Origin: Clostridia bacterium
GTDB taxonomy: Bacteria; Bacillota; Clostridia; UMGS1883
Reading direction: 5' to 3'
Assembly (NCBI GenBank): GCA_045615705.1
Contig: JAZLFH010000012.1
Span: forward strand, 4,417 to 68,416
Length of the DNA: 64,000 bases
The notes beneath the pieces are model-generated. The model worked only from the letters and a program-made list of their open reading frames with translations, was not told where the DNA came from and ran no database searches. Positions within the stretch are counted from its first letter, which is position 1, and each line of letters starts with the position of its first letter. Of the stretch, positions 1 through 64,000 are shown one piece after another. The translations under genes were made by a program, and so were the position numbers.

Positions 1-548
1 CAATAGAAGGCGTTGGCGATGTAAATCTGCGTATGTCTGTTTATTTCTTTGAAAAAGTAAACGAAGCAGGAATTAAGACACACTATGTAAGTGCCGATAT
101 CGACAATACGACAATGGAAGTTTTACCTGCAAAAGTTTTCGGTAAAGGTTTGGAAGTTATCTGCCGTCACAAGGCAGTAGGAAGTTTCTACCGTCGTTAC
201 AGCGACTACATTGAAGAAGGAGCAGACCTTCCGCAGTATGTCGAAATGACATTTAAAAATGACGACAAGGGCGACCCGCTTGTAACAAAGGACGGCTTGG
301 TTGACCTTAAAATTATGAGCGAAAAGCAGTACGATGACATTAAGACTATGACACAGAAAATCACTAAGATTGTAGCAGACGATTTAGAAAGCAAAGGACT
401 TATTCTTTACGATATCAAGTTTGAGTTCGGCTACGACAAAGACGGAAATGTAATGCTTATAGACGAAATCGCATCGGGAAATATGAGAGTATACAAAGAC
501 GGAGAATATGTTGACCCCATGACACTTTCAAAACTTTTCTTTGCATAA
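1..548 (+). CDS. purC: SAICAR synthetase, 5'-truncated by the window edge
   Basis: The frame is open from the left edge ([28 protein letters not shown]...). The C-terminal sequence [16 protein letters not shown] is PurC-type. It is the first gene of a pur cluster. Confidence 0.85.
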
Positions 549-575
549 TATAAAAAATCTAAAAGGAGAAAACTT

Positions 576-2003
576 ATGGGTGGCTTTTTCGGTGCGGTCG
601 GAAAAGAAAATGTAATGAGCGATGTCTTTTTCGGCACAGACTATCATTCACATCTCGGCACAAAGACTGCCGGTATGGCGGCATACAGTAAAAAGTTGGG
701 TATTCAGCGAAGTATTCACAATATTTCAAATTCGCCGTTTCGTACAAAGTTTGAAGGAATTTTGGAAGAGATGGAAGGGACGGCTGCAATAGGTTCTATA
801 AACGATACCGACCCGCAACCTCTTATAATTAAGTCAAAACTCGGTTCTTACGCACTTTTGACCGTTGGAACTATAAACAATATTGACGAACTTGTGAAAA
901 AGTGCTTTTCAATGTCTAACTGTCAGTTTACGACAAAGTCGGGCGGCGGAGTAAATACAACAGAGTTGATATCCGCACTTATTAACCAAAAGTCAAGTAT
1001 TGAAGAGGGAATAGAGTTTGCCCAAGATTTAATTGACGGTACAGCTGTAATTGTTATTCTCACCGACAGAAATTCTATTATTTCTGCAAGAGATAAGACA
1101 GGGAGACTTCCCGTGCATATAGGTAAGAGCAAAAAGGGACACTGTGTTTCGTTTGAAAACTTTGCCTATGAAAAACTCGGCTATGAAACGGAATATGAGT
1201 TAAAGCCCGGGGAAATTGCAGAAGTCTTTCCGGACGAAGTAAAAATACTAAAAAAAGGAAGCGAAGATATGCAGATATGTTCGTTCCTTTGGTCGTACTA
1301 CGGGTTCCCCACATCAGAGTATGAAAAAATTAATGTTGAGGTTATGAGATGCCGTAACGGTGAAATCTTGGCACAGAATGACATTGATAACAATATGCTG
1401 CCCGATGTTGACTTTGTAGCAGGTGTTCCGGATTCCGGTACTCCTCATGCGATAGGTTACGCAAACAGGAGCCATATTCCTTTTGCCCGTCCGTTCATAA
1501 AATATACTCCCACTTGGCCGAGGAGTTTTATGCCTTCGAGTCAGACGGAGAGAAATCGTATAGCAAAGATGAAGCAAATCCCGATAAATGAACTGATTCA
1601 CGGCAAAAACCTCTTGTTTGTTGACGATTCCATCGTAAGAGGAACACAAATCAGAGAAACCGTAGAATTTTTATACGAGTGCGGTGCAAAATCAGTGCAT
1701 ATGAGGTCTGCGTGTCCTCCGATTTTATACGGTTGTAAATACTTAAACTTTTCCCGTTCCACAAGCGATATGGAACTCATTACCCGTGCTACGATAATGG
1801 AACTTGAAGGCGAAGAGGGAATGAAATATCTTCTTGAATACAGCGACAGAAACACGGAACGCGGTAAAAATTTAAGAAAGAAAATTTGTGAAAAATTACA
1901 CTTGGCATCACTTGAATTTCAGACAATAGAAGGACTTCAAAAGGCGATAGGTCTTGATAAATGCAAACTTTGTACATATTGTTGGGACGGAAAGGAAAAG
2001 TAA
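576..2003 (+). CDS. purF: amidophosphoribosyltransferase homolog (PurF-like) with Gly in place of the N-terminal catalytic Cys
   Basis: 475 aa. The PRTase region reads [13 protein letters not shown] and the C-terminal Cys cluster reads CKLCTYCW. An AAAGGAG RBS precedes ATG 576. The N-terminus is MGGFFG rather than the usual M-C-G-(I/V)-x-G. Confidence 0.85.
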
Positions 2004-2004
2004 A

Positions 2005-3045
2005 ATGATAGAAAATTCCAAATCGGAAGCCTATGCATCTGCGGGAGTTGATATAACCGCAGGATATAAGGCTGTTGAACTTATGAAAAAGCACATAAAA
2101 ACCACACTTACCAAAGGAGCATGCTCCGATGTCGGCGGGTTCGGCGGACTTTTTGAACTTGATTTAGAAGGGATTTCAAAGCCTATTTTGGTCAGCGGAA
2201 CGGACGGAGTCGGCACGAAATTAAAACTTGCATTTTTGCTGGACAAGCACGACACGGTCGGTATTGACTGCGTGGCAATGTGCGTAAACGACATAATTTG
2301 TTGCGGAGCAAAGCCGTTGTTTTTCTTGGATTATATTGCCTGCGGAAAAAATGTACCCGAAAGGATAGCGGATATTGTCAGCGGAGTTTGTAAGGGTTGC
2401 GTAATGTCGGGAGCGGCATTAATCGGCGGAGAAACTGCGGAAATGCCGGGATTTTACCCCGAAAACGAGTATGACCTTGCGGGATATTCTACCGGAATTG
2501 TCGATAAGGACAAGGTAATAGACAACACAAAGATGAAAGAGGGCGATGTTATCATTGCTCTTCCGTCAAGCGGAGTTCATTCAAACGGATTTTCGCTTGT
2601 AAGAAAAGTTTTTGATGTTGAACATAAAGACTTAAACAGAAAATATGACTGCCTTGACAAACCTTTGGGTGAAACTCTTTTAACGCCCACAAAAATCTAT
2701 GTCAAGCCTGTTTTGGCACTTCTTAAAGAAGTGGAAGTTAAAGGAATTTCTCACATTACGGGCGGTGGATTTTACGAGAACATACCGAGAAGTATTCCCG
2801 ATGGCTTGGGTGCGGTAATTGATAAGAAAAGCATAAGAGTCCTTCCTATATTTGACCTTATCAAAAAAGAGGGAAATATCTCGGAAAGAGATATGTACAA
2901 CACATACAATATGGGCGTGGGCATGAGTATAGTTTTGGCGAAGGAAAACGAAGAAAAAGCCCTTAAAATTTTAAAAGAAAACGGCGAAGATGCCTATGTA
3001 ATCGGGAAAATTGCAAAAATGGAAAACAAGATAGAAATACGCTGA
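2005..3045 (+). CDS. purM: AIR synthetase
   Basis: Motifs GGFGGLF and DGVGTK match the PurM family. I chose ATG 2005, just after the purF stop, over the track start at 1954, which lies inside purF. Confidence 0.95.
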
Positions 3046-3152
3046 GCATATCTTTAAGTAACTTGTTAAACTTTTAATCTTTCGGTGATTCATTTCTTCT
3101 TTTTCGGCAATAAGCTTTTGTACGCCGATAAATTTTTATGCAGGAGTTAAAA

Positions 3153-3770
3153 ATGAGAAACGATAAAGTAGCAATTGCGGTCTTGGTGTCGGGTGGCGGA
3201 ACAAACCTCCAAGCACTTATTGACTCTCAGAAAAAAGGAATATTAAAGAGCGGAGAAATTTCGCTTGTTATATCAAATAATGAAGATGCCTATGCCCTGA
3301 AAAGGGCAAAGGATAATAATATTAAATCTGCCATAATAACAAAAAAAGAATTCGGGACGCGTGAAAACATAGAAAAAGAGATAATAAAAGTTATTGAGAA
3401 TGAAAATATTGACTTAATAATTTTGGCAGGATTTATGACTATTCTTTCAAAGGACTTTACAAAGAAATTTGAAAAAAGGATTTTAAATGTACATCCTTCT
3501 CTTATTCCGTCATTTTGCGGAGAGGGATACTTCGGACTCCGTGTACACGAAGAAGCACTGAAAAAGGGAGTAAAGGTTACCGGTGCAACCGTGCATTTTG
3601 TAAATGAAATTCCGGACGGCGGAGAAATCATTATGCAAAAAGCTGTAAAAGTATTAGATAACGACACGCCAAAAACTCTTCAAAAAAGGGTTATGCGTAT
3701 TGCCGAGTGGAAGATACTCCCGATGTCGGCAGAAATGATTTCACAAAAAATTATTGCGAAGGAGATATAA
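3153..3770 (+). CDS. purN: GAR formyltransferase
   Basis: Motifs VLVSGGGTNLQALID and NVHPSLIP are present. ATG 3153 follows a CAGGAG RBS. Confidence 0.9.
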   Translation: MRNDKVAIAVLVSGGGTNLQALIDSQKKGILKSGEISLVISNNEDAYALKRAKDNNIKSAIITKKEFGTRENIEKEIIKVIENENIDLIILAGFMTILSKDFTKKFEKRILNVHPSLIPSFCGEGYFGLRVHEEALKKGVKVTGATVHFVNEIPDGGEIIMQKAVKVLDNDTPKTLQKRVMRIAEWKILPMSAEMISQKIIAKEI

Positions 3771-3772
3771 AA

Positions 3773-4492
3773 ATGAATGTTTATAAGACAGACAAAATCG
3801 AAGAACTCATTTTGGGAAATTCCTATGTCGGCAGAGGTATTGTAATAGGAAAAACCAAAGACGGAAAGAATGCGTGCAGTGCTTATTTTATTATGGGACG
3901 CTCTCAAAACAGCCGTAACAGAGTGTTTTTAGAGAAAAACGGTGAGGTTTTTACAGAGCCTTTTGATGCTTCAAAGGTGGAAGACCCAAGCCTTATAATT
4001 TACAGTGCAATAAGAAAATTTGAGAACAAATTAATCGTTACAAACGGCAATCAGACCGACACGATTTATGATTTCATAAAGGAAAACAAGACTTTTAAAG
4101 AAGCACTTGAAACGAGAGAGTTTGAACCGGATGCACCCAATTTCACACCAAGAATCAGCGGTATATTAGAGTTTAAGAATAACGATTTTACATACGAAAT
4201 GAGCATACTTAAAAGTGCGGATGAAGTAGGAAGTGCCTGCAATCGCTACACATTTTCCTACACTCCGTTAAACGGAGTGGGACACTTTATTCATACATAT
4301 ATAGGGGACGGGAATCCGCTTCCGACATTTATGGGCGAACCCGAAAGAGTTGAAATCGGAAACGACATTGACGAGTTTACAAACACTCTTTGGGACGCAC
4401 TTGACCACGAAAACAGAATTTCACTTTATGTCAGATACACAAACCTTGAAACAGGAAAAGAAGAAAACAGGCTTATAAATCTTAATAAGTGA
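3773..4492 (+). CDS. IMP cyclohydrolase, PurO-like (archaeal type)
   Basis: The N-terminus YVGRGIVIGKTKDG...AYFIMGRSQNSRNR resembles the IMP_cyclohyd family. It sits directly upstream of an AICARFT-only gene. Confidence 0.7.
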   Translation: MNVYKTDKIEELILGNSYVGRGIVIGKTKDGKNACSAYFIMGRSQNSRNRVFLEKNGEVFTEPFDASKVEDPSLIIYSAIRKFENKLIVTNGNQTDTIYDFIKENKTFKEALETREFEPDAPNFTPRISGILEFKNNDFTYEMSILKSADEVGSACNRYTFSYTPLNGVGHFIHTYIGDGNPLPTFMGEPERVEIGNDIDEFTNTLWDALDHENRISLYVRYTNLETGKEENRLINLNK

Positions 4493-4502
4493 GGAAAATG
4501 AA

Positions 4503-5687
4503 ATGAAAGAATTTGAATTAAAATACGGTTGTAACCCAAACCAAAAGCCTTCAAAAATTTTTATGCAAAATGGCAGTGACCTACCCATTGAAATCTTAAA
4601 CGGCAGACCGGGTTTTATAAACTTTTTGGATGCGTTTAATTCCTGGCAACTTGTAAAGGAATTAAAAGAGGCAACAGGACTTTGTGCGGTTACATCTTTT
4701 AAGCATGTAAGCCCCACATCGGCAGCGGTAGGATTACCGCTTTCGGATAAACTTAAAAGAGCCTGCTTCGTTGACGATATAAAAGACCTTGATAAATCAC
4801 CTCTTGCCTGTGCTTATGCAAGAGCGAGAGGAACCGACAGAATGTGCTCGTTCGGAGATTGGGTAGCACTTTCCGATACTTGTGATGAAATCACCGCAAG
4901 CATGATTAAAAGAGAGGTTTCGGACGGTGTCATTGCACCGGGATATACGGATAAGGCACTTGAAATCTTAAAAACAAAGAGAAACGGCAACTATAACATC
5001 GTAAAAATTGACGAAAATTATGTACCCGAAGAAATTGAGCATAAAGATGTTTTCGGAATTACATTTGAGCAGGGCAGAAACAATTTTAAGATAAACAAAG
5101 AACTTTTGGAAAATGTCGTTACAAAGAATAAGACTCTTCCCGAATCCGCAATAAGAGACCTTATTATTTCTCTTATAACACTTAAATACACACAGTCAAA
5201 TTCAGTTTGTTTTGCCTATGACGGACAAGCAATCGGTGTGGGTGCGGGACAACAGTCAAGAATTCACTGTACCCGATTAGCGGGAAGCAAGGCGGATACT
5301 TGGTTTTTGCGTCAGTGCGACAAGGTTTTAAACCTTCCGTTTAAAGAAGACATTAAAAGAGCGGACAGAGATAATGTAATTGACGGTTATATTAATAAAA
5401 ACGAGGAAGATGTATGTCAAGACGGCGTTTGGCAGAAGTTCTTTACTTCCCGTCCGGAACCTCTTACAGAGGAAGAAGCGAAAGCCTATCTTTCGACCAT
5501 TGACGGCGTTTCGCTCGGTTCTGACGCATTTTTCCCGTTTTCGGACAACATTGAAAGGGCTAAGAGAAGCGGTGTAAAATATGTCGCAGAACCCGGTGGC
5601 TCCATAAGAGACGATTTGGTAATTGAATGTGCTGATAAATACGGTATGGCAATGGCGTTTACGGGTATGCGTCTTTTCCATCATTAA
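4503..5687 (+). CDS. purH: AICAR formyltransferase (PurH C-terminal domain only, no MGS/IMPCH domain)
   Basis: LKYGCNPNQ is near the N-terminus. The canonical C-terminus reads SDAFFPFSDNIERAKRSGVKYVAEPGGSIRDD...FTGMRLFHH. Confidence 0.85.
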   Translation: MKEFELKYGCNPNQKPSKIFMQNGSDLPIEILNGRPGFINFLDAFNSWQLVKELKEATGLCAVTSFKHVSPTSAAVGLPLSDKLKRACFVDDIKDLDKSPLACAYARARGTDRMCSFGDWVALSDTCDEITASMIKREVSDGVIAPGYTDKALEILKTKRNGNYNIVKIDENYVPEEIEHKDVFGITFEQGRNNFKINKELLENVVTKNKTLPESAIRDLIISLITLKYTQSNSVCFAYDGQAIGVGAGQQSRIHCTRLAGSKADTWFLRQCDKVLNLPFKEDIKRADRDNVIDGYINKNEEDVCQDGVWQKFFTSRPEPLTEEEAKAYLSTIDGVSLGSDAFFPFSDNIERAKRSGVKYVAEPGGSIRDDLVIECADKYGMAMAFTGMRLFHH

Positions 5688-5699
5688 TGGGTGATATTT

Positions 5700-6974
5700 A
5701 TGAAACTGCTTGTTGTAGGAAGTGGCGGCAGAGAACACGCCATGATAAAAAAGTTAAAAGAGAATAAGAGTGTTGACAAAATTTTTGCAGTCCCCGGCAA
5801 CGGCGGGATGAAAGATGATGCGGAGTGCGTGCAAATTTCGGCTACCGACATTGAAAAAATAGTCGATTTTGCAGTTAAAAACGAAATCGACTATGCTGTC
5901 GTTGCTCCCGATGACCCACTTGTTTTGGGCTTGGTTGATGCATTGGAGGAAAAAAACATTCCTTCATTCGGTCCCAAAAAAGATGCTGCCATAATTGAGG
6001 GGAGTAAGATTTTTTCAAAAAATCTCATGAAAAAATATAATATCCCGACTGCCGAATACGAGGTTTTTGAAGATGTAAAAAAAGCACTTGATTATGTAAA
6101 AGAATGCAAAATTCCTACCGTTATCAAGGCGGACGGATTAGCACTCGGCAAGGGAGTAATTATCGCACAGACAAGGCAGGAAGCGGAAAATGCGATAAAT
6201 GAAATGATGAACGACAAAAAATTCGGAAAAAGCGGTGAAAAAATCGTTATTGAAGAATTCTTGGAAGGCCCGGAAGTGTCCGTGCTTGCTTTTACTGACG
6301 GAAAAACTATTGTGCCTATGGTTTCATCAATGGACCACAAAAGAGCAGGAGATGACGACACGGGTTTAAATACCGGCGGTATGGGAACGGTTGCACCAAA
6401 TCCGTACTACACGGAAAAAATTCAAAAAGAGTGTATGGAAAAAATCTTTATTCCCACAATGAACGCCATGAATAAAGAGGGAAGAACATTTAAAGGTTGC
6501 CTTTATTTCGGACTTATGATAACTTCAAGCGGAGCAAAGGTGATAGAGTATAACTGCCGTTTCGGAGACCCCGAAACTCAGGTTGTACTTCCTCTTTTAA
6601 AAAGCGACCTTTTAACCGTTATGCAGGCAGTTACAAACGAAAAACTTTCAAGCGTGGAAGTAAAAATAAGCACCGAGAGTGCGTGCTGTGTAATTATGGC
6701 GTCAAAGGGATATCCGCAAAGTTACGAAAAAGGATATGAAATTAAAATCCCGAGTGAATTAAAAGACTTTGTTTATGTAGCGGGAGCAAGAGAAGAAGAA
6801 GGAAAACTTCTCACAAACGGCGGAAGAGTTTTGGGCGTAACATCAACGGCGGACAGTTTAAAAGATGCGATAAAACTTTCGTATGAAAGAGTTAAAAAAA
6901 TATCTTTCGATAATGCGTATTACCGCAGTGATATAGGAAAGAGAGCCTTAGAGGCAAAGGAGCCGATTAAATGA
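5700..6974 (+). CDS. purD: GAR synthetase
   Basis: MKLLVVGSGGREHA and an ATP-grasp region with GGMG point to PurD. The gene sits inside the pur operon. Confidence 0.95.
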   Translation: MKLLVVGSGGREHAMIKKLKENKSVDKIFAVPGNGGMKDDAECVQISATDIEKIVDFAVKNEIDYAVVAPDDPLVLGLVDALEEKNIPSFGPKKDAAIIEGSKIFSKNLMKKYNIPTAEYEVFEDVKKALDYVKECKIPTVIKADGLALGKGVIIAQTRQEAENAINEMMNDKKFGKSGEKIVIEEFLEGPEVSVLAFTDGKTIVPMVSSMDHKRAGDDDTGLNTGGMGTVAPNPYYTEKIQKECMEKIFIPTMNAMNKEGRTFKGCLYFGLMITSSGAKVIEYNCRFGDPETQVVLPLLKSDLLTVMQAVTNEKLSSVEVKISTESACCVIMASKGYPQSYEKGYEIKIPSELKDFVYVAGAREEEGKLLTNGGRVLGVTSTADSLKDAIKLSYERVKKISFDNAYYRSDIGKRALEAKEPIK

Positions 6975-9900
6975 TTTACAGAGTATTTGCAGAAAAAAAG
7001 AAAGAACTTGCACACGAAGCAAAATCACTGCTTTTTGAGGCAAGAAATCTTTTGGGAATAAAAAGCCTTACCGATGTCAGAATTTTTAACAGATATGATG
7101 TAGAGGGCATATCAAAAGAACTTTTTGAAAAAGCAAAGAAAAATGTTTTCTCAGAACCTCAGCTTGACATCGTAACAGATTCTGTTGATATAAATGATGC
7201 ATATCTTTTTGCGGTTGAATATCTGCCCGGACAGTTTGACCAAAGGGCTGATTCCGCATCTCAATGCATACAGATTATGTCGTGTGCTGCTCGTCCCACA
7301 ATCCGCAGTGCAAAGGTATATGCACTTTACGGAAATCTTTGCGATAAAGAAATAGAAAAGATTAAAAAGTATGTTATAAATCCCGTTGAAGCAAGAGAAG
7401 CAGACCTGAAAATGCCTGATACCTTGGACATTAAATACAATGTTCCCAAAGAAGTTATGACACTTGACGGATTTATAAATCTTGACGATAACGGAATAGA
7501 CAATTTTTTAAAAGACTATTCTTTGGCAATGGATTCTAACGATTTAAAGTTTTGCAGGGACTATTTTAAAAGCGAAAACAGAAATCCCACAATTACGGAA
7601 ATCAGAATGATAGACACTTATTGGTCAGACCATTGCAGACACACGACATTTTTGACAGTTATAGACAGCGTTAAATTTGAAGACGAACTTTTACAAAATG
7701 CGTATAATGAGTATTTAAAGACAAGAGAAGAAGTCGGCGATAAAAAGAAAATTTGCCTGATGGACTTGGCAACCGTTGCGGTAAAATACTTAAAAAAAGA
7801 AGGAAAACTTCAAAAACTTGATGAAAGCGAAGAAATCAACGCCTGTACAGTTAAAATTGATGTAGAAGTTGACGGTAAAGAAGAAAAATGGCTTCTTTTA
7901 TTTAAAAATGAAACGCACAACCACCCGACAGAAATTGAGCCTTTCGGCGGTGCGGCAACCTGTATAGGCGGAGCAATTCGTGATCCCCTCTCCGGAAGAG
8001 CGTATGTATACGGTGCAATGCGTGTAACGGGAGCGGGAGACCCTTTAAAGCCTATTGACGAAACAATCGAAGGAAAACTCCCTCAGAGAAAAATCGTTAC
8101 AACTGCGGCATCGGGATATTCTTCGTACGGAAATCAGATAGGTATTGCAACGGGAATAGTAGATGAAATTTACCACAGCGGATATTGTGCCAAAAGAATG
8201 GAAATCGGTGCGGTTATTGCGGCGGCACCGTGCGAAAATGTAAGAAGGGAAGTTCCTTCTCCCGGAGATGTGGTTTTCTTGTTGGGCGGAGCGACAGGCA
8301 GAGACGGGTGCGGCGGAGCGACAGGCTCATCAAAATCGCACACATCAAAATCGCTTGAAACTTGCGGTGCGGAAGTACAAAAAGGAAACGCACCCGAAGA
8401 AAGAAAACTTCAAAGATTATTCAGAAACAAAACTGCTTGCCAAATGATAAAGCGGTGCAACGATTTTGGTGCCGGCGGTGTATCGGTAGCAATCGGCGAA
8501 CTTGCAGACGGTCTTGTGATTGACCTTGACAAAGTACCTAAAAAATACGAAGGTTTGGACGGAACGGAACTCGCAATTTCGGAGAGCCAAGAGCGTATGG
8601 CGGTAGTTGTTGAGGATAAAAACAAGGAAAAATTCTTGGAGTTGGCAAATAGCGAAAACTTGTCGGCGTGTATCGTTGCAAAGGTTACAAAAGAACCTCG
8701 CCTTGTTATGAATTGGAACGGCAAGAAAATTGTTGATATAAGCCGTGAGTTTTTAAATTCAAACGGAGCGGATAAGCATATAGATGCAGTGGCAGAAAAA
8801 CCGCTTCCGATAGAAAAGGAAGTAAACGGCGGATTTTTAAAGAATTACAGTGAATTAGCCGAGGATTTAAATATTTGCTCTAAAAGAGGGTTGAGTGAAA
8901 GATTTGATTCTACAATAGGTGCAGGAACTGTTCTTATGCCGTTTGGCGGAAAAAATCAATTAACGCCCATTCAAGCGATGGTGCAAAAAATTTCCGTTGA
9001 GAAAAAGCACACCGATACGGTATCTCTTATGTCATTCGGATTTAACCCGTTTATTTCGGAAAAAAGTCCGTACCACGGTGCATATCTGGCGGTTGTTGAG
9101 TCTGTGTGCAAACTGATTGCAACAGGTGCGGATTTTAAAGATGTTTATTTGACTTTCCAGGAATACTTTGAACATCTCGGCAAAAACGCCAAGAGTTGGG
9201 GCAAACCTCTTTCGGCACTTTTGGGTGCTTTTATGGCACAGAAGGAACTTCAAATAGCATCAATCGGCGGAAAAGACTCAATGAGCGGTTCGTTTGAGGA
9301 TTTACATGTACCGCCGACACTTGTTTCCTTTGCGGTAACCACATCAAAGACGGACAGAATTGTTTCTAACGAGTTTAAAAAGGCGAAAAATAAGGTTTAT
9401 CTTATAAAGCCGGAGTATAAAAACTCAATTCCAAAAACACAATCGCTTTTAAAAGTGTTTGAAAAGGTTTCCAAACTTTTAAAAGATAATAAGGCACTCT
9501 CCTGCTATACCCTCGGTATGGGCGGAATTGCGGAAGCCGTTATGAAGATGTGCTTCGGCAACGGATTCGGGTTTAAATTTAATGAAGAACTTGACGAAAA
9601 AACACTTTTCTCCTACCTTTACGGCGGGTTTGTTGTGGAAACTGACGGAAGCGAAGAGATAGGCACATATATCGGCGAAATAACGGAAAATAAAGAATTT
9701 GTAAAAGGAAACGAAAAAATTTCCTATGACGAACTTCTGGAAAAATACGAGGGCAAACTTGAAAGTGTATATTCTTCTAACATTAAAAATGCAGGGAAAG
9801 AGCCAAAGACTTATTCGTATTTTTCAAAAGAGAAAAAATCCGCCGTCATTAAATGTGCAAAGCCAAAAGTTTTGATTCCGGTATTTCCGGGTACGAACTG

Positions 9901-10657
9901 TGAATTTGACAGTGCAAAGGCAGTTACGGACGCGGGCGGAGATGCGGAGATATTTGTAATAAACAACCTGACTCCCGAAGGTGTTTTACGAAGCACGGAA
10001 AAATTTGCCGAGTTATTGAAAAATTCTCAGATTGTGTTTATCCCCGGCGGATTTTCGGGCGGTGATGAACCGGACGGAAGCGGAAAGTTTATTACGGCAT
10101 TTTTCAGAAATGAAATAATTAAAGAAGAAGTTTCAAACCTTTTGGATAAAAGGGACGGACTTATGTGCGGTATCTGTAACGGATTTCAGGCACTTATAAA
10201 ACTCGGATTGGTGCCATACGGAAAGATAACGGATACCGATGAAAATTCTCCCACTCTTACATTTAACACAATAGGCAGACACCAGTCGAGAATTGTAAGA
10301 ACCAGAATTGCATCAAATAAATCTCCGTGGCTTTCAAATGTAAATGTGGGCGATATAATAAATGTTCCCATTTCACACGGCGAAGGACGGTTTTTGGCAA
10401 GTGAAAAAGTTATTGCAGAACTCGAAAAAAACGGTCAGATTGCAACTCAGTATGTCGATTTAGAAGGTAAAGCAACAACTGATATTCACTTTAATCCAAA
10501 CGACTCGCTCTGTGCCATTGAGGGTATTTTGTCACCGGACGGCAGAGTTTTCGGAAAGATGGGACACAGCGAAAGAATAGGAAGCGGACTTTATAAAAAT
10601 GTCTGCGGTAACTACGATATTAAAATGTTTAAATCGGCAATAGAATATTTTAAATGA
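6971..10657 (+). CDS. purL: FGAM synthase, large single-chain form
   Basis: 1228 aa. It has duplicated AIRS-like domains and a C-terminal GATase (GICNGFQ, HGEGRF). Its start overlaps the purD stop. Confidence 0.95.
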   Translation: MIYRVFAEKKKELAHEAKSLLFEARNLLGIKSLTDVRIFNRYDVEGISKELFEKAKKNVFSEPQLDIVTDSVDINDAYLFAVEYLPGQFDQRADSASQCIQIMSCAARPTIRSAKVYALYGNLCDKEIEKIKKYVINPVEAREADLKMPDTLDIKYNVPKEVMTLDGFINLDDNGIDNFLKDYSLAMDSNDLKFCRDYFKSENRNPTITEIRMIDTYWSDHCRHTTFLTVIDSVKFEDELLQNAYNEYLKTREEVGDKKKICLMDLATVAVKYLKKEGKLQKLDESEEINACTVKIDVEVDGKEEKWLLLFKNETHNHPTEIEPFGGAATCIGGAIRDPLSGRAYVYGAMRVTGAGDPLKPIDETIEGKLPQRKIVTTAASGYSSYGNQIGIATGIVDEIYHSGYCAKRMEIGAVIAAAPCENVRREVPSPGDVVFLLGGATGRDGCGGATGSSKSHTSKSLETCGAEVQKGNAPEERKLQRLFRNKTACQMIKRCNDFGAGGVSVAIGELADGLVIDLDKVPKKYEGLDGTELAISESQERMAVVVEDKNKEKFLELANSENLSACIVAKVTKEPRLVMNWNGKKIVDISREFLNSNGADKHIDAVAEKPLPIEKEVNGGFLKNYSELAEDLNICSKRGLSERFDSTIGAGTVLMPFGGKNQLTPIQAMVQKISVEKKHTDTVSLMSFGFNPFISEKSPYHGAYLAVVESVCKLIATGADFKDVYLTFQEYFEHLGKNAKSWGKPLSALLGAFMAQKELQIASIGGKDSMSGSFEDLHVPPTLVSFAVTTSKTDRIVSNEFKKAKNKVYLIKPEYKNSIPKTQSLLKVFEKVSKLLKDNKALSCYTLGMGGIAEAVMKMCFGNGFGFKFNEELDEKTLFSYLYGGFVVETDGSEEIGTYIGEITENKEFVKGNEKISYDELLEKYEGKLESVYSSNIKNAGKEPKTYSYFSKEKKSAVIKCAKPKVLIPVFPGTNCEFDSAKAVTDAGGDAEIFVINNLTPEGVLRSTEKFAELLKNSQIVFIPGGFSGGDEPDGSGKFITAFFRNEIIKEEVSNLLDKRDGLMCGICNGFQALIKLGLVPYGKITDTDENSPTLTFNTIGRHQSRIVRTRIASNKSPWLSNVNVGDIINVPISHGEGRFLASEKVIAELEKNGQIATQYVDLEGKATTDIHFNPNDSLCAIEGILSPDGRVFGKMGHSERIGSGLYKNVCGNYDIKMFKSAIEYFK

Positions 10658-10707
10658 CACTATAAACTAACCGACCGCATAAAAAGTAAAAAAAGATAAA
10701 AAAAGTA

Positions 10708-10746
10708 ATATGCACCCCGAAAGCGTGTGACTTTTGGGGTGCATAT
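10708..10746. terminator. bidirectional hairpin between convergent purL and nrdR
   Basis: The stem is ATATGCACCCC ... GGGGTGCATAT (11 bp), with A-rich sequence upstream and T-rich sequence downstream. Confidence 0.6.
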
Positions 10747-10760
10747 CATTTACAGTTTTT

Positions 10761-11216
10761 TTATTTTTTATCCAACAATTTATTTACCTCTGCCAAGAAA
10801 GTGGTAATATCTTTAAATTGCCGATAGACCGAAGCAAACCTTACATAAGCGACTTCGTCAATTTCTTTTAACCCGTCCATAATGCGTTCTCCGATATCAC
10901 TTGAAGTTACTTCACGCTCTAAGGAATTTTGAAGGTCGGATTCAATTTTATCAACGAGTTCAACCATTTTTTCTGTCGGAACAGGTCTTTTTTCGCACGC
11001 CTTAATAATTCCCGAAAGGACTTTATCACGGTCAAAAAGTTGTCTTGATTTATCCTTTTTTATAACGATAATCGGAAGTGTTTCAACCTTTTCGTATGTC
11101 GTAAATCTTTTCTGGCAACTTATACACTCCCGGCGTCTTCTTATTGCAGTCCCTTCATCTGTGGGACGGGAATCAATGACCTTACTGTCTTCGTGGCTGC
11201 AAAACGGACAACGCAT
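10761..11216 (-). CDS. nrdR: transcriptional repressor NrdR
   Basis: The N-terminal zinc ribbon [17 protein letters not shown]...[12 protein letters not shown] is followed by an ATP-cone. Confidence 0.95.
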
Positions 11217-11227
11217 ATAATTCCTCC

Positions 11228-11656
11228 TTATAACTCAATCTTATTTACTCGGCGTTCATGACGGCCTCCGCCGAATTCTGCTTCCAAATAAGCATCAATG
11301 ATTTTTTGAGCAGTTTCATCGGAAGTGGTTCTTCCGCCGAGTGCAATCATATTTGCATTGTTATGCTCCTTTGCAAGATGCCCCATTTCGGGTGTGAAGC
11401 AAAGAGCACATCTGATACCCTTAACTTTGTTTGCGGAAATGGAAATCCCGATACCCGTACCGCAAACTACTATTGCAAAATCGCATTTTTTGTCAATCAC
11501 ATAGTTAGCTGCAAGATGCCCGAAGTCGGGATAATCACAACTTTCTTCGGAATCGGTGCCGAGGTCAATCATTTCATGCCCCTTATCTTTTAAGTATTTT
11601 TTCAAGTTTTCCTTTAACAAAAATCCGCCGTGGTCGGAAGCAATCGCTATTTTCAT
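11228..11656 (-). CDS. rpiB: ribose-5-phosphate isomerase B
   Basis: [11 protein letters not shown]...[14 protein letters not shown] matches the RpiB/LacAB family. Confidence 0.9.
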
Positions 11657-12345
11657 AATTCATTCTCCTTATTGTGTTTTAAAGCATATTCCCTCTCTGC
11701 CTGAGAAAGGCGAAGATATGTTATACCAAGACTTTGAGCATCGGTGAAATTGTTTTCATCTCTTGCACACAAACACACGGATGATGCTCTTTGAAGCCGA
11801 AGATTTTCGGGAGTTATTATAACTTTACGGTTAGTTTTTAAAATATCAATGTATGAATCAACTCCATCGCCGACAAAAATTGTTTCTTCCGAAAGGCCGT
11901 TTAAAACATCTTCCAACAAAACGGCACAAGGCTCTTTAACCGTTTCCGCTTTTCCGCCCGCAAACTTGTATATTCCACAGTAGACTTCGCCTCGTCTTGC
12001 GTCCATAATGGCACAAACCGGCTTGGTTGATGTGATGACATTATAAGAAAGTGCTTTTAAAGTACAAACACCGCAAACACCTTTTTTAAGACCGTACGAA
12101 AGACCTTTTGCCGTGCCGACTCCTATCCTTAGCCCTGTAAATGAGCCCGGTCCGTTTGAAACGGCTATGGCATCAATATCGGTTATATCCAATGATACAT
12201 TTTTAAGTGCTCTGTCAATCATCGGAAGAAGAGTTTCGGAGTGAGTAAGAGATGATGTAACAGATTCTTCCGCTATAATTTTATTATCGCACAAAACGGC
12301 AACAGATGCTGTAAGTGCAGACGATTCAATCCCTAATATTTTCAT
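11653..12345 (-). CDS. tsaB: tRNA t6A37 complex subunit TsaB
   Basis: ILGIESS...GPGSFTGLRIG is present. The gene overlaps tsaE upstream. Confidence 0.85.
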   Translation of the reverse strand: MKILGIESSALTASVAVLCDNKIIAEESVTSSLTHSETLLPMIDRALKNVSLDITDIDAIAVSNGPGSFTGLRIGVGTAKGLSYGLKKGVCGVCTLKALSYNVITSTKPVCAIMDARRGEVYCGIYKFAGGKAETVKEPCAVLLEDVLNGLSEETIFVGDGVDSYIDILKTNRKVIITPENLRLQRASSVCLCARDENNFTDAQSLGITYLRLSQAEREYALKHNKENEL

Positions 12346-12763
12346 TTTTGTAATCCCTTATAATTCTTTCATTCTCGTTTTCAGTGTATGTTATATAAAG
12401 ATAAATTGCATCTTTCGGCATACATTCGATAAAATTATCAGCCCACTCGATAATTGAAATATCTTTTGAGGTGTATTCATAAAAACCGATGTCATAAAGT
12501 TCATCGGGGTCGTTTATCCTGTATAAATCAAAGTGCGTTATATTGACAGTGCCTTTGTAGTTGTGCATAATTGTAAAGGTAGGCGAACTAACGCCGTTTT
12601 TCACACCAAAGTATCTTGCAAATCCGCGGGTAAACGCAGTTTTTCCCGCTCCCAAATCACCCATAAGGCATATTGTTTGGGGAGCATTAACGGTTTTTGC
12701 AAAATTAAATGCGAACTCTTCGGTATCCTTAACACTTTCGGATAAAAACTCCATAAACCTCAA
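12326..12763 (-). CDS. tsaE: tRNA t6A37 ATPase TsaE
   Basis: It carries the Walker A motif GDLGAGKT, then SPTFT and HFDLYR. Confidence 0.85.
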   Translation of the reverse strand: MRFMEFLSESVKDTEEFAFNFAKTVNAPQTICLMGDLGAGKTAFTRGFARYFGVKNGVSSPTFTIMHNYKGTVNITHFDLYRINDPDELYDIGFYEYTSKDISIIEWADNFIECMPKDAIYLYITYTENENERIIRDYKNENIRD

Positions 12764-12831
12764 ATCGCCTCAATTCTTATAACAATTTTAACATATATTG
12801 TGTATTTAGGCAAGAACTTTCACAATATATA

Positions 12832-12860
12832 TTGAAAATTGAAAAAAAAGATGTTATAGT
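12832..12860 (+). promoter_or_regulatory. sigma-A type promoter for the two-component operon
   Basis: TTGAAA (12832-37), a 17-nt spacer, then an extended -10 TGtTATAGT (12852-60). Confidence 0.45.
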
Positions 12861-12878
12861 ATATTTGAGGTGCTTTAA

Positions 12879-13556
12879 ATGAAAATTTTAATTGTTGATG
12901 ATGAAAAGTTACTTGTAAAAGGAATAAAATTTAATCTTGAACAGGACGGTTACACTGTTGAAACCGCTTATGACGGCGAAGAAGCATTGAAAATTGCCCG
13001 GGACAGGAGCATTTCACTTATAATACTCGATTTGATGCTTCCGAAGGTTGACGGACTTACGGTTTGTCAAAAGGTCAGGGAGTTCTCCTCTGTGCCTATT
13101 ATTATGCTCACCGCAAAAACAGAGGATATGGATAAGATTATGGGACTTGAATACGGTGCAGACGACTACTTGACAAAGCCGTTTAACATTTTGGAACTCA
13201 AAGCCCGCATTAAAGCAATCCTCAGAAGATTAAGTAATCCCGGCGAAGAAAATAAAACGGTTAAATCCGGAGAAGTTGAACTTGATTACAATTTAAGGAG
13301 AATAAAACTCGGAAACAAGGTAGTGGAACTTACTTCAAAGGAATTTGACCTTTGCGATTTGTTTGTGTCAAATCCGGGAAGAGTGTATTCTCGTGAAAAT
13401 TTGCTTGACATTGTTTGGGGATACGATTATCCGGGCGATATAAGAACTGTTGATGTACATATACGCCGTCTTCGTGAGAAGATTGAACCGAGTGCGGCGG
13501 AACCGGAGTATATCCTTACAAAGTGGGGGGTAGGTTACTATTTCAGAGAAGTTTAA
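12879..13556 (+). CDS. OmpR/PhoB-family response regulator
   Basis: The receiver domain (ILIVDDE...DLMLP) is followed by a winged-helix C-terminus (RTVDVHIRRLREKIE). Confidence 0.9.
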   Translation: MKILIVDDEKLLVKGIKFNLEQDGYTVETAYDGEEALKIARDRSISLIILDLMLPKVDGLTVCQKVREFSSVPIIMLTAKTEDMDKIMGLEYGADDYLTKPFNILELKARIKAILRRLSNPGEENKTVKSGEVELDYNLRRIKLGNKVVELTSKEFDLCDLFVSNPGRVYSRENLLDIVWGYDYPGDIRTVDVHIRRLREKIEPSAAEPEYILTKWGVGYYFREV

Positions 13557-13584
13557 AAATGTTTTTTCAAGCATAAGGTGGCGT

Positions 13585-14967
13585 ATGGTAGCCACCTATT
13601 TGCTTATAATTATGATTGCGGTAACTTTCATTTGCATCTATACGATAACTGCGACAAGGAAGCACCTTATAGAGCAAAAAGAGATGCAAGCACTTACACA
13701 GGCAAATATGGTATCAAATTACATAAGCAGATATAAAGATTTAAGTGAAGAAAGTATATCGTTTCTTCTTCAAAAAATGCTTCAGCTTCCCAACGATTCA
13801 AGACTTATAAGACTTGATACGGATGCACGGGTTATATTTGATTCAAAAGAAACATTAAAAGGCAAAATTCTTACGGAACCGTTGGCGTTTAAGGCACTTT
13901 CGGGGAGCAGTGATACCGATTACACAAGGGAAAGTTCCGGTGGCTCGGTAGTAAATGCATCTGTCAGCATAACCGAGGATAAAAGAGTAACGGGAGCAGT
14001 ATTTATACAGTTCGGAGTGTCCGATATTGACAATTATGTAGAGGATATGGCAAAAAAAATGCTTCTTTTTGCCCTCTTTTTCGTGCTTTTGGCAATTGTT
14101 ATCTGCCACTTTTTTTCAAGTGTTGTTACAAGACCGATAGAAACTCTTACACATCAACTTGAAAGTGCAATAGAATCCGAAGAAGATGATATTACGCTTC
14201 CGTCTGCGGGTGGCGGCGAGATTGGAAAACTTGTTGAGTCGTTTAATAAAATGACCGAAAAAATTCGGCAACAGGAGGAAAAAAGACAGGAATTCGTTTC
14301 AAACGCTTCGCACGAACTGAAAACGCCCCTGAGTGCGATTAAACTTATTTCCGACTCACTCATTCAAACTCCCGATGCACCAAAAGAAATGGTGGACGAG
14401 TTTTTAAACGACATGAATGTTGAAGTTGACAGACTTACAAGAATAGTAAATAAACTTTTAACGCTCACCAAAATGGACAGCAGCGTGTCGGTTATGCGTA
14501 TGGAGTTCTTGGTAATGGATTTTTCCGATGTAATAGCAAATGCAATAAAGGCACTAAGACCTCTTGCGGACAGCAAAAATATTGAACTGACTTACGAATC
14601 CGAAGGCCCTATCTACTTTAAAATTGAAAGGGACAGGCTTTGGGAGGCGGTATATAATCTTATAGATAACAGCATAAAGTACACACACGAGGGCGGTCAT
14701 GTAGAAGTTACGCTTACAAAAGAAGACAACACGGCAAAACTTACGGTAAAAGACAGCGGAATAGGTATTGCTCAAGAAGAGCAGTATAAGATTTTTGACA
14801 GATTTTATCGTGTTGACAAGGCAAGGGCGAGAGAAACGGGAGGAACGGGACTCGGGCTTTCAATCACATTAAGTGCGGTTGAACTTCACGGAGGAAGTAT
14901 TCAGGTGGAAAGTGAAGAAGGCGTTGGAACATGTTTTACCGTTTCAATTCCCATTACACTTAAATAA
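13585..14967 (+). CDS. sensor histidine kinase
   Basis: It has two TM segments, a HAMP-like linker, the H-box SHELKTPL, and N/G boxes (DNSIKYT, GGTGLGLS). Confidence 0.9.
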   Translation: MVATYLLIIMIAVTFICIYTITATRKHLIEQKEMQALTQANMVSNYISRYKDLSEESISFLLQKMLQLPNDSRLIRLDTDARVIFDSKETLKGKILTEPLAFKALSGSSDTDYTRESSGGSVVNASVSITEDKRVTGAVFIQFGVSDIDNYVEDMAKKMLLFALFFVLLAIVICHFFSSVVTRPIETLTHQLESAIESEEDDITLPSAGGGEIGKLVESFNKMTEKIRQQEEKRQEFVSNASHELKTPLSAIKLISDSLIQTPDAPKEMVDEFLNDMNVEVDRLTRIVNKLLTLTKMDSSVSVMRMEFLVMDFSDVIANAIKALRPLADSKNIELTYESEGPIYFKIERDRLWEAVYNLIDNSIKYTHEGGHVEVTLTKEDNTAKLTVKDSGIGIAQEEQYKIFDRFYRVDKARARETGGTGLGLSITLSAVELHGGSIQVESEEGVGTCFTVSIPITLK

Positions 14968-14977
14968 GGAGAAAATT

Positions 14978-15892
14978 ATGAAAAAACTTTGTTTGATTTT
15001 ATCGCTTATTTTAATAATTCCGTCTTTTTGTTCGTGTTCTTTAAAAAACAGCATAAAGATAAATGTGTATTTTAAAACAAAGGATTATTCCTTGGCAAAA
15101 GAAACGAGATTTATAAAAAAAGAAGATGTTACGACCGCAGAAAAAGCAAAGTTTGCTTTAAACTGCATTATCGGAAAGCCGACAAATCCCGATACACTTC
15201 CCGTAGCACCGGAAAATCTTCGCCTTTTAAGTATCGGTGTGGACGGAAATACTGTTAAGGTCAACTTCTCAAACGATTACTATAAATTAACCGGAGTTGA
15301 CGAACTTGTTTTCAGGTATGCTCTTGTAAATACGCTTTGTGAAATTGACGACATTTCTTCAATACAGATTTTGGTTGATTCAAACCCTCTTTTATCGCAA
15401 ACGGGCGGAACAGAATTAGGTGTTATAAGTAAATATGATATGATTTCGGACTTGACATCAAAATCTGCCGACACGATTTTAGTAAAACTTTACTTTAAAT
15501 CTCAAAACGAAAACCTGCTTGACTTTGAGCAAAGAGTGGTTACGGTTCCGGGAACAAAAAGCGTGGAGAAATCGGTTGTAACAGAACTCTTAAAAGGAAG
15601 CACCAATCCCGATCTTGCAAACACAATTCCTACGGAAACAAAACTTATTGATATCGAAGTAAAAGACGGCGGGGTTTGCTTTGTAAACCTTTCAAAAGAG
15701 TTTTTGGAAAAGGCAAGTACGGATTTTAACACCAATAATTTTGCTATATACTCCATAGTAAATTCACTTACTGAACTTCCTGACATTACATCCGTACAAT
15801 TTATGATTGAGGGCAAAACAAACACCGAATACGGAACAATAAAACTTGACGAACCGTTTTTGAGAAACGAAGATTTTATAAAGAGAAATTGA
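14978..15892 (+). CDS. GerMN-domain lipoprotein
   Basis: ATG 14978 follows an AAGGAG RBS. The signal peptide and lipobox read LILIIPSFCSC. Two GerMN-like repeats are present (LVNTLCEI..., IVNSLTELPDITSVQF). The track start at 14873 overlaps the kinase and was rejected. Confidence 0.6.
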   Translation: MKKLCLILSLILIIPSFCSCSLKNSIKINVYFKTKDYSLAKETRFIKKEDVTTAEKAKFALNCIIGKPTNPDTLPVAPENLRLLSIGVDGNTVKVNFSNDYYKLTGVDELVFRYALVNTLCEIDDISSIQILVDSNPLLSQTGGTELGVISKYDMISDLTSKSADTILVKLYFKSQNENLLDFEQRVVTVPGTKSVEKSVVTELLKGSTNPDLANTIPTETKLIDIEVKDGGVCFVNLSKEFLEKASTDFNTNNFAIYSIVNSLTELPDITSVQFMIEGKTNTEYGTIKLDEPFLRNEDFIKRN

Positions 15893-15937
15893 GAAAAGAT
15901 GCGTGTTTATATAATAAAAAGCATTTAAGAGGGAAAT

Positions 15938-17818
15938 ATGAGCATTTTAACTGTCAGCAACCTCACAAAATCATTTGGAGAAAGAACTCTTTTTAAAAAT
16001 ATTTCTTTTCGCATTGATGAGGGAATGAAAATAGGTCTTATAGGTGCAAACGGAGTGGGCAAAACCACTCTTTTTCGCATACTTATGGGCGATGAAGAAA
16101 AAAGCGGAGGCGAGGTGTATATTTCAAAGTCGCAGCCCTTGGTTTGTATGGAGCAAACCGTAACAAGAGAAAAAATAACAGTTTATGATTACACACTTGA
16201 AGCATTTAAGAATCTGACTGAAACAGAAGAAGAACTTAGAGAAATTGCAACTGAACTTGAAAATGAGTACAGCGAAACACTTGCCCAAAAATATGCCGAA
16301 AAAAACGACATTTACATAAAAAGCGGCGGTTCCACATACAGGTCAATTGCCAAACAAACCCTTATAGGACTTGGGTTTTCGGAAGACGAACTTGATAAGG
16401 ATATGTCAGTCCTTTCGGGGGGTCAAGTAACCAGGGCAAGTCTTGCGAGAATACTTTTATCGGACTCCGCTCTGATGCTTCTTGACGAGCCGACAAACCA
16501 CCTTGATTTAAAATCGCTTGAATTTTTGGAAAATTTTTTAAAGAATACAAAAAAAGCATTTGTGGTAATAAGCCACGACAGATATTTTTTGGACAGCGTT
16601 ACAAATGTAACAATGGAACTTGAAAACAATTGCATAACGGAATATAAAGGCTCCTATTCTGATTTTATCAAGAAAAAAGATGCAAAATTCGAGTCTGATT
16701 TAAAAAAATATGAACAGACAAAAAAAGAGATAAGCCGTATTGAAGGAATAATCGACCAACAGCGTTCTTTCGGCAGAGAGAGAAATTTTGTAACGATACA
16801 AAGCAAACAAAAAAGCATCGACAGACTAAAAGAAAATCTTATAAAGCCCGAGAAAAACACAAGCAGAATAAAGTTTAAATTTCATTTACAAAAAGAGAGC
16901 GGAAATGATGTATTAAGAATAAAAAATTTAAAAAAATCGTTTGGCGAAAAGACTCTTTTTCAAGATTTTTCATTTGAACTTCATAAAAGAGAGCGTGTTT
17001 TTGTCATAGGCGAAAACGGATGCGGAAAGAGTACGCTATTAAAGATTATTGCAAAGGTTATTAATCAGGATGACGGCGAAATCCTATACGGAAGCAAAGT
17101 CGAAAAAGCGTTTTATGACCAAAGCCAGGAAGACCTTATAAAAAATAAAACGGTTATTTCAAATATATGGGACGAATACCCCAAAATGACCGAAACCGAA
17201 GTCAGAAATGCTTTGGCGTCATTTCTCATAAGAGGAGATGATGTGTACAAGGAAGTTTCGTTGATTTCCGGCGGAGAAAAAGCGAGAGTTTCGCTTTTAA
17301 AGACAATGCTTAAAGGTGCTAATTTGCTTCTTTTGGACGAGCCGACAAACCACCTTGACATATACTCTAAGGAAGCCCTCGAAAACGCCCTTGATGACTA
17401 TGACGGCACAATTCTTGCAGTCAGTCATGACAGATATCTTATAAATAAATTTGCAGATGTTATCCTTGCTTTTGAAAAAAACAAGATACGAGTATTTCGA
17501 GGAAATTTTGACTCTTACACGGAGTTTATCGAAAAAATGCAAAAAGACGAGGTAATAAAAGCACCTCAAAAAAAGGTGAGCGATTACGAAAAACAAAAAG
17601 AATTACGCCGTGCAAAGCAAAAAAAAGACGGTGCGATAAAACGCACCGAAGAAAAAATAGAAAAAGCGGAAATGATAAAACAAGACCTTGAAAAAGAACT
17701 CGAAACGCTCACTGATGACTATCAAAAAATTATGGAAGTAACTCAAAAAATCGAAGAAACGGAGAACTTAATTAAAGAATATATGGAAGAGTGGGAAAAC
17801 CTTTTTACCTCGGAATAA
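15938..17818 (+). CDS. ABC-F family ATPase (Uup/YfmR-like, C-terminal coiled coil)
   Basis: It has two ABC cassettes (GANGVGKTT and GENGCGKST, with LSGGQ and LSGGE signatures), no TM domain, and a Lys/Glu-rich tail. Confidence 0.9.
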   Translation: MSILTVSNLTKSFGERTLFKNISFRIDEGMKIGLIGANGVGKTTLFRILMGDEEKSGGEVYISKSQPLVCMEQTVTREKITVYDYTLEAFKNLTETEEELREIATELENEYSETLAQKYAEKNDIYIKSGGSTYRSIAKQTLIGLGFSEDELDKDMSVLSGGQVTRASLARILLSDSALMLLDEPTNHLDLKSLEFLENFLKNTKKAFVVISHDRYFLDSVTNVTMELENNCITEYKGSYSDFIKKKDAKFESDLKKYEQTKKEISRIEGIIDQQRSFGRERNFVTIQSKQKSIDRLKENLIKPEKNTSRIKFKFHLQKESGNDVLRIKNLKKSFGEKTLFQDFSFELHKRERVFVIGENGCGKSTLLKIIAKVINQDDGEILYGSKVEKAFYDQSQEDLIKNKTVISNIWDEYPKMTETEVRNALASFLIRGDDVYKEVSLISGGEKARVSLLKTMLKGANLLLLDEPTNHLDIYSKEALENALDDYDGTILAVSHDRYLINKFADVILAFEKNKIRVFRGNFDSYTEFIEKMQKDEVIKAPQKKVSDYEKQKELRRAKQKKDGAIKRTEEKIEKAEMIKQDLEKELETLTDDYQKIMEVTQKIEETENLIKEYMEEWENLFTSE

Positions 17819-19331
17819 TTAACGGACAGCCTGCTTCTAATTCGTCTTTGTCAATTAAGTTAACGCTCTTTAAGTCCGAAACCTTTATGTTGTGCTTTTT
17901 TGCGATTGACCAAGGCGTGTCGTCTTCTTTTACATAAGAAATTATAATTGACGGACGGTTTTCTTTTTGAAACTCTGTTTCTTCTGCATTTTCTATGTAT
18001 GTCAACTCTTGCGTTTCACTGCATGACGCACTTATCAAAACATTTGCCCGTACATCAATACTTCTGCTGCTCGATACTGAAAATGAGATGTTTAAAAGGC
18101 GGGCATGTGCCACAGCCTCTCCGATATCGCATGAATCCTTCTTTACGGTGTGAGTAAAGGGGATTTTTTCGTTAAATGTGTTAATCGGAGAGGAAGAATC
18201 GTTTGATGAATACAAAACAGAAACATCTAAATTTCCGTAAACAGTCAGTGAATTTTTCAAATCCTCACTTTTTTCAACCGTAACCGCAGCACATACTTCA
18301 CAGACATTTTCTATATCGGGAAGGTTTTCAAAAACAGTCAGTGACGCCTTTATAAAATGCTCACTTGAAGCAGTTTTTACAGGCGTGGTGTATGAAATTG
18401 TGTTTGTATCTGTTTTTAAAGCACCGTGTGGTAAAAATGCATCTTTTACAGAGTCAAACTCTACATTTTCGCATCCTTTAACGGTAAATGTAAGAGTAAA
18501 AGAAATATTTACACAGTATCCGTCATTTTCGCCGTCATCACAAAGAGAAGCGACAACATTTTTTACGGAAACATCACCCTTTATATCCATGTCGCCGTTT
18601 AGATTTTCCGTGTCAACAATTTCGGTAAAAGGAAGTTCGTTTTCACTGCTTAAAACCGCACCGTCCGCTATGTAGAGAGTATTTACAAATACGCTTCCCC
18701 GAATTACGGCTTTGTTGGAAACGGCTTTTATGCTTGTAATTTCCGCTTTTGCGGTTGATTTTAAAATTTCGTCCGCTTTTTTTGATGAATGAGGAAGTTC
18801 AAATGTGTCTTGAATATCAACATCTTTTTTGGAAAAAGCACCAAGGCAAACGGCAGTAACATGCTCTTTTAAAACTTCGGCGGAAGAAATATCATCTACA
18901 ATTTCGGGCGACATTTCATTTGTTGCCTCAACCAAAAGTCCCAAATCTGCTTTAAGAGAGAGTTTCCGGCAGTTTTGAAGTTTGAACGAAGAACTGCTTT
19001 TCTCAACGCTTGAAGAAATTTTTGACTCGGGGGTTACTTTTTCGCCTTCGCACATTTCGGAAAAGGGAGCCGTTACTCTTAAAGAACAGATACTTCTTTG
19101 TTCGTCATCTGCGAGATAAATAACGCAAAAATCAACATTACCCGATAAAAGCACTCTTGATTCCTGGGCTTCGTCCGAGTTTATGTATGCGTTTTCCGAC
19201 ACATTTAAAACCTTTAAAATATCAGGTTTCGTGTCGGGTACTATAATATCTGCTTCGACAGATGCTTTGTGGCATACACTAAGAGTGTTACAAGAAATAA
19301 CAGGGAAAGTTTTATTTACTGAAATTGACAT
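17805..19331 (-). CDS. LysM-domain sporulation protein, SipL-like (DUF3794-type N-terminal region)
   Basis: The C-terminal LysM reads YVKEDDTPWSIAKKHNIKVSDLKSVNL. The body of about 500 aa is beta-rich and repetitive. ATG 19331 follows an AAGGAGG RBS. The size and architecture resemble clostridial SipL. Confidence 0.5.
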   Translation of the reverse strand: MSISVNKTFPVISCNTLSVCHKASVEADIIVPDTKPDILKVLNVSENAYINSDEAQESRVLLSGNVDFCVIYLADDEQRSICSLRVTAPFSEMCEGEKVTPESKISSSVEKSSSSFKLQNCRKLSLKADLGLLVEATNEMSPEIVDDISSAEVLKEHVTAVCLGAFSKKDVDIQDTFELPHSSKKADEILKSTAKAEITSIKAVSNKAVIRGSVFVNTLYIADGAVLSSENELPFTEIVDTENLNGDMDIKGDVSVKNVVASLCDDGENDGYCVNISFTLTFTVKGCENVEFDSVKDAFLPHGALKTDTNTISYTTPVKTASSEHFIKASLTVFENLPDIENVCEVCAAVTVEKSEDLKNSLTVYGNLDVSVLYSSNDSSSPINTFNEKIPFTHTVKKDSCDIGEAVAHARLLNISFSVSSSRSIDVRANVLISASCSETQELTYIENAEETEFQKENRPSIIISYVKEDDTPWSIAKKHNIKVSDLKSVNLIDKDELEAGCPLIIPR

Positions 19332-19432
19332 AACTTTGTCCTCCTTAAAAATCCTACACCACATAATATGAGCAGTAAAGATTTTTTATGCTAAACTTTT
19401 AAAACAGTTTTACTCAAAAATAAAAATTTTAC

Positions 19433-19461
19433 TTGACAGTAATTTTCTTTATGGTTATAAT
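19433..19461 (+). promoter_or_regulatory. consensus sigma-A promoter of rpsU
   Basis: TTGACA (19433-38), a 17-nt spacer, then TATAAT (19456-61). Confidence 0.6.
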
Positions 19462-19514
19462 TAATAAGTACCAGACCCCGACCGTAGGTCGCAAAACAGA
19501 GAGGGGGGTAAAAA

Positions 19515-19691
19515 ATGTCCGAAATTAGAGTTAAAGATAATGAATCTTTAGACAGTGCGCTTAGAAGATTTAAGCGTTCTTGTGCTCGTGCGGGCGTTCT
19601 TTCTGAAGTCCGTAAGAGAGAGCATTACGAGAAACCCAGCGTAAAGCGTAAGAAAAAATCTGAGGCGGCACGCAAAAGAAAATTCAGATAA
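19515..19691 (+). CDS. rpsU: 30S ribosomal protein S21 (58 aa, below the ORF-track cutoff)
   Basis: My manual translation is [70 protein letters not shown] precedes it. Confidence 0.9.
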
Positions 19692-19751
19692 TTATAAAGT
19701 CGTCCACAAGGGCGACTTTAATTATTTTATTGTCGAAAATGGGAGGATTAT

Positions 19752-20213
19752 ATGCTCTTTCGCAATGCAGATTTAAATGAAGCCGAGGCTATTGCCGAGT
19801 TAATATATGATACAGTTCACAATGTGTGTTGTGATGACTACACACAAAGACAACTTGAAGCATGGGCACCTAAAAAATTTGACATAAGGCTTTTAAAGGA
19901 GTCTTTAAAACGAACATATACCTGCGTGGCAGATGATAACGGCAAAATTGTAGGTGTAATAAATATAGAATTTGACGGATATATTAACAGACTTTTTGTA
20001 GAAAAAACCCGTCTCAGGCAGGGCATTGCCACCGCCCTTTTAAAAAAGGGCGAGGAGTGGGCGAAGAAAAACGGCATTGCTGTTTTAACGCTTGAAGCGA
20101 GCCTCACAGCCATTCCTTTTTATCTTACAAACGGGTTTGAAAAAAGCGGAAAGACACGAAAAATCAAAAACGGAGTAGAGTTTTTTAATGACAGGATGGT
20201 AAAATTTATTTGA
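19752..20213 (+). CDS. GNAT-family N-acetyltransferase
   Basis: The acetyl-CoA motif reads [22 protein letters not shown]. Confidence 0.8.
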
Positions 20214-20226
20214 GAGGAAAATTTTT

Positions 20227-20901
20227 ATGGTGTTACTTAAAAACGATTGGGATGATGTAATCGGCGGTGAGTTTTCAAAGCCGTATTACTTAAAACTTCG
20301 TGAATTTCTGAAAGCAGAATATGAAAATTACAACATATATCCCGATATGTACGACCTTTTTACGGCACTTAAAGTTACATCATATAAAGATACAAAGGTT
20401 GTAATATTGGGACAAGACCCGTACCATGAAAAAAACCAAGCCCACGGAATGAGTTTTTCGGTAAAACCGGGTGTGGCAATTCCGCCGTCACTTTTAAATA
20501 TGTACAAAGAACTAAATCGTTCACTCGGACTTTTTATTCCCAATAACGGCTATCTTCTTGATTGGGCAAAACAGGGCGTCCTTCTTTTAAACACGGTTTT
20601 AACGGTTCGTGAGGGCGAAGCAAATTCGCACAGAGGAAAAGGCTGGGAAATCTTTACGGACAGCGTAATTAAAGCACTGAGCGAAAGAAAAGACCCGGTG
20701 ATATTTTTGCTTTGGGGTAACAACGCACGGGAAAAGAAAAATCTGATTGATGAAACTCGCCACTATGTTCTTGAAGCACCGCATCCGAGTCCGCTTTCGG
20801 CAAACCGCGGATTTATAGGTTCGGACCACTTTAAAAAGGCTAACGAAATTTTAATTTCGCTTTTAAAATCGCCTATTGATTGGCAAATTAAGAATATTTA
20901 A
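20227..20901 (+). CDS. ung: uracil-DNA glycosylase
   Basis: GQDPYH, GVLLLN and HPSPLS motifs are all present. Confidence 0.95.
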
Positions 20902-20939
20902 TGTTTTTTTGCACAAAATAAGCCCAAGGAAGTGATTAA

Positions 20940-21293
20940 ATGCAGTATCTTTGGGCATTTTTAACAGGCGGAGTACTTTGTGCAATCGGTCAAATATTAA
21001 TTGACAAGACAAAACTTACTCCGGCAAGAATACTTGTTATGTATGTTACGGCAGGAGTTTTTCTTTCGCTCATAGGAGTGTACGAGCCGCTTGTAAAATT
21101 TGCGGGAGCGGGAGCGACAGTACCTCTTACGGGATTCGGGTATGTTCTTTATAACGGAGTGGTAAAAGCGATAAAAGAATACGGGTTTTCGGGAGTGTTC
21201 TCGGGCGGACTTGTATCGTCATCGCTCGGAGTCGGCTGTGCAATAATCTTTGCACTTATGGCATCTGCACTCAGCAAACCGAAAATGAAATAA
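20940..21293 (+). CDS. spoVAE: stage V sporulation protein AE (SpoVAEB-type), solitary
   Basis: 117-aa membrane protein containing FLTGGVLCAIGQILIDKT...VPLTGFG. Confidence 0.7.
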   Translation: MQYLWAFLTGGVLCAIGQILIDKTKLTPARILVMYVTAGVFLSLIGVYEPLVKFAGAGATVPLTGFGYVLYNGVVKAIKEYGFSGVFSGGLVSSSLGVGCAIIFALMASALSKPKMK

Positions 21294-21386
21294 ATAGCAT
21301 TTTTCTTAAAAACAAGAGGCAAAAAACTCTTGTTTTTTTGTGCTTTCTAATATATAATATAAGGTGCAAAAAGGGGGATTTGTGTT

Positions 21387-22772
21387 TTGAAAATTTACAA
21401 CACTCTCACAAGACAAAAGCAAGAATTTGTACCGGTGGAAGAAGGCAAGGTAAAAATGTATGCCTGCGGACCTACCGTGTATAATTTGTTCCATATAGGC
21501 AATGCAAGACCGCTCATAATTTTTGATGCACTCAGAAATTATTTTGAGTATCGCGGTTATGAAGTTACATTTGTACAGAATTTCACCGATGTTGACGATA
21601 AAATGATTAACCGTGCAAGGGAAGAAAATTGCACGGTTAAAGAAATTGCCGATAAATATATAAATGAGTATTATAAAGATGCAAAAGGCTTGGGCGTGAG
21701 AGAAGCAACAGTGCACCCTAAGGCAACCGAACATATTGATGATATCATCGCATTAGTTAAAAAACTTATTGATAAAGGGCATGCATACGAGGTGGACGGC
21801 GATGTCTATTTTGATACAAAAAGTTTTAAAGAGTATGGAAAACTCAGCCACCAACCGCTTGAAGATTTGGAAAACGGTGCAAGAGTTTCGTCTGACGAGA
21901 GAAAACACGACCCGATGGACTTCGCACTTTGGAAAAAGAGAAAACTTCCCGATGAAATAGCATGGGAAAGTCCGTGGGGACTCGGAAGACCCGGCTGGCA
22001 CATTGAGTGCAGTGCCATGTCGTGCAAGTATTTGGGCGAAACTTTTGATATTCACGGCGGAGGGTTAGACCTTATTTTTCCGCACCACGAAAACGAAATT
22101 GCACAAAGTGAAGCGGCAAGCGGAAAACTTCTTGCAAACTACTGGATGCACAATGGCTTTATCAATGTAAACAACGAAAAAATGAGTAAATCGAAGGGCA
22201 ACTTTTTTACGGTAAGAGATATTGTAAAAGAGTACAGCTACGATGTCATAAGGTTTATGATGCTTTCCGTTCATTACAGAAGCCCGATTAATTTCAGTTC
22301 GGAAATTCTTGACGCATCTAAAAATGCACTTGAAAGAATTACAATTTGCCGTAATAATCTTGATTTTGTAATTAAAGGTGCAACTTCGGGAAAAATCAGA
22401 GAAGAAGTAAAGAAAAATGCAGACGATTACAGAGAAAAATTTATAACCGTGTTAGACGATGACTTTAATACGGCAGACGGAATTTCTGTTATATTTGAAC
22501 TTGTAAAGTATATAAATACGCTTGATAATGCGACAAAAGAAGAATTGGAAATTTTAAGAGATACCCTTGGTGAATTTTGCAAGGTTTTAAATATTGCAAA
22601 TACACAAAAAGAACCGATAGATTCCGAAATAGAAGAACTTATCGAAAAAAGAAACGAAGCAAGAAAACAAAAAAACTTTAAAGAGGCAGATGCAATAAGA
22701 GATAAACTCAAAGAAATGCACATTATTTTGGAAGATACACCGGCGGGCGTAAAATGGAGAAAGGAACAGTAA
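21387..22772 (+). CDS. cysS: cysteinyl-tRNA synthetase (TTG start)
   Basis: It has HIGNARP, the Zn site CGWHIECS-like region (PGWHIECSAM), and KMSKS. Confidence 0.95.
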   Translation: MKIYNTLTRQKQEFVPVEEGKVKMYACGPTVYNLFHIGNARPLIIFDALRNYFEYRGYEVTFVQNFTDVDDKMINRAREENCTVKEIADKYINEYYKDAKGLGVREATVHPKATEHIDDIIALVKKLIDKGHAYEVDGDVYFDTKSFKEYGKLSHQPLEDLENGARVSSDERKHDPMDFALWKKRKLPDEIAWESPWGLGRPGWHIECSAMSCKYLGETFDIHGGGLDLIFPHHENEIAQSEAASGKLLANYWMHNGFINVNNEKMSKSKGNFFTVRDIVKEYSYDVIRFMMLSVHYRSPINFSSEILDASKNALERITICRNNLDFVIKGATSGKIREEVKKNADDYREKFITVLDDDFNTADGISVIFELVKYINTLDNATKEELEILRDTLGEFCKVLNIANTQKEPIDSEIEELIEKRNEARKQKNFKEADAIRDKLKEMHIILEDTPAGVKWRKEQ

Positions 22773-23179
22773 AATTGATTGATTTTATTGAAGGAAGCGT
22801 TTTTCCGAGAGAGTATTCACCGCTTGCACTTGCTTATATAGGCGATTCGGTGTATGACCTTTATATCAGAAGCAGAGTGATGGAAAAGGGTAACAAAAAA
22901 ATAACAGACCTGCACAAAAAAAGTGTAAGTTATGTAAATGCTTCTGCTCAGGCACAGGTTTTTATAAAAATAGCGGAGAATTTGACAGATGAAGAAAAAG
23001 ACATTTTAAAGTGGGGCAGAAATGCAAATAATCACACTCCGCCCAAAAATGCAAATGTCATTGATTACAGAATGGCAACGGGTTTTGAAACACTGATAGG
23101 TTTTTTGTATATGTCAAAAGAGTATGAAAGACTAAACGAAGTATTAAAACTATCTTATGATATACTAAACAATAATTAG
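22754..23179 (+). CDS. mrnC: Mini-ribonuclease III
   Basis: LAYIGDSVYDLYIR and GFETLIGFLY are present. It has the conserved position downstream of cysS. Confidence 0.85.
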   Translation: MEKGTVKLIDFIEGSVFPREYSPLALAYIGDSVYDLYIRSRVMEKGNKKITDLHKKSVSYVNASAQAQVFIKIAENLTDEEKDILKWGRNANNHTPPKNANVIDYRMATGFETLIGFLYMSKEYERLNEVLKLSYDILNNN

Positions 23180-23189
23180 GAGGATACAA

Positions 23190-24026
23190 ATGACGGATAA
23201 AGAACTTTCAATTATCGCTTATAAGGCACGGAAAAATGCTCTTATCGGAACGCACAATGCAAAATCGGGTCATCCGGGAGGGAGCCTTTCAATAGCGGAA
23301 ATCTTGTCGGTTTTATACTTTGACGAGATGAATGTTGACCCAAAAAATCCCACAATGGAAACGAGAGACCGATTTGTCCTTTCAAAGGGACACTGTGCAC
23401 CTATTTTATATGCCACCCTTGGTGAAAGAGGATACTTTGACCCGAAAGAGTGCGAAAATTTAAGGAAAATTGACAGTTTTTTGCAAGGACATCCCGATAT
23501 GAAGTCGGTTCCGGGTGTTGATATGTCAACAGGTTCGCTCGGACAAGGAATATCGGCGGCGTGCGGACTGGCAATTTACGCAAAACGAGAGAACAAGGAT
23601 TTTAGGATTTACTCAATCTTGGGCGATGGAGAAATCCAGGAAGGCGAAGTATGGGAAGCGGCAATGTTTGCCGCTCACTACAAACTTGATAACTTGGTTG
23701 CATTTGTAGATAACAACGGACTTCAAATAGACGGCGAAATTAAAGATGTTATGAGTCCGTATCCGATAGACGAAAAGTTTAAGGCATTCGGCTGGAATGT
23801 GATAGTAATTGATGCACACAACATAAAAGAGATTAAAGATGCACTTAAAAAGGCAAGAGATTTTAAAGGCAAACCGACTGTGATAATTGCAAAATCCATT
23901 AAGGGCAAGGGAGTATCATTTATGGAAAATAATGCGTCATGGCACGGAGTTGCACCCAATGATGAGGAACTTAAAAAGGCTCTTGATGAGTTAGACGACA
24001 AGATTAAAGAATTGGAGGCGATGTAA
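23190..24026 (+). CDS. transketolase, N-terminal subunit
   Basis: It carries the TPP-binding motifs GHPGGSLS and GDGEIQEG. Confidence 0.9.
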   Translation: MTDKELSIIAYKARKNALIGTHNAKSGHPGGSLSIAEILSVLYFDEMNVDPKNPTMETRDRFVLSKGHCAPILYATLGERGYFDPKECENLRKIDSFLQGHPDMKSVPGVDMSTGSLGQGISAACGLAIYAKRENKDFRIYSILGDGEIQEGEVWEAAMFAAHYKLDNLVAFVDNNGLQIDGEIKDVMSPYPIDEKFKAFGWNVIVIDAHNIKEIKDALKKARDFKGKPTVIIAKSIKGKGVSFMENNASWHGVAPNDEELKKALDELDDKIKELEAM

Positions 24027-24027
24027 G

Positions 24028-24963
24028 GTGGAAAAAAAGGCAACAAGGGAAAGTTACGGTATAGCACTTAAAGAACTCGCAAAAGACTATAAGTTTTATG
24101 TAATGGACGCAGACCTTGCAAAGTCAACAAAAACCGATACATTCAGAAAAGAATTTCCCCAAAGATTTATAAATGCGGGAATTGCAGAATCAAATATGAT
24201 GGCGGTATCGGCGGGAATTGCGACTACCGGCACGCCTGTTTTTGTAAGTTCATTTGCGATGTTTGTTTCCGGAAGAGCATTTGAGCAGGTAAGAAATTCT
24301 GTGGCGTATCCTTCACTTAATGTAAAAATCGGTGCCAGCCACGCAGGAATCAGCGTTGGCGAAGACGGAGCGACACATCAGTGTCTTGAAGACATCGCAC
24401 TTATGAGAACACTTCCGAATATGACGGTTATAAGCCCTGCCGACCACTACGAAGCGATGGGAGCGGTCAAGGCGGCACTTCTTCATGACGGACCGTGCTA
24501 TTTGCGTTTCGGAAGACTTTCGGTGCCTATTCTTTTTGATGAGAACTATAAGTTTGAACTCGGAAAAGGTGTTACGCTGAGAGAAGGAAAAGATGTAACC
24601 ATAGTTGCAACGGGATATATGGTAAACTTCGCACTTGAAGCCTGCGATATGCTTAAAGAAGAGGGAATCAGTGCCGAAGTAATCAATATACATACCATAA
24701 AGCCGATTGACAAAGAACTTTTGGTAAAATCAGCGAAAAAGACGGGTTGCGTGGTAACTGCGGAGGAGCATAATGTAATAGGCGGACTCGGAAGTGCAGT
24801 TTGCGAAGCACTTTGCGAAGAGTATCCCGTTTCGGTTTACAGAGTAGGAACACAGGATGTGTTCGGCAGAAGCGGAACACCTGCTGAACTTATGGAGTAC
24901 TACGGACTTACGGCAAAAAATATTGCGGAAAATACAAAGAGAGCGATTAATAACAAAAAATGA
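24028..24963 (+). CDS. transketolase, C-terminal subunit (GTG start)
   Basis: It has pyrimidine-binding and C-terminal domains (GIAESNMM...). It is adjacent to the N-terminal subunit. Confidence 0.9.
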   Translation: MEKKATRESYGIALKELAKDYKFYVMDADLAKSTKTDTFRKEFPQRFINAGIAESNMMAVSAGIATTGTPVFVSSFAMFVSGRAFEQVRNSVAYPSLNVKIGASHAGISVGEDGATHQCLEDIALMRTLPNMTVISPADHYEAMGAVKAALLHDGPCYLRFGRLSVPILFDENYKFELGKGVTLREGKDVTIVATGYMVNFALEACDMLKEEGISAEVINIHTIKPIDKELLVKSAKKTGCVVTAEEHNVIGGLGSAVCEALCEEYPVSVYRVGTQDVFGRSGTPAELMEYYGLTAKNIAENTKRAINNKK

Positions 24964-27140
24964 ACGAGAATGTAAATATTTTAAACAGTGAACAACAAAA
25001 AGCGGTTACGACAACGGACGGACCGCTTCTTGTTCTTGCAGGGGCAGGTTCGGGAAAAACAAAAGTTTTGACATACAGGATTGCATATCTTATAGAGAAT
25101 AAAAAAGCTATGCCTTATAACATCTTGGCAATAACATTTACAAACAAAGCGGCACAGGAAATGCGAGACAGGGTAGAAGCACTTGTCGGCGAAGATGTAA
25201 ATGATATGTGGGTAAGAACTTTCCACTCTGCATGTGTAAGAATTTTAAGAAAAGATATTGAAAAAATCGGATACGGAAACAATTTTAACATAATTGATGC
25301 CGATGACCAAAAGTCGCTTATAAAAAATGTAATAAAAGACTTAAATCTTGACGATAAAAAGTTTCCGCCAAAGGTTGTACTCGGAGAAATTTCAAGGGCA
25401 AAGGAAAAATTGGTTTCACCCGAAAATTTTGAAAACCATTTCGGAAACGATTACAGAATGAGTCTTGTGGCAAGGATTTACGGCGAGTATCAAAAAAGAC
25501 TTAATAAGGCAAACTGCCTTGATTTTGACGACTTAATACTCAAAACTGTTGAACTTTTTGAAAAAAATGAAGATGTGCTTTCGTTTTACCAAAAAAAGTT
25601 CAGATACATCTTGGTTGACGAGTATCAAGACACAAACCATGCACAGTACAGACTCATAAGCCTTCTTGCAAAAGCACACCGGAATCTTTGTGTAGTAGGT
25701 GATGATGACCAGAGCATTTATAAGTTTAGAGGAGCCGACATAAAAAACATTCTTGACTTTGAAAAAGAATTTCCCGAAGCGACTGTTATAAGGCTTGAAC
25801 AGAACTATCGTTCCACACAAAACATCCTTTCGGCGGCAAATGCAGTAATAAAAAACAACACCGAAAGAAAGGGCAAAAACCTTTGGAGCGATAAGGGGAG
25901 CGGAGAAAAAATTACAGATTTTAAGACCGCTACCGACCGTGATGAAGCATATATGATTTCATCAAAAGCAAAAAGCCTTTTTGGTTGCGGTCGCAATTAT
26001 AAAGATATGGCGGTTTTATACCGTACAAACGCACAGTCAAGAGTGCTTGAAGAAGTGTTTATGCGTTCTTCGATTCCGTATAGGGTTCTGTCGGGACTTC
26101 GATTCTATGAAAGAATGGAAGTAAAAGACATTATCTCATATCTCAAACTTATTAAAAATCCCGATGATAATATTGCACTGATGCGTGTAATAAATGTTCC
26201 GTCAAGGAAAGTCGGGAAAGCAACATTAGATATGATTGAATCTATCGCAAACCGAGAAAACACGAGTATGTTTACCGCAATAAAAGACCACCTTGATGAA
26301 ATGAAAGACGGTGTGGTAAAGTTTTATGAAATTATTTCGAGTTTGCTTGAAGATGTAAAAACCTTAACCGTTGACGAGATAGTTCAAAACACGATTGAAA
26401 AGACGCTTTATGAGGATTATTTAAAATCAAACTACGAAAACTTTGAAGACAGAAAAGAAAACATCAGTCAGCTTGTTTCGGGTGCGGCGGATTATATGAA
26501 CGCATCACCCGATCCGTCATTTTCGGATTACATGGATAACTTGGCACTTATAAGCGATATAGATAACTATGATGAAACTGCGGACGCAATGAGTTTGATG
26601 ACCATTCACACCGCTAAGGGGTTGGAATTTCCGGTTGTGTTTTTGTGCGGAATGGACGAGGGACTGTTTCCCTCTGTGGCATCAATTATGGATGAATCGG
26701 AAGTTGAGGAAGAAAGACGACTTTGCTATGTAGGAATTACGAGAGCAAAGGAAGAATTGTATCTTTCGGGAGCAAAGAGCCGTATGATGTACGGGAAAAC
26801 CACTCCGTATAAGCCGTCAAGATTTATGGGCGAGATACCGAGCGAACTTATAACTACCGTTGAGAGCGAATCTTATATGACTTCCGCTCAGCCTTACAGT
26901 GAGATTTATTCTCCGAAAACACCTTTGTACAATACTTCATTTAAGATGCCTAAAACGGAATCTCCGAAGGGCGACATTTCGTTTAAGGTCGGAGATAGAG
27001 TTAAGCACATAAAATTCGGAGAAGGAATTATTATAAACGCAACACCCGTTGGCAGTGATATGCACTACGAAATCGCATTTGAAAGCGTTGGGACAAAAAA
27101 TCTTTTGGGACTTTACGCAAAACTTGAGAGAGTGGACTGA
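24960..27140 (+). CDS. pcrA: ATP-dependent DNA helicase PcrA/UvrD family
   Basis: Helicase motifs AGAGSGKT, DEYQDTN, QNYRST and TIHTAKGLEF are present. Confidence 0.9.
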   Translation: MNENVNILNSEQQKAVTTTDGPLLVLAGAGSGKTKVLTYRIAYLIENKKAMPYNILAITFTNKAAQEMRDRVEALVGEDVNDMWVRTFHSACVRILRKDIEKIGYGNNFNIIDADDQKSLIKNVIKDLNLDDKKFPPKVVLGEISRAKEKLVSPENFENHFGNDYRMSLVARIYGEYQKRLNKANCLDFDDLILKTVELFEKNEDVLSFYQKKFRYILVDEYQDTNHAQYRLISLLAKAHRNLCVVGDDDQSIYKFRGADIKNILDFEKEFPEATVIRLEQNYRSTQNILSAANAVIKNNTERKGKNLWSDKGSGEKITDFKTATDRDEAYMISSKAKSLFGCGRNYKDMAVLYRTNAQSRVLEEVFMRSSIPYRVLSGLRFYERMEVKDIISYLKLIKNPDDNIALMRVINVPSRKVGKATLDMIESIANRENTSMFTAIKDHLDEMKDGVVKFYEIISSLLEDVKTLTVDEIVQNTIEKTLYEDYLKSNYENFEDRKENISQLVSGAADYMNASPDPSFSDYMDNLALISDIDNYDETADAMSLMTIHTAKGLEFPVVFLCGMDEGLFPSVASIMDESEVEEERRLCYVGITRAKEELYLSGAKSRMMYGKTTPYKPSRFMGEIPSELITTVESESYMTSAQPYSEIYSPKTPLYNTSFKMPKTESPKGDISFKVGDRVKHIKFGEGIIINATPVGSDMHYEIAFESVGTKNLLGLYAKLERVD

Positions 27141-27144
27141 TAGT

Positions 27145-27876
27145 ATGTACGGTAATTTTGCATATTTATATGATCGTCTTATGTCGGATACCGACTATGA
27201 TTTGTGGTGCGATTTTTACCTTAGGGCATTTAAAAAATATAATACAGATGCAAAATTAGGACTTGATATGGGTTGCGGAACGGGAAATATCACGATGCGT
27301 TTAAAGGATAAAGGCATTGATATGATAGGACTTGACATATCAAGCGAGATGCTTTCGGTAGCAAGAAATAAAGACAGTAAAATTTTGTACCTTAATGCTT
27401 CCATGACCGATTTTGAACTTTACGGAACGGTAGATTTTGTAATATCGGCTCTTGATTGCATAAACTATATTACGGATAAGAGAGAGTTAAAAAAGTGCTT
27501 CAAACTCGTAAATAACTACCTAAATCCAAAGGGACTTTTCATTTTTGATGTAAATACTCCGTATAAAATAGAAAATATTTTAGGCTCAAATACATTTGCG
27601 GAAGATAAAAACGGAATTTTCTACTCCTGGCAGAGTTATTTTGATAAAAAGAGTAAAATATGCGAGTATGATTTGACATTTTTTGAAAAGCAGGACGAAA
27701 ATTTCATAAGAACAGACGAAAAACAGTTTCAGCGGGCATACAGTATGGAAGAAATAGAAAAACTCATAATTGATTCCGGGTTGGAATATTTGGGCGTGTA
27801 TAATTCTTGTTTTAAAAAAGCGGGAAAAACCGATGAAAGATGGTTTTTCATAGCACGGGAAAGAGGCAAAAAATGA
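27145..27876 (+). CDS. class I SAM-dependent methyltransferase
   Basis: Motif I reads LDMGCGTGN. I chose ATG 27145, just after the pcrA stop, over the track start at 27049 inside pcrA. Confidence 0.75.
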   Translation: MYGNFAYLYDRLMSDTDYDLWCDFYLRAFKKYNTDAKLGLDMGCGTGNITMRLKDKGIDMIGLDISSEMLSVARNKDSKILYLNASMTDFELYGTVDFVISALDCINYITDKRELKKCFKLVNNYLNPKGLFIFDVNTPYKIENILGSNTFAEDKNGIFYSWQSYFDKKSKICEYDLTFFEKQDENFIRTDEKQFQRAYSMEEIEKLIIDSGLEYLGVYNSCFKKAGKTDERWFFIARERGKK

Positions 27877-29078
27877 TAGTTGTAATAGGTGGCGGAGCAT
27901 CGGGAATGATGGCGTCAATTTCTGCCTCGGAGATGGGAAAAGAAGTAGTTTTAATAGAGAAAACCAAAAGGCTCGGAACTAAACTTTCAATCACCGGCAA
28001 GGGAAGATGCAATATAACAAATGCGTGCGACAGAGATGAGTTTTTCTCTAACATTCCTACAAATCCAAAGTTTTTGTACAGTGCTTTCAGTACATTTTCA
28101 AATTATGATGCGATAGATTTTTTTGAAAGAAACGGCGTAAGCACAAAAATTGAAAGAGGAAAAAGGGTCTTTCCGAAAAGCGACAAGGCGACAGATGTCG
28201 TAAATGCACTCACATCAAAGATGAAAGAACTCGGGGTAAAGGTTATCTTTGATACGGCAGAAGAGATAATTACAGAAAACAAGAAAGTTGTGGGAGTAAA
28301 GTGTAGGGACAGAACATATAAATGCGACAGCGTCTTAATTGCAACAGGCGGTAAGAGTTATCCCAAAACAGGGTCAACGGGCGATGGATATGAGTTAGCA
28401 AAAAAAGTTGGGCATACTGTAATAAAACCCAAACCGTCATTAGTGCCTCTTGTTACAAAAGAAGATGTTTCTTCGCTTATGGGTTTGTCGCTCAAAAATG
28501 CAGCAATTACGCTGTTTGACAGGAGTAATAAACTCTGCTACCAAGACTTTGGCGAGATGCTCTTTACACATTTTGGTTTATCGGGACCGGTAATACTTTC
28601 CGCAAGCAGCAGATTAAAAGACATATCGGGAGCAAAAATAGTCGTGGATTTAAAACCTGCACTTACGGAAGAAACGCTTGACGAAAGAATACTTCGGGAT
28701 TTTTCGGAAGAGAAAAATAAAGATTTTATTAATTCTTTGGATAAACTTCTGCCCAAAAAGATGATTGATTATATAGTTTTCAGAAGCGGAATTAATCCAA
28801 GAAAAAAAGTAAATGAAATAACCAAGGAAGAAAGAAAAAACCTGGTCGTTCTTTTAAAAAATTTATCTTTTGAGATAAAAGACTTTTTAGGATTGGATGA
28901 AGCAATTATAACCTCGGGCGGAGTAGATACAAAAGAAATAAACCCAAAGACTATGGAGTCAAAAATAATAGAAGGACTTTATTTTTCGGGCGAGGTAATT
29001 GACATAGATGCATATACGGGAGGGTTTAACCTCCAAATAGCATTTTCAAGCGGATATGTCGCAGGAATTAATATGTAG
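27873..29078 (+). CDS. HI0933/YhiN-family flavoprotein
   Basis: The N-terminal dinucleotide fold reads MIVVIGGGASGMMA. The C-terminus GGFNLQIAFSSG is typical of the family. Confidence 0.8.
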   Translation: MIVVIGGGASGMMASISASEMGKEVVLIEKTKRLGTKLSITGKGRCNITNACDRDEFFSNIPTNPKFLYSAFSTFSNYDAIDFFERNGVSTKIERGKRVFPKSDKATDVVNALTSKMKELGVKVIFDTAEEIITENKKVVGVKCRDRTYKCDSVLIATGGKSYPKTGSTGDGYELAKKVGHTVIKPKPSLVPLVTKEDVSSLMGLSLKNAAITLFDRSNKLCYQDFGEMLFTHFGLSGPVILSASSRLKDISGAKIVVDLKPALTEETLDERILRDFSEEKNKDFINSLDKLLPKKMIDYIVFRSGINPRKKVNEITKEERKNLVVLLKNLSFEIKDFLGLDEAIITSGGVDTKEINPKTMESKIIEGLYFSGEVIDIDAYTGGFNLQIAFSSGYVAGINM

Positions 29079-29088
29079 GAGTGGTAAT

Positions 29089-29502
29089 ATGACAGAAATT
29101 AAAAGCAGTGATGTAGCGCGTGCAGCACTGACAATTTCAATGACACAGTCAAGACAGGAAGAGGAAACAATAAAAAAACAGTATAAAGAATACGGGATTC
29201 GCTCTGTTGCGGTTGACTTTGGAGGAGAGTTTCTGTCTTCGATTCCAAAGATAATTGAACGGGCGGTAGTTTCGGCACGAAGAGAAGGCGTAATTTCGGA
29301 CGGCCATACAGAAGAAGGTGCGGTAGCAGGAGCCACTCACGAAGCAATAAGCCAGATTTCAAGTAAGGTTATCGGCATGAATGTTGGCGGAAAAATCGGC
29401 ATTGCAAGATACGGTGAGCATGTTGTTGTTGCGGTATTCTTTTTGGTGGGACTTTTAAATTTGAACGATGTATGTGTCGGACTCGGACACAGAGCACTTT
29501 AA
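29089..29502 (+). CDS. HutP-family protein
   Basis: About 137 aa. GAVAGATHEAISQ and the C-terminal VGLGHRAL resemble HutP family members. Confidence 0.5.
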   Translation: MTEIKSSDVARAALTISMTQSRQEEETIKKQYKEYGIRSVAVDFGGEFLSSIPKIIERAVVSARREGVISDGHTEEGAVAGATHEAISQISSKVIGMNVGGKIGIARYGEHVVVAVFFLVGLLNLNDVCVGLGHRAL

Positions 29503-29514
29503 GGAGGAAAAGTT

Positions 29515-30186
29515 ATGACGGTTCAGGTAGCACTTGACGGACCTGCCGGGGCAGGGAAAAGTACAATCGCAAAGAGAGTGGCGAAGGATTTGGGATTCAT
29601 CTATATAGACACGGGAGCGATGTACCGTGCAGTTGCTCTTAAAGCGATAAAGAGCGGGATTACACCATCTGATGAAAAAGAAGTTGAAAAAATGCTTCCG
29701 ATATTGGATATTGATATACGCCACCAAGACGGAGTGCAGAAAGTTTTCCTTGACGGTGAAGATGTTTCGGAAAAAATCCGCACACCCGAAGTGTCGGTCG
29801 CCGCAAGTGATATTTCGGCAATCCCGAAGGTAAGACTTAAAATGGTTGATATGCAGCGTGATTTGGCAGGAAGCCACAATGTAATTATGGACGGCAGAGA
29901 TATAGGAACTTATGTGCTTCCGAATGCAAAAATTAAAATCTTTTTAACTGCTTCAACTGAAAAAAGAGCGGAAAGAAGATATAAAGAACTTTTGGAAAAA
30001 GGTACAAGTACAACCTTTGAAGAGGTAAAAAAAGACATGGAATACCGTGATAAAAACGATTCCACAAGAGCATTTGCACCTTTAAAGGTAGCGGACGGCG
30101 CCAAGGTAATAGACACAAGTGATTTAAATTTGGAAGAAAGCATAAATACGGTAATTGAGCATATTAAAAGTGAGGTTGAACTTTAA
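29515..30186 (+). CDS. cmk: cytidylate kinase
   Basis: IALDGPAGAGKST...YIDTGAMYR is present. Confidence 0.95.
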   Translation: MTVQVALDGPAGAGKSTIAKRVAKDLGFIYIDTGAMYRAVALKAIKSGITPSDEKEVEKMLPILDIDIRHQDGVQKVFLDGEDVSEKIRTPEVSVAASDISAIPKVRLKMVDMQRDLAGSHNVIMDGRDIGTYVLPNAKIKIFLTASTEKRAERRYKELLEKGTSTTFEEVKKDMEYRDKNDSTRAFAPLKVADGAKVIDTSDLNLEESINTVIEHIKSEVEL

Positions 30187-30740
30187 TGCTTTACTCTTTC
30201 GTAAGAGGAATTATTCTTTCATTTTATAAGGTTGTTTTCTTTGAAAAGAGCGAGGGATTTGAAAATATACCAAGCGGCGGATTTATAATATGTGCAAACC
30301 ACCACAGTAATTGGGATCCGGTTACAATTTTTGCGGTTTTTAAAAGAAAACTGACATTTATGGCAAAGGAAGAACTTTTTAAAATCCCGGTATTAAGAAC
30401 AATAATCAAAAAATTCGGAGCATATCCGATAAGAAGAGGGAGAGCAACGGTATCTTCAATAAAGACTGCAATAAGCGTTACGAAAAACGGCGGAGTTACA
30501 CTTATTTTCCCCGAAGGCAGAAGGGTAAAAAGAGGGGAAAAAGTTGAGGTAAAAAGCAGTATTGTAAGAATTGCAAATCAAACGGGAGTACCTCTTTTAC
30601 CGGTTACAATAAAGGGTAAATACACTCCGTTTTCCCGCATTAAAGTAATAGTGCATGAGCCTATTTATTGCCAAGATGCGGAAAATGAAGAAAAAATCAC
30701 CAAGACTTTGATGGATGAAATCTATAAAAGTATTGATTGA
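30186..30740 (+). CDS. plsC: 1-acyl-sn-glycerol-3-phosphate acyltransferase
   Basis: The HX4D motif reads NHHSNWD, and FPEGRR is present. Confidence 0.85.
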   Translation: MLYSFVRGIILSFYKVVFFEKSEGFENIPSGGFIICANHHSNWDPVTIFAVFKRKLTFMAKEELFKIPVLRTIIKKFGAYPIRRGRATVSSIKTAISVTKNGGVTLIFPEGRRVKRGEKVEVKSSIVRIANQTGVPLLPVTIKGKYTPFSRIKVIVHEPIYCQDAENEEKITKTLMDEIYKSID

Positions 30741-30748
30741 GGAGTTTT

Positions 30749-32830
30749 ATGAGAGAAGTAAAAATTGCAAAATCGGCAGGCTTTTGCTTTGGCGTGAGCA
30801 GAGCCTTGGGCATAGTACAAGACGGCGTAAAAAACGGTAAAAAGATTGTTACGGTCGGACCTATTATTCATAACAGACAAATTGTTGATGAACTTTTAAA
30901 AAAAGGCGTAGAAATAATAAAAGAAACAAAGGACGCAAAAAAAGGCGATACAGTGGTAATAAGAAGCCATGGAATCACAAAGGCGGAAGAAAATGTTTTA
31001 AAAGAAAACAAAGTTGACTATATTGATGCGACATGTCCTTTCGTTAAGAAAATTCACAACATTGTGGGCGAAAATTTTTCAAACGGCAAAAAAATAGTAA
31101 TAATCGGAGACGACTCGCACCCCGAAGTTTTGGGAATAAACGGCTGGTGCGAAAATTCGGCAATTGTAATTAAAACCGAAGATGAAGCAAAACTGCTTTC
31201 GGGAAGGGAAAATCTTTGTGTGGTATCTCAGACAACATTTGAAAGAGATACCTATGAGAAAATTGTAAAAATTATAAAAAACTCTTGCAAAGATGCCGTG
31301 TTTTTTGATACAATATGTTCGGCTACCGATGAAAGGCAAAAAAGTGCAGAAGCTTTGGCAAAAAAAAGTGATGTATTTATTGTCTTGGGCGGACAGCATA
31401 GTTCAAATTCGAGAAAACTTTTTGAAATATCAAAAAAGTTTTGCGAAAATACATATTTTGCCGAAGGTTTGTGGGAACTTCCCGCAGATGTTTTGAAAAA
31501 AGGCAAAAAAATAGGGATAACCGCCGGTGCATCTACACCGGATTGGATAATAAAGGAGGTTTTCACAACTATGGTTGATGAAAGAGGAACAAGTATTGGA
31601 AATACAAAGGAAGGAAACGCTGAATTGTCATTTGCAGAAGCACTTGAAGAGTCCCTTGTAACACTCAGTACAGGTAAAGTGGTTACGGGTACGGTAATTG
31701 GTATAACACCAACAGAAGTGTATGTAAATTTAGGATATAAGGCAGACGGAATCATTCCGGTGGACGAGCTTTCGGACGATCCCGATGTTAAAGCAGAAGA
31801 TATCGTAAAGATTGGCGACACGATTGAGGCTTTTGTAGTAAGAGTCAATGATGTTGAAGGTTATGTAAAACTCAGCAAGAAGAAGATTGATGCAATCAAG
31901 AACTGGGAAAAAATTGAATCAGCGGCAGAGACGGGTGAGGTTCTTCAATGCAGAGTAACGGAAGCGGTTAACCGCGGTGTTGTTGCAAGCGTATTTGGTT
32001 GCAGAGTTTTTGTACCGGCTTCTATGGCGAGCGAGCGTTTTATGAAAGATTTGACTCCGCTTGTCGGAAAGAAGTTCCCGATTAAGATTGTTGCAATCAG
32101 AGAAGACAGACGCGGAAAGAAAGCAATCGGTTCAATCAAGGCTGTTCTTTTGGAAGAAAAGAGCAAGAAGGCAGAAGAGTTCTGGGCAAATGTTGAAGAA
32201 GGCAAACACTATACAGGTGTTGTTAAAGGAATCACAAGTTTCGGTGCATTTGTCGATGTCGGCGGTGTAGAAGGTCTTGTACACATTTCTCAACTTTCCT
32301 GGGGCAGAATTAAAAATGCAAGCGAAGTGGTTAAAGAAGGCGATGAGGTAGATGTTTACATCATCGAAGCCAATAAAGAAACAGGAAAGGTTTCTCTCGG
32401 TTACAGAAATCCCGAAGATGACCCTTGGGCAAAGGCAAAGGCAACACTTAATGTTGACGATGTTGTTAATGTAAAAATTGTAAGACTTAAACCATTCGGT
32501 GCATTCGCAGAGATTATGGAAAACATTGACGGACTTATTCATATTTCGCAGATTGCAAATAAGAGAATAGGTAAGCCCGGCGATGTGTTGAAAGTCGGCG
32601 AGTGGGTTGATGCCAAGATTACAGACATTGATTGGGAAAAGAAAAAAATCAGCCTTTCAATAAAAGAACTTCTTCCTTCCGAGGAAGCGCCTAAGAAAGA
32701 GGAAAAAGAAGAGGTCGAGGAAGAAACAAAGCAGGAAATATCAGAATCTATTGAAGAAGTAAACACGGAAACAACAGAAGAAGTTACTGAAGAAGTAAGC
32801 AAGGAAACAACAGAAGAAGTTACCGAATAA
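30749..32830 (+). CDS. ispH: bifunctional IspH (HMBPP reductase) / ribosomal protein S1 fusion
   Basis: The N-terminal 280 aa are LytB-like (GFCFGV, TCPFV, SSNS). Four S1 motifs follow, then an acidic repeat tail. It has the cmk-adjacent position typical of rpsA. Confidence 0.9.
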   Translation: MREVKIAKSAGFCFGVSRALGIVQDGVKNGKKIVTVGPIIHNRQIVDELLKKGVEIIKETKDAKKGDTVVIRSHGITKAEENVLKENKVDYIDATCPFVKKIHNIVGENFSNGKKIVIIGDDSHPEVLGINGWCENSAIVIKTEDEAKLLSGRENLCVVSQTTFERDTYEKIVKIIKNSCKDAVFFDTICSATDERQKSAEALAKKSDVFIVLGGQHSSNSRKLFEISKKFCENTYFAEGLWELPADVLKKGKKIGITAGASTPDWIIKEVFTTMVDERGTSIGNTKEGNAELSFAEALEESLVTLSTGKVVTGTVIGITPTEVYVNLGYKADGIIPVDELSDDPDVKAEDIVKIGDTIEAFVVRVNDVEGYVKLSKKKIDAIKNWEKIESAAETGEVLQCRVTEAVNRGVVASVFGCRVFVPASMASERFMKDLTPLVGKKFPIKIVAIREDRRGKKAIGSIKAVLLEEKSKKAEEFWANVEEGKHYTGVVKGITSFGAFVDVGGVEGLVHISQLSWGRIKNASEVVKEGDEVDVYIIEANKETGKVSLGYRNPEDDPWAKAKATLNVDDVVNVKIVRLKPFGAFAEIMENIDGLIHISQIANKRIGKPGDVLKVGEWVDAKITDIDWEKKKISLSIKELLPSEEAPKKEEKEEVEEETKQEISESIEEVNTETTEEVTEEVSKETTEEVTE

Positions 32831-32860
32831 AAAAAAGAGTGGCTAAGCCACTCTTTTTTT
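32831..32860. terminator. bidirectional terminator between ispH/rpsA and the SASP gene
   Basis: The sequence is AAAAAAAGAGTGGC-TAA-GCCACTCTTTTTTTT. Confidence 0.6.
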
Positions 32861-33057
32861 TACTTCATGCGGTTTTCGTAGTCTTCAATCATTTTCTTAA
32901 CCATCTGTCCGCCGACAGAACCGTTTTCTCTGCTGGTCTTGTCGCCGTTATATCCGTGGTTTAAAGTAACGCCGACTTCGTTTGCAGCTTCCATCTTGAA
33001 CTTATCAAGTGCTGCTCTTGCCTCCGGAACTACATTTCTGTTTTTTCTTGTTGCCAT
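32860..33057 (-). CDS. alpha/beta-type small acid-soluble spore protein
   Basis: 65 aa, reading ...ALDKFKMEAANEVGV...GSVGGQMVKKMIE. Confidence 0.9.
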   Translation of the reverse strand: MATRKNRNVVPEARAALDKFKMEAANEVGVTLNHGYNGDKTSRENGSVGGQMVKKMIEDYENRMK

Positions 33058-33120
33058 AATATTTTTACACTCCTTTTATTTGGTTTCGTTCCTATTTTGA
33101 GGCAAAAATTAAAACTTTAT

Positions 33121-33720
33121 TCATTCAATTTTTTCCAATTTATTTACCGACACCTCGTAGGCAGTTCTGTCTTCAATTTCAAAATCCGAAATTTTCTTTT
33201 GATATTTTCTTGATTGCAGTCTTCCGGATATAAAAATGTTGTCGCCGACATCAAAAAGCGAAGATATGCGTGCGTTTTGTCCCCACGCAATGGTCGGAAT
33301 ATAGTCGGAACGGTTAAAAGAGCGGTTAACGGCTACTATCATATCCGTTATTTCTCTGCCGAGAGGTGTTTGGCGGTAGGTTGGAGGTTTGCACAAAAAA
33401 GCGTTAAGTTCAATCTCGTTTTTATAGTCGTCAAACGGGGAAAGTTTTATGCTGTGGCAAAAAACAGTGAGTACAAGTTTTGTTTTTGAACCGATAAACC
33501 TGTTATAAGAGCGAAGTTCACCTATAACGCTTATTCTGTCGCCGGTATTTAACTCATTTGGGATTAACTTTTCGCTCAGGGTAAATGGTATAAAGTCGAA
33601 AGTGTCGCTGAGGCGTGCTACATTCAAAGTACCGTTGTAAAAATGCTCTCCTTTAACACTGTGGCTGTAATTAAGACCTTCTGAAAGATCTCCGCAAAGG
33701 CGGATTGAATTATTATCCAA
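33121..33720 (-). CDS. tandem OB-fold SSB-like protein
   Basis: It has two SSB-like halves, ending ...GELRSYNR... and ...AVNRSFNRSDYIPTIAWGQNA...GRLQSRKY. There is no acidic tail. TTG 33720 with an AAAGGAG RBS is preferred. ATG 33759 is the alternative and would overlap the upstream gene. Confidence 0.5.
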   Translation of the reverse strand: MDNNSIRLCGDLSEGLNYSHSVKGEHFYNGTLNVARLSDTFDFIPFTLSEKLIPNELNTGDRISVIGELRSYNRFIGSKTKLVLTVFCHSIKLSPFDDYKNEIELNAFLCKPPTYRQTPLGREITDMIVAVNRSFNRSDYIPTIAWGQNARISSLFDVGDNIFISGRLQSRKYQKKISDFEIEDRTAYEVSVNKLEKIE

Positions 33721-33733
33721 TATGTACACTCCT

Positions 33734-34489
33734 TTAATTTTTAAATTGTCTGCCCTCATGGTTTATAGAGTAATTGTCTTTGTAAATTAAATCCGAAACA
33801 GTGGTAAAACTGTACCCTTCGTTTGAAAGCGAATCTAAAATATCGCCGATACTTTTTGCCGTATTTTCAGTTCCGTTGTGGAAAAGAATGATTGAACCGG
33901 ATTTTACTCTGTCAAGAATTCGTTTTTTCATTTGTTCTTTTGTGTAGCCACGCCAGTCAAGACTGTCTGTATCCCATTGAATTAATGTGTGGTTTGATTC
34001 TTTAACGGCAATGACACTGTTATTGTCATAGTCGCCGGACGGTGCACGGACAAGGGTTGTGCGTACACCCAAAATACTTTCTGTTACATCATCGCATTTA
34101 TTAATATCAGATATGATTTCTTCCTTGCTTAGTTTTGAATACAAGGTGTGATTATAACTGTGGTTTGCTATTTCGTGTCCTTGTGAGTAAATCTTTTTTA
34201 GGGCATCGGGGTATTTTTCCGCCCAAGTACCTACAATAAAAAATGTACACTTAGCGTTTCTTTCATTGAGTTCGTCTAAAATTATATCAATATCGTCTGC
34301 GTTCCAAGCACAGTTAAAGGTTACGGCAATTTTTTTATCATTTCGTTCAACACTGTAAACAGGGATTTCCTTTTCTGTTGCCGATGCCTCTTTTATGCCG
34401 TGATACGAAAGAGGTACAATCCCTGCGATTAAGACCGTAATTAAAACGATAACAATGATGGCATATTTATCAAAAACAAAGATTTTCAA
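33734..34489 (-). CDS. polysaccharide deacetylase family sporulation protein (PdaA/PdaB-like)
   Basis: An N-terminal TM segment precedes a NodB domain (TFNCAW..., TFFIVG, NHSYNH). Confidence 0.8.
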   Translation of the reverse strand: MKIFVFDKYAIIVIVLITVLIAGIVPLSYHGIKEASATEKEIPVYSVERNDKKIAVTFNCAWNADDIDIILDELNERNAKCTFFIVGTWAEKYPDALKKIYSQGHEIANHSYNHTLYSKLSKEEIISDINKCDDVTESILGVRTTLVRAPSGDYDNNSVIAVKESNHTLIQWDTDSLDWRGYTKEQMKKRILDRVKSGSIILFHNGTENTAKSIGDILDSLSNEGYSFTTVSDLIYKDNYSINHEGRQFKN

Positions 34490-35199
34490 TGTTTATCGCC
34501 TCCGACACATTCATAATATTTTATTATCCCATCGCATATAGATGCCGAAACCCTTTTTTGGTAGTCGTCCGTGTTTAAAAGTGCTTCTTCATCGGGATTG
34601 GATAAAAATCCGCACTCTGCAATTACGGTTGGTATTTTGGAATTTTTTAAAAGATATATGTTTCTCCCCGGGGCTTTTACGCTTCGGGTTTGGTTTTTTT
34701 CATCAATTTTTCTAAACTCTTCTTGAATTAATTCCGCCAAAAGAACCGATTGCAAAAAGTTTTCCGAATATATAACTTCACCGCCACGATATTTTGACTG
34801 CATAAAATTGTTCATGTGAATGCTTACCGCAATGTCGGCGTTCGACTCATTAATTATGTCTACACGCTTTTTTAGGTCGTCTTTTTTCTTTTCACGGATT
34901 GACTCCTTATCGGAGATTCCGTATTCGTCCTCACGAGTCATAATGACGGTAAAACCGCGGTTTACAAGTTCTTCTTTAAGATTGTTTGTAACTTTTAGAT
35001 TAATTTCACTTTCAATCGTTCCGCTTTTACCGACCGCACCGCCGTCAGGCGAGCCGTGTCCTGCGTCTAAGACTATAACCTTGCTGTTTTGGTGAACAAA
35101 GTTAGAAGTGGGATTACTCTTTTTTGGAATTGCTATTGCAACGGCAAAAATAACGGCAATTGCTAAAACTATTGACCTTTTCTTGACAACGAGAAACAT
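34486..35199 (-). CDS. cwlD: N-acetylmuramoyl-L-alanine amidase, CwlD-like
   Basis: It has a signal anchor and an Amidase_3 domain (VLDAGHGSPDGGA...SIHMN...ECGFLSN). Its size and spore-gene context fit CwlD. Confidence 0.75.
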   Translation of the reverse strand: MFLVVKKRSIVLAIAVIFAVAIAIPKKSNPTSNFVHQNSKVIVLDAGHGSPDGGAVGKSGTIESEINLKVTNNLKEELVNRGFTVIMTREDEYGISDKESIREKKKDDLKKRVDIINESNADIAVSIHMNNFMQSKYRGGEVIYSENFLQSVLLAELIQEEFRKIDEKNQTRSVKAPGRNIYLLKNSKIPTVIAECGFLSNPDEEALLNTDDYQKRVSASICDGIIKYYECVGGDKH

Positions 35200-35278
35200 A
35201 AAATCACCTGTGATACAAGTTTATTATTGATTTCGTTGTGATATTCTATAAAATTTTGTATAAAATAAAATAAAAGGC

Positions 35279-35307
35279 TTGCATAATCAAAAAAGATGTG
35301 TTATAAT
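35279..35307 (+). promoter_or_regulatory. sigma-A promoter of tRNA-Cys
   Basis: TTGCAT (35279-84), a 17-nt spacer, then TATAAT (35302-07). Confidence 0.5.
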
Positions 35308-35320
35308 CCCAAATGTTAAC

Positions 35321-35394
35321 GGCACCATAGCCAAGTGGTAAGGCAGAGGCCTGCAAAGCCTTTATCCCCAGTTCAAGTCTGGGTGGTGCCTCCA
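35321..35394 (+). tRNA. tRNA-Cys (GCA)
   Basis: The cloverleaf was read by eye. The acceptor is GGCACCA/TGGTGCC, the anticodon loop is CTGCAAA, the T-loop is GTTCAAGTC, and CCA is encoded. Confidence 0.95.
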
Positions 35395-35395
35395 G

Positions 35396-35427
35396 AAAAA
35401 ACGACAAGTGGAAACTTGTCGTTTTTT
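35396..35427 (+). terminator. intrinsic terminator after tRNA-Cys
   Basis: The sequence is AAAAAACGACAAGT-GGAA-ACTTGTCGTTTTTT. Confidence 0.6.
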
Positions 35428-35640
35428 CAACTAAATCCGTCCTTACGGACGGGTGAAATCGCCTGCGGCGATGAAATCTGCTTCGCAGATGAAATCCGAC
35501 TTCGTCGTGTTAAAGAGGACGGATTTAATTTCACCAAAGCCGAAGGCTTTGATTTCATCCAAAACAAGTTTTGGATTTCACCGTGACGGAGTCACGATTT
35601 CATTAATAATAACAGATATCTATATTGTCTACGATTTTCA
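35423..35640 (+). repeat. modular word/mini-hairpin array, left inverted copy (trails tRNA-Cys)
   Basis: The words GTGAAATC and GATGAAATC(x2), then ATTTCACC, GATTTCATC, GATTTCAC and GATTTCAT, alternate with short hairpins. It is the reverse complement of 36278-36448. Confidence 0.75.
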
Positions 35641-35677
35641 AAAAAAAAGCACTTTGCGAAACGCAAAGTGCTTTTTT
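35641..35677. terminator. bidirectional terminator downstream of the small zinc-ribbon gene
   Basis: The sequence is AAAAAAAAGCACTTTGCG-AAA-CGCAAAGTGCTTTTTT. Confidence 0.6.
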
Positions 35678-35703
35678 AAATTGTGGATAAAAAACATCAA
35701 AAT

Positions 35704-35991
35704 TTATGCTCGGAAATTATGTCCGCATTCGTGACAATAGTAAATTCTTCTTCTGTTTGAAAACCATCTTCTGGATTGCCAAACATGTCCTTTTCCTGAT
35801 GTATTCTTTAAAATAGCCATCCACCAGTCATAACAAATGAAAATCATTAAACCAATACACCATTTTATCATTATCCATATAAAATAATAGATTCCGAACA
35901 AAATAGTCCATAAACAACCATGTTTATTCATTTCATTTGACAGCTGAACCTTTGTACTACCGCATTTTGGACATTTTACATTGATTGCCAA
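35704..35991 (-). CDS. small membrane protein with a split zinc ribbon (CPKC ... CHEC)
   Basis: 95 aa with a TTG start 9 nt after AAAGGAG. The N-terminal CPKCGS and C-terminal CHECGH flank two Trp/Ile-rich TM segments. I recognise no family. Confidence 0.45.
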   Translation of the reverse strand: MAINVKCPKCGSTKVQLSNEMNKHGCLWTILFGIYYFIWIMIKWCIGLMIFICYDWWMAILKNTSGKGHVWQSRRWFSNRRRIYYCHECGHNFRA

Positions 35992-36016
35992 TTTTCTTTT
36001 CTCCTTTGTATTAATT

Positions 36017-36045
36017 AAAAAATGCGTCTACCGAAGCAGACGCAC
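36017..36045 (-). terminator. terminator-like hairpin in the 5' leader of the small gene (possible attenuator)
   Basis: On the minus strand it reads GTGCGTCTGC-TTCG-GTAGACGCAT followed by TTTTT. It ends about 20 nt before the RBS. Confidence 0.45.
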
Positions 36046-36277
36046 AAAAAACGCAAACTCCGATAGTCGCCAAACTAATCATACACAAAATGAGCTATTA
36101 TACATACCTACATTGTGGAGCTTGCTGTTTTTAACAACATTCAACAATATAAGTATGCAAATATGAAGCCCATTTTATTAAAAAATAAAATAACTCAATT
36201 TTGCGTAAATATTTAATTAGTTTGGCATAATTATTGTACCTTCCTTCTTCCTTCTTACATATTACTTTTTACTTTCC

Positions 36278-36448
36278 AAAAATCGTGTATGATATAGATA
36301 TCCGATTATTTTTATGAAATCGTGGCTTTGCCACGGTGAAATTAAATCCGTCCTCTTTAACCCGACGAAGTCGGATTTCATCTGCGATAGCAGATTTCAT
36401 CGCCGCAGGCAATTTCACCCGTCCGATAGGACGGATTTAGTTGAAAAA
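36278..36448 (-). repeat. modular word/mini-hairpin array, right inverted copy (trails the displaced tRNA-Arg 3' fragment)
   Basis: Its reverse complement aligns with 35423-35640, apart from a 47-nt module indel and loop or compensatory changes. Confidence 0.75.
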
Positions 36449-36476
36449 AGCACCGACAAAGTCGATGCTTTTTTCA

Positions 36477-36494
36477 TGGCGTGCCATGAGGGAT
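36477..36494 (-). other. duplicated 3'-terminal 18 nt of tRNA-Arg (att-like direct repeat)
   Basis: TGGCGTGCCATGAGGGAT is identical to 36675-36692, which is the 3' end of the intact tRNA-Arg. Confidence 0.75.
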
Positions 36495-36674
36495 ACAGAT
36501 GCTACGCATCTTGCGTGCTTGCCCACCCAAATGCTTCGCATTTCGGTACCGGGCTTTGCACCAACTTCGCTAAAAACGGTTATCAACCGTTTTTTTAACG
36601 CTCGTTGCCCTCTCAGGGTTTAAGTCCCAATATAGAAACATTAAAGCAGAGAACATAAAATGTTCTCTGCTTTT
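36495..36674. mobile_element. 180-bp insert between tRNA-Arg and its displaced 3' fragment (remnant or miniature integrative element?)
   Basis: It is bounded by the 18-nt direct repeat. It contains its own terminator next to the tRNA and further mini-hairpins (AGATGC-TAC-GCATCT, AAATGC-TTC-GCATTT). It has no ORF. Confidence 0.35.
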
Positions 36675-36751
36675 TGGCGTGCCATGAGGGATTCGAACCC
36701 CCGACCTTATGGTCCGTAGCCATACGCTCTATCCAGCTGAGCTAATGGCAC
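36675..36751 (-). tRNA. tRNA-Arg (ACG)
   Basis: The minus strand reads GTGCCATTAGCTCAGCTGGATAGAGC...CTACGGA...GGTTCGAATCCCTCATGGCACGCCA. Confidence 0.95.
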
Positions 36752-36832
36752 AAATTTTCTACGCAAAAAGTATTGTACCACAAGAAGGACTAAAAAGCAA
36801 ACAAAATTTTGATTTTTTTTAGAGTTTTTTAA

Positions 36833-37717
36833 TTACAGTAAGACTTCACTAAAAACTCTTCTGAAATTATTATAAGCAATGTCTTTAACAACATCTTCCG
36901 GGTAGTTTCTTTTTAGAAGTTCATCGAAGATTTTGTTAAGTTCCGCCACACCAAAAATTCCATCGGGGAGTGCATCAACTCCGTCAAAGTCAGTTCCTAT
37001 GCCTATATTCTTTTCGCCGCCCAATGAAAGAAAATGCTCGATGTGGTCAATTACCGTATCAATATTACTGTTATCACCCAAAAAGTCGGCACAAAGATTA
37101 ATTCCGACTACACCACGGTTTAAAATAATTGCCTTAAATTCCTCATCTGTAAGATTTCTCTTGTATTTTGGGTTAACTGTTCGTGAATTTGAGTGAGATG
37201 CGACTACGGGATTTTTGGAATACTCCAAAACATCAAAAAAACTCTTATCGCCTATGTGTGATACATCAATTACTACACCCAAAAAATATGCCCTGTCAAT
37301 AATTTTGCGTCCGAAGTCGGTAAGCCCATGGTCAACATCGTTTGCAATACTTGATGCTGCTTCATTTCGGTTATTCCATGTAAGAGTAAGAAGCCTCATG
37401 CCTCTTTTATAAAAATAGTCAAACGCACTCATACTGCCTCTGAAAGCATCTGCTCCTTCGAGAGCCAAAACCGCACAAAACGGATTATTCAAATCATCAC
37501 GGCAAGTAACTTTTGTAAGATTATGCCTTCTTATCACTCTGTCGAAGCGTGGAAGTATTCTTTTGGTATAAGAAAATGCGGGGTAGTATTCGGGGCAAAT
37601 TGCGAAAATTTGAGTATAGAACGGGTACAAAAACATATCGGAAATTTCAAGTTGAGGATTTTCTCTAACTGACAGCGTATCGCAATGTGCATCAAAAACC
37701 CCATATTTAAAAGGCAT
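36833..37717 (-). CDS. membrane dipeptidase (peptidase M19 family)
   Basis: FDAHCDT, TWNNRN and HSNSR motifs are present. I chose ATG 37717, after a GAGGTGG RBS, over the track start at 37822 inside yraN. Confidence 0.85.
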   Translation of the reverse strand: MPFKYGVFDAHCDTLSVRENPQLEISDMFLYPFYTQIFAICPEYYPAFSYTKRILPRFDRVIRRHNLTKVTCRDDLNNPFCAVLALEGADAFRGSMSAFDYFYKRGMRLLTLTWNNRNEAASSIANDVDHGLTDFGRKIIDRAYFLGVVIDVSHIGDKSFFDVLEYSKNPVVASHSNSRTVNPKYKRNLTDEEFKAIILNRGVVGINLCADFLGDNSNIDTVIDHIEHFLSLGGEKNIGIGTDFDGVDALPDGIFGVAELNKIFDELLKRNYPEDVVKDIAYNNFRRVFSEVLL

Positions 37718-38072
37718 CTTTAACCACCTCAACTTCGGGTTTAATAAGTTTTTTATCATTGTAGTCGGAAACAACAGAAACAAAATCAAACCGAGTAAAA
37801 GAATCCGAAAGACCTCGCTCACTAAGATAAATCAAAGCCGTTTTTTTAATTCTTTCTATCTTTTTATAATTAATAGATTCACTCGGTGAAACAACAGCAT
37901 TTCTTTTTTTCAGTCGAACCTCTACAAAGCAAATGTATTCTTTATCCTGTGCTATAATGTCAATTTCCCCAAAACGAGAGTGATAATTTCTGTCTAAAAT
38001 CTTATACTTATTCTTTTTTAAAACTTTTACGGCAAGTTCTTCGCCCAAAACACCAATATCTTTTCTTTCCAT
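37707..38072 (-). CDS. yraN: YraN-family (UPF0102) endonuclease-like protein
   Basis: GEIDIIA...FVEVR... is present. It has the conserved position after rnhB. Confidence 0.8.
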   Translation of the reverse strand: MERKDIGVLGEELAVKVLKKNKYKILDRNYHSRFGEIDIIAQDKEYICFVEVRLKKRNAVVSPSESINYKKIERIKKTALIYLSERGLSDSFTRFDFVSVVSDYNDKKLIKPEVEVVKDAF

Positions 38073-38074
38073 AA

Positions 38075-38698
38075 TTACACAAACTTTTTTACAAAGGTTT
38101 TTCTGTGAAATTCACACGCACCGTGAATTTTAAGTGCTTCGATATGAACTTTCGTACCATATCCCTTGTGCTTTATAAATGAATATTCGGGATAAATTTT
38201 ATCAAGTTCCGCCATATATCTGTCCCTCGAAACCTTGGCAAGAATAGAAGCGGCGGCAATCGAGGCACTCTTTGAGTCGCCCTTTACTACGCATTGGTGA
38301 TTCAATTTGCAAAACTTAATATCATCTCCGTCAACAAGGACAAACTCGGGAGTCGTTTTCAAAGCAGTTATAGCCCTGTTCATAGCCATATATGTAGCGT
38401 TTCTTATATTGTACTCGTCAATTTCTTCAACACTTGCGGAAGCGATAGCATAAGAAATTGCGTTTTCACAAATTACATCAAAAAGAATTTCTCTCTTTTT
38501 TTCGCTGACTTTTTTTGAGTCGTTAAGACCTTCGGGCGAGAAAAAAGGCGGCAATATAACTGCCGCTGCAAAAACATCTCCCGCAAGAGGACCTCTCCCT
38601 GCCTCGTCAACTCCCGCAATCGTTTTGACTCCTTTTGAGAAGGCATCTCTTTCAATATCCCACATCATATTAAGACGCATTTCTTCTTTTTCGTTCAT
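38075..38698 (-). CDS. rnhB: ribonuclease HII
   Basis: GVDEAGRGPLAGDV and DSKK motifs are present. Confidence 0.95.
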   Translation of the reverse strand: MNEKEEMRLNMMWDIERDAFSKGVKTIAGVDEAGRGPLAGDVFAAAVILPPFFSPEGLNDSKKVSEKKREILFDVICENAISYAIASASVEEIDEYNIRNATYMAMNRAITALKTTPEFVLVDGDDIKFCKLNHQCVVKGDSKSASIAAASILAKVSRDRYMAELDKIYPEYSFIKHKGYGTKVHIEALKIHGACEFHRKTFVKKFV

Positions 38699-38707
38699 AA
38701 AAATCTC

Positions 38708-39529
38708 CTAATCAAGTGTTATTCTGCCAAGTTTGGAAGCCCTAAACTCATCAAGTAAAACATTTGATGCACGGCGAATGTCCGCTTCACCGTTTGAAAC
38801 AAAAAATGAGCGATTTTTTGCAATGTCAAAGAGAATATCATACCCATTTTTATCAATATCCGAAAGTGAATATCTTTCTTTGAGAGCATCGCCGTAGTTA
38901 TCCCTTAAAAAATCGCAAAGAGATGACGCCAATTCTTCCACATTCATTATATCGTCTTTTATTGCACCGGTAAAGGCAAGTTTTAACCCGACTGACTTAT
39001 CTTCAAATTTCGGCCACAAAATTCCGGGGGTGTCAAGCATTTCTATTCCGCTTTTTAAAGTAACCCATTGCTTTCCTCTGGTAACACCGGGACGGTCGCC
39101 GACTTTTGTCGCACCCTTTTTGGAAAGTTTGTTTATAAGAGAAGATTTCCCTACATTCGGTATACCGCAAACCATAATTCTGATAGGCTTATTTACGATA
39201 CCTCTTTTTTTATCACGCTCAATCTTTTCTTTTAAAAGTTCTTTTATCTTTGGTGCGATTTTGTCAACTCCCATACCGCTTTTTGAACTGATGAGAATTG
39301 CATTTAGTTTATCCTTCCACAAAAGGTTGGACTTTTCGTCCGCAATATCGCTCTTGTTTATAACGGTAACGATGGGCTTTCCCTTTGTAAGAGAGGGCAA
39401 ATCGGGGTTTCGGCTTGAAACAGGACAACGGGCGTCCAAAATTTCGAGGACACAATCTACGCTTTTTATGTCTTCTTCAATCATTCGCCTCGTTTTTGTC
39501 ATATGCCCCGGAAACCACTGTATATCCAT
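38708..39529 (-). CDS. rbgA: ribosome biogenesis GTPase A (YlqF/RbgA)
   Basis: It is a circularly permuted GTPase, with NKSD before GIPNVGKSS and DTPG. Confidence 0.9.
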   Translation of the reverse strand: MDIQWFPGHMTKTRRMIEEDIKSVDCVLEILDARCPVSSRNPDLPSLTKGKPIVTVINKSDIADEKSNLLWKDKLNAILISSKSGMGVDKIAPKIKELLKEKIERDKKRGIVNKPIRIMVCGIPNVGKSSLINKLSKKGATKVGDRPGVTRGKQWVTLKSGIEMLDTPGILWPKFEDKSVGLKLAFTGAIKDDIMNVEELASSLCDFLRDNYGDALKERYSLSDIDKNGYDILFDIAKNRSFFVSNGEADIRRASNVLLDEFRASKLGRITLD

Positions 39530-39541
39530 AAAAGCCTCCGA

Positions 39542-40117
39542 TTAAAATGTACAAATTTTGTTAAACGGCCAAAATCTTAAAACAGCATTGCCCAAAACAG
39601 ACTTTTCGGAAACAAATCCAACATCGGGGGAACGACTGTCTTTACTTCCGTTTCGGTTATCGCCAAGAACGAAGATATGATCTTCGGGAACAGTTGCTTC
39701 GGTAAAACTGAAGATGTTTCTCATATCTTCTTTTATATAATCTTCATCAAGTTTTTGTCCGTCAACAAAGACACTGCTTGTAGCATAATCAATCTCGACA
39801 TGCTGTCCTTCGGTTGCGATTACTCTTTTTACATAGCAATCCGAAGGGGAACAAGCAGGATGAAAAATAACAATATCGCCTTGTTTTGGAGTGTAACCCA
39901 GACGCCATACGACAAGTCTTTGGTTGTGAGCGAGAGTAGGAACCATACTGCTGCCGTCAACACGGACAACGGTAAAAATGAATGTGCGAATTACAAAAGC
40001 GATAACTACCGCCCAAAGTATAGCTTTCACCCACTCTAATGCCTCGCTTTTTAAAGAATTCTTTTTTTTATTATCATTATTTGTTTCGTTTGTTTCATTT
40101 ATTACTTCGTTTTCCAT
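39542..40117 (-). CDS. lepB: signal peptidase I
   Basis: It has a TM anchor, SMVPTL (the catalytic Ser region), and GDNRNGSKDSR. Confidence 0.9.
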   Translation of the reverse strand: MENEVINETNETNNDNKKKNSLKSEALEWVKAILWAVVIAFVIRTFIFTVVRVDGSSMVPTLAHNQRLVVWRLGYTPKQGDIVIFHPACSPSDCYVKRVIATEGQHVEIDYATSSVFVDGQKLDEDYIKEDMRNIFSFTEATVPEDHIFVLGDNRNGSKDSRSPDVGFVSEKSVLGNAVLRFWPFNKICTF

Positions 40118-40253
40118 AAAAATTCCACCTCTACGAGAGAGTATAGCACTGTTTCAAATTAAAATCAATAATCAAAGCAAAAAAGAATATTAAAATTCAA
40201 TTAGGGGATTAATAAAAAAAGCAGTTTGAAACTTTGTTCAAACTGCTTTTTTA

Positions 40254-40595
40254 TTAAAGTCTTTCTTTAACCTTTGCTGCCTTACCGACTCTGTCTCGCA
40301 AGTAGTAAAGTTTAGCACGGCGTACCTTACCGTGGCGAACAACTTCGATTTTTGCGAGGTTCGGCGAATGAACAGGGAATGTTCTTTCAACACCTACACC
40401 GTAAGAAAGACGGCGTACTGTGAAAGTTTCACTGATACCGCCATTTTTCATTGAGATAACAGTTCCTTCAAAAATCTGAACTCTTTCTCTTGTGCCTTCC
40501 TTAACCTTTACATGAACCTTAACGGTATCACCGATTTCAATTTTCGGAAGGTCAGTACGAAGTTGCGACTCCGTAATTGCTTTGATAATATCCAT
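40254..40595 (-). CDS. rplS: 50S ribosomal protein L19
   Basis: [13 protein letters not shown]...[13 protein letters not shown] matches L19. The second ATG has the better RBS spacing. Confidence 0.95.
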
Positions 40596-40604
40596 CAAAA
40601 ACAT

Positions 40605-40712
40605 CCTTTCTTTTCCCGGAAATCCGGTATGCTGCGGCGTTCGTGCGAAAGAATGGCAGAGGACCGCCCGTAAATGCTTAGATAGAATACCACAAATTTA
40701 ATGCTTTTGCAA
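40605..40712 (-). promoter_or_regulatory. rplS promoter plus structured leader of about 75 nt (candidate L19 autoregulatory leader)
   Basis: On the minus strand: TTGCAA (40712-07), a 17-nt spacer, then TATTCT (40689-84). The leader contains the CCGGA-TT-TCCGG hairpin just before the RBS. Confidence 0.3.
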
Positions 40713-40830
40713 GAGTTTTTTTAAAAAAGTGCGAAAAAAGTGTTTTTTTATCTTAATTTTACTTGACAAACCTTATTTATAGTGGTAGCATAGACAAGAA
40801 AAAAACAAATGTCTATGAGCGGTGCACAAA

Positions 40831-41268
40831 ATGAGCGATAACGGAAAGTACATTTTAATAGACAGCGAGGCACTTCCGGATGTTTTTATAAAAACACTTG
40901 CGGTTAAAGAACTCTTAGAAAAGGACAAGCGTATTACGGTTGGTGAAGCTTGCGAAAAAGAAGGAATGAGTCGCAGTGCGTTTTATAAATATCGGGACAG
41001 TGTTTTTGCGTTTAACAGAATGCAAGGCGTACTTACGCTTTTGGCTGTTGTTCTCGATATAAAAGGAGTACTCAGTGAAATGTTAAACCTTTTAAGCGAA
41101 GAAAACTGCAACATTTTAACCATAAATCAGGGAGTACCGCTTAATTCGGTGGCAAATATTACATTTACCATACAGACAGAGAAGATGAACTGCTCGGTTG
41201 ACAGGCTTTTGACGAGGCTTAAATCAGTTTCCGGAGTAAGAAGTATAAACATTTTATCACAACAGTAG
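40831..41268 (+). CDS. ACT-domain protein (UPF0735/PheB-like)
   Basis: An N-terminal HTH-like region is followed by a C-terminal ACT fold. It is the first gene of the hom-lysC operon. Confidence 0.65.
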   Translation: MSDNGKYILIDSEALPDVFIKTLAVKELLEKDKRITVGEACEKEGMSRSAFYKYRDSVFAFNRMQGVLTLLAVVLDIKGVLSEMLNLLSEENCNILTINQGVPLNSVANITFTIQTEKMNCSVDRLLTRLKSVSGVRSINILSQQ

Positions 41269-41278
41269 GGGTGGAAAT

Positions 41279-42478
41279 ATGAACATAGCAATTATAGGAT
41301 ACGGAGTTGTCGGCTCCGGGGTGTACGAAGTGATTAAGGAAAACGCTTCGATATTGGCACGAAAATGTCAAAAAGATATTAATATAAAGTATATACTTGA
41401 TATCAGAGATTTTGACAACCACTGTGAAAAAGAAATCTTCACAAAGAATTTTGAAGACATTTTAAATGATGACAGTGTTGAAATTGTAGTTGAAACAGTC
41501 GGAGGAAAAACCTTTGCTTACGAGTACACCAAAAAACTTTTAATGGCGGGAAAGAGTATGGTAACAAGCAACAAAGAACTTGTTGCAACATACGGAGATG
41601 AACTTTTAAAAATTGCAAGAGAAAAGAATGTCCGCTATCTTTTTGAGGCGTCTGTCGGCGGAGGAATACCAATTATCAGACCTCTTGTTCAGTGCCTTGC
41701 GGGAAACAAAATCAATAAAATTGAAGGAATATTAAACGGCACGACAAATTATATACTTACAAAAATGTTTAAAGACGGTCAAAGTTTTGATGATGCACTA
41801 ATAGATGCACAAAAACTCGGTTATGCGGAAAGAGATGCTTCTGCCGATGTGGACGGATTGGACACATGCAGAAAAATTGCGATTTTAACTTCACTTTCTT
41901 ACGGATTTAAGATTAATGCGGATAAAATTCCGACCGAAGGAATAAGAAATATTACTAAGGAAGATGTTTCATACGCAGAAAAGTTCGGATATTCGATAAA
42001 ACTTATCGGGTACAGCAATATTTATGATAGCGGTGTAAACATAAGAGTTTGCCCTATGCTTGTAAGTAAGGAAAGCCCGGTTTCTGCCGTTGAAGATGTT
42101 TTTAATGCGGTTTTGGTAAACGGTAATGAGGTAGATGATGTAATGTTTTACGGCAGAGGAGCAGGAAAACTTCCGACAGCGAGTGCCGTTGTGGGCGATG
42201 TTGTCGATATTGCACAGACACCAAAAAATACGGGAAAATTTTTCTGGGAAACAGAAAAAGAAAATTCGATTCTTCCCAAAGAAGACGAGAAATTCTCCCG
42301 GTTGGTCAGAATAGAAAACGATAAAAAAGATATTTGCAAAAAAGTTTTCGGTGCTGATGAATTTTACGGCATAAATGATGAATGTGCGTTTATAAGCAGT
42401 GAAATCAGCGAAAAGGACTTTGATATTTTCTGTAAAAAGGTCGGAGGAGTAATAAGTTCTGTAAGAGTGTTAAAATAG
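41279..42478 (+). CDS. hom: homoserine dehydrogenase
   Basis: IAIIGYGVVGSG, GILNGTTNYIL and a C-terminal ACT-like region are present. Confidence 0.9.
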   Translation: MNIAIIGYGVVGSGVYEVIKENASILARKCQKDINIKYILDIRDFDNHCEKEIFTKNFEDILNDDSVEIVVETVGGKTFAYEYTKKLLMAGKSMVTSNKELVATYGDELLKIAREKNVRYLFEASVGGGIPIIRPLVQCLAGNKINKIEGILNGTTNYILTKMFKDGQSFDDALIDAQKLGYAERDASADVDGLDTCRKIAILTSLSYGFKINADKIPTEGIRNITKEDVSYAEKFGYSIKLIGYSNIYDSGVNIRVCPMLVSKESPVSAVEDVFNAVLVNGNEVDDVMFYGRGAGKLPTASAVVGDVVDIAQTPKNTGKFFWETEKENSILPKEDEKFSRLVRIENDKKDICKKVFGADEFYGINDECAFISSEISEKDFDIFCKKVGGVISSVRVLK

Positions 42479-42489
42479 GAGGTTTATAT

Positions 42490-43701
42490 ATGGCTTTAAT
42501 AGTACAAAAATTCGGCGGTTCATCTGTTAAAGATGCCGAGAGAATTATGAATGTGGCTAAAAGAATCGTTGAAACATACGATATGGGAAACTCTGTTGCG
42601 GTAGTTGTATCTGCTCAGGGCGACACGACAGACGATTTGATAGCAAAGGCAAACGAAATAAATAAAGATGCGTCAAAAAGGGAATATGATGTGTTGCTTT
42701 CAACGGGGGAGCAAATATCCATGTCGCTCCTTGCAATGGCGATAGAAAAACTCGGCCGCCCCGTAATTTCACTTAGTGCATGGCAGATAGGACTTTATAC
42801 AGACTCAAACCATTCAAATGCAAGAATTAAGCGTCTTATGGGCGACAGAATTCATGCAGAACTTGATAAAAAAAGAATTGTCATTGTGGCAGGATTTCAG
42901 GGAATTGACAAGTTTGACGATGTAACCACACTCGGCAGAGGGGGAAGCGATACTTCTGCGGTGTGCCTTGCGGCATCACTCGGGGCTGACCTCTGTCAGA
43001 TATTTACAGATGTTAAGGGTGTGTATACTACGGACCCGAGAATAGTGCCGAATGCAACAAAACTTGACGAAATTACATATGACGAAATGCTTGAACTTGC
43101 ATCTCTCGGTGCAAATGTACTGCATAACAGAAGTGTTGAGTTGGCAAAAAAGTTTCATGTAAAGATGGAGGTTCTTTCAAGTCTTGAAAAAGAGCCGGGA
43201 ACAATAGTTAAGGAGGAAGTTAATGTGGAAAAAATGATGGTTAGGGGCGTTGCCCGTGATAATGATGTAGCAAGAATTTCTCTTGTAAATGTAGAGGATA
43301 AGCCCGGAAAGGCTTTTCAGGTATTCTCACTTTTGGCGAAAAAGAAAATCAATGTGGATGTAATTTTGCAATCACTCGGAAGAGACAGTAAAAAAGATAT
43401 CAGTTTCACAGTACCGAGCAGTATGCTTCAACCTGCGATGGATATTTTGAATGAAAACAACTCGGAAATTAAGGCATCGGAGATTGTTTATGACGACAAT
43501 GTGTCAAAGGTTTCAATAGTAGGTGCCGGTATGGCAAGTAACCCCGGTGTTGCATCGCTTATGTTTGAAGCACTTTACGATGCCGATGTAAATATACATA
43601 TGATTTCAACAAGCGAAATCAAGATTAGTGTGCTTATTGACAGAGAAAATGCGGAAAGAGCGGTTCGTGCAATTCACGATAAGTTCCATTTGGGTGAATA
43701 A
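42490..43701 (+). CDS. lysC: aspartate kinase
   Basis: VQKFGGSS, TLGRGGSDTSA and two C-terminal ACT domains are present. Confidence 0.9.
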   Translation: MALIVQKFGGSSVKDAERIMNVAKRIVETYDMGNSVAVVVSAQGDTTDDLIAKANEINKDASKREYDVLLSTGEQISMSLLAMAIEKLGRPVISLSAWQIGLYTDSNHSNARIKRLMGDRIHAELDKKRIVIVAGFQGIDKFDDVTTLGRGGSDTSAVCLAASLGADLCQIFTDVKGVYTTDPRIVPNATKLDEITYDEMLELASLGANVLHNRSVELAKKFHVKMEVLSSLEKEPGTIVKEEVNVEKMMVRGVARDNDVARISLVNVEDKPGKAFQVFSLLAKKKINVDVILQSLGRDSKKDISFTVPSSMLQPAMDILNENNSEIKASEIVYDDNVSKVSIVGAGMASNPGVASLMFEALYDADVNIHMISTSEIKISVLIDRENAERAVRAIHDKFHLGE

Positions 43702-43708
43702 ATTAAAA

Positions 43709-43747
43709 GGGATGTAAAAAACAATCGTTTTTTACATCCACTTTTTT
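43709..43747. terminator. bidirectional terminator, member of a repeated GGATGTAAAA/TTTTACATCC hairpin pair
   Basis: The sequence is GGGATGTAAAAAACAATCGTTTTTTACATCC followed by ACTTTTTT. Confidence 0.6.
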
Positions 43748-43890
43748 GTTCGTAGCATAAAGAATTAGTTTTATTAAGTTTTGTAAAAACCGAGTTTTTA
43801 CTTAACTTTAAAAATTATTTAACAAAACAAAATGTTATTGTTTGTTTGTTTCTTTCTTTATGCGGTCTGTATGTTTTTTTACAGCCCGGG

Positions 43891-44283
43891 CTAAAACTCT
43901 ATAATTTCCCCACGCTTTACCCTCTCGGATATGTCATCAAGTTCGGCAAACGAAAATCTTGAAGGGTCTCTGGCAACACTTAAAGGAGTAGATGAGTCCA
44001 TTCCGCTCTCGACTATGCGGTCGCTTTTTTCCATAGCACTTTTTTTGACTTTTTCTTCTCGCTCTTTTGCCTTTAAAATAATGTCCTCGGGGTTTTCTGC
44101 GGCGTATTCACTCATTAAGTTCTGAGTTACTTCCTTTAATTTTGTGAGTTCGTCTTTTGTTTCACGAAACTCGCCGAGTCTTTTTCCTATAATGGAATCA
44201 ATTTCGTTTTGCCATTCCTCTTGGGAAGCATAAGTTTTAAAAAATTCATTAGTGTCTTTTTCCAAAAATAACACTCCTTTCAA
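43891..44283 (-). CDS. hypothetical acidic coiled-coil protein
   Basis: The ORF has a plausible AAAGGAG RBS if translation starts at the internal TTG (MEKDTNEFF...). I recognise no family. Confidence 0.4.
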   Translation of the reverse strand: MKGVLFLEKDTNEFFKTYASQEEWQNEIDSIIGKRLGEFRETKDELTKLKEVTQNLMSEYAAENPEDIILKAKEREEKVKKSAMEKSDRIVESGMDSSTPLSVARDPSRFSFAELDDISERVKRGEIIEF

Positions 44284-44326
44284 CAGTTATGATAAACTAT
44301 AAAAAGGAGCGAGTGTGTAAATTTAA

Positions 44327-44953
44327 TTAAATTTTTTTTGGACAAATTTCTTTTGCGGGGCAGTTTTTGCAATCCGGCTTTCGAGCCGTGCAATATTCAC
44401 GCCCGAAAAGTACGAGCCGGTGGCAAAATTCACTTTGCAAATCAACAGGGATTAAATCTTTGGTGTCAAGTTCGACTTTATAAGGTTCGGTTTCTTTTGT
44501 AAGACCGACTCTCTTTAAAATTCTTTTTGCGTGTGTGTCAATTACCATTCCGCCCTTTTGATAAATATCACCCAAAATCAAATTGGCGGTTTTTCGACCG
44601 ACACCTGCCAAAGAAAGAAGGTCGTCCATATTATCGGGAACTTTTCCGCCGAAGACATCGCAAATTCTTTGCGAGCAGGCAATAATGTTTTTTGCTTTGC
44701 TGCGGAAAAAACCTATCGGGCGGATAATTTCTTCTACATCTTTGAGTGAAGCGTCTTTTAAGTCTGAGGCACTTTTGTACTTTTCAAAAAGAATGGGAGT
44801 TACCGTGTTAACCCTTGCATCGGTGCATTGTGCGGAAAGTTCAACCGCAATCAAAAGTTCAAGGGGATTTGAGTAATTTAGCGAGCAGACGGCATCGGGA
44901 TATGTAGTTTTAAGAATATCAAAAAAAGCAATGGCTTTCTCTTTCTTTTTCAA
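44327..44953 (-). CDS. nth: endonuclease III
   Basis: It has the HhH-GPD motif (LLSLAGVGRKTAN) and a C-terminal 4Fe-4S cluster CX6CX2CX5C. Confidence 0.95.
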   Translation of the reverse strand: MKKKEKAIAFFDILKTTYPDAVCSLNYSNPLELLIAVELSAQCTDARVNTVTPILFEKYKSASDLKDASLKDVEEIIRPIGFFRSKAKNIIACSQRICDVFGGKVPDNMDDLLSLAGVGRKTANLILGDIYQKGGMVIDTHAKRILKRVGLTKETEPYKVELDTKDLIPVDLQSEFCHRLVLFGREYCTARKPDCKNCPAKEICPKKI

Positions 44954-45050
44954 AATTTCACCCCTTTTTTAAAATAATATCATAAAAAGATTGAAATTTA
45001 AAGCAAAAATATGTATAATAAAAGCAATTTAGCAGTGGAGGTATTTTTTA

Positions 45051-46286
45051 ATGTATCAGATTGACAAAATAAGGGAGTTCGACAGTGAACTTGCTCAGGC
45101 AATAGACAACGAGGCAAACAGACAAAGAAATAAGATTGAACTTATTGCTTCCGAAAACTTTGTAAGCGAAGCGGTAATGCAAGCAATGGGGACTCCTCTT
45201 ACAAATAAATATGCGGAAGGATATCCGGGAAAGCGTTATTACGGAGGATGCGAATTTGTCGATGTTGTTGAAACGCTTGCCATCGAGAGAGCAAAGAAAC
45301 TTTTCGGAGCGGACCATGCAAATGTTCAGCCTCATAGCGGTGCTCAGGCAAACTTGGCAGTATTTTTCTCGGTTTTAAGTCCGGGAGATACCGTTCTTTC
45401 GATGAGCCTTGCTCACGGCGGACATCTTTCACACGGAAGCCCGGTAAACATTTCGGGTAAGTATTTTAATATTGTACCTTACGGTGTATCCGAAGGCGAA
45501 AACACAATAGATTATGATGAAGTAAGACGCCTTGCAATTGAATGCAAGCCGAAGTTGATTTTGGCAGGAGCAAGTGCATATCCGAGAAACATTGACTTTA
45601 AGAAGTTTTCGGAGATTGCCAAAGAGGTAGGGGCATATTTCATGGTAGATATGGCTCACATTGCGGGACTTGTTGCGGCAGGTCTTCACCAAAACCCCGT
45701 TCCTTATGCGGATTTTGTTACAACTACTACGCATAAGACTTTAAGAGGTCCTCGTGGCGGTATGATTCTTTGCAAAGAAGAACACGCTAAATTAATAGAT
45801 AAGGCAATTTTCCCCGGTATTCAGGGCGGACCGTTGATGCATGTTATTGCGGGAAAGGCCGTTAGCCTTAAAGAAGCACTTTCCGATGACTTCAAAAAGT
45901 ACCAGGAACAGATTGTCAAAAACGCAAAAGCATTCAGCGAAGCACTTATGGGGTACGGCTTTAATTTGGTGTCGGGAGGAACGGACAACCACCTCATGTT
46001 GGTTGACCTTACGAGTTTTAACATAACGGGAAAAGATGCCGAGAAAAAACTTGACGATGTAGGTATTACATGTAACAAAAATGCAATTCCGTTTGATAAG
46101 CAAAGTCCGTTTATCACAAGCGGTATAAGACTTGGAACGCCTGCTGTTACATCAAGAGGCATGAAAGAGGACGATATGAAAGAAATTGCTCGTCTTATCT
46201 ATGTAACGCTTACGGACAAAGAAAGCACTGACGAAATTAAAAAGGGTGTTAAGGCACTTTGCGACAAGCATCCGCTTTACGCATAA
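45051..46286 (+). CDS. glyA: serine hydroxymethyltransferase
   Basis: LIASENF and [14 protein letters not shown] are present. Confidence 0.95.
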
Positions 46287-46316
46287 TAAAAAAAGCCGAG
46301 CATTGCTCGGCTTTTT

Positions 46317-47396
46317 TTATTTTATTAAATAATCCGTTCCGAATCTTGCAGAAAGAATATCTGCGATAACTATCGCACAAAGGCTGTCCGTTACAGGACA
46401 AATTCGCCTTATTATTGCACTGTCATGGCGACCTTTTACAGAAATTTTTGTGTTTTCATTTTTTATAAAATCTACTGTGTCCTGCTCTTTCTTTATTGAC
46501 GGAGTGGGCTTTACTACGCAGTTAAACAAAATCGGCATACCGTTTGTAATTCCGCCCGTTATACCGCCGTTATTGTTTGTCTTTGTATAAATCTCGCCGT
46601 TTTCCATAAAGAGTTCGTCATTTAGTTCACTTCCCAAGCCTTTTGCAAATGAAAAGCCTTTACCGAATTCGATGCCCTTAATTGAGCCGACAGAAAACAT
46701 TGCGTGAGAAATTAAACTCTCAATCGAGTCGAAATACGGCTCACCCAAGCCTTTTTTTATTCCGAAAATTCCGGTTTGGATAACTCCGCCGATACTGTCT
46801 CCGTTATAGCGGACATTTTCAATTTTTTTAATCATTTTTTCTTTTAAAGAATATTCTAAAACGGGAAAATCACTATTATTTAGTAAATCAATATCGCTTT
46901 TATCACTAAAATCTCTGTCAACAAAATCAGCTAATTTTAAAATGTGAGTACCTATACTTATTCCGTGATTGTTTAAATACGGCATGAGAATTGCACCCAG
47001 AGCGACAATCGGAGCGGTCAGCCTGCCCGAGAAATGTCCGCCGCCACGATAGTCTTCAAATCCGTGATATTTAAGGTAGGCTGTGTAGTCGCAATGCGAA
47101 GGACGGGCGATTCCCCTTTGGTAAGAAGTGCTTAAAGTATCGTTGTTTTTGATGACGATTGTAAGAGGAGTACCGGTAGTTTTTCCGTTAAAGACACCGC
47201 TTAAAATTTTAAATTCGTCTTTCTCACGCCTTTTGGATTCGTAAAAATCGGGACGGCGTTTATTAAGGTAAAGTGTAATCAGTTCTTCATCAACCACAAG
47301 CCCGGGACAAACTCCGTCTGCAACAATTCCGACAAAGTCTTGGTGGCTTTCGCCAAAAAGGGTTATGGTCAGACTGTTTCCGAATGTATTTTTCAT
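46317..47396 (-). CDS. aroC: chorismate synthase
   Basis: FGESHQ, RPSHCDY and GRHDS motifs are present. Confidence 0.95.
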   Translation of the reverse strand: MKNTFGNSLTITLFGESHQDFVGIVADGVCPGLVVDEELITLYLNKRRPDFYESKRREKDEFKILSGVFNGKTTGTPLTIVIKNNDTLSTSYQRGIARPSHCDYTAYLKYHGFEDYRGGGHFSGRLTAPIVALGAILMPYLNNHGISIGTHILKLADFVDRDFSDKSDIDLLNNSDFPVLEYSLKEKMIKKIENVRYNGDSIGGVIQTGIFGIKKGLGEPYFDSIESLISHAMFSVGSIKGIEFGKGFSFAKGLGSELNDELFMENGEIYTKTNNNGGITGGITNGMPILFNCVVKPTPSIKKEQDTVDFIKNENTKISVKGRHDSAIIRRICPVTDSLCAIVIADILSARFGTDYLIK

Positions 47397-47397
47397 A

Positions 47398-47670
47398 TCA
47401 AACCTCTTTTGATAAATCTTCCTGATACCTGCAAGAAAGAGAAATCACATTTTTTAAAAATTCTTCATAGTATGATTTTACGGATTCGTCAACGAGGGAT
47501 AAGTTGTTTATAATAACTTCATCTTCCCGTTTTCTGTCTTTTATGCAAAGACCGTTTTTTGTCTTGTACGCTGCAATTTTTTTTGAAATTTCCATTCTTT
47601 TTTCAAAAAGCTGAGCCATTTTACCGTCAATTTTTGAAATGTCATCTCTTAAAAGTTCAAGTTCACTCAT
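47398..47670 (-). CDS. chorismate mutase (AroQ type)
   Basis: 90 aa and helical. It reads LRDDISKIDGKMAQLFEKRMEISKKIAAYK. It is adjacent to aroC. Confidence 0.7.
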   Translation of the reverse strand: MSELELLRDDISKIDGKMAQLFEKRMEISKKIAAYKTKNGLCIKDRKREDEVIINNLSLVDESVKSYYEEFLKNVISLSCRYQEDLSKEV

Positions 47671-47819
47671 AAAAGCACCTCAAAATTATAAATTCCATAC
47701 CTAAATTATGCTCAAATCACCGTAAATTGTCAATACCTTTCCAAAAAAAGAAAAAACTATTGAAACAACCGAAATAAAAAGGTATAATGGGAAAAGCATA
47801 CCATGAAAGGAAAATAAAA

Positions 47820-49043
47820 ATGGAAAATGTATTTGATGTTTTAAAAGAAAGAGGACTTATTGCACAGACAACTCACGAAGAAGAAATCCGTGAGATGCTC
47901 GGTAAAGAAAAGGTTTCTTTCTATATAGGTTTTGACCCGACAGCAGACAGCCTTCATGTGGGACATTTTTTGCAGATGGTTGTAATGAAGCATATGCAGG
48001 ACCACGGGCATATTCCAATCGCACTTGTCGGCGGCGGGACAGGTCATATAGGCGACCCGTCCGGAAGAACGGATATGCGTAAAATGATGACAAAAGAAAT
48101 CATTGACCATAACTGTGAGTGCTTTAAGAAGCAACTTTCATCGGTTATTGACTTTTCGGACGGGAAAGCAATTATGGTCAATAATGCAGATTGGCTTTTG
48201 GAACTGAATTATATTGAATTCTTGCGTGATATCGGTTCATGTTTTTCCGTAAACAAGATGCTTAGTGCAGAGTGTTTTAAACAGCGTTTGGAAAAGGGAT
48301 TATCTTTCCTTGAATTTAACTATATGCTTATGCAGAGTTATGACTTCTTGATGCTTAACCGAAAATACGGTTGCAAACTCGAACTCGGCGGAGATGACCA
48401 GTGGAGCAATATCTTGGGCGGAATTGAACTTTGCAGAAGAAAAGACCAAAAGCAGACCTACGGTATGACATTTACCCTTCTTACAAACAGTGAAGGAAAG
48501 AAAATGGGAAAGACCGCATCGGGTGCTGTTTGGCTTGACCCGAAAAAAACAACTCCGTACGAGTTTTACCAGTATTGGAGAAATGTTGACGATGCCGATG
48601 TTACAAAGTGCATGAAACTTCTTACATTTATTCCGATGGACGAGATAAGAGAGTATGAAAAACTTTCGGGAAGTGCGTTAAACGAAGTAAAAGTTCGCCT
48701 TGCTTACGAGGTAACAAAACTTGTTCACGGAAAAGAAGAAGCACAAAAAGCAAAAGATGCCGCAAGTGCAGCATTTTCAGGCGGAATCAGTGCCGATATG
48801 CCGAGTTACGAAGTAGAAAAAAGTTCGTTAAAAGACGGCAAGGGTATTTTGGACTTGTTGTTTGATGCCGAGTTTATCCCGTCAAAGGGAGAAGGCAGAA
48901 GACTTATAATGCAAGGCGGTCTTTCAATAGATGACAAGAAGGTTAAGGACCCGTCATTTATCGTTACTGACGAAATATTTACAGACGGAAAAATCGTTGT
49001 AAGAAAAGGCAAGAAGAGTTTTCTTAAAATAGAATTAAAATAA
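47820..49043 (+). CDS. tyrS: tyrosyl-tRNA synthetase
   Basis: HVGH, KMGKT and a C-terminal S4 domain are present. I chose ATG 47820. Confidence 0.95.
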
Positions 49044-49056
49044 AGGAAGAATTAAA

Positions 49057-50403
49057 ATGAACATCAAATTTGATACAAAAAAAGCAAAGGATTTTATTAC
49101 AGAAGAAGAAATTCTTAAAATGCAGGACGAAATAAGTCTTGCACATAAGACACTGCACGAAAAGAGCGGACTCGGAAACGATTTTTTGGGTTGGGTTGAC
49201 CTTCCCGAAAATTATGATAAAGACGAGTTTGAAAGAATAAAAAAGGCAGCAGAAAAAATTAAGAAAAACTCGGACGCACTCGTTGTAATCGGTATCGGAG
49301 GTTCATATCTCGGTGCGAAGATGGTTATTGAAATGCTTTCGCACAGTTTTTCAAATTCCGTTAAGGCAAAAAGAAACGGCACTCCCGAAATTTACTTTGC
49401 CGGAAACAGCATCAGTTCGACATATCTTTGCGACCTTTTGGATTGTTTGGAAGGGAAAGACTTTTCGGTTAACATAATTTCAAAAAGCGGTACAACGACA
49501 GAACCGGCAATCGCTTTTAGAATTTTCAGAGAACTTTTGATTAAGAAGTACGGTAAGGACGGAGCAAAGGACAGAATTTTTGTTACAACGGACAAGCAGA
49601 AAGGTGCATTAAAAGCTCTTGCCGACCGTGAAGGATATGAAACATTTGTTGTTCCCGATGATGTAGGCGGAAGATTTTCGGTTCTTACGGCAGTAGGGCT
49701 TTTGCCCATTGCTTCGAGCGGAGCGGATATTGACCTTTTGATGCAAGGTGCAAAAGACGCAATGCAGGAATACAAAAATCCGTGTCTTAAAGAAAATGAA
49801 TGTTATCGCTATGCCGCAGTAAGAAACATCCTTTACAGAAGGGGAAAAACAACGGAAATTATGGTAAATTACGAGCCGAATGTTCACTATTTTTCAGAAT
49901 GGTGGAAACAACTTTACGGCGAAAGCGAAGGAAAAGACAAGAAAGGTATTTTCCCCGCATCGGTTGATTTTTCGACAGACCTTCACTCTATGGGACAGTA
50001 TATTCAAGACGGACAGAGAAATATTTTTGAAACCGTTTTGTTCTTTGAAAACCCACGCCGTGATATAACAATCACGGAGGATAAAGAAAATGTTGACGGA
50101 CTTAACTTCCTTACGGGAAAGACGGTAAGTTTTGTAAATAAACAGGCGTTTTACGGCACAATGCTTGCCCATACGGACGGAAGCGTTCCAAACTTTGTTA
50201 TGTCAATAGAAAGACAAGACGAATACAGCCTCGGTAATATGATTTACTTCTTTGAAAAGGCTTGCGGTATAAGTGGCTATATACTTGGGGTAAATCCGTT
50301 TAACCAGCCCGGTGTTGAAGCGTATAAGAAGAATATGTTCGCACTTTTGGGAAAACCCGGTTACGAAGCACAGCAGGAAGAACTCTTAAAGCGGATTAAG
50401 TAA
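49057..50403 (+). CDS. pgi: glucose-6-phosphate isomerase
   Basis: GIGGSYLG and SKSGTTTE are present. Confidence 0.95.
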
Positions 50404-50439
50404 ATAAAACGGCAACAAGAAACAAAGAATATACAAATA

Positions 50440-50470
50440 GGATGTAAAATAACAACTGTTTTTTACATCC
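50440..50470. terminator. bidirectional terminator, second copy of the GGATGTAAAA/TTTTACATCC hairpin
   Basis: The sequence is GGATGTAAAATAACAACTGTTTTTTACATCC. The right arm overlaps the last codons of the minus-strand gene. Confidence 0.55.
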
Positions 50471-50942
50471 TATTCTGTTTATATATCAAATCAAATACGG
50501 ACAAAACAAATATTAGAAAAGATATTATGTAAACTACGATTGAATTTGACAAAAAAGGCACAGATAAGAAAAGAAGAAGTCCCGAAATTTTGTTTGCAAA
50601 AGTGTGAAGATTTTTAAATTTCAAAAATGAAATAAGTTTTAAAATAAAAATAACTGTAATTAATAAAAATATGGTTTTATCCGTAAAAACAAATCCGTAA
50701 ATTTTGTATACGCATACCAAAATAAAGAAAAAGTCGCAAAAGGAGTCAAAATGCTTCCCGAATCTGCTTTCAATTCTTAACTTTCTTGCCAAAAAGCCGT
50801 CCAAGACATCACTTACACCACATAATATGTAGAGAGTAAAAAACCATGGAGAAAAAAGAGGTTTAAAAAAGAGAAAAATTGAAAACACAAGCCTTGAAAG
50901 ACTAAAAATATTTGCAATATTTTTTCTAAACAAAAATTTCAC
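50463..50942 (-). CDS. CDP-alcohol phosphatidyltransferase family protein
   Basis: The DVLDGFLARKLRIESRFGKHFDSFCD motif matches D-x2-DG-x2-AR-x8-G-x3-D-x3-D. The protein is polytopic. Confidence 0.75.
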   Translation of the reverse strand: MKFLFRKNIANIFSLSRLVFSIFLFFKPLFSPWFFTLYILCGVSDVLDGFLARKLRIESRFGKHFDSFCDFFFILVCVYKIYGFVFTDKTIFLLITVIFILKLISFLKFKNLHTFANKISGLLLFLSVPFLSNSIVVYIISFLIFVLSVFDLIYKQNRM

Positions 50943-51019
50943 CTCGTCCGAAATTAATAGTATAATAATACTAAATCAAAGTCAATAGCGTGAAATCCAA
51001 ACAAAAATACATATATCTC

Positions 51020-51048
51020 TTGAATTTCTAAATATTCTCTGTTATAAT
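51020..51048 (+). promoter_or_regulatory. sigma-A promoter of trkAH
   Basis: TTGAAT (51020-25), a 17-nt spacer, then TATAAT (51043-48). Confidence 0.5.
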
Positions 51049-51070
51049 ACGCTCGTAATGGTAGGTGAGC

Positions 51071-52432
51071 ATGATGAATATAATTATTGTAGGTTGCGGT
51101 AAGGTAGGTCAAACAGTTGCAGAACGGCTTAGCCAAGAGGAAAACCACAATATTACAGTTGTAGATACGGCTCTTTCCGTTGTGCAGAATACTACAAACG
51201 CACTCGATATAATGGGCGTTGCGGGAAGCGGAACAGATGTGGAAACATTAAAAGAGGCAGGCATTACCAAGGCTGATATTTTAATTGCAGTAACAGGTTC
51301 GGACGAAACAAATCTTATTTCGTGCCTTATGGCAAAAAAACTCGGCGGGGTAAAAACCATTGCAAGAATTCGCCGTCCCGAATACAGCAGTGCAATCAAT
51401 ACCATAAAGGATGATTTAGGACTTGCAATGGCAATAAATCCTGAAAAAACAGCGGCAGAAGAAATTGCAAGAGTTCTCAGATTCCCGACAGCAATAAGCA
51501 TTGACACATTTGCAAAAGGAAGAATTGAGATTTTAAAGTTTAAACTTCCCGAAGGAAGTGTCCTTGACAATATGAAGGTTATGGACATTTTGCCCAAATT
51601 AAACTGTGATGTCTTGGTTTGCGGAGTAGAAAGAGAAAACGAAGCGTTTATCCCGGGCGGAGATTTTGTGTTAAGGGCAGGAGATTATGTAAGCATTATC
51701 TCTTCAATATCGGGTCAGTCGGCATTCTTTAAGAAAATCGGGATAAAGACAAATCGTGTAAAAGATGCACTTATTGTAGGCGGTGGAGAACTGTCTTACT
51801 ACCTTGCGAAAAGACTTATCGAAACAGGTATTGATGTAAAAATAATTGAAAATAATACGCAAAGGTGCGAAGAAATATGCCAAATGCTTCCGAAAGCAAC
51901 GGTTATAAACGGAGACGGAACAGATAACTTGTTATTGGAAGAGGAAGGAATCAAGTCTTGCGAGGCGTTTGTTTCGCTCACAAATATTGATGAACAAAAT
52001 GTTCTTTTATCACTGTTTGCCAAAGATAAATCTTCGGCAAAAGTAGTTACTAAAATAAACCGAATTGCTTATGACGAAGTTATTGAAAGTTTAGACCTCG
52101 GAACGACAATTCATCCGAAAAATCTCGTTGCGGAATACATTGTCCGCTTTGTCAGGGCAAAAAACAACTCAATAGGAAGCAATATTGAAACAATGCATAT
52201 GATTTTGGACGGCAAAGCGGAAGCACTTGAATTTAGGGTTGGAGAAAATGACCCTGTTGTGGACATTCCCATTCAGGAACTTGACCTTAAAAAGAATATT
52301 TTAATTGCTTGTATCAACAGAAACGGTAAGGTTGTAATTCCTCGCGGAAAAGATAAGATAGAAGCAAATGACACAGTAATTGTTGTAACGCTGAAATCGG
52401 GATTTAAAGATATTTCGGATATCTTGAAATAG
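51071..52432 (+). CDS. trkA: Trk potassium uptake protein TrkA (two RCK units)
   Basis: IIIVGCGKVG and a second copy LIVGGGELS are present. Confidence 0.9.
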   Translation: MMNIIIVGCGKVGQTVAERLSQEENHNITVVDTALSVVQNTTNALDIMGVAGSGTDVETLKEAGITKADILIAVTGSDETNLISCLMAKKLGGVKTIARIRRPEYSSAINTIKDDLGLAMAINPEKTAAEEIARVLRFPTAISIDTFAKGRIEILKFKLPEGSVLDNMKVMDILPKLNCDVLVCGVERENEAFIPGGDFVLRAGDYVSIISSISGQSAFFKKIGIKTNRVKDALIVGGGELSYYLAKRLIETGIDVKIIENNTQRCEEICQMLPKATVINGDGTDNLLLEEEGIKSCEAFVSLTNIDEQNVLLSLFAKDKSSAKVVTKINRIAYDEVIESLDLGTTIHPKNLVAEYIVRFVRAKNNSIGSNIETMHMILDGKAEALEFRVGENDPVVDIPIQELDLKKNILIACINRNGKVVIPRGKDKIEANDTVIVVTLKSGFKDISDILK

Positions 52433-52444
52433 CAGGAGAGTAAT

Positions 52445-53884
52445 ATGAACATAAAAACAGTAAGACGCATATTGGGACTCGTGCTTTTTGTAGAGGCCGT
52501 TTCCATGCTGTTACCGATAGTTTGTGCGATAATATACGGAGAAAAAGACTGCATCTTTGCATTTTCAAAGTGTATCGTATTAGCCATTGTAATTGGTGGA
52601 CTTTTAACCATTAAGACTAATTCAAAAGAGTCTATGTTTGCAAAAGAAGGCTTTGCAAGTGTTGCACTTGCTTGGATTGTCATGAGTATATTCGGAGCAC
52701 TTCCTTTTGTATTTTCAGGGACCATTCCGAATTTTATAGATGCACTTTTTGAAACCGCATCGGGGTTTTCAACAACAGGGGCATCAATTCTTACCGATGT
52801 TGAAGCACTTCCGAAGAGTATGCTTTTTTGGAGAAGTTTTACTCACTGGCTCGGCGGTATGGGAGTATTGGTATTCTTGCTTGCGATTATTCCATCGGCA
52901 GGCGGAAATAATTTTTTCTTAATGAAGGCGGAAAGCCCCGGGCCGAGTGTAAGTAAGTTAGTTCCCCGTGTAAAGACAAGTGCAACTATTTTGTACGGGA
53001 TATATATTGTAATGACGGTCATAGAAATGATAATTCTTCTTTTGGGCGGTATGGAAGCGTTTGATGCAATTACACTTTCACTCGGTACCGCAGGAACCGG
53101 CGGATTTGCGGTAAGAAATTCGGGACTTTCGGATTACAGTGCATTTTCACAGATTGTTATTACTGTATTTATGATACTTTTTGGTATTGATTTTTCGCTT
53201 TATTATCTTACTTTGACCAAAAAAGTTAAGTCGGCATTAAAATCAAGTGAACTTCATTGGTATTTGATTATTATTTTTACGGCAATAACCGCTATCACAA
53301 TAAATTGCAGACACCTTTTCGCAAGTTTGGGAGAAACTATTCGCCACACTGCGTTTCAGGTAGGCTCAATAATTACCACAACCGGATACTCGACATGCGA
53401 TTTTAACCTTTGGCCCGAACTTTCAAAGACAATTTTGGTTACGCTTATGTTTGTAGGTGCTTGTGCGGGAAGTACCGGCGGCGGAATAAAGGTTTCAAGA
53501 ATAATAATCTTGGCAAAGAGCCTTGTAAAAGAAATCAGGATTGCGGCTCACCCCAAGGCAACAGTTAAAACGACCATGAACGGAAGATTGGTTGAGCATG
53601 AAACGGTACGCTCAATCAATACATACATGGTTGCTTATGTAATAATATTTGTAGTTTCAATTTTACTGATAAGTTTTGACAATTTTGACTACACAACTAA
53701 TTTTACTGCCGTTTCGGCAACGCTTAACAACATAGGACCGGGACTTAATTTAGTCGGTCCTACGGGAAATTTTTCAATGTTTTCGCCGGTTTCAAAACTT
53801 GTAATGGTGTTTGATATGCTTGCGGGAAGACTTGAAATATTCCCGATGCTCGTACTCTTTTCAAAATTTGCATGGAAGAAATAA
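52445..53884 (+). CDS. trkH: TrkH/KtrB-family potassium transporter
   Basis: The protein is polytopic, with repeated selectivity-filter-like motifs SGFSTTG, GTAGTGG and TTTGYS. Confidence 0.9.
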   Translation: MNIKTVRRILGLVLFVEAVSMLLPIVCAIIYGEKDCIFAFSKCIVLAIVIGGLLTIKTNSKESMFAKEGFASVALAWIVMSIFGALPFVFSGTIPNFIDALFETASGFSTTGASILTDVEALPKSMLFWRSFTHWLGGMGVLVFLLAIIPSAGGNNFFLMKAESPGPSVSKLVPRVKTSATILYGIYIVMTVIEMIILLLGGMEAFDAITLSLGTAGTGGFAVRNSGLSDYSAFSQIVITVFMILFGIDFSLYYLTLTKKVKSALKSSELHWYLIIIFTAITAITINCRHLFASLGETIRHTAFQVGSIITTTGYSTCDFNLWPELSKTILVTLMFVGACAGSTGGGIKVSRIIILAKSLVKEIRIAAHPKATVKTTMNGRLVEHETVRSINTYMVAYVIIFVVSILLISFDNFDYTTNFTAVSATLNNIGPGLNLVGPTGNFSMFSPVSKLVMVFDMLAGRLEIFPMLVLFSKFAWKK

Positions 53885-53898
53885 TAAAGTAAGGAGAT

Positions 53899-54525
53899 AT
53901 GAAAATGAGAATTATAACGGTAAGCAGAGAATTCAGCAGTGGCGGAAGAGAGGTTGCAAAGCGTTTGGCTGATGTTTTGGGCTTTAAGTACTATGACCGT
54001 GAGATTATTACGGGAATAGCAGAACAGTGCGGAGAAAGTGAGAATTTTATAAGGCATACTCTTCGCAATTCATCGGAGATTTCCACACCCATTACATTTG
54101 GAAATTCATTTTCCATAAATCTTCCTCAACTTATGCGTACAGATATTTTGGTTTCACAAAAAAATGTCATTGAAGAACTCGCAAAACAAGGCGAAGACTT
54201 CATAATGGTTGGAAGAAATTCCGATATTTTATTAAGAGAATACAATCCGCTGAATATTTTTATATGTGCAAATAAAGAAGCGAAAATCCAAAGATGTATA
54301 GACAGGGCTCCCGAGGGCGAAAAACTTACAAGAAAAGAAATTGAGAAGAAGATGGCGAAAATTGATAAGTCAAGGAAGAGAACGAGAGCAATGATTGCAG
54401 ACGGCGAGTGGGGAGAAAGACATCAGTATAACCTGATCGTAAATACAACCGGTTGGGATATGAAAGAGTTGTCGATTGTTTTGGGTGATTTTTGCAAGAG
54501 TTGGTTTGACAGAAACAATAAATAG
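53899..54525 (+). CDS. cytidylate kinase-like family protein
   Basis: ITVSREFSSGGREVAKRLA resembles the N-terminal signature of the Cytidylate_kin2 family. Confidence 0.55.
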   Translation: MKMRIITVSREFSSGGREVAKRLADVLGFKYYDREIITGIAEQCGESENFIRHTLRNSSEISTPITFGNSFSINLPQLMRTDILVSQKNVIEELAKQGEDFIMVGRNSDILLREYNPLNIFICANKEAKIQRCIDRAPEGEKLTRKEIEKKMAKIDKSRKRTRAMIADGEWGERHQYNLIVNTTGWDMKELSIVLGDFCKSWFDRNNK

Positions 54526-54580
54526 CCTTTTTAAAGGTGTCGGGATATTTCCGACACTTTTAGTGAAGAACAAAAAAATG

Positions 54581-54598
54581 CTTGCATATTTATTCAAA
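54581..54598. promoter_or_regulatory. candidate ARG box (ArgR/AhrC operator) overlapping the argGH -35
   Basis: The reverse complement TTTGAATAAATATGCAAG has one mismatch in the right half-site (ATGCA vs ATTCA) against TNTGAATWWWWATTCANW. The promoter is TTGCAT (54582-87), 17 nt, then TATTAT (54605-10). Confidence 0.45.
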
Positions 54599-54648
54599 AA
54601 GGTGTATTATTTATCAATAAACAGAAAACATGGTTTGGAGGTAACATC

Positions 54649-55878
54649 ATGGATAAGAAAAATATCAAAAAGATAGTTTTGGCGTATTCCGGCGGTCTTG
54701 ATACATCAATTATTATCCCGTGGTTAAAGGAGAACTACAATAATCCCGAGATTATTGCGGTATCCGGAAATGTCGGACAAAAATCGGAACTTGAAGGACT
54801 TGAAGAGAAAGCCATAAAGACAGGTGCTTCAAAGATTTACATAGAAGATCTCACTGAGGAGTTCTTGACAGATTATGTATTTCCGTGCGTCCAGGCGGGA
54901 GCACTTTATGAGGAATATATGTTGGGAACTGCATTTGCCCGTCCTCCGATTGCAAAGAGAATTGCGGAAATTGCACTTTCAGAAGGTGCGGACGCAATTT
55001 GTCATGGTTGCACGGGAAAAGGAAATGACCAGGTCCGTTTTGAAATGGCAATCAAGGCTTTTGCTCCCGATATGCCGATTATTGCTCCGTGGCGTGAGTG
55101 GGACATCAAATCTCGTGATGAGGAAATTGATTATGCACAAGCACACAATGTACCGCTTAAAATTAACAGAGAAACGAATTATTCAAAGGATAAAAACATC
55201 TGGCATCTTTCACACGAAGGACTTGACCTTGAAGACCCGAAGAACGAGCCCCTTTACAACAAAGAGGGATTCCTTGAAATGGGTGTAAGTCCCGAAAAGG
55301 CACCGGATAAGCCGACATATGTAACAATACACTTTGAAAAAGGCGTTCCCACAGAAATTGACGGCAAAAAGATGAATGCAACGGAAGTTGTAACAACTTT
55401 AAACAAACTTGGCGGCGAAAACGGAATAGGACTTCTCGACATTGTGGAAAACCGCTTGGTAGGTATGAAGTGCCGTGGAGTTTATGAAACACCGGGCGGA
55501 GCGATTCTTTATAAAGCACACAGCGTGCTTGAATCAATTTGCCTTGATAAAGAAACGGCACATTATAAATCACTTGTAGCACAAAAACTCGGCGAACTTG
55601 TTTATAATGCACAGTGGTTTACACCCCTTACAAAGGCAATTTTAAGTTTTGTTAAGACAACTCAGGAAACGGTTACGGGAGATGTAAAGTTAAAACTCTA
55701 CAAAGGTAATATGATAAATGCGGGAGTATCTTCAAAGTACTCGTTATACGATAGCGAGATAGCAACATTTGATGAGGACGAAGTATATGACCAGAAAGAC
55801 TCCGCAGGGTTTATAAACCTTTACTCACTTTCTACAAAGGTTTATGCAAAAATGAAAGAAAAGAATAATTTGAAGTAG
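54649..55878 (+). CDS. argG: argininosuccinate synthase
   Basis: AYSGGLDTS and [13 protein letters not shown] are present. Confidence 0.95.
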
Positions 55879-55886
55879 GTTTTATA

Positions 55887-57266
55887 ATGGGTAAAATGTG
55901 GGCAGGCAGGACAGACGGGAAAACCGAAAAGATTGCCGATGATTTCAATTCATCAATTCATTTTGATAAGAGAATGTACCAAGAGGACATAAGGGGAAGT
56001 ATAGCTCATGCGGTTATGCTCAAAAATCAGGGCATAATCGAAGAATCTGAGGCACTTTCAATTATTGCCGGCTTGGAAGGTATTTTAAACGACTTAAACA
56101 GCGGTGCACTTTTGTTTGATATGGACTGCGAAGATATTCATATGTTCGTGGAAGAAAAACTTACAGAAAGAATAGGCGATGCGGGAAAACGCCTGCACAC
56201 TGCACGAAGCCGTAACGACCAAGTGGCACTTGACATCAGAATGTATCTTAGAAATGAAATTGACGAATTAAAGAAACTTTTAATAAGCCTTTTAGAAGTT
56301 ATAAATAAAAAGGCAAAAGAGTACCAAAATACCGTAATGCCGGGATATACTCATCTCCAAAGGGCTCAACCCATTACATTTTCGCATCACATTTTGGCGT
56401 ATGCCATGATGTTTTCAAGAGATATAACAAGGCTAAACGATTGCAGGAAAAGAATGAATTTCTCGCCGATAGGAAGTTGTGCGTTGGCAGGAACAACATA
56501 CAATACCGACCGCCGTTTTGAGGCTGAGGAACTTGGCTTTTCCGGGATTTGCTTAAACAGTATTGATGGCGTAAGCGACAGAGATTTTTGTATTGAATTA
56601 ATGTCTTGTATCTCAATTATTATGATGCACCTTTCAAGGTTTTCGGAAGAAATTATCCTTTGGTCAAGTCTTGAATTTAAGTTTGTTACACTTTCGGACG
56701 AATACACAACAGGCTCGTCCATTATGCCACAGAAGAAAAATCCCGATATGGCGGAACTTGTCCGTGGTAAGACCGGCAGAGTATACGGCGATTTGATGGC
56801 ACTCTTGACAACACTTAAAGGACTCCCTCTTGCGTATAACAAAGATATGCAGGAGGATAAAGAAAGCATCTTTGATGCCGTAGATACGGTTAAAATGTGC
56901 TTGGAGGTATTTTCCGGAATGCTTGATACTCTGAGGGCAAACGAGGACAAAATGCTTGAAGCATCAAAAGAAGGCTTTATAAATGCAACAGACCTTGCAG
57001 ATTATTTGACAAAAAAAGGCATGCCTTTTCGAAGTGCTTATAAGATTTCAGGCTCTCTTGTAGCATATTGCATTAAAAAGAATAAAACGCTTGAATCACT
57101 TACCATTGATGAGTATAAGGAATTTTCCGAAATCTTCGATGAAGAGGTTTATAAGGCAATAGACTTAACAGAGTGCATAAAAAAGAGAATCAGCGAAGGC
57201 GGAACGGGTGAAGAATCCGTGAAAATGCAGATAGAATATATTGATAAGTTTATAAAAGAAAACTAA
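55887..57266 (+). CDS. argH: argininosuccinate lyase
   Basis: TARSRNDQ and the [12 protein letters not shown] signature are present. Confidence 0.95.
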
Positions 57267-57267
57267 C

Positions 57268-57304
57268 AAAAAGAGCGACAAGCCTTAAATTGTCGCTCTT
57301 TTTA
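57268..57304 (+). terminator. argH terminator
   Basis: The sequence is AAAAGAGCGACA-AGCCTTAAAT-TGTCGCTCTTTTT. Confidence 0.6.
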
Positions 57305-57381
57305 TCAATTTATGCTCAATAGATAGTTTAGCCGTATTTAACTCCAATTATTGTTTATTATGGAATAAATCCTTGTATAAT

Positions 57382-57456
57382 ATGCCTGTGGCGTATTTCA
57401 TGTTGTTAAGCATTTCACTGCGGAGCAATTCCGCAAATCCGACAGAATTTATTTCG
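57382..57456 (+). repeat. word/mini-hairpin array copy on the left flank of the R-M island
   Basis: The sequence is ATGCCTGTGGCGTATTTCA..GCATTTCAC..AAATCCGA..ATTTATTTCG. It parallels 60483-60541 in the same orientation. Confidence 0.6.
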
Positions 57457-57488
57457 TTTTTTCTGAAAAAGGCGATCAATTTCAATAC

Positions 57489-57643
57489 AAATGCACCCCA
57501 CGGTTTTTTGGGGTGCATTTGTCAGTTTGCCGGGGTGCATCGTGGGAAATTGGGTGCATTTGTATTAAAAGTGGAGTTCATCTTGAAAAACGGGCATCAT
57601 TTCACACGATTACTCATTTAATGTAAAATTAGTTTCGGTGCAT
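57489..57643 (+). repeat. 12-bp perfect hairpin followed by phased GGTGCAT direct repeats
   Basis: The hairpin is AAATGCACCCCA/TGGGGTGCATTT. GGTGCAT occurs at 57512, 57534, 57553 and 57637, with degenerate copies near 57575 and 57594. Confidence 0.55.
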
Positions 57644-57676
57644 CAAACATTTTGTTTTAAGTAACAAATATAATAT

Positions 57677-57705
57677 TTGACAAAGCACTTTTTATCTGCT
57701 ATAAT
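57677..57705 (+). promoter_or_regulatory. consensus sigma-A promoter of the methyltransferase gene
   Basis: TTGACA (57677-82), a 17-nt spacer, then TATAAT (57700-05). The palindrome CACAATGTG lies at 57711-19. Confidence 0.55.
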
Positions 57706-57738
57706 AAAAACACAATGTGATTTATAGGAGAATGGGTT

Positions 57739-59274
57739 ATGAAAGCAAATTATAACAAGTTATTAAAAATGCTTATTGACCGGAAAATGACCAAAACCGA
57801 CCTTCGTGAGCAGGCTAAAATCAGTTCAAGCACTCTTGCAAAAATCGGAAAAGAAGAAATGGTAAGTTCCGATGTTCTGACAAAAATTTGTAATGTGCTT
57901 TCTTGTGATATCGGTGATATCGTTGAACTTGTCAGAGATGAAAATGAAGAATACGAAGTAATCAATTCTCCGGGTAAATTAAAAGTTGTTTCGTTGTTTT
58001 CCGGTGCCGGTGGTATGGATTTAGGATTTATTAATGCCGGTTTTGAAATTATTTGGGCAAACGACTTTTTTCAAGAAGCCGTTGCTTCATATCGCAAAAA
58101 TATTGGTAAACATATGATACACGGAGATATCACAAAAATTAAAAACGAAGATATCCCCAACGGTGCGGATGTAATAATCGGGGGTTTTCCTTGCCAAGGT
58201 TTTTCGGTTGCCAACACCAGGCGTTCAATGGAAGACAAGCGTAATTTCTTATATAAAGAAATGCTTAGAATAATTAAAGATAAAAAGCCAAAATTCTTTG
58301 TAGCTGAAAATGTAAAAGGTATTTTGTCAATTGAAAACGGTAAAGTTTTTGAGATGATAAAGTCGGATTTTGAAAATTTAGGTTATGATGTTGAACCAAG
58401 GGTTTTGAATGCAGCTGAATACGGTGTGGCTCAAGCAAGAGAACGAGTTGTAATTATCGGAAACAGATTGGGAATAGAGAATCCTTTCCCCGCAAAAACC
58501 CATTATCTTCCCGGATTTGAAGACAAAAAATTGTTTCCTGCATTTACGACGGAACAGGCTATTGGTTTCTTGTCTAATATAAAAATATCTAACAAGCCTA
58601 AAACTATCAAAATTGAAGATTTGAAAAAGCACATAAAAGCAACGGGTATTAAAGACGAAGATGGATTTTTTGAAATACTTGGAGTAGATAAAAATTGCAA
58701 TGAAATCTCAATTACAAATCATATTGCTTCCGAAAATGTAGCAGATACATTTTGGGGAAGAGAGTATGAAGTAAATCAGCATGACATTTGTGATTACTTG
58801 AGATTTTGGAGAGATAAAGCCGGTTGGACAACTAAAAAGGTTGATGAGCATTTTGGATATTCTTACACAGCCGGACATTGGTTTAGAAAAGATAACAATT
58901 CCGGAAGTATACCGAGTCCGGAAGATTGGTGGGAACTCAAAAAAATCTTTGGATTTGATGATAAATACGATAAAGCCGTTACCACTCTTGTAGAAAAAGA
59001 AATAAAATTTGAACAGTCTTTGAGAATTACCAACTGGGATAGGCCGAGCGATACAATTACGGCAACAAGCCCGGAAATTCATGTTAATAAAAAAAGAAGA
59101 TTAAGTGCAAGGGAATGTGCAATTCTTCAGTCTTTCCCTGTTACATATGAATTTACGGGAAGCCTTAATAAAATGTATACACAAATCGGCAATGCTGTGC
59201 CGGTTAAATTGGCAACTAAAATAGCAACAGGAATAAAAGATGCAATAGAAAAAAATAATGAGAGTGAAAAATAA
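57739..59274 (+). CDS. DNA (cytosine-5)-methyltransferase with an N-terminal XRE-type HTH domain
   Basis: The HTH reads LREQAKISSSTLAKIGKEEMVSSDVLTKICNVLSCDIGDI. The m5C motifs are I FSGAGG, IV GFPCQGFS, VI ENV, VIII QARERV, IX RRLSARECAILQSFP and X GNAVPV. The variable region between VIII and IX is long. Confidence 0.9.
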   Translation: MKANYNKLLKMLIDRKMTKTDLREQAKISSSTLAKIGKEEMVSSDVLTKICNVLSCDIGDIVELVRDENEEYEVINSPGKLKVVSLFSGAGGMDLGFINAGFEIIWANDFFQEAVASYRKNIGKHMIHGDITKIKNEDIPNGADVIIGGFPCQGFSVANTRRSMEDKRNFLYKEMLRIIKDKKPKFFVAENVKGILSIENGKVFEMIKSDFENLGYDVEPRVLNAAEYGVAQARERVVIIGNRLGIENPFPAKTHYLPGFEDKKLFPAFTTEQAIGFLSNIKISNKPKTIKIEDLKKHIKATGIKDEDGFFEILGVDKNCNEISITNHIASENVADTFWGREYEVNQHDICDYLRFWRDKAGWTTKKVDEHFGYSYTAGHWFRKDNNSGSIPSPEDWWELKKIFGFDDKYDKAVTTLVEKEIKFEQSLRITNWDRPSDTITATSPEIHVNKKRRLSARECAILQSFPVTYEFTGSLNKMYTQIGNAVPVKLATKIATGIKDAIEKNNESEK

Positions 59275-59295
59275 TTTCACTCTCATAGGTAGAAT

Positions 59296-60105
59296 TTATT
59301 CTTCTGCAGAAACATCAAAATTATCAAGATAGAATTGAAGTTTTCTTTTAACATAGTCGGACATATCGGGATTTTTATGTATTATCCGAACTCTTTTCTT
59401 GCTCCCCGGTAAAAGTTCAAATGTTGGAATTGCACTAAAATTATAGCGTGCTTTACCTGGATTTTTACCTGCTTTTAGCGGTCTAGACCCATAATGCTCT
59501 TGTAATTTACCGTTTGGCAAACTCATAATAGAGATAAGTTCACAACGCTGTGTTACGGAACTGTTTAATAAGCAGACAAAATAAGTTAAAGTAATCTTCT
59601 TATCACCATTTGTTTTTGTATAAAACTTCGGCAAGTTCGGACGGTACTCTTCATGATGTTCATTGGGCCTGCCGGCATTTTTTATTATTGTCCCGGCATA
59701 TGAATTTTGATTTTCACCAACAAAAATACAAGTATTGAAATCTCCTATGTTATCTTGCGATGTTGTGCCTTCACTTGTTGTAACACTTTTTAAATCAATA
59801 TGAATATAAGCATCATCAACCTCGAAAAACAGGTCTGAACTAACAGGACATGAATTGGGTTTTCCGGCGATTTTTCCGTTTAATAAAGCATATACGATTC
59901 TCTCACTACCGACATCAAATAATGAAATGCCACCGTCATCATTTCCATACAAACCTTGCCAGTCGTTCCTTATGTCATCCATCGACAGCATACCGGCAAC
60001 TATTTCATCTTCGACAAATTTTAAGAAATACCAATATTTCATTAAATATTTATATTCAAGGGCTTCCAATTCTTCAAGAGAAATATTTGAATTATCAAAC
60101 GACAT
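59296..60105 (-). CDS. candidate type II restriction endonuclease (partner of the m5C methyltransferase)
   Basis: It lies convergent to the MTase, 21 bp away. It has a PD-(D/E)XK-like segment SSDLFFEVDDAYIHIDLK. I recognise no family. The third ATG (60105) has GGAG at good spacing. Confidence 0.5.
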   Translation of the reverse strand: MSFDNSNISLEELEALEYKYLMKYWYFLKFVEDEIVAGMLSMDDIRNDWQGLYGNDDGGISLFDVGSERIVYALLNGKIAGKPNSCPVSSDLFFEVDDAYIHIDLKSVTTSEGTTSQDNIGDFNTCIFVGENQNSYAGTIIKNAGRPNEHHEEYRPNLPKFYTKTNGDKKITLTYFVCLLNSSVTQRCELISIMSLPNGKLQEHYGSRPLKAGKNPGKARYNFSAIPTFELLPGSKKRVRIIHKNPDMSDYVKRKLQFYLDNFDVSAEE

Positions 60106-60205
60106 AAACACCATCTCCATTAGTATATGTAGATAATTTTATCATATAATGTCGATTTTGTCTATAAAAATTTGGGTATGTGATTTTAATAAAAAAATAA
60201 TGCAA

Positions 60206-60304
60206 TGATGTGATGTGTTCCATTCACTCACCGTAGGTGAACATCATGTCCGAAGGACACATCACACACGAAGTGTGCATCATGTTCCGTGAGGAACACA
60301 TCGT
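60206..60304 (-). repeat. variant word/mini-hairpin array (CATCA/GATG words)
   Basis: The hairpins are TCACC-GTA-GGTGA, TGTCC-GAA-GGACA, CACAC-GAA-GTGTG and TGTTCC-GTGA-GGAACA. They are separated by ACATCA(T/C) words. The outer pairing is GATGTGTTCC/GGAACACATC. Confidence 0.6.
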
Positions 60305-60418
60305 TCAAAAAAGTCCCTTTTGTTTTATCACATAGTTTTAAAATATCAACGAAAAAGACATTGATAAATTTTTAAGTTTAGATTCAGCCATGTTGTTATC
60401 ACCTCAAATATTTTATTT

Positions 60419-60541
60419 AGTGAAATATCGGCTTTGCGGATGTGAAATGAAATAAGTCCTGTTACGCGCGCAGGCATTTCACACGCCGTAGGCGTATTTC
60501 ACGCACGAAGTGCATTTCACAAATCCGAAGGATTTATTTCG
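60419..60541 (-). repeat. word/mini-hairpin array trailing tRNA-Tyr and its terminator
   Basis: The minus strand has GTGAAATG, GTGAAATA and GTGAAATG, followed by CATTTCAC and ATTTCAC. The hairpins are AATCC-TTC-GGATT, GCAC-TTC-GTGC and ACGCC-TAC-GGCGT. Confidence 0.7.
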
Positions 60542-60544
60542 CTT

Positions 60545-60585
60545 AAAAAACCTCTTTTGTCTTGGTAGACAAAAGAGGTTTTTTT
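60545..60585 (-). terminator. terminator downstream of tRNA-Tyr
   Basis: The sequence is AAAAAACCTCTTTTGTC-TTGGTA-GACAAAAGAGGTTTTTTT. Confidence 0.6.
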
Positions 60586-60588
60586 ACA

Positions 60589-60673
60589 TGGTGGAGGAGG
60601 GTGGATTCGGACCACCGAAGTCATAGACAACAGATTTACAGTCTGCCCCCTTTGGCCGCTCGGGAACTCCTCC
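60589..60673 (-). tRNA. tRNA-Tyr (GTA), long variable arm
   Basis: The minus strand reads GGAGGAGTTCCCGAGCGGCCAAAGGGGGCAGACTGTAAATCTGT...GGTCCGAATCCACCCTCCTCCACCA. Confidence 0.95.
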
Positions 60674-60680
60674 ATAAAAA

Positions 60681-60756
60681 TGGAGCTGGTGATAGGACTC
60701 GAACCTACGACCTGCTGATTACAAATCAGCTGCTCTACCTATTGAGCTACACCAGC
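60681..60756 (-). tRNA. tRNA-Thr (TGT)
   Basis: The minus strand reads GCTGGTGTAGCTCAATAGGTAGAGCAGCTGATTTGTAATCAGCAGGTCGTAGGTTCGAGTCCTATCACCAGCTCCA. Confidence 0.95.
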
Positions 60757-60772
60757 ACTTGAAACGATAGTT

Positions 60773-60801
60773 ATGATAACATAAAAAAAGCGATAAGTCA
60801 A
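60773..60801 (-). promoter_or_regulatory. sigma-A promoter of the tRNA-Thr/Tyr unit
   Basis: On the minus strand: TTGACT (60801-60796), a 17-nt spacer, then TATCAT (60778-60773). Confidence 0.5.
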
Positions 60802-60874
60802 CATATTTTTTCAAAAATTTTTTATTGATTTAGTTTTTAAATAATGCTACTATGTATTAAAGGAGAGTGTGTGT

Positions 60875-62515
60875 ATGAAAATAACAAAAAAATTGTGCAA
60901 TGGTATTAAAAACCTCCCGAAGAATCTTTTAAACACAGTAATTCGATTCCCGCTTCCGAGCATTTTTATAGCAGTATTTTTCACGCTTTGCGAAATTATG
61001 GTTTACAATAATTTTGAAGGCATTGAAAAAATGCTTACTTCAACGCTGTTTGCATTTTTCCTTTCATATTCGGCTACATTTTTGGCGGAAAATAAAAAGC
61101 CGATAATTAAGATTTTTCTTCCGGTAATACCCATTTTTTTGGGGATTATATATTACTTGTCGGATATTGGTTATCTTTGCGAGGCTGCAATTATAATCGC
61201 TTCGGCATCGCTTGCGATTTTGGCGATGGACTTTTTTGACAGAAAGTACTTTGAAGAGCATCTTTCAATTTATCTAAGTCGCCTTTTTACTGCATTTGTG
61301 TTTGCTTCCGTGTTTATGGGAGGCGTGGCATTAATCCTTGCGGGTATAGATATACTCTTGATAACGGTATCTTATAAAACTTACGAAACATTCGTCTTTA
61401 TTTCATACGCACTTATGATGCCGTTACTGTTTCTTTCGTGGATTCCCAAGAAAAATGACGAAGTTAAAACTCCAAAGGTAATAAATCTTTTGTGGACATA
61501 TATAGTGATGCCCCTTATTGCCGTCTTTACGGTAGTATTGTATGTTTACTACTTAAAACTTCTGATGACGAGGTCGCTTCCTATTGGTCTTTTGGGTGGA
61601 ATTTCACTTATATACCTTGCTGTATGCATTCCGTCTGCACTCATGTGTAAAAATTTTGAGAGCAAGTTCGTAAAAGTGATGATTTCTGTTATTCCGTACC
61701 TTATTTTGCCGGTAATTGCAATTCTTTTTTGGGCGGACTTCCGCCAGATTCTCAACTATGGCTACTCAATAACAAGACTTTTGGTTTTGCTGGGCGGAAT
61801 AGCATCTTTCGTGTCTGCACTTCTGTTTATAATAGGTAAGGGAAAAATGTGCCGTTTTGTGCTTCTTACGATAACTGTGTTGGCACTTGTCTTTGCGATT
61901 TTCGGCGAGAAAATAGTTTTTGAGAGCCAAAACAAGCGTTTCCATGATGTGCTTGTAAGAAACAATATGTTAATAAATGGAGAAATTGTGCAAAACGATT
62001 CTGTTTGTGATAATGACAAGAGAGAACTTTATTCTATTTTAAGATATTTAAGTTTTAACAATCTTTCGCTTCCGAGCGATTACCCGTCCGAAAAGTTTGC
62101 AGATGCAAAAGAAATTCTTGGCTTTGAAGATGTCATTGTTCCTGCAAAAAGCAATGTAAAACACGCAGGACTTCAATTTGAGGAGTTTTCGTTCCCATTG
62201 GAGGGATATGACTATATTATTTGTCCTGCTACCTTTAAAATTGATGACAGAAACAAAAATAACATTGGACTTAACGCCTACACGGAGGACACTGTCATTT
62301 ATGTAAAAGACGGAGATAATCTGATTTTAAAAGCCGACACGAATGAATTTATCGAAAGCCTTTTTGAAATGAAAAAAGAATACTACACACCTGAGGAAAT
62401 GACATTTGAATATGAAAACGAGAATGTAAAAATAAAAGCACTTATTATAAGTGCCTATAAAAGTGATACTTATGTTGATGTACATGTAAGAGATATTCTT
62501 ATAAAAATCAAGTGA
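60875..62515 (+). CDS. polytopic membrane protein with a C-terminal soluble domain (DUF4153-like)
   Basis: About 10 hydrophobic segments span the first 340 aa or so, followed by a hydrophilic tail of about 200 aa. ATG 60875 follows an AAAGGAG RBS. Confidence 0.55.
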   Translation: MKITKKLCNGIKNLPKNLLNTVIRFPLPSIFIAVFFTLCEIMVYNNFEGIEKMLTSTLFAFFLSYSATFLAENKKPIIKIFLPVIPIFLGIIYYLSDIGYLCEAAIIIASASLAILAMDFFDRKYFEEHLSIYLSRLFTAFVFASVFMGGVALILAGIDILLITVSYKTYETFVFISYALMMPLLFLSWIPKKNDEVKTPKVINLLWTYIVMPLIAVFTVVLYVYYLKLLMTRSLPIGLLGGISLIYLAVCIPSALMCKNFESKFVKVMISVIPYLILPVIAILFWADFRQILNYGYSITRLLVLLGGIASFVSALLFIIGKGKMCRFVLLTITVLALVFAIFGEKIVFESQNKRFHDVLVRNNMLINGEIVQNDSVCDNDKRELYSILRYLSFNNLSLPSDYPSEKFADAKEILGFEDVIVPAKSNVKHAGLQFEEFSFPLEGYDYIICPATFKIDDRNKNNIGLNAYTEDTVIYVKDGDNLILKADTNEFIESLFEMKKEYYTPEEMTFEYENENVKIKALIISAYKSDTYVDVHVRDILIKIK

Positions 62516-63101
62516 GCATTATAGAACCAATCCACATTTTAACCTTTCGGTAAGATGAAAACTCTCTTGCAATTTCAAAAAGACGGTCAATGTTTTTCTC
62601 GCTATCTCTTGTGTATGCCGAGAATGCAGAAAAAATAATCTTATCGTCAAATTTATCGGAGTTTTTGAAAAGTTCACACATTGCTCTTTCACGGCTCGCA
62701 ACAAGAAACTTACCGTTATTTACGGTGTCCGAGTAAAGAGTATCATCTTTGTAGTGCAAAAGTTTTACGGGCGGAAAATCAAGCCTGGACTTAGATATTT
62801 TGACACCGTTTCCGACACTTATGTAGAAATAGTCTGGCTTTTCTGTATACCCGTAGTAGTTAAGGGCAGATAATGACGACAAAATACACTCGCCGTAACG
62901 GCGAGTGATTATTTTTATCGGGTCAATTTCGTCAAAGTCAATGTATCGGTACGCATCGCCTTTAAGTTCAATGGTTCCTCTTTTCATAAGAAGGTCAAGA
63001 ATACCTTTATTTATTCTTAAATGTTTTGCAGTTTCAAGCGGTAAAGTACCACCGTTTTTTGCAAAAGTCGTTTTAACCTTTAAAACTTCATCTGCCAGCA
63101 T
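62508..63101 (-). CDS. AbiEi-like antitoxin-domain protein (no AbiEii partner visible)
   Basis: The N-terminal pattern ...FAKNGGTLPLETAKHLRINKGILDLLMKRGTIELKGDAYRY... and the central ILSSLSALNYYGYTEKPDYFYISV resemble AbiEi family proteins. Confidence 0.45.
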   Translation of the reverse strand: MLADEVLKVKTTFAKNGGTLPLETAKHLRINKGILDLLMKRGTIELKGDAYRYIDFDEIDPIKIITRRYGECILSSLSALNYYGYTEKPDYFYISVGNGVKISKSRLDFPPVKLLHYKDDTLYSDTVNNGKFLVASRERAMCELFKNSDKFDDKIIFSAFSAYTRDSEKNIDRLFEIAREFSSYRKVKMWIGSIMLT

Positions 63102-63104
63102 AAA

Positions 63105-63623
63105 CTACTCCTTAATATGTTTTTTAAGAGCAATACACACAATCGGAACTATTATGATGTGTGTTATAAATGCAAACACAGCACCTATTACAGCGGTATC
63201 AATAAATTTGCCTATTGAAAAATCTATCGAGAAAGCCTTTGCAAATAAAAACATAACAATTCCCCAAACAATTCTGCCTAAAATCATTGAAACTATCAGG
63301 CTTATGTATATTGATATTACATTCTTTTTAAATAACTTGATAAAAAGTCCCATTAAAAAGCCGTATGCAAAAAGTTCAAAACTCATAGCAATCGCAGACG
63401 GAAACATCTTAGGCATAGAAAAGAGTAAACTTCTTAAAATCGGTGCTGTAAAGCCAACAAATCCTCCCCAAACAGGCCCTAACACAAATCCCGCTACGAA
63501 TATAGGGATATGCATAGGGCAAACAACAGCACCGACAACTTTTGTTTGGGCAGTAATAAACGGTAATAAAATTGCAAGGGCAAGGAAAATACCTGACAAA
63601 ATAATTTCTTTAGTATTTTTCAT
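63105..63623 (-). CDS. ECF-transporter S (substrate-binding) component
   Basis: It is a 6-TM protein of about 170 aa. ATG 63623 follows an AAAGGTGA RBS. The substrate is unknown. Confidence 0.65.
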   Translation of the reverse strand: MKNTKEIILSGIFLALAILLPFITAQTKVVGAVVCPMHIPIFVAGFVLGPVWGGFVGFTAPILRSLLFSMPKMFPSAIAMSFELFAYGFLMGLFIKLFKKNVISIYISLIVSMILGRIVWGIVMFLFAKAFSIDFSIGKFIDTAVIGAVFAFITHIIIVPIVCIALKKHIKE

Positions 63624-63746
63624 AAAATCACCTTTCAAATTACCTTAATACTAACATAATAAAACGAAAACTTCAACTCTTTTAAGTAATATAATATCTT
63701 CTTAAAGCATAGTATTTGGTAGAAGCTTAGGAAGGGAATGATAACC

Positions 63747-64000
63747 TTGAAAGACTATATGGAAGAACGCGCGGTCTGTCTTGCTGAGTATATTATTGAA
63801 AACGAAGCCACAGTGAGGGCAACGGCAAAAAAATTTGCGATAAGTAAATCAAGCGTACATAAAGATGTAACTGAGAGGTTAGAGGAGTTTAATCCATCAC
63901 TTGCAGCCAAAACGCGAGAGGTGCTTGAAAAAAATAAAGCAGAAAGACATATACGGGGAGGACTTGCGACAAAAAAGAAGTATGAATCAAAGAGAAAAAG
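63747..64000 (+). CDS. spoIIID: stage III sporulation protein D, 3'-truncated by the window edge (TTG start)
   Basis: My manual translation is (M)KDYMEERAVCLAEYIIENEATVRATAKKFAISKSSVHKDVTERLEEFNPSLAAKTREVLEKNKAERHIRGGLATKKKY. Confidence 0.85.
   Translation, partial: MKDYMEERAVCLAEYIIENEATVRATAKKFAISKSSVHKDVTERLEEFNPSLAAKTREVLEKNKAERHIRGGLATKKKYESKRK

Follow-up and report, generated by a model that had tools for sequence, protein, structure and literature searches.

Gut-1 arrays of gut Clostridia as modular dyads behind tRNA and tmRNA terminators, with a PF05635 protein as candidate partner

The chromosomes of gut Clostridia carry multiple copies of Gut-1 (Rfam RF01706), a modular element located immediately behind the bidirectional terminators of tRNA and tmRNA transcription units. 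Two facing arrays of mini-hairpins (copies A and B) in the 64-kb stretch of DNA analysed here (the window) are paralogous members of this family. The first-pass annotation had presented the array as unrecognised, to be reconsidered if it matched a described repeat family; all three copies in the window (A, B and C) score above the curated Gut-1 gathering score of 50 bits (cmscan), and the cmscan alignment contains the three consecutive short hairpins with GUGAAAU linkers. The motif was described in 2010 from human-gut metagenome reads only, as 77 nt without host, context or function, and was graded a confident RNA by Weinberg et al. (PMC2864571). Its family type in Rfam is sRNA (RF01706), where since 2010 it has had a one-sentence description limited to the human gut, with no organism or function. 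A literature search for Gut-1 or RF01706 returned no treatment beyond the original description (PMC2864571). New here are the hosts, a fixed address behind tRNA/tmRNA terminators, an architecture about three times the length of the Rfam model, a sequence signature that questions the RNA nature of the motif, and a candidate protein partner of the poorly understood Avd/S23p family (PF05635).

Hosts and genomic address

A genome scan yielded 75 elements at 68 loci, almost all in Clostridia MAGs; the hosts are gut Clostridia of many animals, for the most part Oscillospirales-type MAGs. In the window, an array trails each of the three tRNA transcription units, in agreement with the earlier suggestion of a conserved tRNA-trailer element. 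Tabulating the distance to tRNA 3' ends, as that annotation had advised, bore this out in the 68 loci of other genomes: 28 of the 55 evaluable elements trail a tRNA or tmRNA gene and its terminator, starting 32-139 nt past the 3' end and just beyond a bidirectional terminator (chance expectation for such linkage, ~1.75%). The linked genes comprise 14 different tRNA isoacceptors and one tmRNA gene, and the element keeps a single orientation with respect to the tRNA throughout. About a third of the elements (27 of 75) lie inside their locus without an adjoining tRNA. At loci L065 and L118, the element sits between tRNA-Arg and tRNA-His, 10-19 nt 5' of tRNA-His, where it must be transcribed as an operon spacer; this is an orthologous position kept between species. 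Many elements terminate at a second terminator. A viral origin was rejected, as only 5 of 120 pattern matches in IMG/VR were real arrays.

Copies A and B and the complete element

The features of the window are collected in Table 1. Copies A and B face each other because tRNA-Cys and tRNA-Arg converge, and each begins, as first annotated, directly past its own A-tract/hairpin/T-tract terminator, the two hairpins differing; T1(A) occupies the interval between tRNA-Cys and the copy A array. The copies had been described as carrying the same sequence, separated by a handful of substitutions, mostly in loops; the near-identical stretches are 35422-35640 on the + strand and 36278-36449 on the - strand. 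Repeat search found inverted arms at 35422-35482/36389-36449 (95% identity, 61 nt), 35483-35535/36335-36387 (98%, 53 nt) and 35575-35638/36279-36342 (78%, 64 nt). The description holds for the first 115 nt (95-98% identity), where the aligned copies differ at four places (two in loops, one at a stem end and one lengthening a stem), but not for the more diverged tail (78%), nor for ~40 nt holding two hairpin modules (35536-35574) that are present in copy A and absent from copy B. Repeats of such length and identity cannot have arisen by chance. The near-identity reflects recent copying or gene conversion, confined to the array, given that the adjacent terminator stems, T1(A) and T1(B), bear no relation to each other; the T1(B) stem recurs 3' of the tmRNA gene in locus L084.

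The displaced tRNA-Arg 3' fragment reported earlier was recovered as 18 nt that exactly duplicate positions 36675-36692. The 180-bp insert between this fragment and tRNA-Arg contains a pair of terminator-like hairpins as well as two C(GNA)G mini-hairpins, and we read it as what a small element left behind after integrating at the tRNA-Arg 3' end. The same layout, with a PF05635 four-helix-bundle gene in addition, is present at locus L115.

Table 1. Positions of arrays, terminators and genes in the window
Feature	Position	Strand	Evidence or remark
tRNA-Cys(GCA), trailed by copy A	35321-35394	+	ARAGORN; Rfam tRNA
T1(A), bidirectional intrinsic terminator built of an A-tract, a perfect 15-bp inverted repeat and a T-tract	35395-35428	.	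Repeat search
Copy A type-1 array: degenerate linker L0 (ACTAAAT), H1-H4 spaced by GTGAAAT/ATGAAAT	35429-35534	+	Rfam Gut-1 match spans 35428-35500 only, 67.5 bits
Copy A closing-helix strands	X 35432-35443; X'd 35516-35527		
Copy A type-2 array: 3 hairpins, 4 linkers (GTGAAAT on -, ATTTCAY on +), convergent with type-1 array	35528-35603	-	33.6-bit reverse Gut-1 match
Copy A tail, AT-rich, 78% common with copy B	35604-35640	.	Repeat search and alignment
Bidirectional terminator closing the small gene and bounding the far side of copy A	35643-35677	.	Repeat search
95-aa ORF: split zinc ribbon (CPKC...CHEC), two predicted TM helices	35704-35991	-	
Terminator-like hairpin in leader, directly 5' of the RBS of the small gene (possible attenuator)	36022-36045	-	
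TGTATAAT -10 box, inferred promoter of the small gene	~36097-36104	-	
Copy B tail and shortened type-2 array (1 hairpin, 2 linkers)	36278-36342	+	Two modules fewer than copy A
Copy B type-1 array	36335-36446	-	Rfam Gut-1 match 36370-36443, 60.9 bits
T1(B), bidirectional terminator, stem unrelated to T1(A)	36442-36476	.	Repeat search
Displaced tRNA-Arg 3' end, 18 nt	36477-36494	-	Repeat search
180-bp insert separating tRNA-Arg from its duplicated 3' end	36495-36674	-	Sequence
tRNA-Arg(ACG)	36675-36751	-	ARAGORN; Rfam tRNA
Sister array, architecture as Gut-1, linkers ATGATG/TGATGT	60205-60310	-	
17-codon remnant (MAESKLKNLSMSFSLIF) of PF05635 four-helix-bundle gene	60338-60391	-	
Copy C, different subfamily from A/B	60420-60548	-	Type-1 array, 4 hairpins; Rfam Gut-1 match 60471-60544 (-), 75.5 bits
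Copy C degenerate one-hairpin type-2 remnant	60420-60453	-	

The complete element measures ~170-220 bp, of which the Rfam model covers a third, and is a dyad: a type-1 array of four mini-hairpins spaced by the invariant heptamer RTGAAAT is followed by a convergent type-2 array of opposite polarity, spaced by the complementary ATTTCAY. Arrays on both strands were found as pairs in 28 elements. The type-1 array is closed by a 9-13-bp helix (P1) that competes with hairpin 1 (H1): P1 is paired in 96.7% of cells, with compensatory changes at 8 of 12 pairs and a score reached by none of 500 shuffles, and H1 is paired in 99.3%, with compensatory changes at 5 of 6 pairs. The window copies thus match the Rfam model in their three to four short hairpins and GUGAAAU separators, whereas the closing helix, the alternative hairpin and the convergent second array are additions to it, and the hosts and the linkage to tRNA/tmRNA terminators and PF05635 are assigned here. 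Among 246 distinct stems, the RTGAAAT linker is the only conserved part, and alignment of copies A and B indicates that modules are gained or lost at linkers. The linker-to-linker period is 16-27 nt across the family, implying that the arrays are neither coding nor helically phased; protein coding by an ORF at 35453-35734 (18-nt period in copy A) was rejected on this ground. A ladder of linker-linker pairs (GTGAAAT:ATTTCAC) was likewise rejected, the R/Y position being without covariation in the nested register on inspection. A search for a promoter of the arrays' own gave background-level matches only; -10-like boxes beside type-2 arrays are those of genes that lie downstream and share the strand of the tRNA. 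A resemblance of the heptamer to parS, Rex or cre half-sites was set aside, its arrangement being inconsistent with them. A sister family with ATGATG linkers shares the Gut-1 architecture.

Between copies A and B lie ~640 bp with one small ORF (95 aa) and a terminator on either side, and no recombinase occurs within ~10 kb, where all 20-odd neighbours are housekeeping genes; in both respects the first-pass annotation was right. Its reading of the inverted pair as a one-gene cassette found no support, the copies being explained by two convergent tRNA genes, each with its own trailer. Pfam matches of the ORF are weak and to Zn-ribbons only, and comparison with the zinc-ribbon ORF 3' of the four-helix-bundle gene found no homology. 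It is scarcely credible, in our view, that the copies delimit a unit, mobile or invertible, carrying the small gene (a MITE-like composite or invertible cassette). Such a unit would fit inverted repeats of 115-215 nt and 95-98% identity standing 640 bp apart, the arrays that punctuate short gene sets elsewhere (L042, L083, L075, L274, L277, L281), and the standing of tRNA 3' ends as integration hot spots (window copy B; L115). However, each array is accounted for by its own tRNA gene, and the elements are in direct orientation, not inverted, at all other two-element loci (L042, L083, L075, L103, L274, L277, L281). Moreover, the enclosed gene does not recur as a constant partner among the flanking ORFs of other loci, neither a target-site duplication nor a recombinase within 10 kb was found, and the duplicated tRNA-Arg fragment lies outside the pair rather than at its boundary. 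Concerning MITE criteria, a possible TTTT flank is present at copies A/B and none at L042, and the dyad arrays could serve as ends. Close relatives of the source organism were sought in the collections and none was found, the window's proteins being singletons there; exact look-ups gave no match, the nearest CwlD homologues reach 62% identity at most and lack the tRNA-Cys neighbourhood, and a single metagenome scan anchored on CwlD gave no relevant loci.

The arrays resemble integron attC sites and CALINs in that structure rather than sequence is conserved, ssDNA folding is plausible and small cassettes are punctuated. In line with the annotation, they are nevertheless not attC, consisting of many mini-hairpins without the single bulged hairpin, R''/L''-L'/R' boxes or extrahelical bases; no tyrosine recombinase or integron integrase was found near copies A/B, and the Rfam E-value scan gave no attC match. 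They are also not CRISPR: constant 7-nt units alternate with variable palindromes, in contrast to identical 24-40-nt repeats. Integrase arm sites were rejected, since the arrays fall outside the duplicated tRNA fragment, as was a type III toxin-antitoxin (ToxI-like) array, since the units vary in sequence and length (period 16-27 nt) and the downstream genes are diverse.

Stem and loop chemistry

Array stems contain 1278 Watson-Crick, 9 G-T and 14 A-C pairs overall (643, 4 and 4 among curated stem pairs), whereas tRNA stems of the same loci contain 622, 55 and 2, respectively. Wobble is also rare in the T1 terminators adjoining the arrays (205 Watson-Crick, 4 wobble and 1 A-C), so its absence is only suggestive of DNA. 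On the GTGAAAT strand, 95 of 119 triloops are TNC or TNT and 49 of 70 tetraloops are TNNC, and the closing pair is 5'C-G3' in 178 of the 189 tri- and tetraloops. Read on the ATTTCAY strand, the 119 triloops include 76 GNA and 19 ANA, and 49 of the 70 tetraloops are GNNA; these C(GNA)G/C(GNNA)G loops are, judged by sequence, the signature of DNA mini-hairpins. Such hairpins are extraordinarily stable as DNA and much weaker in their RNA form (PMC13037366), and their stability depends on the C-G closing pair (PMC3201870). Gut-1 shares with the mini-hairpin DNA d(GCGNAGC)/d(GCGNNAGC) the C-G-closed GNA/GNNA loops on one strand, the short stems and the arrangement of hairpins in a row. Mini-hairpin DNA occurs at single-strand initiation sites (phage G4 origin, ssiA and N4 vRNAP promoters, PMC13037366), which are single phage or plasmid ssDNA loci with a known polymerase or primase partner, whereas Gut-1 is chromosomal, multi-copy and tRNA-linked. 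Folding-energy z-scores (~-4.3) are alike for both strands, as RNA and as DNA, and do not discriminate strand or molecule, while the wobble and loop statistics carry no RNA-strand signature in Gut-1 arrays. Loop chemistry appears to favour folded DNA over RNA, with read-through RNA still conceivable.

The linked PF05635 gene and possible modes of action

PF05635 (23S_rRNA_IVP/Avd-like) was the top Pfam family among 107 flanking ORFs. The linked protein scores 96.3 bits against it (cutoff 33.8), and its closest solved relative is PDB 2RLD (E = 6.7e-26). By tblastn, a homolog is present in 12 of 68 loci and array-adjacent in 11; when the search started from the protein, an array pair preceded the gene in all 26 contexts, ending ~54 nt before the start codon. 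Pairs flank the gene on both sides in 3 of these 26 loci. An array downstream of the four-helix-bundle gene is present in L274, L277 and L281 and missing from L013, L054, L025 and L094, so arrays as the boundaries of a four-helix-bundle cassette were rejected. The identical PF05635 protein was found in several genomic contexts. This adjacency makes a PF05635 protein a candidate partner of the arrays; it could also stem from a common preference for tRNA 3' flanks, or the array could be upstream regulatory DNA of the PF05635 gene. PF05635 has been linked to Avd (PMC10053308). Like the 23S rRNA intervening sequences (S23p) and the Avd of diversity-generating retroelements, the linked gene belongs to PF05635 and lies beside a stable-RNA gene with structured repeats bracketing it, but it is not inside rRNA. 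The template/variable repeats of these retroelements were not seen in Gut-1 loci (1.5-4 kb flank), and no reverse transcriptase domain was found among the called genes of 30 loci (same flank) or in the families that recur among the 107 flanking ORFs. To our knowledge, a hairpin-array partner has not been described for the PF05635 family.

We tentatively propose that Gut-1 is a tRNA/tmRNA-trailing dyad whose folded strands show the heptamer to a reader, possibly the PF05635 protein. The element would act when the strands separate and self-fold; the hairpins, maintained as perfect palindromes whose G..A loops have C-G closure on the ATTTCAY strand, would be sequence-free scaffolds displaying the heptamer to a sequence-specific reader, for which the best candidate is the Avd-like four-helix-bundle protein, an array pair standing before its gene in every context found. 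Elements lacking the gene, such as A and B, would have the protein supplied in trans, much as RAYT acts on REP elements. Against this proposal stand the operon-spacer position at L065/L118, the RNA grading by Weinberg et al. (PMC2864571), the third of the elements with no tRNA beside them, and the window itself, which has only a remnant of the gene. It is possible, if doubtful, that Gut-1 is the nucleic-acid half of a two-component system with this protein rather than a free-standing small RNA. Such a system would mark tRNA/tmRNA 3' flanks, a landing zone for small cassettes, in the manner of REP with RAYT, and sister families (ATGATG linkers; the repeats in L029 and L115) would have cognate specificities of their own. 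REP/BIME/REPIN-RAYT elements of Enterobacteria and Pseudomonas are likewise extragenic at the 3' ends of transcription units, in alternating clusters of palindromes whose hairpin foot carries a conserved, short single-stranded motif, with several families per genome, within-genome homogeneity and a small protein gene flanked by repeats. Gut-1 differs in that its stems are not conserved, only the heptamer and loop ends, in having RTGAAAT and not GTAG, in its associated four-helix-bundle gene and in a position specific to tRNA/tmRNA genes; no HUH/Y1 RAYT transposase was found within 10 kb of copies A/B or among the recurrent families of the 107 flanking ORFs. If the PF05635 link is true, it would tie a motif and a protein family, both orphans, to the biology of tRNA-gene flanks; if the two-component reading is true, PF05635, a large orphan family, would gain a first function beyond diversity-generating retroelements.

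Other modes of action were weighed against the same observations. A small non-coding RNA in the GUGAAAU sense, produced by tRNA-terminator read-through or as a tRNA-operon spacer, freed by tRNA processing and acting as a binding platform or sponge by way of its single-stranded GUGAAAU linkers (perhaps in an RNP that includes the four-helix-bundle protein), is somewhat unlikely. It accords with the Rfam match and the discoverers' covariation rating (PMC2864571), the constant orientation relative to the tRNA, the second terminator ending many elements, and the L065/L118 spacer, where a promoter would not fit. The RNA binding of Avd-family proteins in diversity-generating retroelements also suits an RNA. 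Yet no promoter of its own was found and the array begins past a strong terminator; loops on the GUGAAAU strand are unremarkable C(UNC)G triloops, the stable motifs being on the complementary strand; neither strand shows a preference for G-U over A-C, unlike tRNA stems; and the Rfam model is a third of an element whose second half has opposite polarity.

We find it distinctly improbable that the dyad is a bidirectional transcription insulator, its very stable hairpins, each followed by AUUUCAY, acting as weak terminators or pause sites that back up the canonical terminator, block 3' exonucleases and guard the tRNA gene, as well as its neighbours, against read-through. In its favour, the position is always between transcription units and next to bidirectional terminators, a terminator scan flags the ATTTCAY-oriented array units, the stable loops fall on the strand in which each hairpin comes before its U-rich linker, and perfect palindromes suit structures folding on both strands. 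But the terminator-like array is met second in each direction, after a non-terminating one, and three U residues make a poor U-tract; termination also leaves unexplained the conservation of the whole heptamer (including CAC/CAT), the ATGATG sister family without a U-tract, the closing helix, hairpin 1 and the four-helix-bundle linkage. Little credence is due to the arrays as selfish or neutral palindromic repeats, homogenised by recombination in a harmless site behind tRNA terminators and without host function. Their multi-copy state, frequent position at contig ends, concerted evolution within a genome, gain or loss of modules at linkers and coexisting subfamilies per genome would fit this. 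On the other hand, the heptamer, C-G closing pair and loop ends are conserved across bacterial families while stems turn over compensatorily, which argues for purifying selection on a specific folded form, and orthologous positions are kept between species (L065/L118).

More distant PF05635 genes, in L029 and L115, have other repeats around them. In the window, the family is represented by the 17-codon remnant only, near copy C, while full genes follow Gut-1 pairs in other genomes. Copy C lies directly 3' of tRNA-Thr/tRNA-Tyr and their terminator, and the neighbouring sister array has four C(GNA)G-type hairpins and is closed by the helix GATGTGTTCC/GGAACACATC.

Gut-1 elements behind tRNA and tmRNA genes

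The arrays of the window belong to Gut-1 (RF01706), a family the first-pass annotation had not recognised: three matches were called at the curated Rfam thresholds, the third directly after tRNA-Thr/tRNA-Tyr, and a weak reverse-strand match corresponds to the second half of copy A (see table). Gut-1 originates from Weinberg et al. 2010, who reported 43 examples, from human-gut metagenome reads only, and gave no organism, context or function (PMC2864571); our literature search found no further papers naming Gut-1 or RF01706. The match to an already described family is one of the outcomes that the first-pass annotation had named as refuting it. What it described was correctly observed and is a known, though unexplained, motif; the context added here brings an orphan motif of long standing within reach of experiment.

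Coordinates of features in the window
Feature	Position	Strand	Detail
tRNA-Cys	35321-35394	+	confirmed
Copy A	35422-35640	+	
Gut-1 match	35428-35500	+	67.5 bits
Weak Gut-1 match	35547-35624	-	33.6 bits
Inverted arms 1	35422-35482 / 36389-36449		61 nt, 95% identity
Inverted arms 2	35483-35535 / 36335-36387		53 nt, 98% identity
Inverted arms 3	35575-35638 / 36279-36342		64 nt, 78% identity
Zinc-ribbon/TM gene leader	35992-36110	-	~100 nt
Leader terminator hairpin	36022-36045	-	
Copy B	36278-36449	-	
Gut-1 match	36370-36443	-	60.9 bits
Displaced tRNA-Arg fragment	36477-36494	-	18 nt
Insert, fragment included	36477-36674	-	180-bp insert
tRNA-Arg	36675-36751	-	confirmed
Sister array	60205-60310	-	
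17-codon ORF	60338-60391	-	
Copy C	60420-60548	-	
Gut-1 match	60471-60544	-	75.5 bits

The first-pass claim that the same array is carried at 35423-35640 (+) and 36278-36448 (-) was borne out by the inverted arms found in a repeat search of the window and by alignment. The copies had been described as separated by few substitutions, mostly in loops; the first ~115 nt contain four differences, of which two fall in loops, a third at the end of a stem, and the fourth extends a stem. The third arm has diverged further. The ~40 additional nucleotides of copy A are exactly two hairpin-plus-linker modules. As had been noted, both copies start in a like context, directly 3' of an A-tract/hairpin/T-tract terminator beyond a tRNA 3' end. 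The two terminators have unrelated stems, so the array alone was copied or homogenised.

The displaced tRNA-Arg fragment is likewise real, being an exact duplicate of the tRNA-Arg 3' end. Two terminator-like hairpins and a pair of C(GNA)G mini-hairpins lie in the insert that separates it from the gene. Copy B reads tRNA-Arg, insert, fragment, T1 (the bidirectional terminator between tRNA gene and array) and array. A locus from another genome, L115, has exactly this layout, with an intact four-helix-bundle (4HB, PF05635) gene in the insert between the tRNA and its duplicated 3' end, followed by T1 and a Gut-1 array. On this likeness of layout, the displaced fragment is best read as a putative scar, left when a small element inserted itself at the 3' end of the tRNA, and the Gut-1 array of copy B as the original downstream neighbour.

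A pattern scan of species-representative genomes yielded at least 120 loci and, among the matches listed, 75 elements in 68 loci passed a scripted filter that demanded hairpins between linkers. The hosts of these listed matches were almost all MAGs labelled Clostridia, Acutalibacteraceae, Oscillospiraceae, Ruminococcaceae, Faecousia or Eubacteriales (with a few Akkermansiaceae and one Bacteroidaceae bin), from guts of human, goat, sheep, deer, buffalo and chicken. Twenty elements ≤250 nt from a contig end were left out of the linkage tally; 28 of the 55 evaluable ones begin 32-139 nt past the 3' end of a tRNA or tmRNA gene pointing at them, against a chance expectation of ~1.75% in these loci. 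The genes concerned represent 14 different tRNA isoacceptors and one tmRNA gene (in locus L084, confirmed by Rfam). Together with the window, where an element trails each of the three tRNA transcription units, this places the element behind tRNA and tmRNA genes and upholds its earlier description as a conserved tRNA trailer. Viral contigs held real arrays in only 5 of 120 pattern matches.

One 3884-bp contig (L075) has 141-bp identical ends that fall within a Gut-1-type element flanked by long AT-rich hairpins (ATCATAATTTATCGGGC...). Its genes are ordinary (an HD-domain dGTPase-like protein and a metallophosphoesterase), and the contig is probably a repeat-collapsed assembly, not a circle.

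Convergent arrays with two alternative helices

The conserved unit far exceeds the 77-nt Rfam model. On the tRNA strand, its 5' part comprises T1, 'TTTTTCA', a degenerate linker (L0) and hairpins H1-H4 parted by RTGAAAT, and its 3' part a segment X'd followed by one to four hairpins parted by ATTTCAY. These last hairpins form another such array, on the opposite strand and convergent with the first; both arrays are present in 28 elements among the matches listed. Each array has three or four linkers with a period of 16-27 nt, which rules out coding or helically phased arrays.

A closing helix, in which L0 and the H1 5' arm pair with X'd and the first inverted linker, is perfect over 9-13 bp in 26 of the 31 curated elements, among which its core takes at least seven different sequences. 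In a 26-sequence alignment, 96.7% of this helix is paired and 8 of its 12 pairs show compensatory changes; for the local hairpin H1, mutually exclusive with it, the values are 99.3% and 5 of 6. Both beat all 500 shuffles and every slid register. One strand thus covaries with two partners. The stems turn over by compensatory change and the heptamer is invariant. The sister array, with ATGATG/TGATGT linkers and four C(GNA)G-type hairpins, has the same design (closing helix GATGTGTTCC/GGAACACATC, TTTTTTGAAC ahead) and no match in Rfam; the ATGATG linker family also occurs in another genome (L012, 3331-3399), again with the closing helix and loop type of Gut-1.

Stem pairs of 246 distinct array hairpins were Watson-Crick in 1278 cases, G-T in 9 and A-C in 14 (curated pairs: 643, 4 and 4), compared with 622, 55 and 2 in the tRNA acceptor and T stems of the same loci. 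The neighbouring T1 terminators are wobble-poor too (205, 4 and 1), so the absent wobble is suggestive but indecisive. Loop statistics are more telling. On the GTGAAAT strand, triloops are TNC or TNT in 95 of 119 and tetraloops TNNC in 49 of 70, with a 5'C-G3' closing pair in 178 of the 189; read on the ATTTCAY strand, these loops are C(GNA)G and C(GNNA)G, the 'mini-hairpin DNA' motif. Reported Tm values are 76.5 C for d(GCGAAGC) and d(GCGAAAGC) versus 39 C for r(GCGAAAGC), and mini-hairpin DNA binds SSB poorly and is found at the single-strand initiation sites of phage G4, ssiA and N4 (PMC13037366); a C-G closing pair is needed for its stability (PMC3201870). Roughly half the tetraloops have the form GNYA, outside the stable RNA classes. 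The loops fit DNA better than RNA, and since the motif falls on the ATTTCAY strand, the folded strand is most likely the complement of the Rfam orientation; predicted folding energies discriminated neither strand nor chemistry. Nevertheless, transcription must run through the element in two loci (L065 and L118), where it sits between tRNA-Arg and tRNA-His, only 10-19 nt before the latter.

Linkage to the PF05635 gene

In a census of 107 ORFs next to elements of other genomes, PF05635, the 23S-rRNA-IVS/Avd-like 4HB family, was the only clearly recurrent one (six matches; the runner-up, AraC-type HTH domains, had four). By tblastn, 12 of the 68 loci contained a homolog, which adjoined the array in 11. 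In the reverse test, from the protein (clusters P0188, P0209 and P0174; 30 places, the tally restricted to those with ≥200 nt of upstream sequence), a convergent Gut-1 pair lay upstream of the 4HB gene in 26 of 26, the ATTTCAY array ending ~54 nt ahead of the start codon. Elements and PF05635 are linked, and an identical 116-aa 4HB protein occurs with different tRNAs upstream and different genes downstream. Three loci (L274, L277 and L281) have Gut-1 pairs on both flanks of the gene; L277 (1-1210) carries a tandem duplication whose junction fuses 4HB codon 11 to the 3' half of a T1, and its downstream pair is homologous to copy A, with compensatory changes in the stems. Directly after copy C, the 17-codon ORF (MAESKLKNLSMSFSLIF), which has an RBS, is the truncated 5' end of the PF05635 gene found after Gut-1 pairs elsewhere, its promoter missing.

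At E <= 1e-20 the protein family numbers no fewer than 7961 clusters, most of them on contigs <2 kb, and the closest solved relative, 2RLD, is uncharacterised and forms pentamers. Distant members (41-42% identity) have other repeat types on both sides, namely GTGAAATGAGCAAT tandem repeats and GAAATGAGAAATTAGAAAT runs in L029 (940-1040, 1090-1500) and CT-rich inverted repeats in L115 (4950-5650), which hints that the whole family travels with repeat arrays. In one context (L252-L261), a small zinc-ribbon ORF of 47 aa (variants of 103-180 aa carry a TM segment) lies ~43 nt after the 4HB gene, and in L252 and L253 an IS3-type transposase (rve) follows ~700 bp beyond it.

Candidate roles of the element

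A two-component system resembling REP/RAYT is the reading we favour, at somewhat short of an even chance. The element would act while single-stranded, its hairpins serving as scaffolds on which a sequence-specific reader would find the heptamer displayed, and the 4HB protein is the best candidate for that reader; solo elements might be served in trans. That the element is a conventional trailer RNA seems unlikely, at perhaps a quarter of our belief, and that it is a bidirectional insulator is less probable again; we doubt still more that these are purely selfish repeats.

Least credible is a mobile or invertible cassette, as suggested by the first-pass picture of an inverted pair enclosing one gene. 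Homologous inversion of 35641-36277 could in principle proceed through the A and B repeats. Each copy is the property of its own tRNA gene, the two genes converging, and elements in other two-element loci (L042, L083, L075, L103, L274, L277 and L281) are in direct orientation. As first annotated, no recombinase was found among the neighbouring genes, all housekeeping (PcrA, HutP, Cmk, IspH-S1, SASP, SSB-like, PdaB and CwlD on one side; M19 dipeptidase, YraN, RNase HII, RbgA, signal peptidase and others on the other). Nor was the enclosed 95-aa zinc-ribbon/TM gene a recurrent partner of the arrays in the flanking-ORF census of other genomes; the zinc-ribbon ORF that comes after some 4HB genes is not related to it.

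The leader of this enclosed gene runs from a TGTATAAT box to a terminator hairpin just 5' of the RBS; it matched no Rfam family and is a possible attenuator or riboswitch-like element.

What the first reader, a model, noticed from the sequence alone, without database searches (positions are those of the whole stretch)
35453..35604. Array grammar: conserved words alternate with tri-loop mini-hairpins and fold into nested helices (stacked multiway junctions)
The first half of the array has the words GTGAAATC (35453-60), GATGAAATC (35470-78) and GATGAAATC (35488-96). They are separated by the 9-11 nt hairpins GCC-TGC-GGC, TGC-TTC-GCA and CGAC-TTC-GTCG.

The second half has the complementary words ATTTCACC, GATTTCATC (35551-59), GATTTCAC (35574-81) and GATTTCAT. 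They are separated by AAAGCC-GAA-GGCTTT, CAAAAC-AA-GTTTTG and CGTGAC-GGA-GTCACG.

The words pair perfectly in nested order: 35453-60 with 35574-81, 35470-78 with 35551-59, and AAATCCG 35492-98 with CGGATTT 35520-26. The predicted fold is a long interrupted stem with a side hairpin on each strand at every interruption. Alternatively each hairpin can extend into its flanking ATC/GAT, giving competing conformers.

The loops are GAA/GTA/GGA on one strand and TTC/TAC on the other. GNA tri-loops closed by C-G are known to give exceptionally stable DNA mini-hairpins such as d(GCGAAGC). That points to a single-stranded DNA or cruciform role at least as much as an RNA role.
Basis: partly seen in the sequence, partly recalled or inferred. 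Interest (0 to 1): 0.7.

Follow-up and report, generated by a model that had tools for sequence, protein, structure and literature searches.

The report
Gut-1 hairpin array, tRNA-end cassette
The array is real: its first half is the known but function-less "Gut-1" RNA motif, and the whole two-armed structure appears to be the conserved end-piece of a small selfish DNA cassette that lodges right after tRNA genes and is tied to an enigmatic ring-shaped four-helix-bundle protein family.

Summary
Seven RTGAAAT/ATTTCAY words alternate with mini-hairpins at 35453-35603.

The first half (35428-35500) is Rfam Gut-1 (RF01706, 67.5 bits), a motif of unknown function. The second half is a diverged inverted Gut-1-like arm (33.6 bits). 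This convergent two-arm layout recurs in 47 elements from gut and rumen Clostridia and twice more in the window.

The mini-hairpins are strongly supported by compensatory changes. A different long-range helix (35432-42 with 35517-27) does covary.

The array is one piece of a conserved module: terminator, arm A, arm B. It starts immediately after the CCA end of tRNA or tmRNA genes. Identical 1.15-kb copies sit behind two different tRNAs.

About a fifth of the elements carry, just past arm B, a gene for a pentameric four-helix-bundle protein (PF05635, "23S rRNA IVS protein"). Seven of seven independently sampled PF05635 genes also have inverted ~7-nt word arrays.

Best reading: a cis-acting, protein-recognised repeat module of a small selfish cassette. 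The window copy is a cargo-less derivative. Whether the folded form is RNA or DNA is unresolved.

The parts
35321..35394 (+). tRNA-Cys(GCA) gene ending in an encoded CCA. The cassette begins at the next base.
   Evidence: ARAGORN and Rfam tRNA at 66.6 bits. In 33 of 44 family members the module is preceded by CCA plus an A-run.
35395..35427 (+). Cassette-borne intrinsic terminator: G, A-run, stem CGACAAGT / ACTTGTCG, T-run. It is the conserved first component of the module.
   Evidence: Sequence. Homologous terminators (GACAAGT..ACTTGTC and TTTGTCTACCnGACAAA cores) precede elements in unrelated genomes. The terminator of window copy 2 is identical to that of L084, which follows a tmRNA gene.
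35428..35500 (+). Arm A, the Rfam Gut-1 motif. It comprises CAAC, a degenerate word w0 (CTAAAT), hairpin P1 (CCGTCC-TTAC-GGACGG), then words at 35453, 35471 and 35489 separated by hairpins CGCC-TGC-GGCG and CTGC-TTC-GCAG.
   Evidence: RF01706 at 67.5 bits against a gathering score of 50. Hairpin covariation.
35432..35442 (+). 5' strand of the long-range helix P0 (TAAATCCGTCC). It can pair either with the local GGACGG (35447-52, forming P1) or with the distal copy at 35517-27.
   Evidence: An exact distal repeat is found in one orientation only in most elements. Cognate duplex energy is -13.9 vs -9.1 kcal/mol for non-cognate pairs, with 0 of 10000 permutations reaching the cognate mean. The w0 variants covary: TAAAT/ATTTA, TCAAAT/ATTTGA, GAAAT/ATTTC.
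35497..35507 (+). Fourth arm-A hairpin, CGAC-TTC-GTCG.
35508..35527 (+). Centre: a degenerate word-like stretch (TGTTAAAGA) followed by the 3' strand of P0 (GGACGGATTTA, 35517-27).
35528..35603 (-). Arm B, an inverted Gut-1-like array. Its words on the - strand lie at 35528-34, 35552-58, 35575-81 and 35597-603. They are separated by hairpins at 35535-51 (loop GAA on the + strand), 35559-74 and 35582-96 (loop GGA on the + strand).
   Evidence: A sub-threshold Gut-1 match at 35547-35624(-), 33.6 bits, E 2.6e-4. The convergent '+++----' pattern recurs in 47 elements.
35604..35637 (+). Cassette tail. AACAGATATCTATATT looks like the decayed promoter (-10) that drives the four-helix-bundle gene in cargo-bearing copies. 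Homology with window copy 2 ends at ...ACGATTTT.
   Evidence: Comparison of copies 1 and 2 and of L103 (tgtgatataat). This is an inference.
35642..35676 (.). Bidirectional terminator (A9-GCACTTTGCG-AAA-CGCAAAGTGC-T6). It is probably the original terminator of tRNA-Cys, displaced by the cassette, and it also serves the convergent ORF at 35704-35991(-).
   Evidence: Sequence. By analogy with L123, where the original tRNA-Pro terminator follows the cassette. This is an inference.
36283..36475 (-). Window copy 2 of the same cassette type. It has a terminator, arm A (Gut-1, 36370-36443, 60.9 bits) and an arm B lacking two units. It follows an 18-nt duplicate of the tRNA-Arg 3' end.
60420..60588 (-). 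Window copy 3, of a different subfamily (CGAAATAAATCC type). It has a terminator, arm A (Gut-1, 60471-60544, 75.5 bits) and arm B (60420-60453), directly after the CCA of tRNA-Tyr.
60338..60391 (-). Truncated remnant of the four-helix-bundle (PF05635) gene, with a ribosome-binding site, reading MAESKLKNLSMSFSLIF*.
   Evidence: It sits at the same distance from arm B as the intact genes. tblastn matches residues 1-15 at 60% identity, and 12 of 17 residues are identical to the L013 protein.

Best explanation
The array is the cis-acting repeat module of a small selfish DNA cassette that occupies the position immediately 3' of the CCA end of tRNA and tmRNA genes.

**Anatomy of a full cassette**
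- Its own terminator hairpin.
- Arm A (the Gut-1 motif), with about five heptamer words separated by mini-hairpins.
- Arm B, the same grammar inverted.
- A promoter.
- A gene for a pentameric four-helix-bundle protein (FHB, PF05635/TIGR02436).
- Sometimes a small MazG-like gene.

The copy at 35395-35637 is a cargo-less (MITE-like) derivative that kept only the terminator and the two arms.

**Proposed working**
- The lineage-specific heptamer words (RTGAAAT here) are the specific recognition sites for the FHB ring.
- The palindromic spacers fold into mini-hairpins when the module is single-stranded. Folding draws successive words together so that one arm can present its words to one ring.
- The two inverted arms, together with the alternative P1/P0 pairing, give a symmetric and switchable assembly. 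The cassette needs this assembly for its maintenance or propagation. In cargo-bearing copies it probably also controls the adjacent fhb promoter.

**Shown:** the anatomy, hairpin and P0 covariation, the exact CCA boundary, identical copies behind two different tRNAs, tandem stacking, and the association with FHB.

**Inferred:** that FHB binds the words, that the module acts in mobilisation, and which nucleic acid (ssDNA or RNA) is the folded form.
For: **(1) Recurrent architecture**
- 47 convergent two-arm elements were found, never divergent.
- All three window copies lie behind tRNA genes. One element in L084 lies behind a tmRNA gene.
- The upstream neighbour is co-oriented in about 36 of 42 cases.
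- 33 of 44 elements are preceded by CCA, an A-run and a homologous terminator.

**(2) Mobility**
- A 100% identical cassette of about 1.15 kb follows the CCA of tRNA-Pro(cgg) and of tRNA-Arg(acg).
- At the tRNA-Arg site it is stacked in front of a second cassette.
- A sister lineage has the identical tRNA-Pro gene and promoter but no cassette. The sequences diverge exactly after the CCA.

**(3) Structure under selection**
- Spacers fold at -5 to -6 kcal/mol against -1 for shuffles.
- 20 of 22 local pairs show compensatory changes, with 0 of 500 shuffles as good.
- P0 covaries.

**(4) Link to FHB**
- 12 of 13 FHB genes in the 120 pattern-derived loci lie within 121 nt of a word array.
- The Pfam and TIGRFAM assignments are clear.
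- The top 120 of more than 8000 homologues are about 85-93% identical.
- The window holds a truncated fhb remnant next to copy 3.

**(5) Generality**
- In a sample chosen by protein similarity only, 7 of 7 FHB genes have inverted arrays of roughly 7-nt words.
- One of these is a tRNA-CCA / terminator / two-arm element that uses the word GTGATAT and carries a 56%-identical FHB (L144).
- Akkermansia uses GATATAACC with C(GNA)G mini-hairpins.
- The Coxiella IVS has GACAGAT heptamers upstream of its FHB ORF, and the protein is a homopentameric toroid (PMC4990558; PDB 2RLD has five chains).
- The word changes with FHB divergence.

**(6) Cargo-less copies**
- These copies keep intact words and paired stems. 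That is expected for cis sites used in trans and not for a private operator.
Against: - No binding data exist for any FHB protein, and no catalytic protein is encoded in the cassette, so the mobilisation mechanism is unknown.
- Only about one fifth of the elements carry fhb.
- The window contains no intact fhb gene.
- The two identical copies may be within one species, so they could reflect intragenomic conversion rather than transposition.
- The cassette-free tRNA-Pro allele has unrelated DNA downstream, so it is not a clean empty site.
- Three of the FHB-word cases (L029, L037 and L115) were ascertained through a GTGAAAT pattern search.
- Strand evidence conflicts:
  - Loop polarity favours the ATTTCAY strand.
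  - The A/G alternation opposite T at the stem base favours the GTGAAAT strand.
- Single-arm Gut-1 elements without a partner arm also exist.
Confidence: 0.48

Rival explanations
1. A stand-alone structured small RNA, which is the Rfam annotation. Arm A would be transcribed in the GUGAAAU sense, either as read-through from the tRNA or from its own promoter, and would act in trans or bind a protein. Arm B would be a second, convergent copy.
For: - The Rfam hit is above threshold, and Weinberg et al. rated the motif a likely RNA on covariation.
- The module has a fixed orientation relative to upstream transcription.
- The position opposite the final T of each word alternates A/G, giving U-A or U.G only on this strand.
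- Single-arm variants have a 5' hairpin and a trailing hairpin, like a small gene.
Against: - The motif starts directly after the T-run of an intrinsic terminator, leaving no room for a promoter.
- Internal stems have essentially no G.U pairs. Arm A has 2 G.T and 6 A.C against 356 Watson-Crick pairs. Arm B has 8 G.T and 7 A.C against 498.
- On this strand the loops are C(UNC)G, which are not known stable RNA loops. The stable GNA/GNRA loops lie on the opposite strand.
- This reading does not explain the CCA boundary, the stacking, or the link to FHB.
Confidence: 0.2
2. On one continuous single strand (RNA or DNA) the words of arm A pair with the anti-words of arm B in nested order. This gives an interrupted long stem with side hairpins, comparable to the RNase III-cleaved stems that flank FHB ORFs in 23S rRNA intervening sequences.
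For: - RNAalifold places word:anti-word helices in the consensus.
- Extended words are complementary between arms in a subfamily-specific way: R1:Y7 and the flanking base.
- L079 has a matched variant pair, GTGAAGT / ACTTCAC.
- Inverted heptamer arrays that could form a stem are the rule around FHB genes.
- The IVS stem is cleaved by RNase III.
Against: - Only 2 of 14 word pairs show any double change.
- Word numbers differ between arms and between copies.
- Cognate arms pair no better than non-cognate arms.
- The model is incompatible with the covarying P0 helix unless pseudoknotted.
- Extended local hairpins sequester 4 of the 7 nt of each word.
- Subfamily-specific word identity in both arms is equally expected if one protein reads both arms.
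- In these cassettes the arms do not enclose the ORF.
Confidence: 0.12
3. A DNA-level recombination site, analogous to an integron attC, an IS200/IS605 end or a REP element. The mini-hairpins would form on single-stranded or extruded DNA and be read by a trans-acting recombinase or HUH enzyme that inserts cassettes after CCA, with FHB irrelevant or merely cargo.
For: - Insertion is orientation-specific, lies at a short conserved junction (CCA|GAAAA), and shows no target duplication. Cassettes stack, and their right ends finish in CA or CCA.
- Stems are perfect Watson-Crick pairs with no wobble.
- d(C-GNA-G) and d(GCGAAGC) loops are strongly strand-biased. That these are exceptionally stable DNA mini-hairpins is established knowledge (Hirao and colleagues) and was not tested here.
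- Cargo-less derivatives persist.
Against: - No recombinase or HUH gene is linked to the cassettes.
- The favoured loop strand is opposite in the two arms, unlike IS200/IS605 ends or attC, which use one strand.
- Arrays of 4-5 hairpins per arm have no counterpart in those systems.
- The co-variation of word with FHB lineage is left unexplained.
Confidence: 0.15
4. A host-beneficial insulator behind highly expressed stable-RNA genes, for example a back-up or bidirectional block to read-through transcription, or a supercoil or gyrase site like the BIME elements of E. coli.
For: - The position is always just past a terminator of a tRNA or tmRNA gene or a co-oriented gene.
- The two arms face both directions of incoming polymerase.
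Against: - The hairpins lack U-tracts.
- The terminator itself belongs to the transferable module.
- Identical copies occur at different tRNAs, and a cassette-free allele exists.
- The FHB linkage and the presence of similar arrays inside operons and 23S rRNA in other phyla point to a selfish element rather than a host device.
Confidence: 0.05

Closest known systems
Gut-1 RNA motif (Rfam RF01706; Weinberg et al. 2010, PMC2864571)
   Same: Arm A matches the covariance model above threshold. It has three hairpins whose bases are A-U and U.G/U-A pairs taken from GUGAAAU words, leaving GAA linkers. The carriers are gut Clostridia.
   Different: The published motif is a single arm described only from human-gut metagenome reads, with no function, context or partner. 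Here it is one half of a two-arm module that also has a terminator, a covarying closing helix (P0), a fixed position after tRNA or tmRNA CCA ends, and a linked protein gene. The strand and molecule assignment (RNA, GUGAAAU sense) is questioned by the loop and wobble statistics.
23S rRNA intervening sequences carrying a PF05635 ('S23p', four-helix-bundle) ORF, e.g. Coxiella and Leptospira
   Same: - A small selfish insert in or next to a stable-RNA gene.
- The same protein family, a pentameric toroid.
- Heptamer repeats next to the ORF.
- Inverted repeats.
- Frequent decay of the ORF (PMC4990558).
   Different: - IVSs sit inside 23S helices 25 or 45 and are removed from the RNA by RNase III. 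Here the insert lies after the mature 3' end of the tRNA and brings its own terminator and promoter.
- The heptamers are interrupted by covarying mini-hairpins.
- Both arms lie on one side of the gene.
REP/BIME and REPIN elements of Proteobacteria
   Same: - Extragenic arrays of short palindromes in alternating orientation, located after the 3' ends of genes.
- A conserved short word beside each stem.
- Multi-copy, and apparently mobilised in trans.
   Different: - There is no GTAG word and no RAYT gene was seen.
- Hairpins within one array differ in sequence rather than being copies of one unit.
- The module sits at a precise CCA junction.
- The taxa are different.
Integron gene cassettes and attC sites
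   Same: - Cassettes stack at one defined site, apparently with the newest nearest to it.
- The recombination site would be defined by structure and short conserved 7-mers rather than by its whole sequence.
- Promoter-proximal logic applies.
   Different: - No IntI gene and no R''/L''-L'/R' organisation.
- The flanking 7-mers are direct repeats, not inverse cores.
- Many hairpins are present instead of one.
- Cassettes carry their own promoter and terminator.
DGR accessory protein Avd and the hairpin/cruciform at DGR targets
   Same: - Avd is a pentameric four-helix bundle. Pfam bAvd-like gives weak hits for two of the FHB proteins.
- DGR target recognition uses a GC-rich DNA hairpin with a GNRA-like loop. 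This point is from my own knowledge and was not tested here.
   Different: There is no reverse transcriptase and no template or variable repeat near any of the cassettes examined.

Membership tests
Rfam Gut-1 (RF01706) | Covariance-model score at or above the gathering score of 50 bits | tested here: met
   Arm A at 35428-35500 scores 67.5 bits. The other window copies score 60.9 and 75.5 bits.
Rfam Gut-1 (RF01706) | The second half of the finding (arm B) is also a member | tested here: not met
   35547-35624(-) scores 33.6 bits, below the gathering score (local E 2.6e-4). It has the same grammar with longer stems and spacing of 22-24 nt.
Rfam Gut-1 (RF01706) | Three hairpins joined by GUGAAAU, with covariation in the stems | tested here: met
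Rfam Gut-1 (RF01706) | Functions as an RNA (Rfam type: Gene; sRNA) | not testable with these tools
   No expression data are available. The sequence evidence is mixed.
FHB (PF05635) selfish elements / IVS-like | A PF05635 gene inside or adjacent to the element | tested here: inconclusive
   It is absent from the copy in the finding. A truncated remnant lies next to window copy 3. An intact gene lies next to about 11 of 47 related elements and in the identical cassettes L122-L141.
FHB (PF05635) selfish elements / IVS-like | Inverted arrays of a roughly 7-nt word | tested here: met
   This holds here and in 7 of 7 FHB loci sampled by protein similarity.
FHB (PF05635) selfish elements / IVS-like | Location in or at a stable-RNA gene | tested here: met
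   The element lies directly after the CCA of tRNA-Cys. Family members lie after many tRNA isotypes and after tmRNA.
REP/BIME | A conserved GTAG next to an imperfect palindrome, with an associated RAYT | tested here: not met
   The word is RTGAAAT. No IS200-like gene was found in the window ORFs near the copies. The genome-wide RAYT search was not tested.
Integron attC | Inverse core RYYYAAC and core GTTRRRY bracketing one imperfect palindrome, with an IntI nearby | tested here: not met
   Read directly from the sequence. The flanking words are direct repeats and there are several hairpins.
Intrinsic terminators | A GC-rich stem followed by a U/T run | tested here: not met
   The mini-hairpins are followed by (A)TTTCA or GTGAAAT, not by T-runs. 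Only the flanking hairpins at 35402-35427 and 35642-35676 qualify.
tRNA-targeting integrative islands (tyrosine integrase type) | A direct repeat of the tRNA 3' end at the far boundary, and an integrase gene | tested here: not met
   No duplicate of 11 nt or more of the tRNA-Cys 3' end lies within 3 kb. Such duplicates exist for other small inserts, for example at tRNA-Arg, but those inserts lie upstream of the Gut-1 module rather than around it.

The most novel reading that the evidence does not exclude
Gut-1 double arrays, the 23S rRNA intervening sequences that carry an 'S23p' ORF, and the inverted heptamer arrays around four-helix-bundle genes in Cyanobacteria, Bacteroidota, Spirochaetes, Chloroflexi and Verrucomicrobia would all be versions of one unrecognised, cross-phylum class of minimal selfish element.

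Its only signature protein would be a pentameric ring that reads a lineage-specific heptamer array. The element would colonise stable-RNA genes and operon junctions by a mechanism that needs folded single-stranded nucleic acid and no element-encoded recombinase.
Probability: 0.3. Interest if true: 0.85.

Novelty: new variant of a known kind. Interest (0 to 1): 0.62.

Why it matters
Gut-1 has been an orphan motif since 2010, and PF05635 "IVS proteins" have had no function since the 1990s despite thousands of copies and solved structures.

Linking the two gives both a testable hypothesis: a ring protein that reads heptamer arrays. It also offers a defined, very small model cassette of about 1.15 kb with two genes. 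And it offers an explanation for why hairpin arrays sit behind tRNA genes in many gut Clostridia.

If the cassettes move without their own recombinase, the mechanism would be new. Such a mechanism could also explain how rRNA intervening sequences spread.

At minimum, genome annotators should stop calling arm A an independent sRNA gene without considering its context.

Tried and rejected
- **Exact look-ups of window proteins.** Nothing is on record, so the source organism is not identified beyond a low-GC Clostridia-like genome.
- **Wobble-pair strand test.** It was uninformative, because there are almost no G.T or A.C pairs on either strand.
- **Viral contigs.** Two pattern scans gave 240 loci. 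Only 6 held true elements and none held an FHB gene, so there is no evidence that phages carry the cassette.
- **Clean empty site.** The cassette-free tRNA-Pro allele has different downstream DNA.
- **Own promoter for arm A or arm B.** Only weak 9-of-12 consensus matches were found, no better than background.
- **Rejected on sequence grounds:**
  - CRISPR
  - type III toxin-antitoxin repeat arrays (their units are identical tandem copies, unlike here)
  - a tRNA-like cloverleaf formed by P0 plus three hairpins (the loops are too small and ARAGORN is silent)
  - parS/NBS half-sites
  - Tn7-like end arrays (these do not explain the palindromic spacers)
- **Literature.** No paper in the held library links PF05635 with word arrays, apart from the Coxiella heptamer note.
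Full report
**1. The observation**

- RTGAAAT occurs on the + strand at 35453, 35471 and 35489.
- It occurs on the - strand at 35528, 35552, 35575 and 35597.
- The window holds 70 such words against 42 +/- 6.6 in shuffles. Seventeen or eighteen of them lie in three clusters, at 35.45, 36.3-36.4 and 60.4-60.5 kb.
- Both strands of 35428-35625 fold far better than shuffles, with z from -5.0 to -5.9 for RNA and DNA parameters.

Two details need correction.
- One "hairpin" has a 2-nt loop.

**2. What is already known**

The first half (35428-35500, + strand) is a full-length match to Rfam RF01706, the Gut-1 RNA motif. It scores 67.5 bits against a gathering score of 50.

Two more matches lie at 36370-36443(-) and 60471-60544(-).

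The Rfam consensus pairs the AU of one word with the GU or AU of the next.

Weinberg et al. (2010) reported Gut-1 only from human-gut metagenome reads. They rated it a likely non-coding RNA on covariation and gave no function or context.

**3. The whole element**

The second half is a weak inverted Gut-1 match, 33.6 bits on the - strand.

A pattern scan of one genome per species returned 120 loci. About 60 of them, all Clostridia from gut or rumen, carry true elements. Of these elements, 47 have the same convergent layout, '+++----' or '++++----', and none is divergent.
- Arm A has word spacing of 18-22 nt.
- Arm B has word spacing of 22-26 nt.

Spacers between words are palindromes.
- Mean MFE is -5 to -6 kcal/mol against -1 for shuffled spacers, over 183 distinct units.
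- In 17 aligned elements of one subfamily, 20 of 22 local-stem pairs show changes on both sides.
- In that alignment 94.6% of cells are paired against 80% in shuffles, and 0 of 500 shuffles reach the observed score.
- The partner-slide controls collapse.

The mini-hairpins are therefore under selection.

**4. Long-range pairing**

They score -49 to -52 kcal/mol, against -43 for purely local hairpins and -64 for the MFE. RNAalifold also draws two such helices.

The evidence for them is nonetheless thin.
- Only 2 of 14 pairs ever change on both sides.
- Word numbers differ between the arms and between copies. The neighbouring window copy lacks two arm-B units.
- Cognate arms pair no better than non-cognate arms.

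The arms do share the same extended word in each subfamily: GATGAAATC in type I, GTGAAAT(A/G) in type II and ATGAAATA in type III. That is equally expected if one protein reads both arms.

A different long-range helix does covary. I call it P0.
- The degenerate first word plus the 5' strand of the first hairpin (TAAATCCGTCC, 35432-42) is complementary to the local GGACGG. It is also complementary to a distal copy at the centre (GGACGGATTTA, 35517-27).
- Across elements this segment changes identity (CCGTCC, CCACCC, AATCCC, TCGTTCC, TTGCCC, TCGCC, TTATGCC) and the distal copy follows.
- Cognate duplexes average -13.9 kcal/mol against -9.1 for non-cognate ones, and 0 of 10000 permutations reach that mean.
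- Variants of the first word covary with the centre.

**5. Strand and molecule**

Internal stem pairs are almost purely Watson-Crick.

| Arm | Watson-Crick | G.T | A.C |
|---|---|---|---|
| A | 356 | 2 | 6 |
| B | 498 | 8 | 7 |

There is thus no RNA-style wobble signature on either strand.

The loops are strongly polar, and in the same way in both arms.
- On the GTGAAAT strand, C(TNC)G occurs 71 times against 10 for C(GNA)G.
- Read on the ATTTCAY strand, the loops are therefore C(GNA)G and C(GNRA)G.
- GCGAAGC occurs 13 times on the ATTTCAY strand and 0 times on the other.

These are the classic very stable DNA mini-hairpin loops. That is established knowledge and was not tested here.

Against this, the base opposite the last T of each word alternates A/G. 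It therefore stays paired (U-A or U.G) only on the GTGAAAT strand.

The folded form is single-stranded, but whether it is DNA or RNA, and which strand it is, remains open.

**6. Context: a cassette at the tRNA CCA end**

All three window copies follow tRNA genes (Cys; Arg; Thr-Tyr) on the tRNA strand, directly after a terminator.

In the wider set:
- About half of the elements lie 26-120 nt behind a co-oriented tRNA of many isotypes. One lies behind tmRNA.
- The upstream neighbour is co-oriented in about 36 of 42 cases.
- 33 of 44 elements are preceded by CCA, an A-run and a terminator.

The terminators are themselves homologous between genomes. The one before window copy 2 is identical to one behind a tmRNA gene in another genome. 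The conserved unit is therefore terminator + arm A + arm B.

Look-ups of a linked protein showed a 100% identical segment of about 1.15 kb directly after the CCA of two different tRNAs.
- Behind tRNA-Pro(cgg) it is followed by what looks like the original terminator.
- Behind tRNA-Arg(acg) it is followed by a second cassette that again begins GAAAAG plus a terminator.

A sister lineage has the identical tRNA-Pro gene and promoter but no cassette, and the two sequences diverge exactly after the CCA.

In the window, the element spans 35395-35637. It lies between the CCA of tRNA-Cys and a bidirectional terminator (35642-35676) that is probably the original one. This explains why the array is boxed in by terminators.

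**7. The linked protein**

About 11 of the 47 elements are followed, 14-54 nt beyond arm B, by a promoter and a gene of 115-122 aa. The gene belongs to PF05635 (23S_rRNA_IVP) and TIGR02436, "four helix bundle protein".
- In the identical cassettes a 110-aa MazG-like gene follows the FHB gene.
- Of 13 such genes in the 120 loci, 12 lie within 121 nt of a word array.
- Window copy 3 is followed by a truncated remnant, MAESKLKNLSMSFSLIF*.
- The family is huge. There are more than 8000 hits, and the top 120 cluster representatives are about 85-93% identical.
- The closest solved structure, 2RLD, has five chains.
- The Coxiella literature describes a homopentameric toroid of unknown function. It is encoded in a 23S rRNA intervening sequence and preceded by tandem GACAGAT heptamers.

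**8. Generality**

I sampled FHB genes by protein similarity alone, from plasmid and phage records. In 7 of 7 the gene is accompanied by inverted arrays of a roughly 7-nt word.

| Locus | Source | Word or arrangement |
|---|---|---|
| L142 | Monoglobus | gene wedged between hsdS and hsdR |
| L145 | Treponema | GTGAAAG-like, about 40 copies |
| L146 | Bernardetia | TTAGTGA x16 |
| L147 | Nostoc | TAATTCG x4 on each side |
| L148 | Chlorohelix | inverted word arrays |
| L143 | faecal scaffold | a true Gut-1 element |
| L144 | faecal scaffold | tRNA-CCA / terminator / two-arm element, word GTGATAT, 56%-identical FHB |

- Akkermansia (L007) has tandem units of GATATAACC words and C(GNA)G mini-hairpins, and one unit carries the FHB gene.
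- FHBs at least 67% identical to the L054 protein all use GTGAAAT, while more distant ones use other words.
- I found no paper in the held library that describes this association.

**9. Interpretation**

The best-supported reading is that the array is the cis-acting repeat module of a small selfish cassette that sits at tRNA and tmRNA 3' ends. The window copy is a cargo-less derivative.

The words are most plausibly the recognition sites of the FHB ring.
- About five word-like sites per arm would match five subunits.
- The word changes with the protein lineage.
- The last words abut the fhb promoter.

The hairpins would be structural spacers that must fold in a single-stranded state.

That cargo-less copies keep intact words and compensated stems argues for a role in propagation or maintenance in trans, rather than a private operator.

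FHB binding, the mobilisation chemistry and the RNA-versus-DNA question are all inferences.

Each is listed with its evidence and the result that would refute it.

**10. Verdict**

The feature is real.

Its context turns an orphan motif into a testable system that is connected to the unexplained IVS-protein family.

I rate it a new variant of a known kind, with interest 0.62.

Noticed in passing
window 36477-36494 and 36675-36692; insert 36495-36674: The last 18 nt of tRNA-Arg (TGGCGTGCCATGAGGGAT on the + strand) are duplicated 181 nt downstream. They bracket a small insert with its own terminator and several GC-TNC-GC mini-hairpins. The Gut-1 cassette follows the distal duplicate. Similar duplications of 150-570 nt occur in L003, L032, L065, L076, L115 (that one contains an FHB gene), L118 and L120.
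   Followed up: partly
window 60204-60303: A second word/mini-hairpin array that uses a different word. AATGATG/TGATGTG comes first, then (A/G)CATCA(Y) alternating with GTCC-GAA-GGAC, ACAC-GAA-GTGT and GTTCC-GTGA-GGAAC. It lies next to the fhb remnant of copy 3. The same AATGATG/CATCATT word family appears in L012 and L065.
   Followed up: partly
window 60338-60391 (- strand): A truncated four-helix-bundle (PF05635) gene remnant with a ribosome-binding site lies 28 nt beyond arm B of copy 3. No intact copy of this gene occurs in the 64-kb window.
   Followed up: yes
L144 (MT835815.1), about 560-900: A sister family with the same architecture (tRNA-CCA, terminator, P0, two arms, FHB gene) in which the heptamer is GTGATAT/ATATCAC instead of GTGAAAT.
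   Followed up: partly
L007 5700-7050 (Akkermansia MAG): Tandem units of about 190 bp made of GATATAACC/GGTTATATC words and GC-rich mini-hairpins with GNA loops. One unit carries an AT-rich FHB gene flanked by a direct repeat of about 40 bp from the array.
   Followed up: partly
L142, L145, L146, L147, L148: FHB genes in Monoglobus, Treponema, Bernardetia, Nostoc and Chlorohelix are flanked by inverted tandem arrays of 7-8-nt words. They are often wedged between genes of defence operons (hsdS/hsdR; DUF1156/HEPN). The Nostoc heptamers resemble the long-known STRR repeats of cyanobacteria, which is my own recollection and was not tested.
   Followed up: partly
L065 about 3990-4110 and 5400-5540; L118 about 6500-6680: The small inserts bracketed by tRNA 3'-end duplicates share a conserved core (AATGCAAYGCGGACGAGCGYTGCC...GCTGGA...GCGAAC). 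They can pair their ends like an acceptor/T-arm minihelix and may be a separate tRNA-end element or RNA.
   Followed up: no
L122-L141 (e.g. L123 2845-3177): In the identical cassettes the FHB gene overlaps by 4 nt a 110-aa gene with a weak MazG (PF03819) match. This suggests a two-gene cargo.
   Followed up: no
L122 1-2049; L134 55-942: Other mobile DNA abuts the left end of the cassette at the same ...CCA|GAAAAG junction: two large serine recombinase genes in L122 and DUF2800/PDDEXK genes in L134. The junction may be a general integration hot spot.
   Followed up: no
L002, L011, L012, L022, L050, L061, L075, L105, L117: Single-arm Gut-1 elements carry four words, a 5' hairpin, a degenerate GTTRAGG word and a trailing hairpin. 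These are the type used in the original Rfam seed and have no inverted partner arm.
   Followed up: partly

Follow-up and report, generated by a model that had tools for sequence, protein, structure and literature searches.

In enterobacteria (REP/BIME) and in Streptococcus pneumoniae (BOX), hairpin repeats are found outside genes in many copies, at the ends of genes and in both direct and inverted orientation. As transcripts or folded structures they encode nothing, and the number of modules varies in BOX elements (boxB). In type III toxin-antitoxin systems, ToxI consists of near-identical repeats of 34 to 36 nt, which are processed by an endoribonuclease toxin, ToxN. Gut-1 was described from human-gut metagenome sequence, in no sequenced organism, and listed among probable non-coding RNAs without a known function (Weinberg et al. 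2010, PMC2864571). On the protein side, a PF05635/S23p open reading frame is carried by the intervening sequences of 23S rRNA (PMC4990558), and Avd belongs to diversity-generating retroelements (DGRs) (PMC10053308).

Here, Gut-1, an orphan since 2010, is placed in genomes as one arm of a dyad-symmetric modular array behind tRNA genes. New as well are the evolution of this array, by gain and loss of whole modules with the stems kept paired, and its tie to a specific clade of the Avd/IVS family. Two features of unknown function would thereby become one testable protein-nucleic acid pair.

Two-armed Gut-1 arrays in the window

The window is a stretch of 64,000 nt from contig JAZLFH010000012.1 of a Clostridia bacterium (assembly GCA_045615705.1), whose genome comprises 1.36 Mb in 75 contigs and is 82% complete. 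It contains a left copy of a two-armed array of ~180 nt (35428-35603, +) and a right copy of the same array type with a shortened right arm (36443-36314, -). The left arms match Gut-1 (RF01706) end to end, with 67.5 bits (35428-35500, +) and 60.9 bits (36370-36443, -), the gathering score of the covariance model being 50 bits. The right arm stays below this threshold and matches on the opposite strand only, with 33.6 bits in the left copy (35547-35624, -) and 20.2 bits in the right copy; each copy is therefore a Gut-1 array joined to an inverted, diverged Gut-1-like array. Judged by its sequence, the right arm is an inverted relative of Gut-1 with a longer period, which is not described by Rfam.

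All full copies in the window's genome share one polarity. The elements run in the order A6-hairpin-T6 terminator, CAAC(T/G)AAAT, hairpin 1, three word-plus-hairpin modules, center, right arm, and a tail of ~35 nt. In the left arm, the word is GTGAAAT or ATGAAAT and the period is 18 to 20 nt, while in the right arm the hairpins, usually three but at times one or two, stand between ATTTCA(C/T) words with a period of 22 to 24 nt; sometimes this arm is absent or down to a single hairpin with two words. Among 261 modules there are 133 distinct stems, and the conserved part is the word alone, which measures 7 to 8 nt. Pairing between left and right words was rejected as the cause of their match, as the G/A pattern of the left words is not mirrored by the C/T pattern of the right words within elements.

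A stretch of at least 9 nt (median, 11) located 82 to 93 nt downstream, just before the first right-arm word, is perfectly complementary to part of the element's first ~18 nt. This complement is found in 23 of 25 distinct heads, compared with 0.3% of shuffles, and the paired sequences vary by family (TAAATCCGTCCT, GAAATAAATCC, AAATTTGCCT, GAAATACGCC, TTATATTTGTTCC). Since complementarity is kept with family-specific sequences, a covarying long-range helix, predicted at 9 to 15 bp, can form in place of hairpin 1 and so close the left arm.

The left cassette begins at the first base past the CCA of tRNA-Cys(GCA) (35321-35394, +; ARAGORN, with 66.6 bits for the Rfam tRNA model). It opens with an A6-hairpin-T6 terminator, gaaaaaaCGACAAGTggaaACTTGTCGtttttt (35395-35427, +), whose stem is identical in copies C5, C8, and C19; as this stem occurs behind other tRNAs of the genome, the terminator probably belongs to the cassette. 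The left arm (35428-35527, +) consists of hairpin 1 (35437-35452), GTGAAAT (35453-35459), hairpin 2 (35460-35470), ATGAAAT (35471-35477), hairpin 3 (35478-35488), ATGAAAT (35489-35495), hairpin 4 (35496-35507), and the center (35508-35527), within which AGGACGGATTTA (35516-35527) can pair base for base with TAAATCCGTCCT (35432-35443). The right, inverted arm (35528-35603, +), delimited from the sequence and its word clusters, contains the region singled out by the earlier note (35536-35596) and reads ATTTCAC, R1 (35535-35551), ATTTCAT, R2 (35559-35574), ATTTCAC, R3 (35582-35596), and ATTTCAT (35597-35603). The tail, taataataacaGATATCtatattgtctaCGAtTTtCA (35604-35640, +), is kept behind solo arrays; in copy C5, this sequence sits instead behind the stop codon of a four-helix-bundle gene.

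The right cassette lies on the minus strand and docks behind an 18-nt copy of the 3' end of tRNA-Arg(ACG) (36477-36494). This copy closes a stretch (36477-36751) that holds the tRNA itself (36675-36751; ARAGORN), a terminator, and a class 2 repeat of ~150 nt. There follow the terminator of the cassette, with stem GCATCGAC... (36444-36476), which differs from the stem of the left cassette; the left arm (36343-36443), 95% identical to that of the left copy; a right arm (36314-36342) that comprises only ATTTCAC, R3 (36335-36321), and ATTTCAT; and the tail (36278-36313), the last two assigned from sequence and alignment. The sole gene between the two copies (35704-35991, -) encodes a protein of 95 aa whose two ends each bear a CxxC and which contains two hydrophobic segments; only weak zinc-ribbon matches were obtained for it. 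This gene is downstream of the right cassette head in the same orientation and may be cargo of the right cassette.

A third composite array, of family B (60418-60544, -; Rfam, 75.5 bits over 60471-60544), is found behind tRNA-Thr/Tyr and a terminator, and its right arm is likewise down to a single hairpin. Behind it lies the remnant of a four-helix-bundle gene (60391-60338, -), which ends after 17 codons, and past the remnant are half a terminator and the left arm of another word family (GTGATG/CATCAC, 60307-60210). At 60210-60391, one cassette head thus appears to have displaced most of the gene of another cassette. A degenerate Gut-1-like array (57390-57459, -; 36.7 bits) adjoins a C5 cytosine methyltransferase gene (57739-59274), with no tRNA ahead of it.

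The two copies differ by two whole modules

The likeness of the two copies is beyond chance, resting on curated covariance model matches above threshold and on two inverted repeats, 35422-35482 with 36389-36449 (61 nt, 95% complementary) and 35483-35535 with 36335-36387 (53 nt, 98% complementary). Alignment by MAFFT (35395-35660, +, versus 36250-36480, -) leaves a single gap of 47 columns, corresponding to 35536-35582 of the left copy, which reads AAAGCCGAAGGCTTTGATTTCATCCAAAACAAGTTTTGGATTTCACC. Directly before this segment is ATTTCACC (35528-35535), found again at its end (35575-35582), and because of this 8-nt direct repeat the gap can be slid over 8 nt. The 47 nt are made up of R1, ATTTCAT (35552-35558), R2, and ATTTCAC (35575-35581), that is, two whole word-plus-hairpin modules missing from the right copy, and the alignment thus agrees with the earlier note, which had described the extra segment as two such modules flanked by the word. 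The junction in the right copy is one ATTTCACC at 36342-36335. As three right-arm hairpins are present in eight other family A copies, the difference is most simply read as a loss from the right copy, not a gain in the left.

The hairpin that follows, R3, is cGTGAC-GGA-GTCACg in the left copy (35582-35596) and cGTGGC-AAA-GCCACg in the right copy (36335-36321, -), so that A>G is paired with T>C and the loop is also changed; the double compensatory change reported previously is present in both sequences. The accompanying claim that all other differences are confined to loops stands for TTAC/TATC and TTC/TATC but not for two changes at stem bases, namely, a C>T where hairpin 2 begins, giving T.G in the right copy, and a T>G at the end of hairpin 4, by which the right copy gains one pair. 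The loop of R2 also varies, reading CCAAAAC-AA-GTTTTGG in the left copy (35559-35574) and CCAAAAC-TT-GTTTTGG in other family A copies (G000 C5, C8, C58, and C66); because the R2 stem is a perfect palindrome, this difference equals an inversion of the whole hairpin.

Changes in length by whole modules bounded by the word, as had been proposed from these two copies, recur in other arrays. The third window copy (60418-60544, -) lacks the same two inner right-arm modules, excised between ATTTCAC words. In genome G018, copy L290 is 55 nt, or two modules, shorter than L022, word to word, and single-module differences of 18 and 20 nt (L019 versus L310 and C18 versus C19) each begin with GTGAAAT. The same last hairpin has been left by three independent two-module deletions. 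These indels were judged on curated module strings; automated pairwise microhomology scoring, which set gaps arbitrarily between dissimilar neighbor modules and overlooked the 47-nt case, was discarded as too noisy.

Stems vary and stay paired

For a test of the segments between words, arrays were defined by words alone, giving 166 distinct inter-word segments. At least four outer Watson-Crick pairs are formed in 65% of these, compared with 0.5% of shuffles. Within clusters of homologous modules, a Watson-Crick pair is restored in 44 of 52 two-sided changes (expected, one-third; P = 3e-14, a value that, like the other P values given here, overstates independence because the sequences counted are distinct but related). 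Across 16 family B right arms, 97.8% of cells are paired, compared with 82.2% in shuffles (0 of 500) and 34 to 48% in slid registers, and 11 of 17 pairs have changed on both sides. The hairpins of the Gut-1 array show covariation support. The compensatory double changes and the excess of pairing over shuffles bear out the view, put forward from the two window copies, that the hairpin structure is maintained. As compensation in a DNA palindrome can also come about by template-switch correction, maintained stems do not by themselves prove an RNA.

Genomic context and spread

The window's genome has 18 Gut-1 matches, often in head-to-head pairs, and 12 word clusters. Terminator and array are directly behind seven tRNA loci (Asn, Cys, Tyr, Arg, Lys, Leu, and Trp) in the orientation of the tRNA, and the eighth tRNA-linked copy is the right copy, behind the 18-nt duplicate of the tRNA-Arg 3' end. 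In the enlarged set, ~35 of 82 distinct elements are within 130 nt of a tRNA 3' end. Gut-1 is found in 24 of 41 genomes of the same family and order, with 2 to 41 matches each, many of them at contig ends; the rest have none, and among the 41 Gut-1 is absent from one entire genus of 7 genomes.

One genome per species was scanned with a three-word pattern, and 56 of the 120 loci obtained are true hairpin arrays. Nearly all of these are from metagenome-assembled genomes that carry Clostridia, Eubacteriales, Acutalibacteraceae, Oscillospiraceae, or Ruminococcaceae labels, and they come from human and ruminant guts. A metagenome scan with the family A center gave one real element among 120 matches. 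When the three-word pattern was used for a viral scan, 8 of 120 contigs were real, all with the same tRNA-terminator-array layout; there is therefore no sign of a phage origin.

The two cassettes of the window stand behind convergent tRNA-Cys and tRNA-Arg genes, so their layout is inverted without forming one unit bounded by inverted repeats. Their arrays are 95% identical to each other, compared with 70 to 86% to other family A copies, while their terminators are unrelated. This combination indicates gene conversion between neighbors, by which the arrays of the two copies have probably been homogenized. No integrase gene was found within or near the left and right arrays, the open reading frames at 33000-39000 being spore and housekeeping genes plus the 95-aa zinc-ribbon membrane protein. 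A direct repeat of a tRNA 3' end, of 18 nt, bounds the class 2 insert before the right copy, and one of 11 nt is found behind the array in L019; none was found behind the left or right array of the window.

Two other repeat classes also occur behind tRNA genes. Class 2, of ~150 nt with core GATTGATAATCGTTTTTAGCGAG, is present at 36495-36640 (-) of the window and stands behind tRNA-Pro, Arg, Leu, and Arg; other locations are G000 C5:~1-150, C10:~4900-5300, C18:~27000-27300, C29:~8590-8760, and C36:~4740-4900. It is sometimes in tandem, and an Rfam search gave no match. The last 18 nt of every class 2 copy duplicate the 3' end of its upstream tRNA (position 59 to CCA); this duplicate derives from the target and is not carried by the element. 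In class 3, a long palindrome, TACTTATTCACT.. / ..AGTAATAGTGAAT, comes after the terminator AAAATCCTCGTTC..GAACGGGGATTTTT. This class is found at 36200-36270 of the window, where a piece of it abuts the tail of the right copy, and in G000 C1, C5, C53, C58, C59, and C71, behind tRNA-Pro, Gly, Leu, Glu, Ser, and Phe.

Arrays are linked to four-helix-bundle genes

Both intact PF05635 genes of the window's genome are directly behind an array, and the 17-codon remnant is behind the third window copy. Of 41 genomes, 22 have both Gut-1 and PF05635, 2 have Gut-1 only, 3 have PF05635 only, and 14 have neither (Fisher P = 2e-6). Our survey of PF05635 covered 73 loci, with 64 full-length genes that have enough upstream sequence; at least three copies of a clade-specific word are found within 330 nt upstream in 44 of the 64. 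By protein clade, the words are GTGAAAT, GCTAAAT, GTGRTAT, TCGATAT, GCGATAT, GTGAAGT, ATGAATT, ATGAAGY, ATGATGT, and others. The 12 word types need 15 changes on the protein tree, where the minimum is 11 and the shuffled mean is 40.8 (0 of 200 as low); as agreement between word and clade is expected for any two linked parts, it indicates co-inheritance and is not proof of binding. No arrays were found at one PF05635 clade of 16 genes or at PF05635 genes sampled across the phylum.

The cassette protein matches TIGR02436 with 97 bits, and its closest solved relative is PDB 2RLD, with five chains on record. It has no match in PADLOC or known defense families. A promoter lies between the array and the PF05635 gene, and the right arm abuts or overlaps promoter-like sites. 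Because the tail found past the gene's stop codon in C5 is also present in solo arrays, these look like derivatives that have lost the gene. Within an element the stems diverge but the words do not, and the window's genome has two word families side by side; this suggests a trans-acting reader. No reverse transcriptase gene was found next to a four-helix-bundle gene, and the presence of reverse transcriptase tracks neither Gut-1 nor PF05635 (genome G006, with 41 matches, has none). A retroelement or DGR origin was rejected, as reverse transcriptase does not track the arrays.

Mismatches and loops point to the ATTTCAC strand

Predicted folding energy is equal on the two strands (-64.2 versus -63.5 kcal/mol) and was rejected as a guide to strand choice. 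On the GTGAAAT strand, inner stem positions have 14 A.C versus 4 G.T and 22 C.T versus 4 G.A, mostly tandem. The loops on this strand are complements of GNA in 56 modules and of GNRA in 13, GNA/GNRA itself being found in 2. When modules are compared with their cluster consensus, 23 G.T and 9 A.C fall on the ATTTCAC strand (P = 0.02). These counts therefore put wobble pairs, sheared G.A pairs, and C(GNA)G triloops all on the ATTTCAC strand, which is opposite the Rfam annotation for the left arm and the same strand as the tRNA for the right arm. C(GNA)G triloops are unusually stable DNA mini-hairpins. An opposing signal comes from the R at word position 1: on the GUGAAAU strand, and there alone, it places U.G or U-A at the base of every stem. 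It may be that the Rfam Gut-1 entry has the strand wrong, or even the type of molecule, in that the array would act as DNA rather than RNA.

A proposed cassette head read by its own protein

We consider it reasonably likely that the array is the non-coding head of a cassette whose words are read by the PF05635 protein on a folded single strand, be it DNA or RNA. Small cassettes of uncultured gut Clostridia would start directly past a tRNA CCA, or behind other terminators, and would comprise their own terminator, the left arm, the right arm, and then a promoter and PF05635 gene or, in solo form, a short tail. The left and right copies would be solo heads, each of a cassette of its own, one behind tRNA-Cys and the other behind the convergent tRNA-Arg gene, with their arrays homogenized with each other, probably by gene conversion. 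Afterward, the right copy would have lost R1 and R2 via recombination or replication slippage between two ATTTCACC words.

Stems that vary yet stay paired, next to a word that is constant within the element, point to two roles. The hairpins would act as structural spacers in the folded single strand, and the word would be the site that a reader acting in trans recognizes; this reader would most likely be the pentameric four-helix-bundle protein encoded by the cassette itself. We infer such binding, the DNA or RNA nature of the strand, and the mobility of the cassette from the patterns of sequence described above. No recombinase, transposase, or reverse transcriptase tracks the arrays, so mobility is proposed here without a mechanism. 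A bolder version, for which the chances are rather low, holds that the arrays are the cis sites of recombinase-less mobile cassettes, in which a pentameric Avd-like protein reads the clade-specific 7-nt word between C(GNA)G-loop DNA mini-hairpins and docks or maintains the cassettes at the 3' ends of stable RNAs. If this recombinase-less reading were true, it would by extension account for the intervening sequences of 23S rRNA that carry PF05635, which have long lacked an explanation.

Other explanations account for part of these observations. Quite unlikely, in our judgment, is that Gut-1 is a free-standing structured small RNA, as Rfam has it, transcribed in the GUGAAAU orientation, e.g., a protein sponge, with the right arm as an antisense or degenerate second copy. 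Such an RNA would fit the curated model matches, the stem covariation, a folding z-score of -5.3, and the U.G/U-A pairs that R at word position 1 allows at stem bases on the GUGAAAU strand only. However, the motif begins 0 to 2 nt past a strong terminator with no promoter-like site ahead, and a small RNA of this kind would not lead one to expect an inverted partner arm, 18 matches in one genome, or an uneven distribution of 0 to 41 matches among genomes. Its strand is also disfavored by loops that complement GNA/GNRA in 69 modules versus 2 and by the inner A.C:G.T ratio of 14:4 on the GUGAAAU strand, and the coupling to a downstream protein gene tells against it as well.

Ranking lower, and very unlikely, is that the words are double-stranded DNA sites, iteron- or operator-like and about two helical turns apart, that regulate the promoter of the four-helix-bundle gene or form a roadblock, with the palindromic spacers being incidental. 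The period of 18 to 24 bp, the same word in direct and then inverted orientation, the abutment or overlap of the right arm with promoter-like sites of the downstream gene, and the specificity of words to protein clades would all be expected of such sites. Yet incidental spacers would not hold 97.8% pairing across 133 distinct stems, nor would they favor C(GNA)G loops, and solo arrays distant from four-helix-bundle genes outnumber gene-linked arrays.

We give still less credence to the array as a fail-safe bidirectional transcription insulator or RNA stabilizer behind strongly transcribed tRNA genes, comparable to BIME/REP elements of E. coli and with no dedicated protein. Its constant position behind terminators, its dyad symmetry, and the T-rich word after each hairpin on the ATTTCAC strand are compatible with that role, and some modules pass a terminator-like scan; nonetheless, many word variants are not U-rich (ATACCAC, ATATCGC, AACTTCAC), and an insulator leaves unexplained why the word is uniform within an element and different between clades. 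Mobilization of a REP/BIME-type repeat by a RAYT (Y1 HUH transposase) is scarcely credible and largely refuted already: although the word-plus-hairpin unit is multi-copy and extragenic, and RAYT-like genes (245 to 330 aa) are found in 13 of 24 Gut-1-positive versus 1 of 17 Gut-1-negative genomes, a co-occurrence that is probably phylogenetic, there is no Y1_Tnp (PF01797) match in the window's genome, G012 (25 matches), or G034, RAYT-like genes in relatives have GGGGACG hairpins of their own as flanks, not Gut-1 arrays, and the hairpin sequence, unlike that of REPs, is not conserved among copies.

The RAYT-like Y1 genes L367 to L385 (e.g., G015:C10:1-2300 and G021:C94:1-2600) have inverted repeats of their own, which contain GGGGAC(G/A), on both sides and appear to be a separate REP-like system of the relatives. 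A fragment of the GGGGAC(G/A) repeat is found beside an array in G000 C19. For the Gut-1 arrays themselves, a cassette head read by the PF05635 protein on a folded single strand remains the reading that we prefer.

Comparison with known systems

The left arm has the same three or four short hairpins joined by GUGAAAU as Gut-1 in its published form. The inverted second arm, the long-range helix, the word variants, the multi-copy state, the docking at tRNAs and terminators, and the PF05635 link are not described in the Gut-1 paper (PMC2864571). Nor were the two arms, the tRNA docking, the module-wise length change, or a protein partner with clade-specific words found in the literature searched.

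Gut-1 arrays resemble REP/BIME and BOX elements in being multi-copy extragenic hairpin modules, with no relation in sequence. They differ in that the hairpins are free to vary while the word between hairpins is conserved, in that there is no RAYT, and in their strict position and orientation behind tRNA terminators. As in type III toxin-antitoxin systems, a short tandem non-coding array is directly upstream of the gene for a small, possibly binding protein. In contrast to ToxI/ToxN, the Gut-1 units differ in their stems, there is a second, inverted arm, the array is separated from the gene by a promoter, and the gene product is a four-helix bundle. A type III system was rejected on the grounds that the units differ in stems and that the protein belongs to TIGR02436/PF05635, with no PADLOC match.

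Full cassettes encode the same protein family as the PF05635/S23p reading frame of 23S rRNA intervening sequences and the Avd of DGRs. Unlike in DGRs, no reverse transcriptase or TR/VR accompanies the cassette. Compared with the intervening sequences, the Gut-1 cassette is not inside rRNA, and the two window copies appear to have lost the gene; both, however, are small selfish inserts that are bounded by inverted repeats and lie beside or inside a stable-RNA gene.
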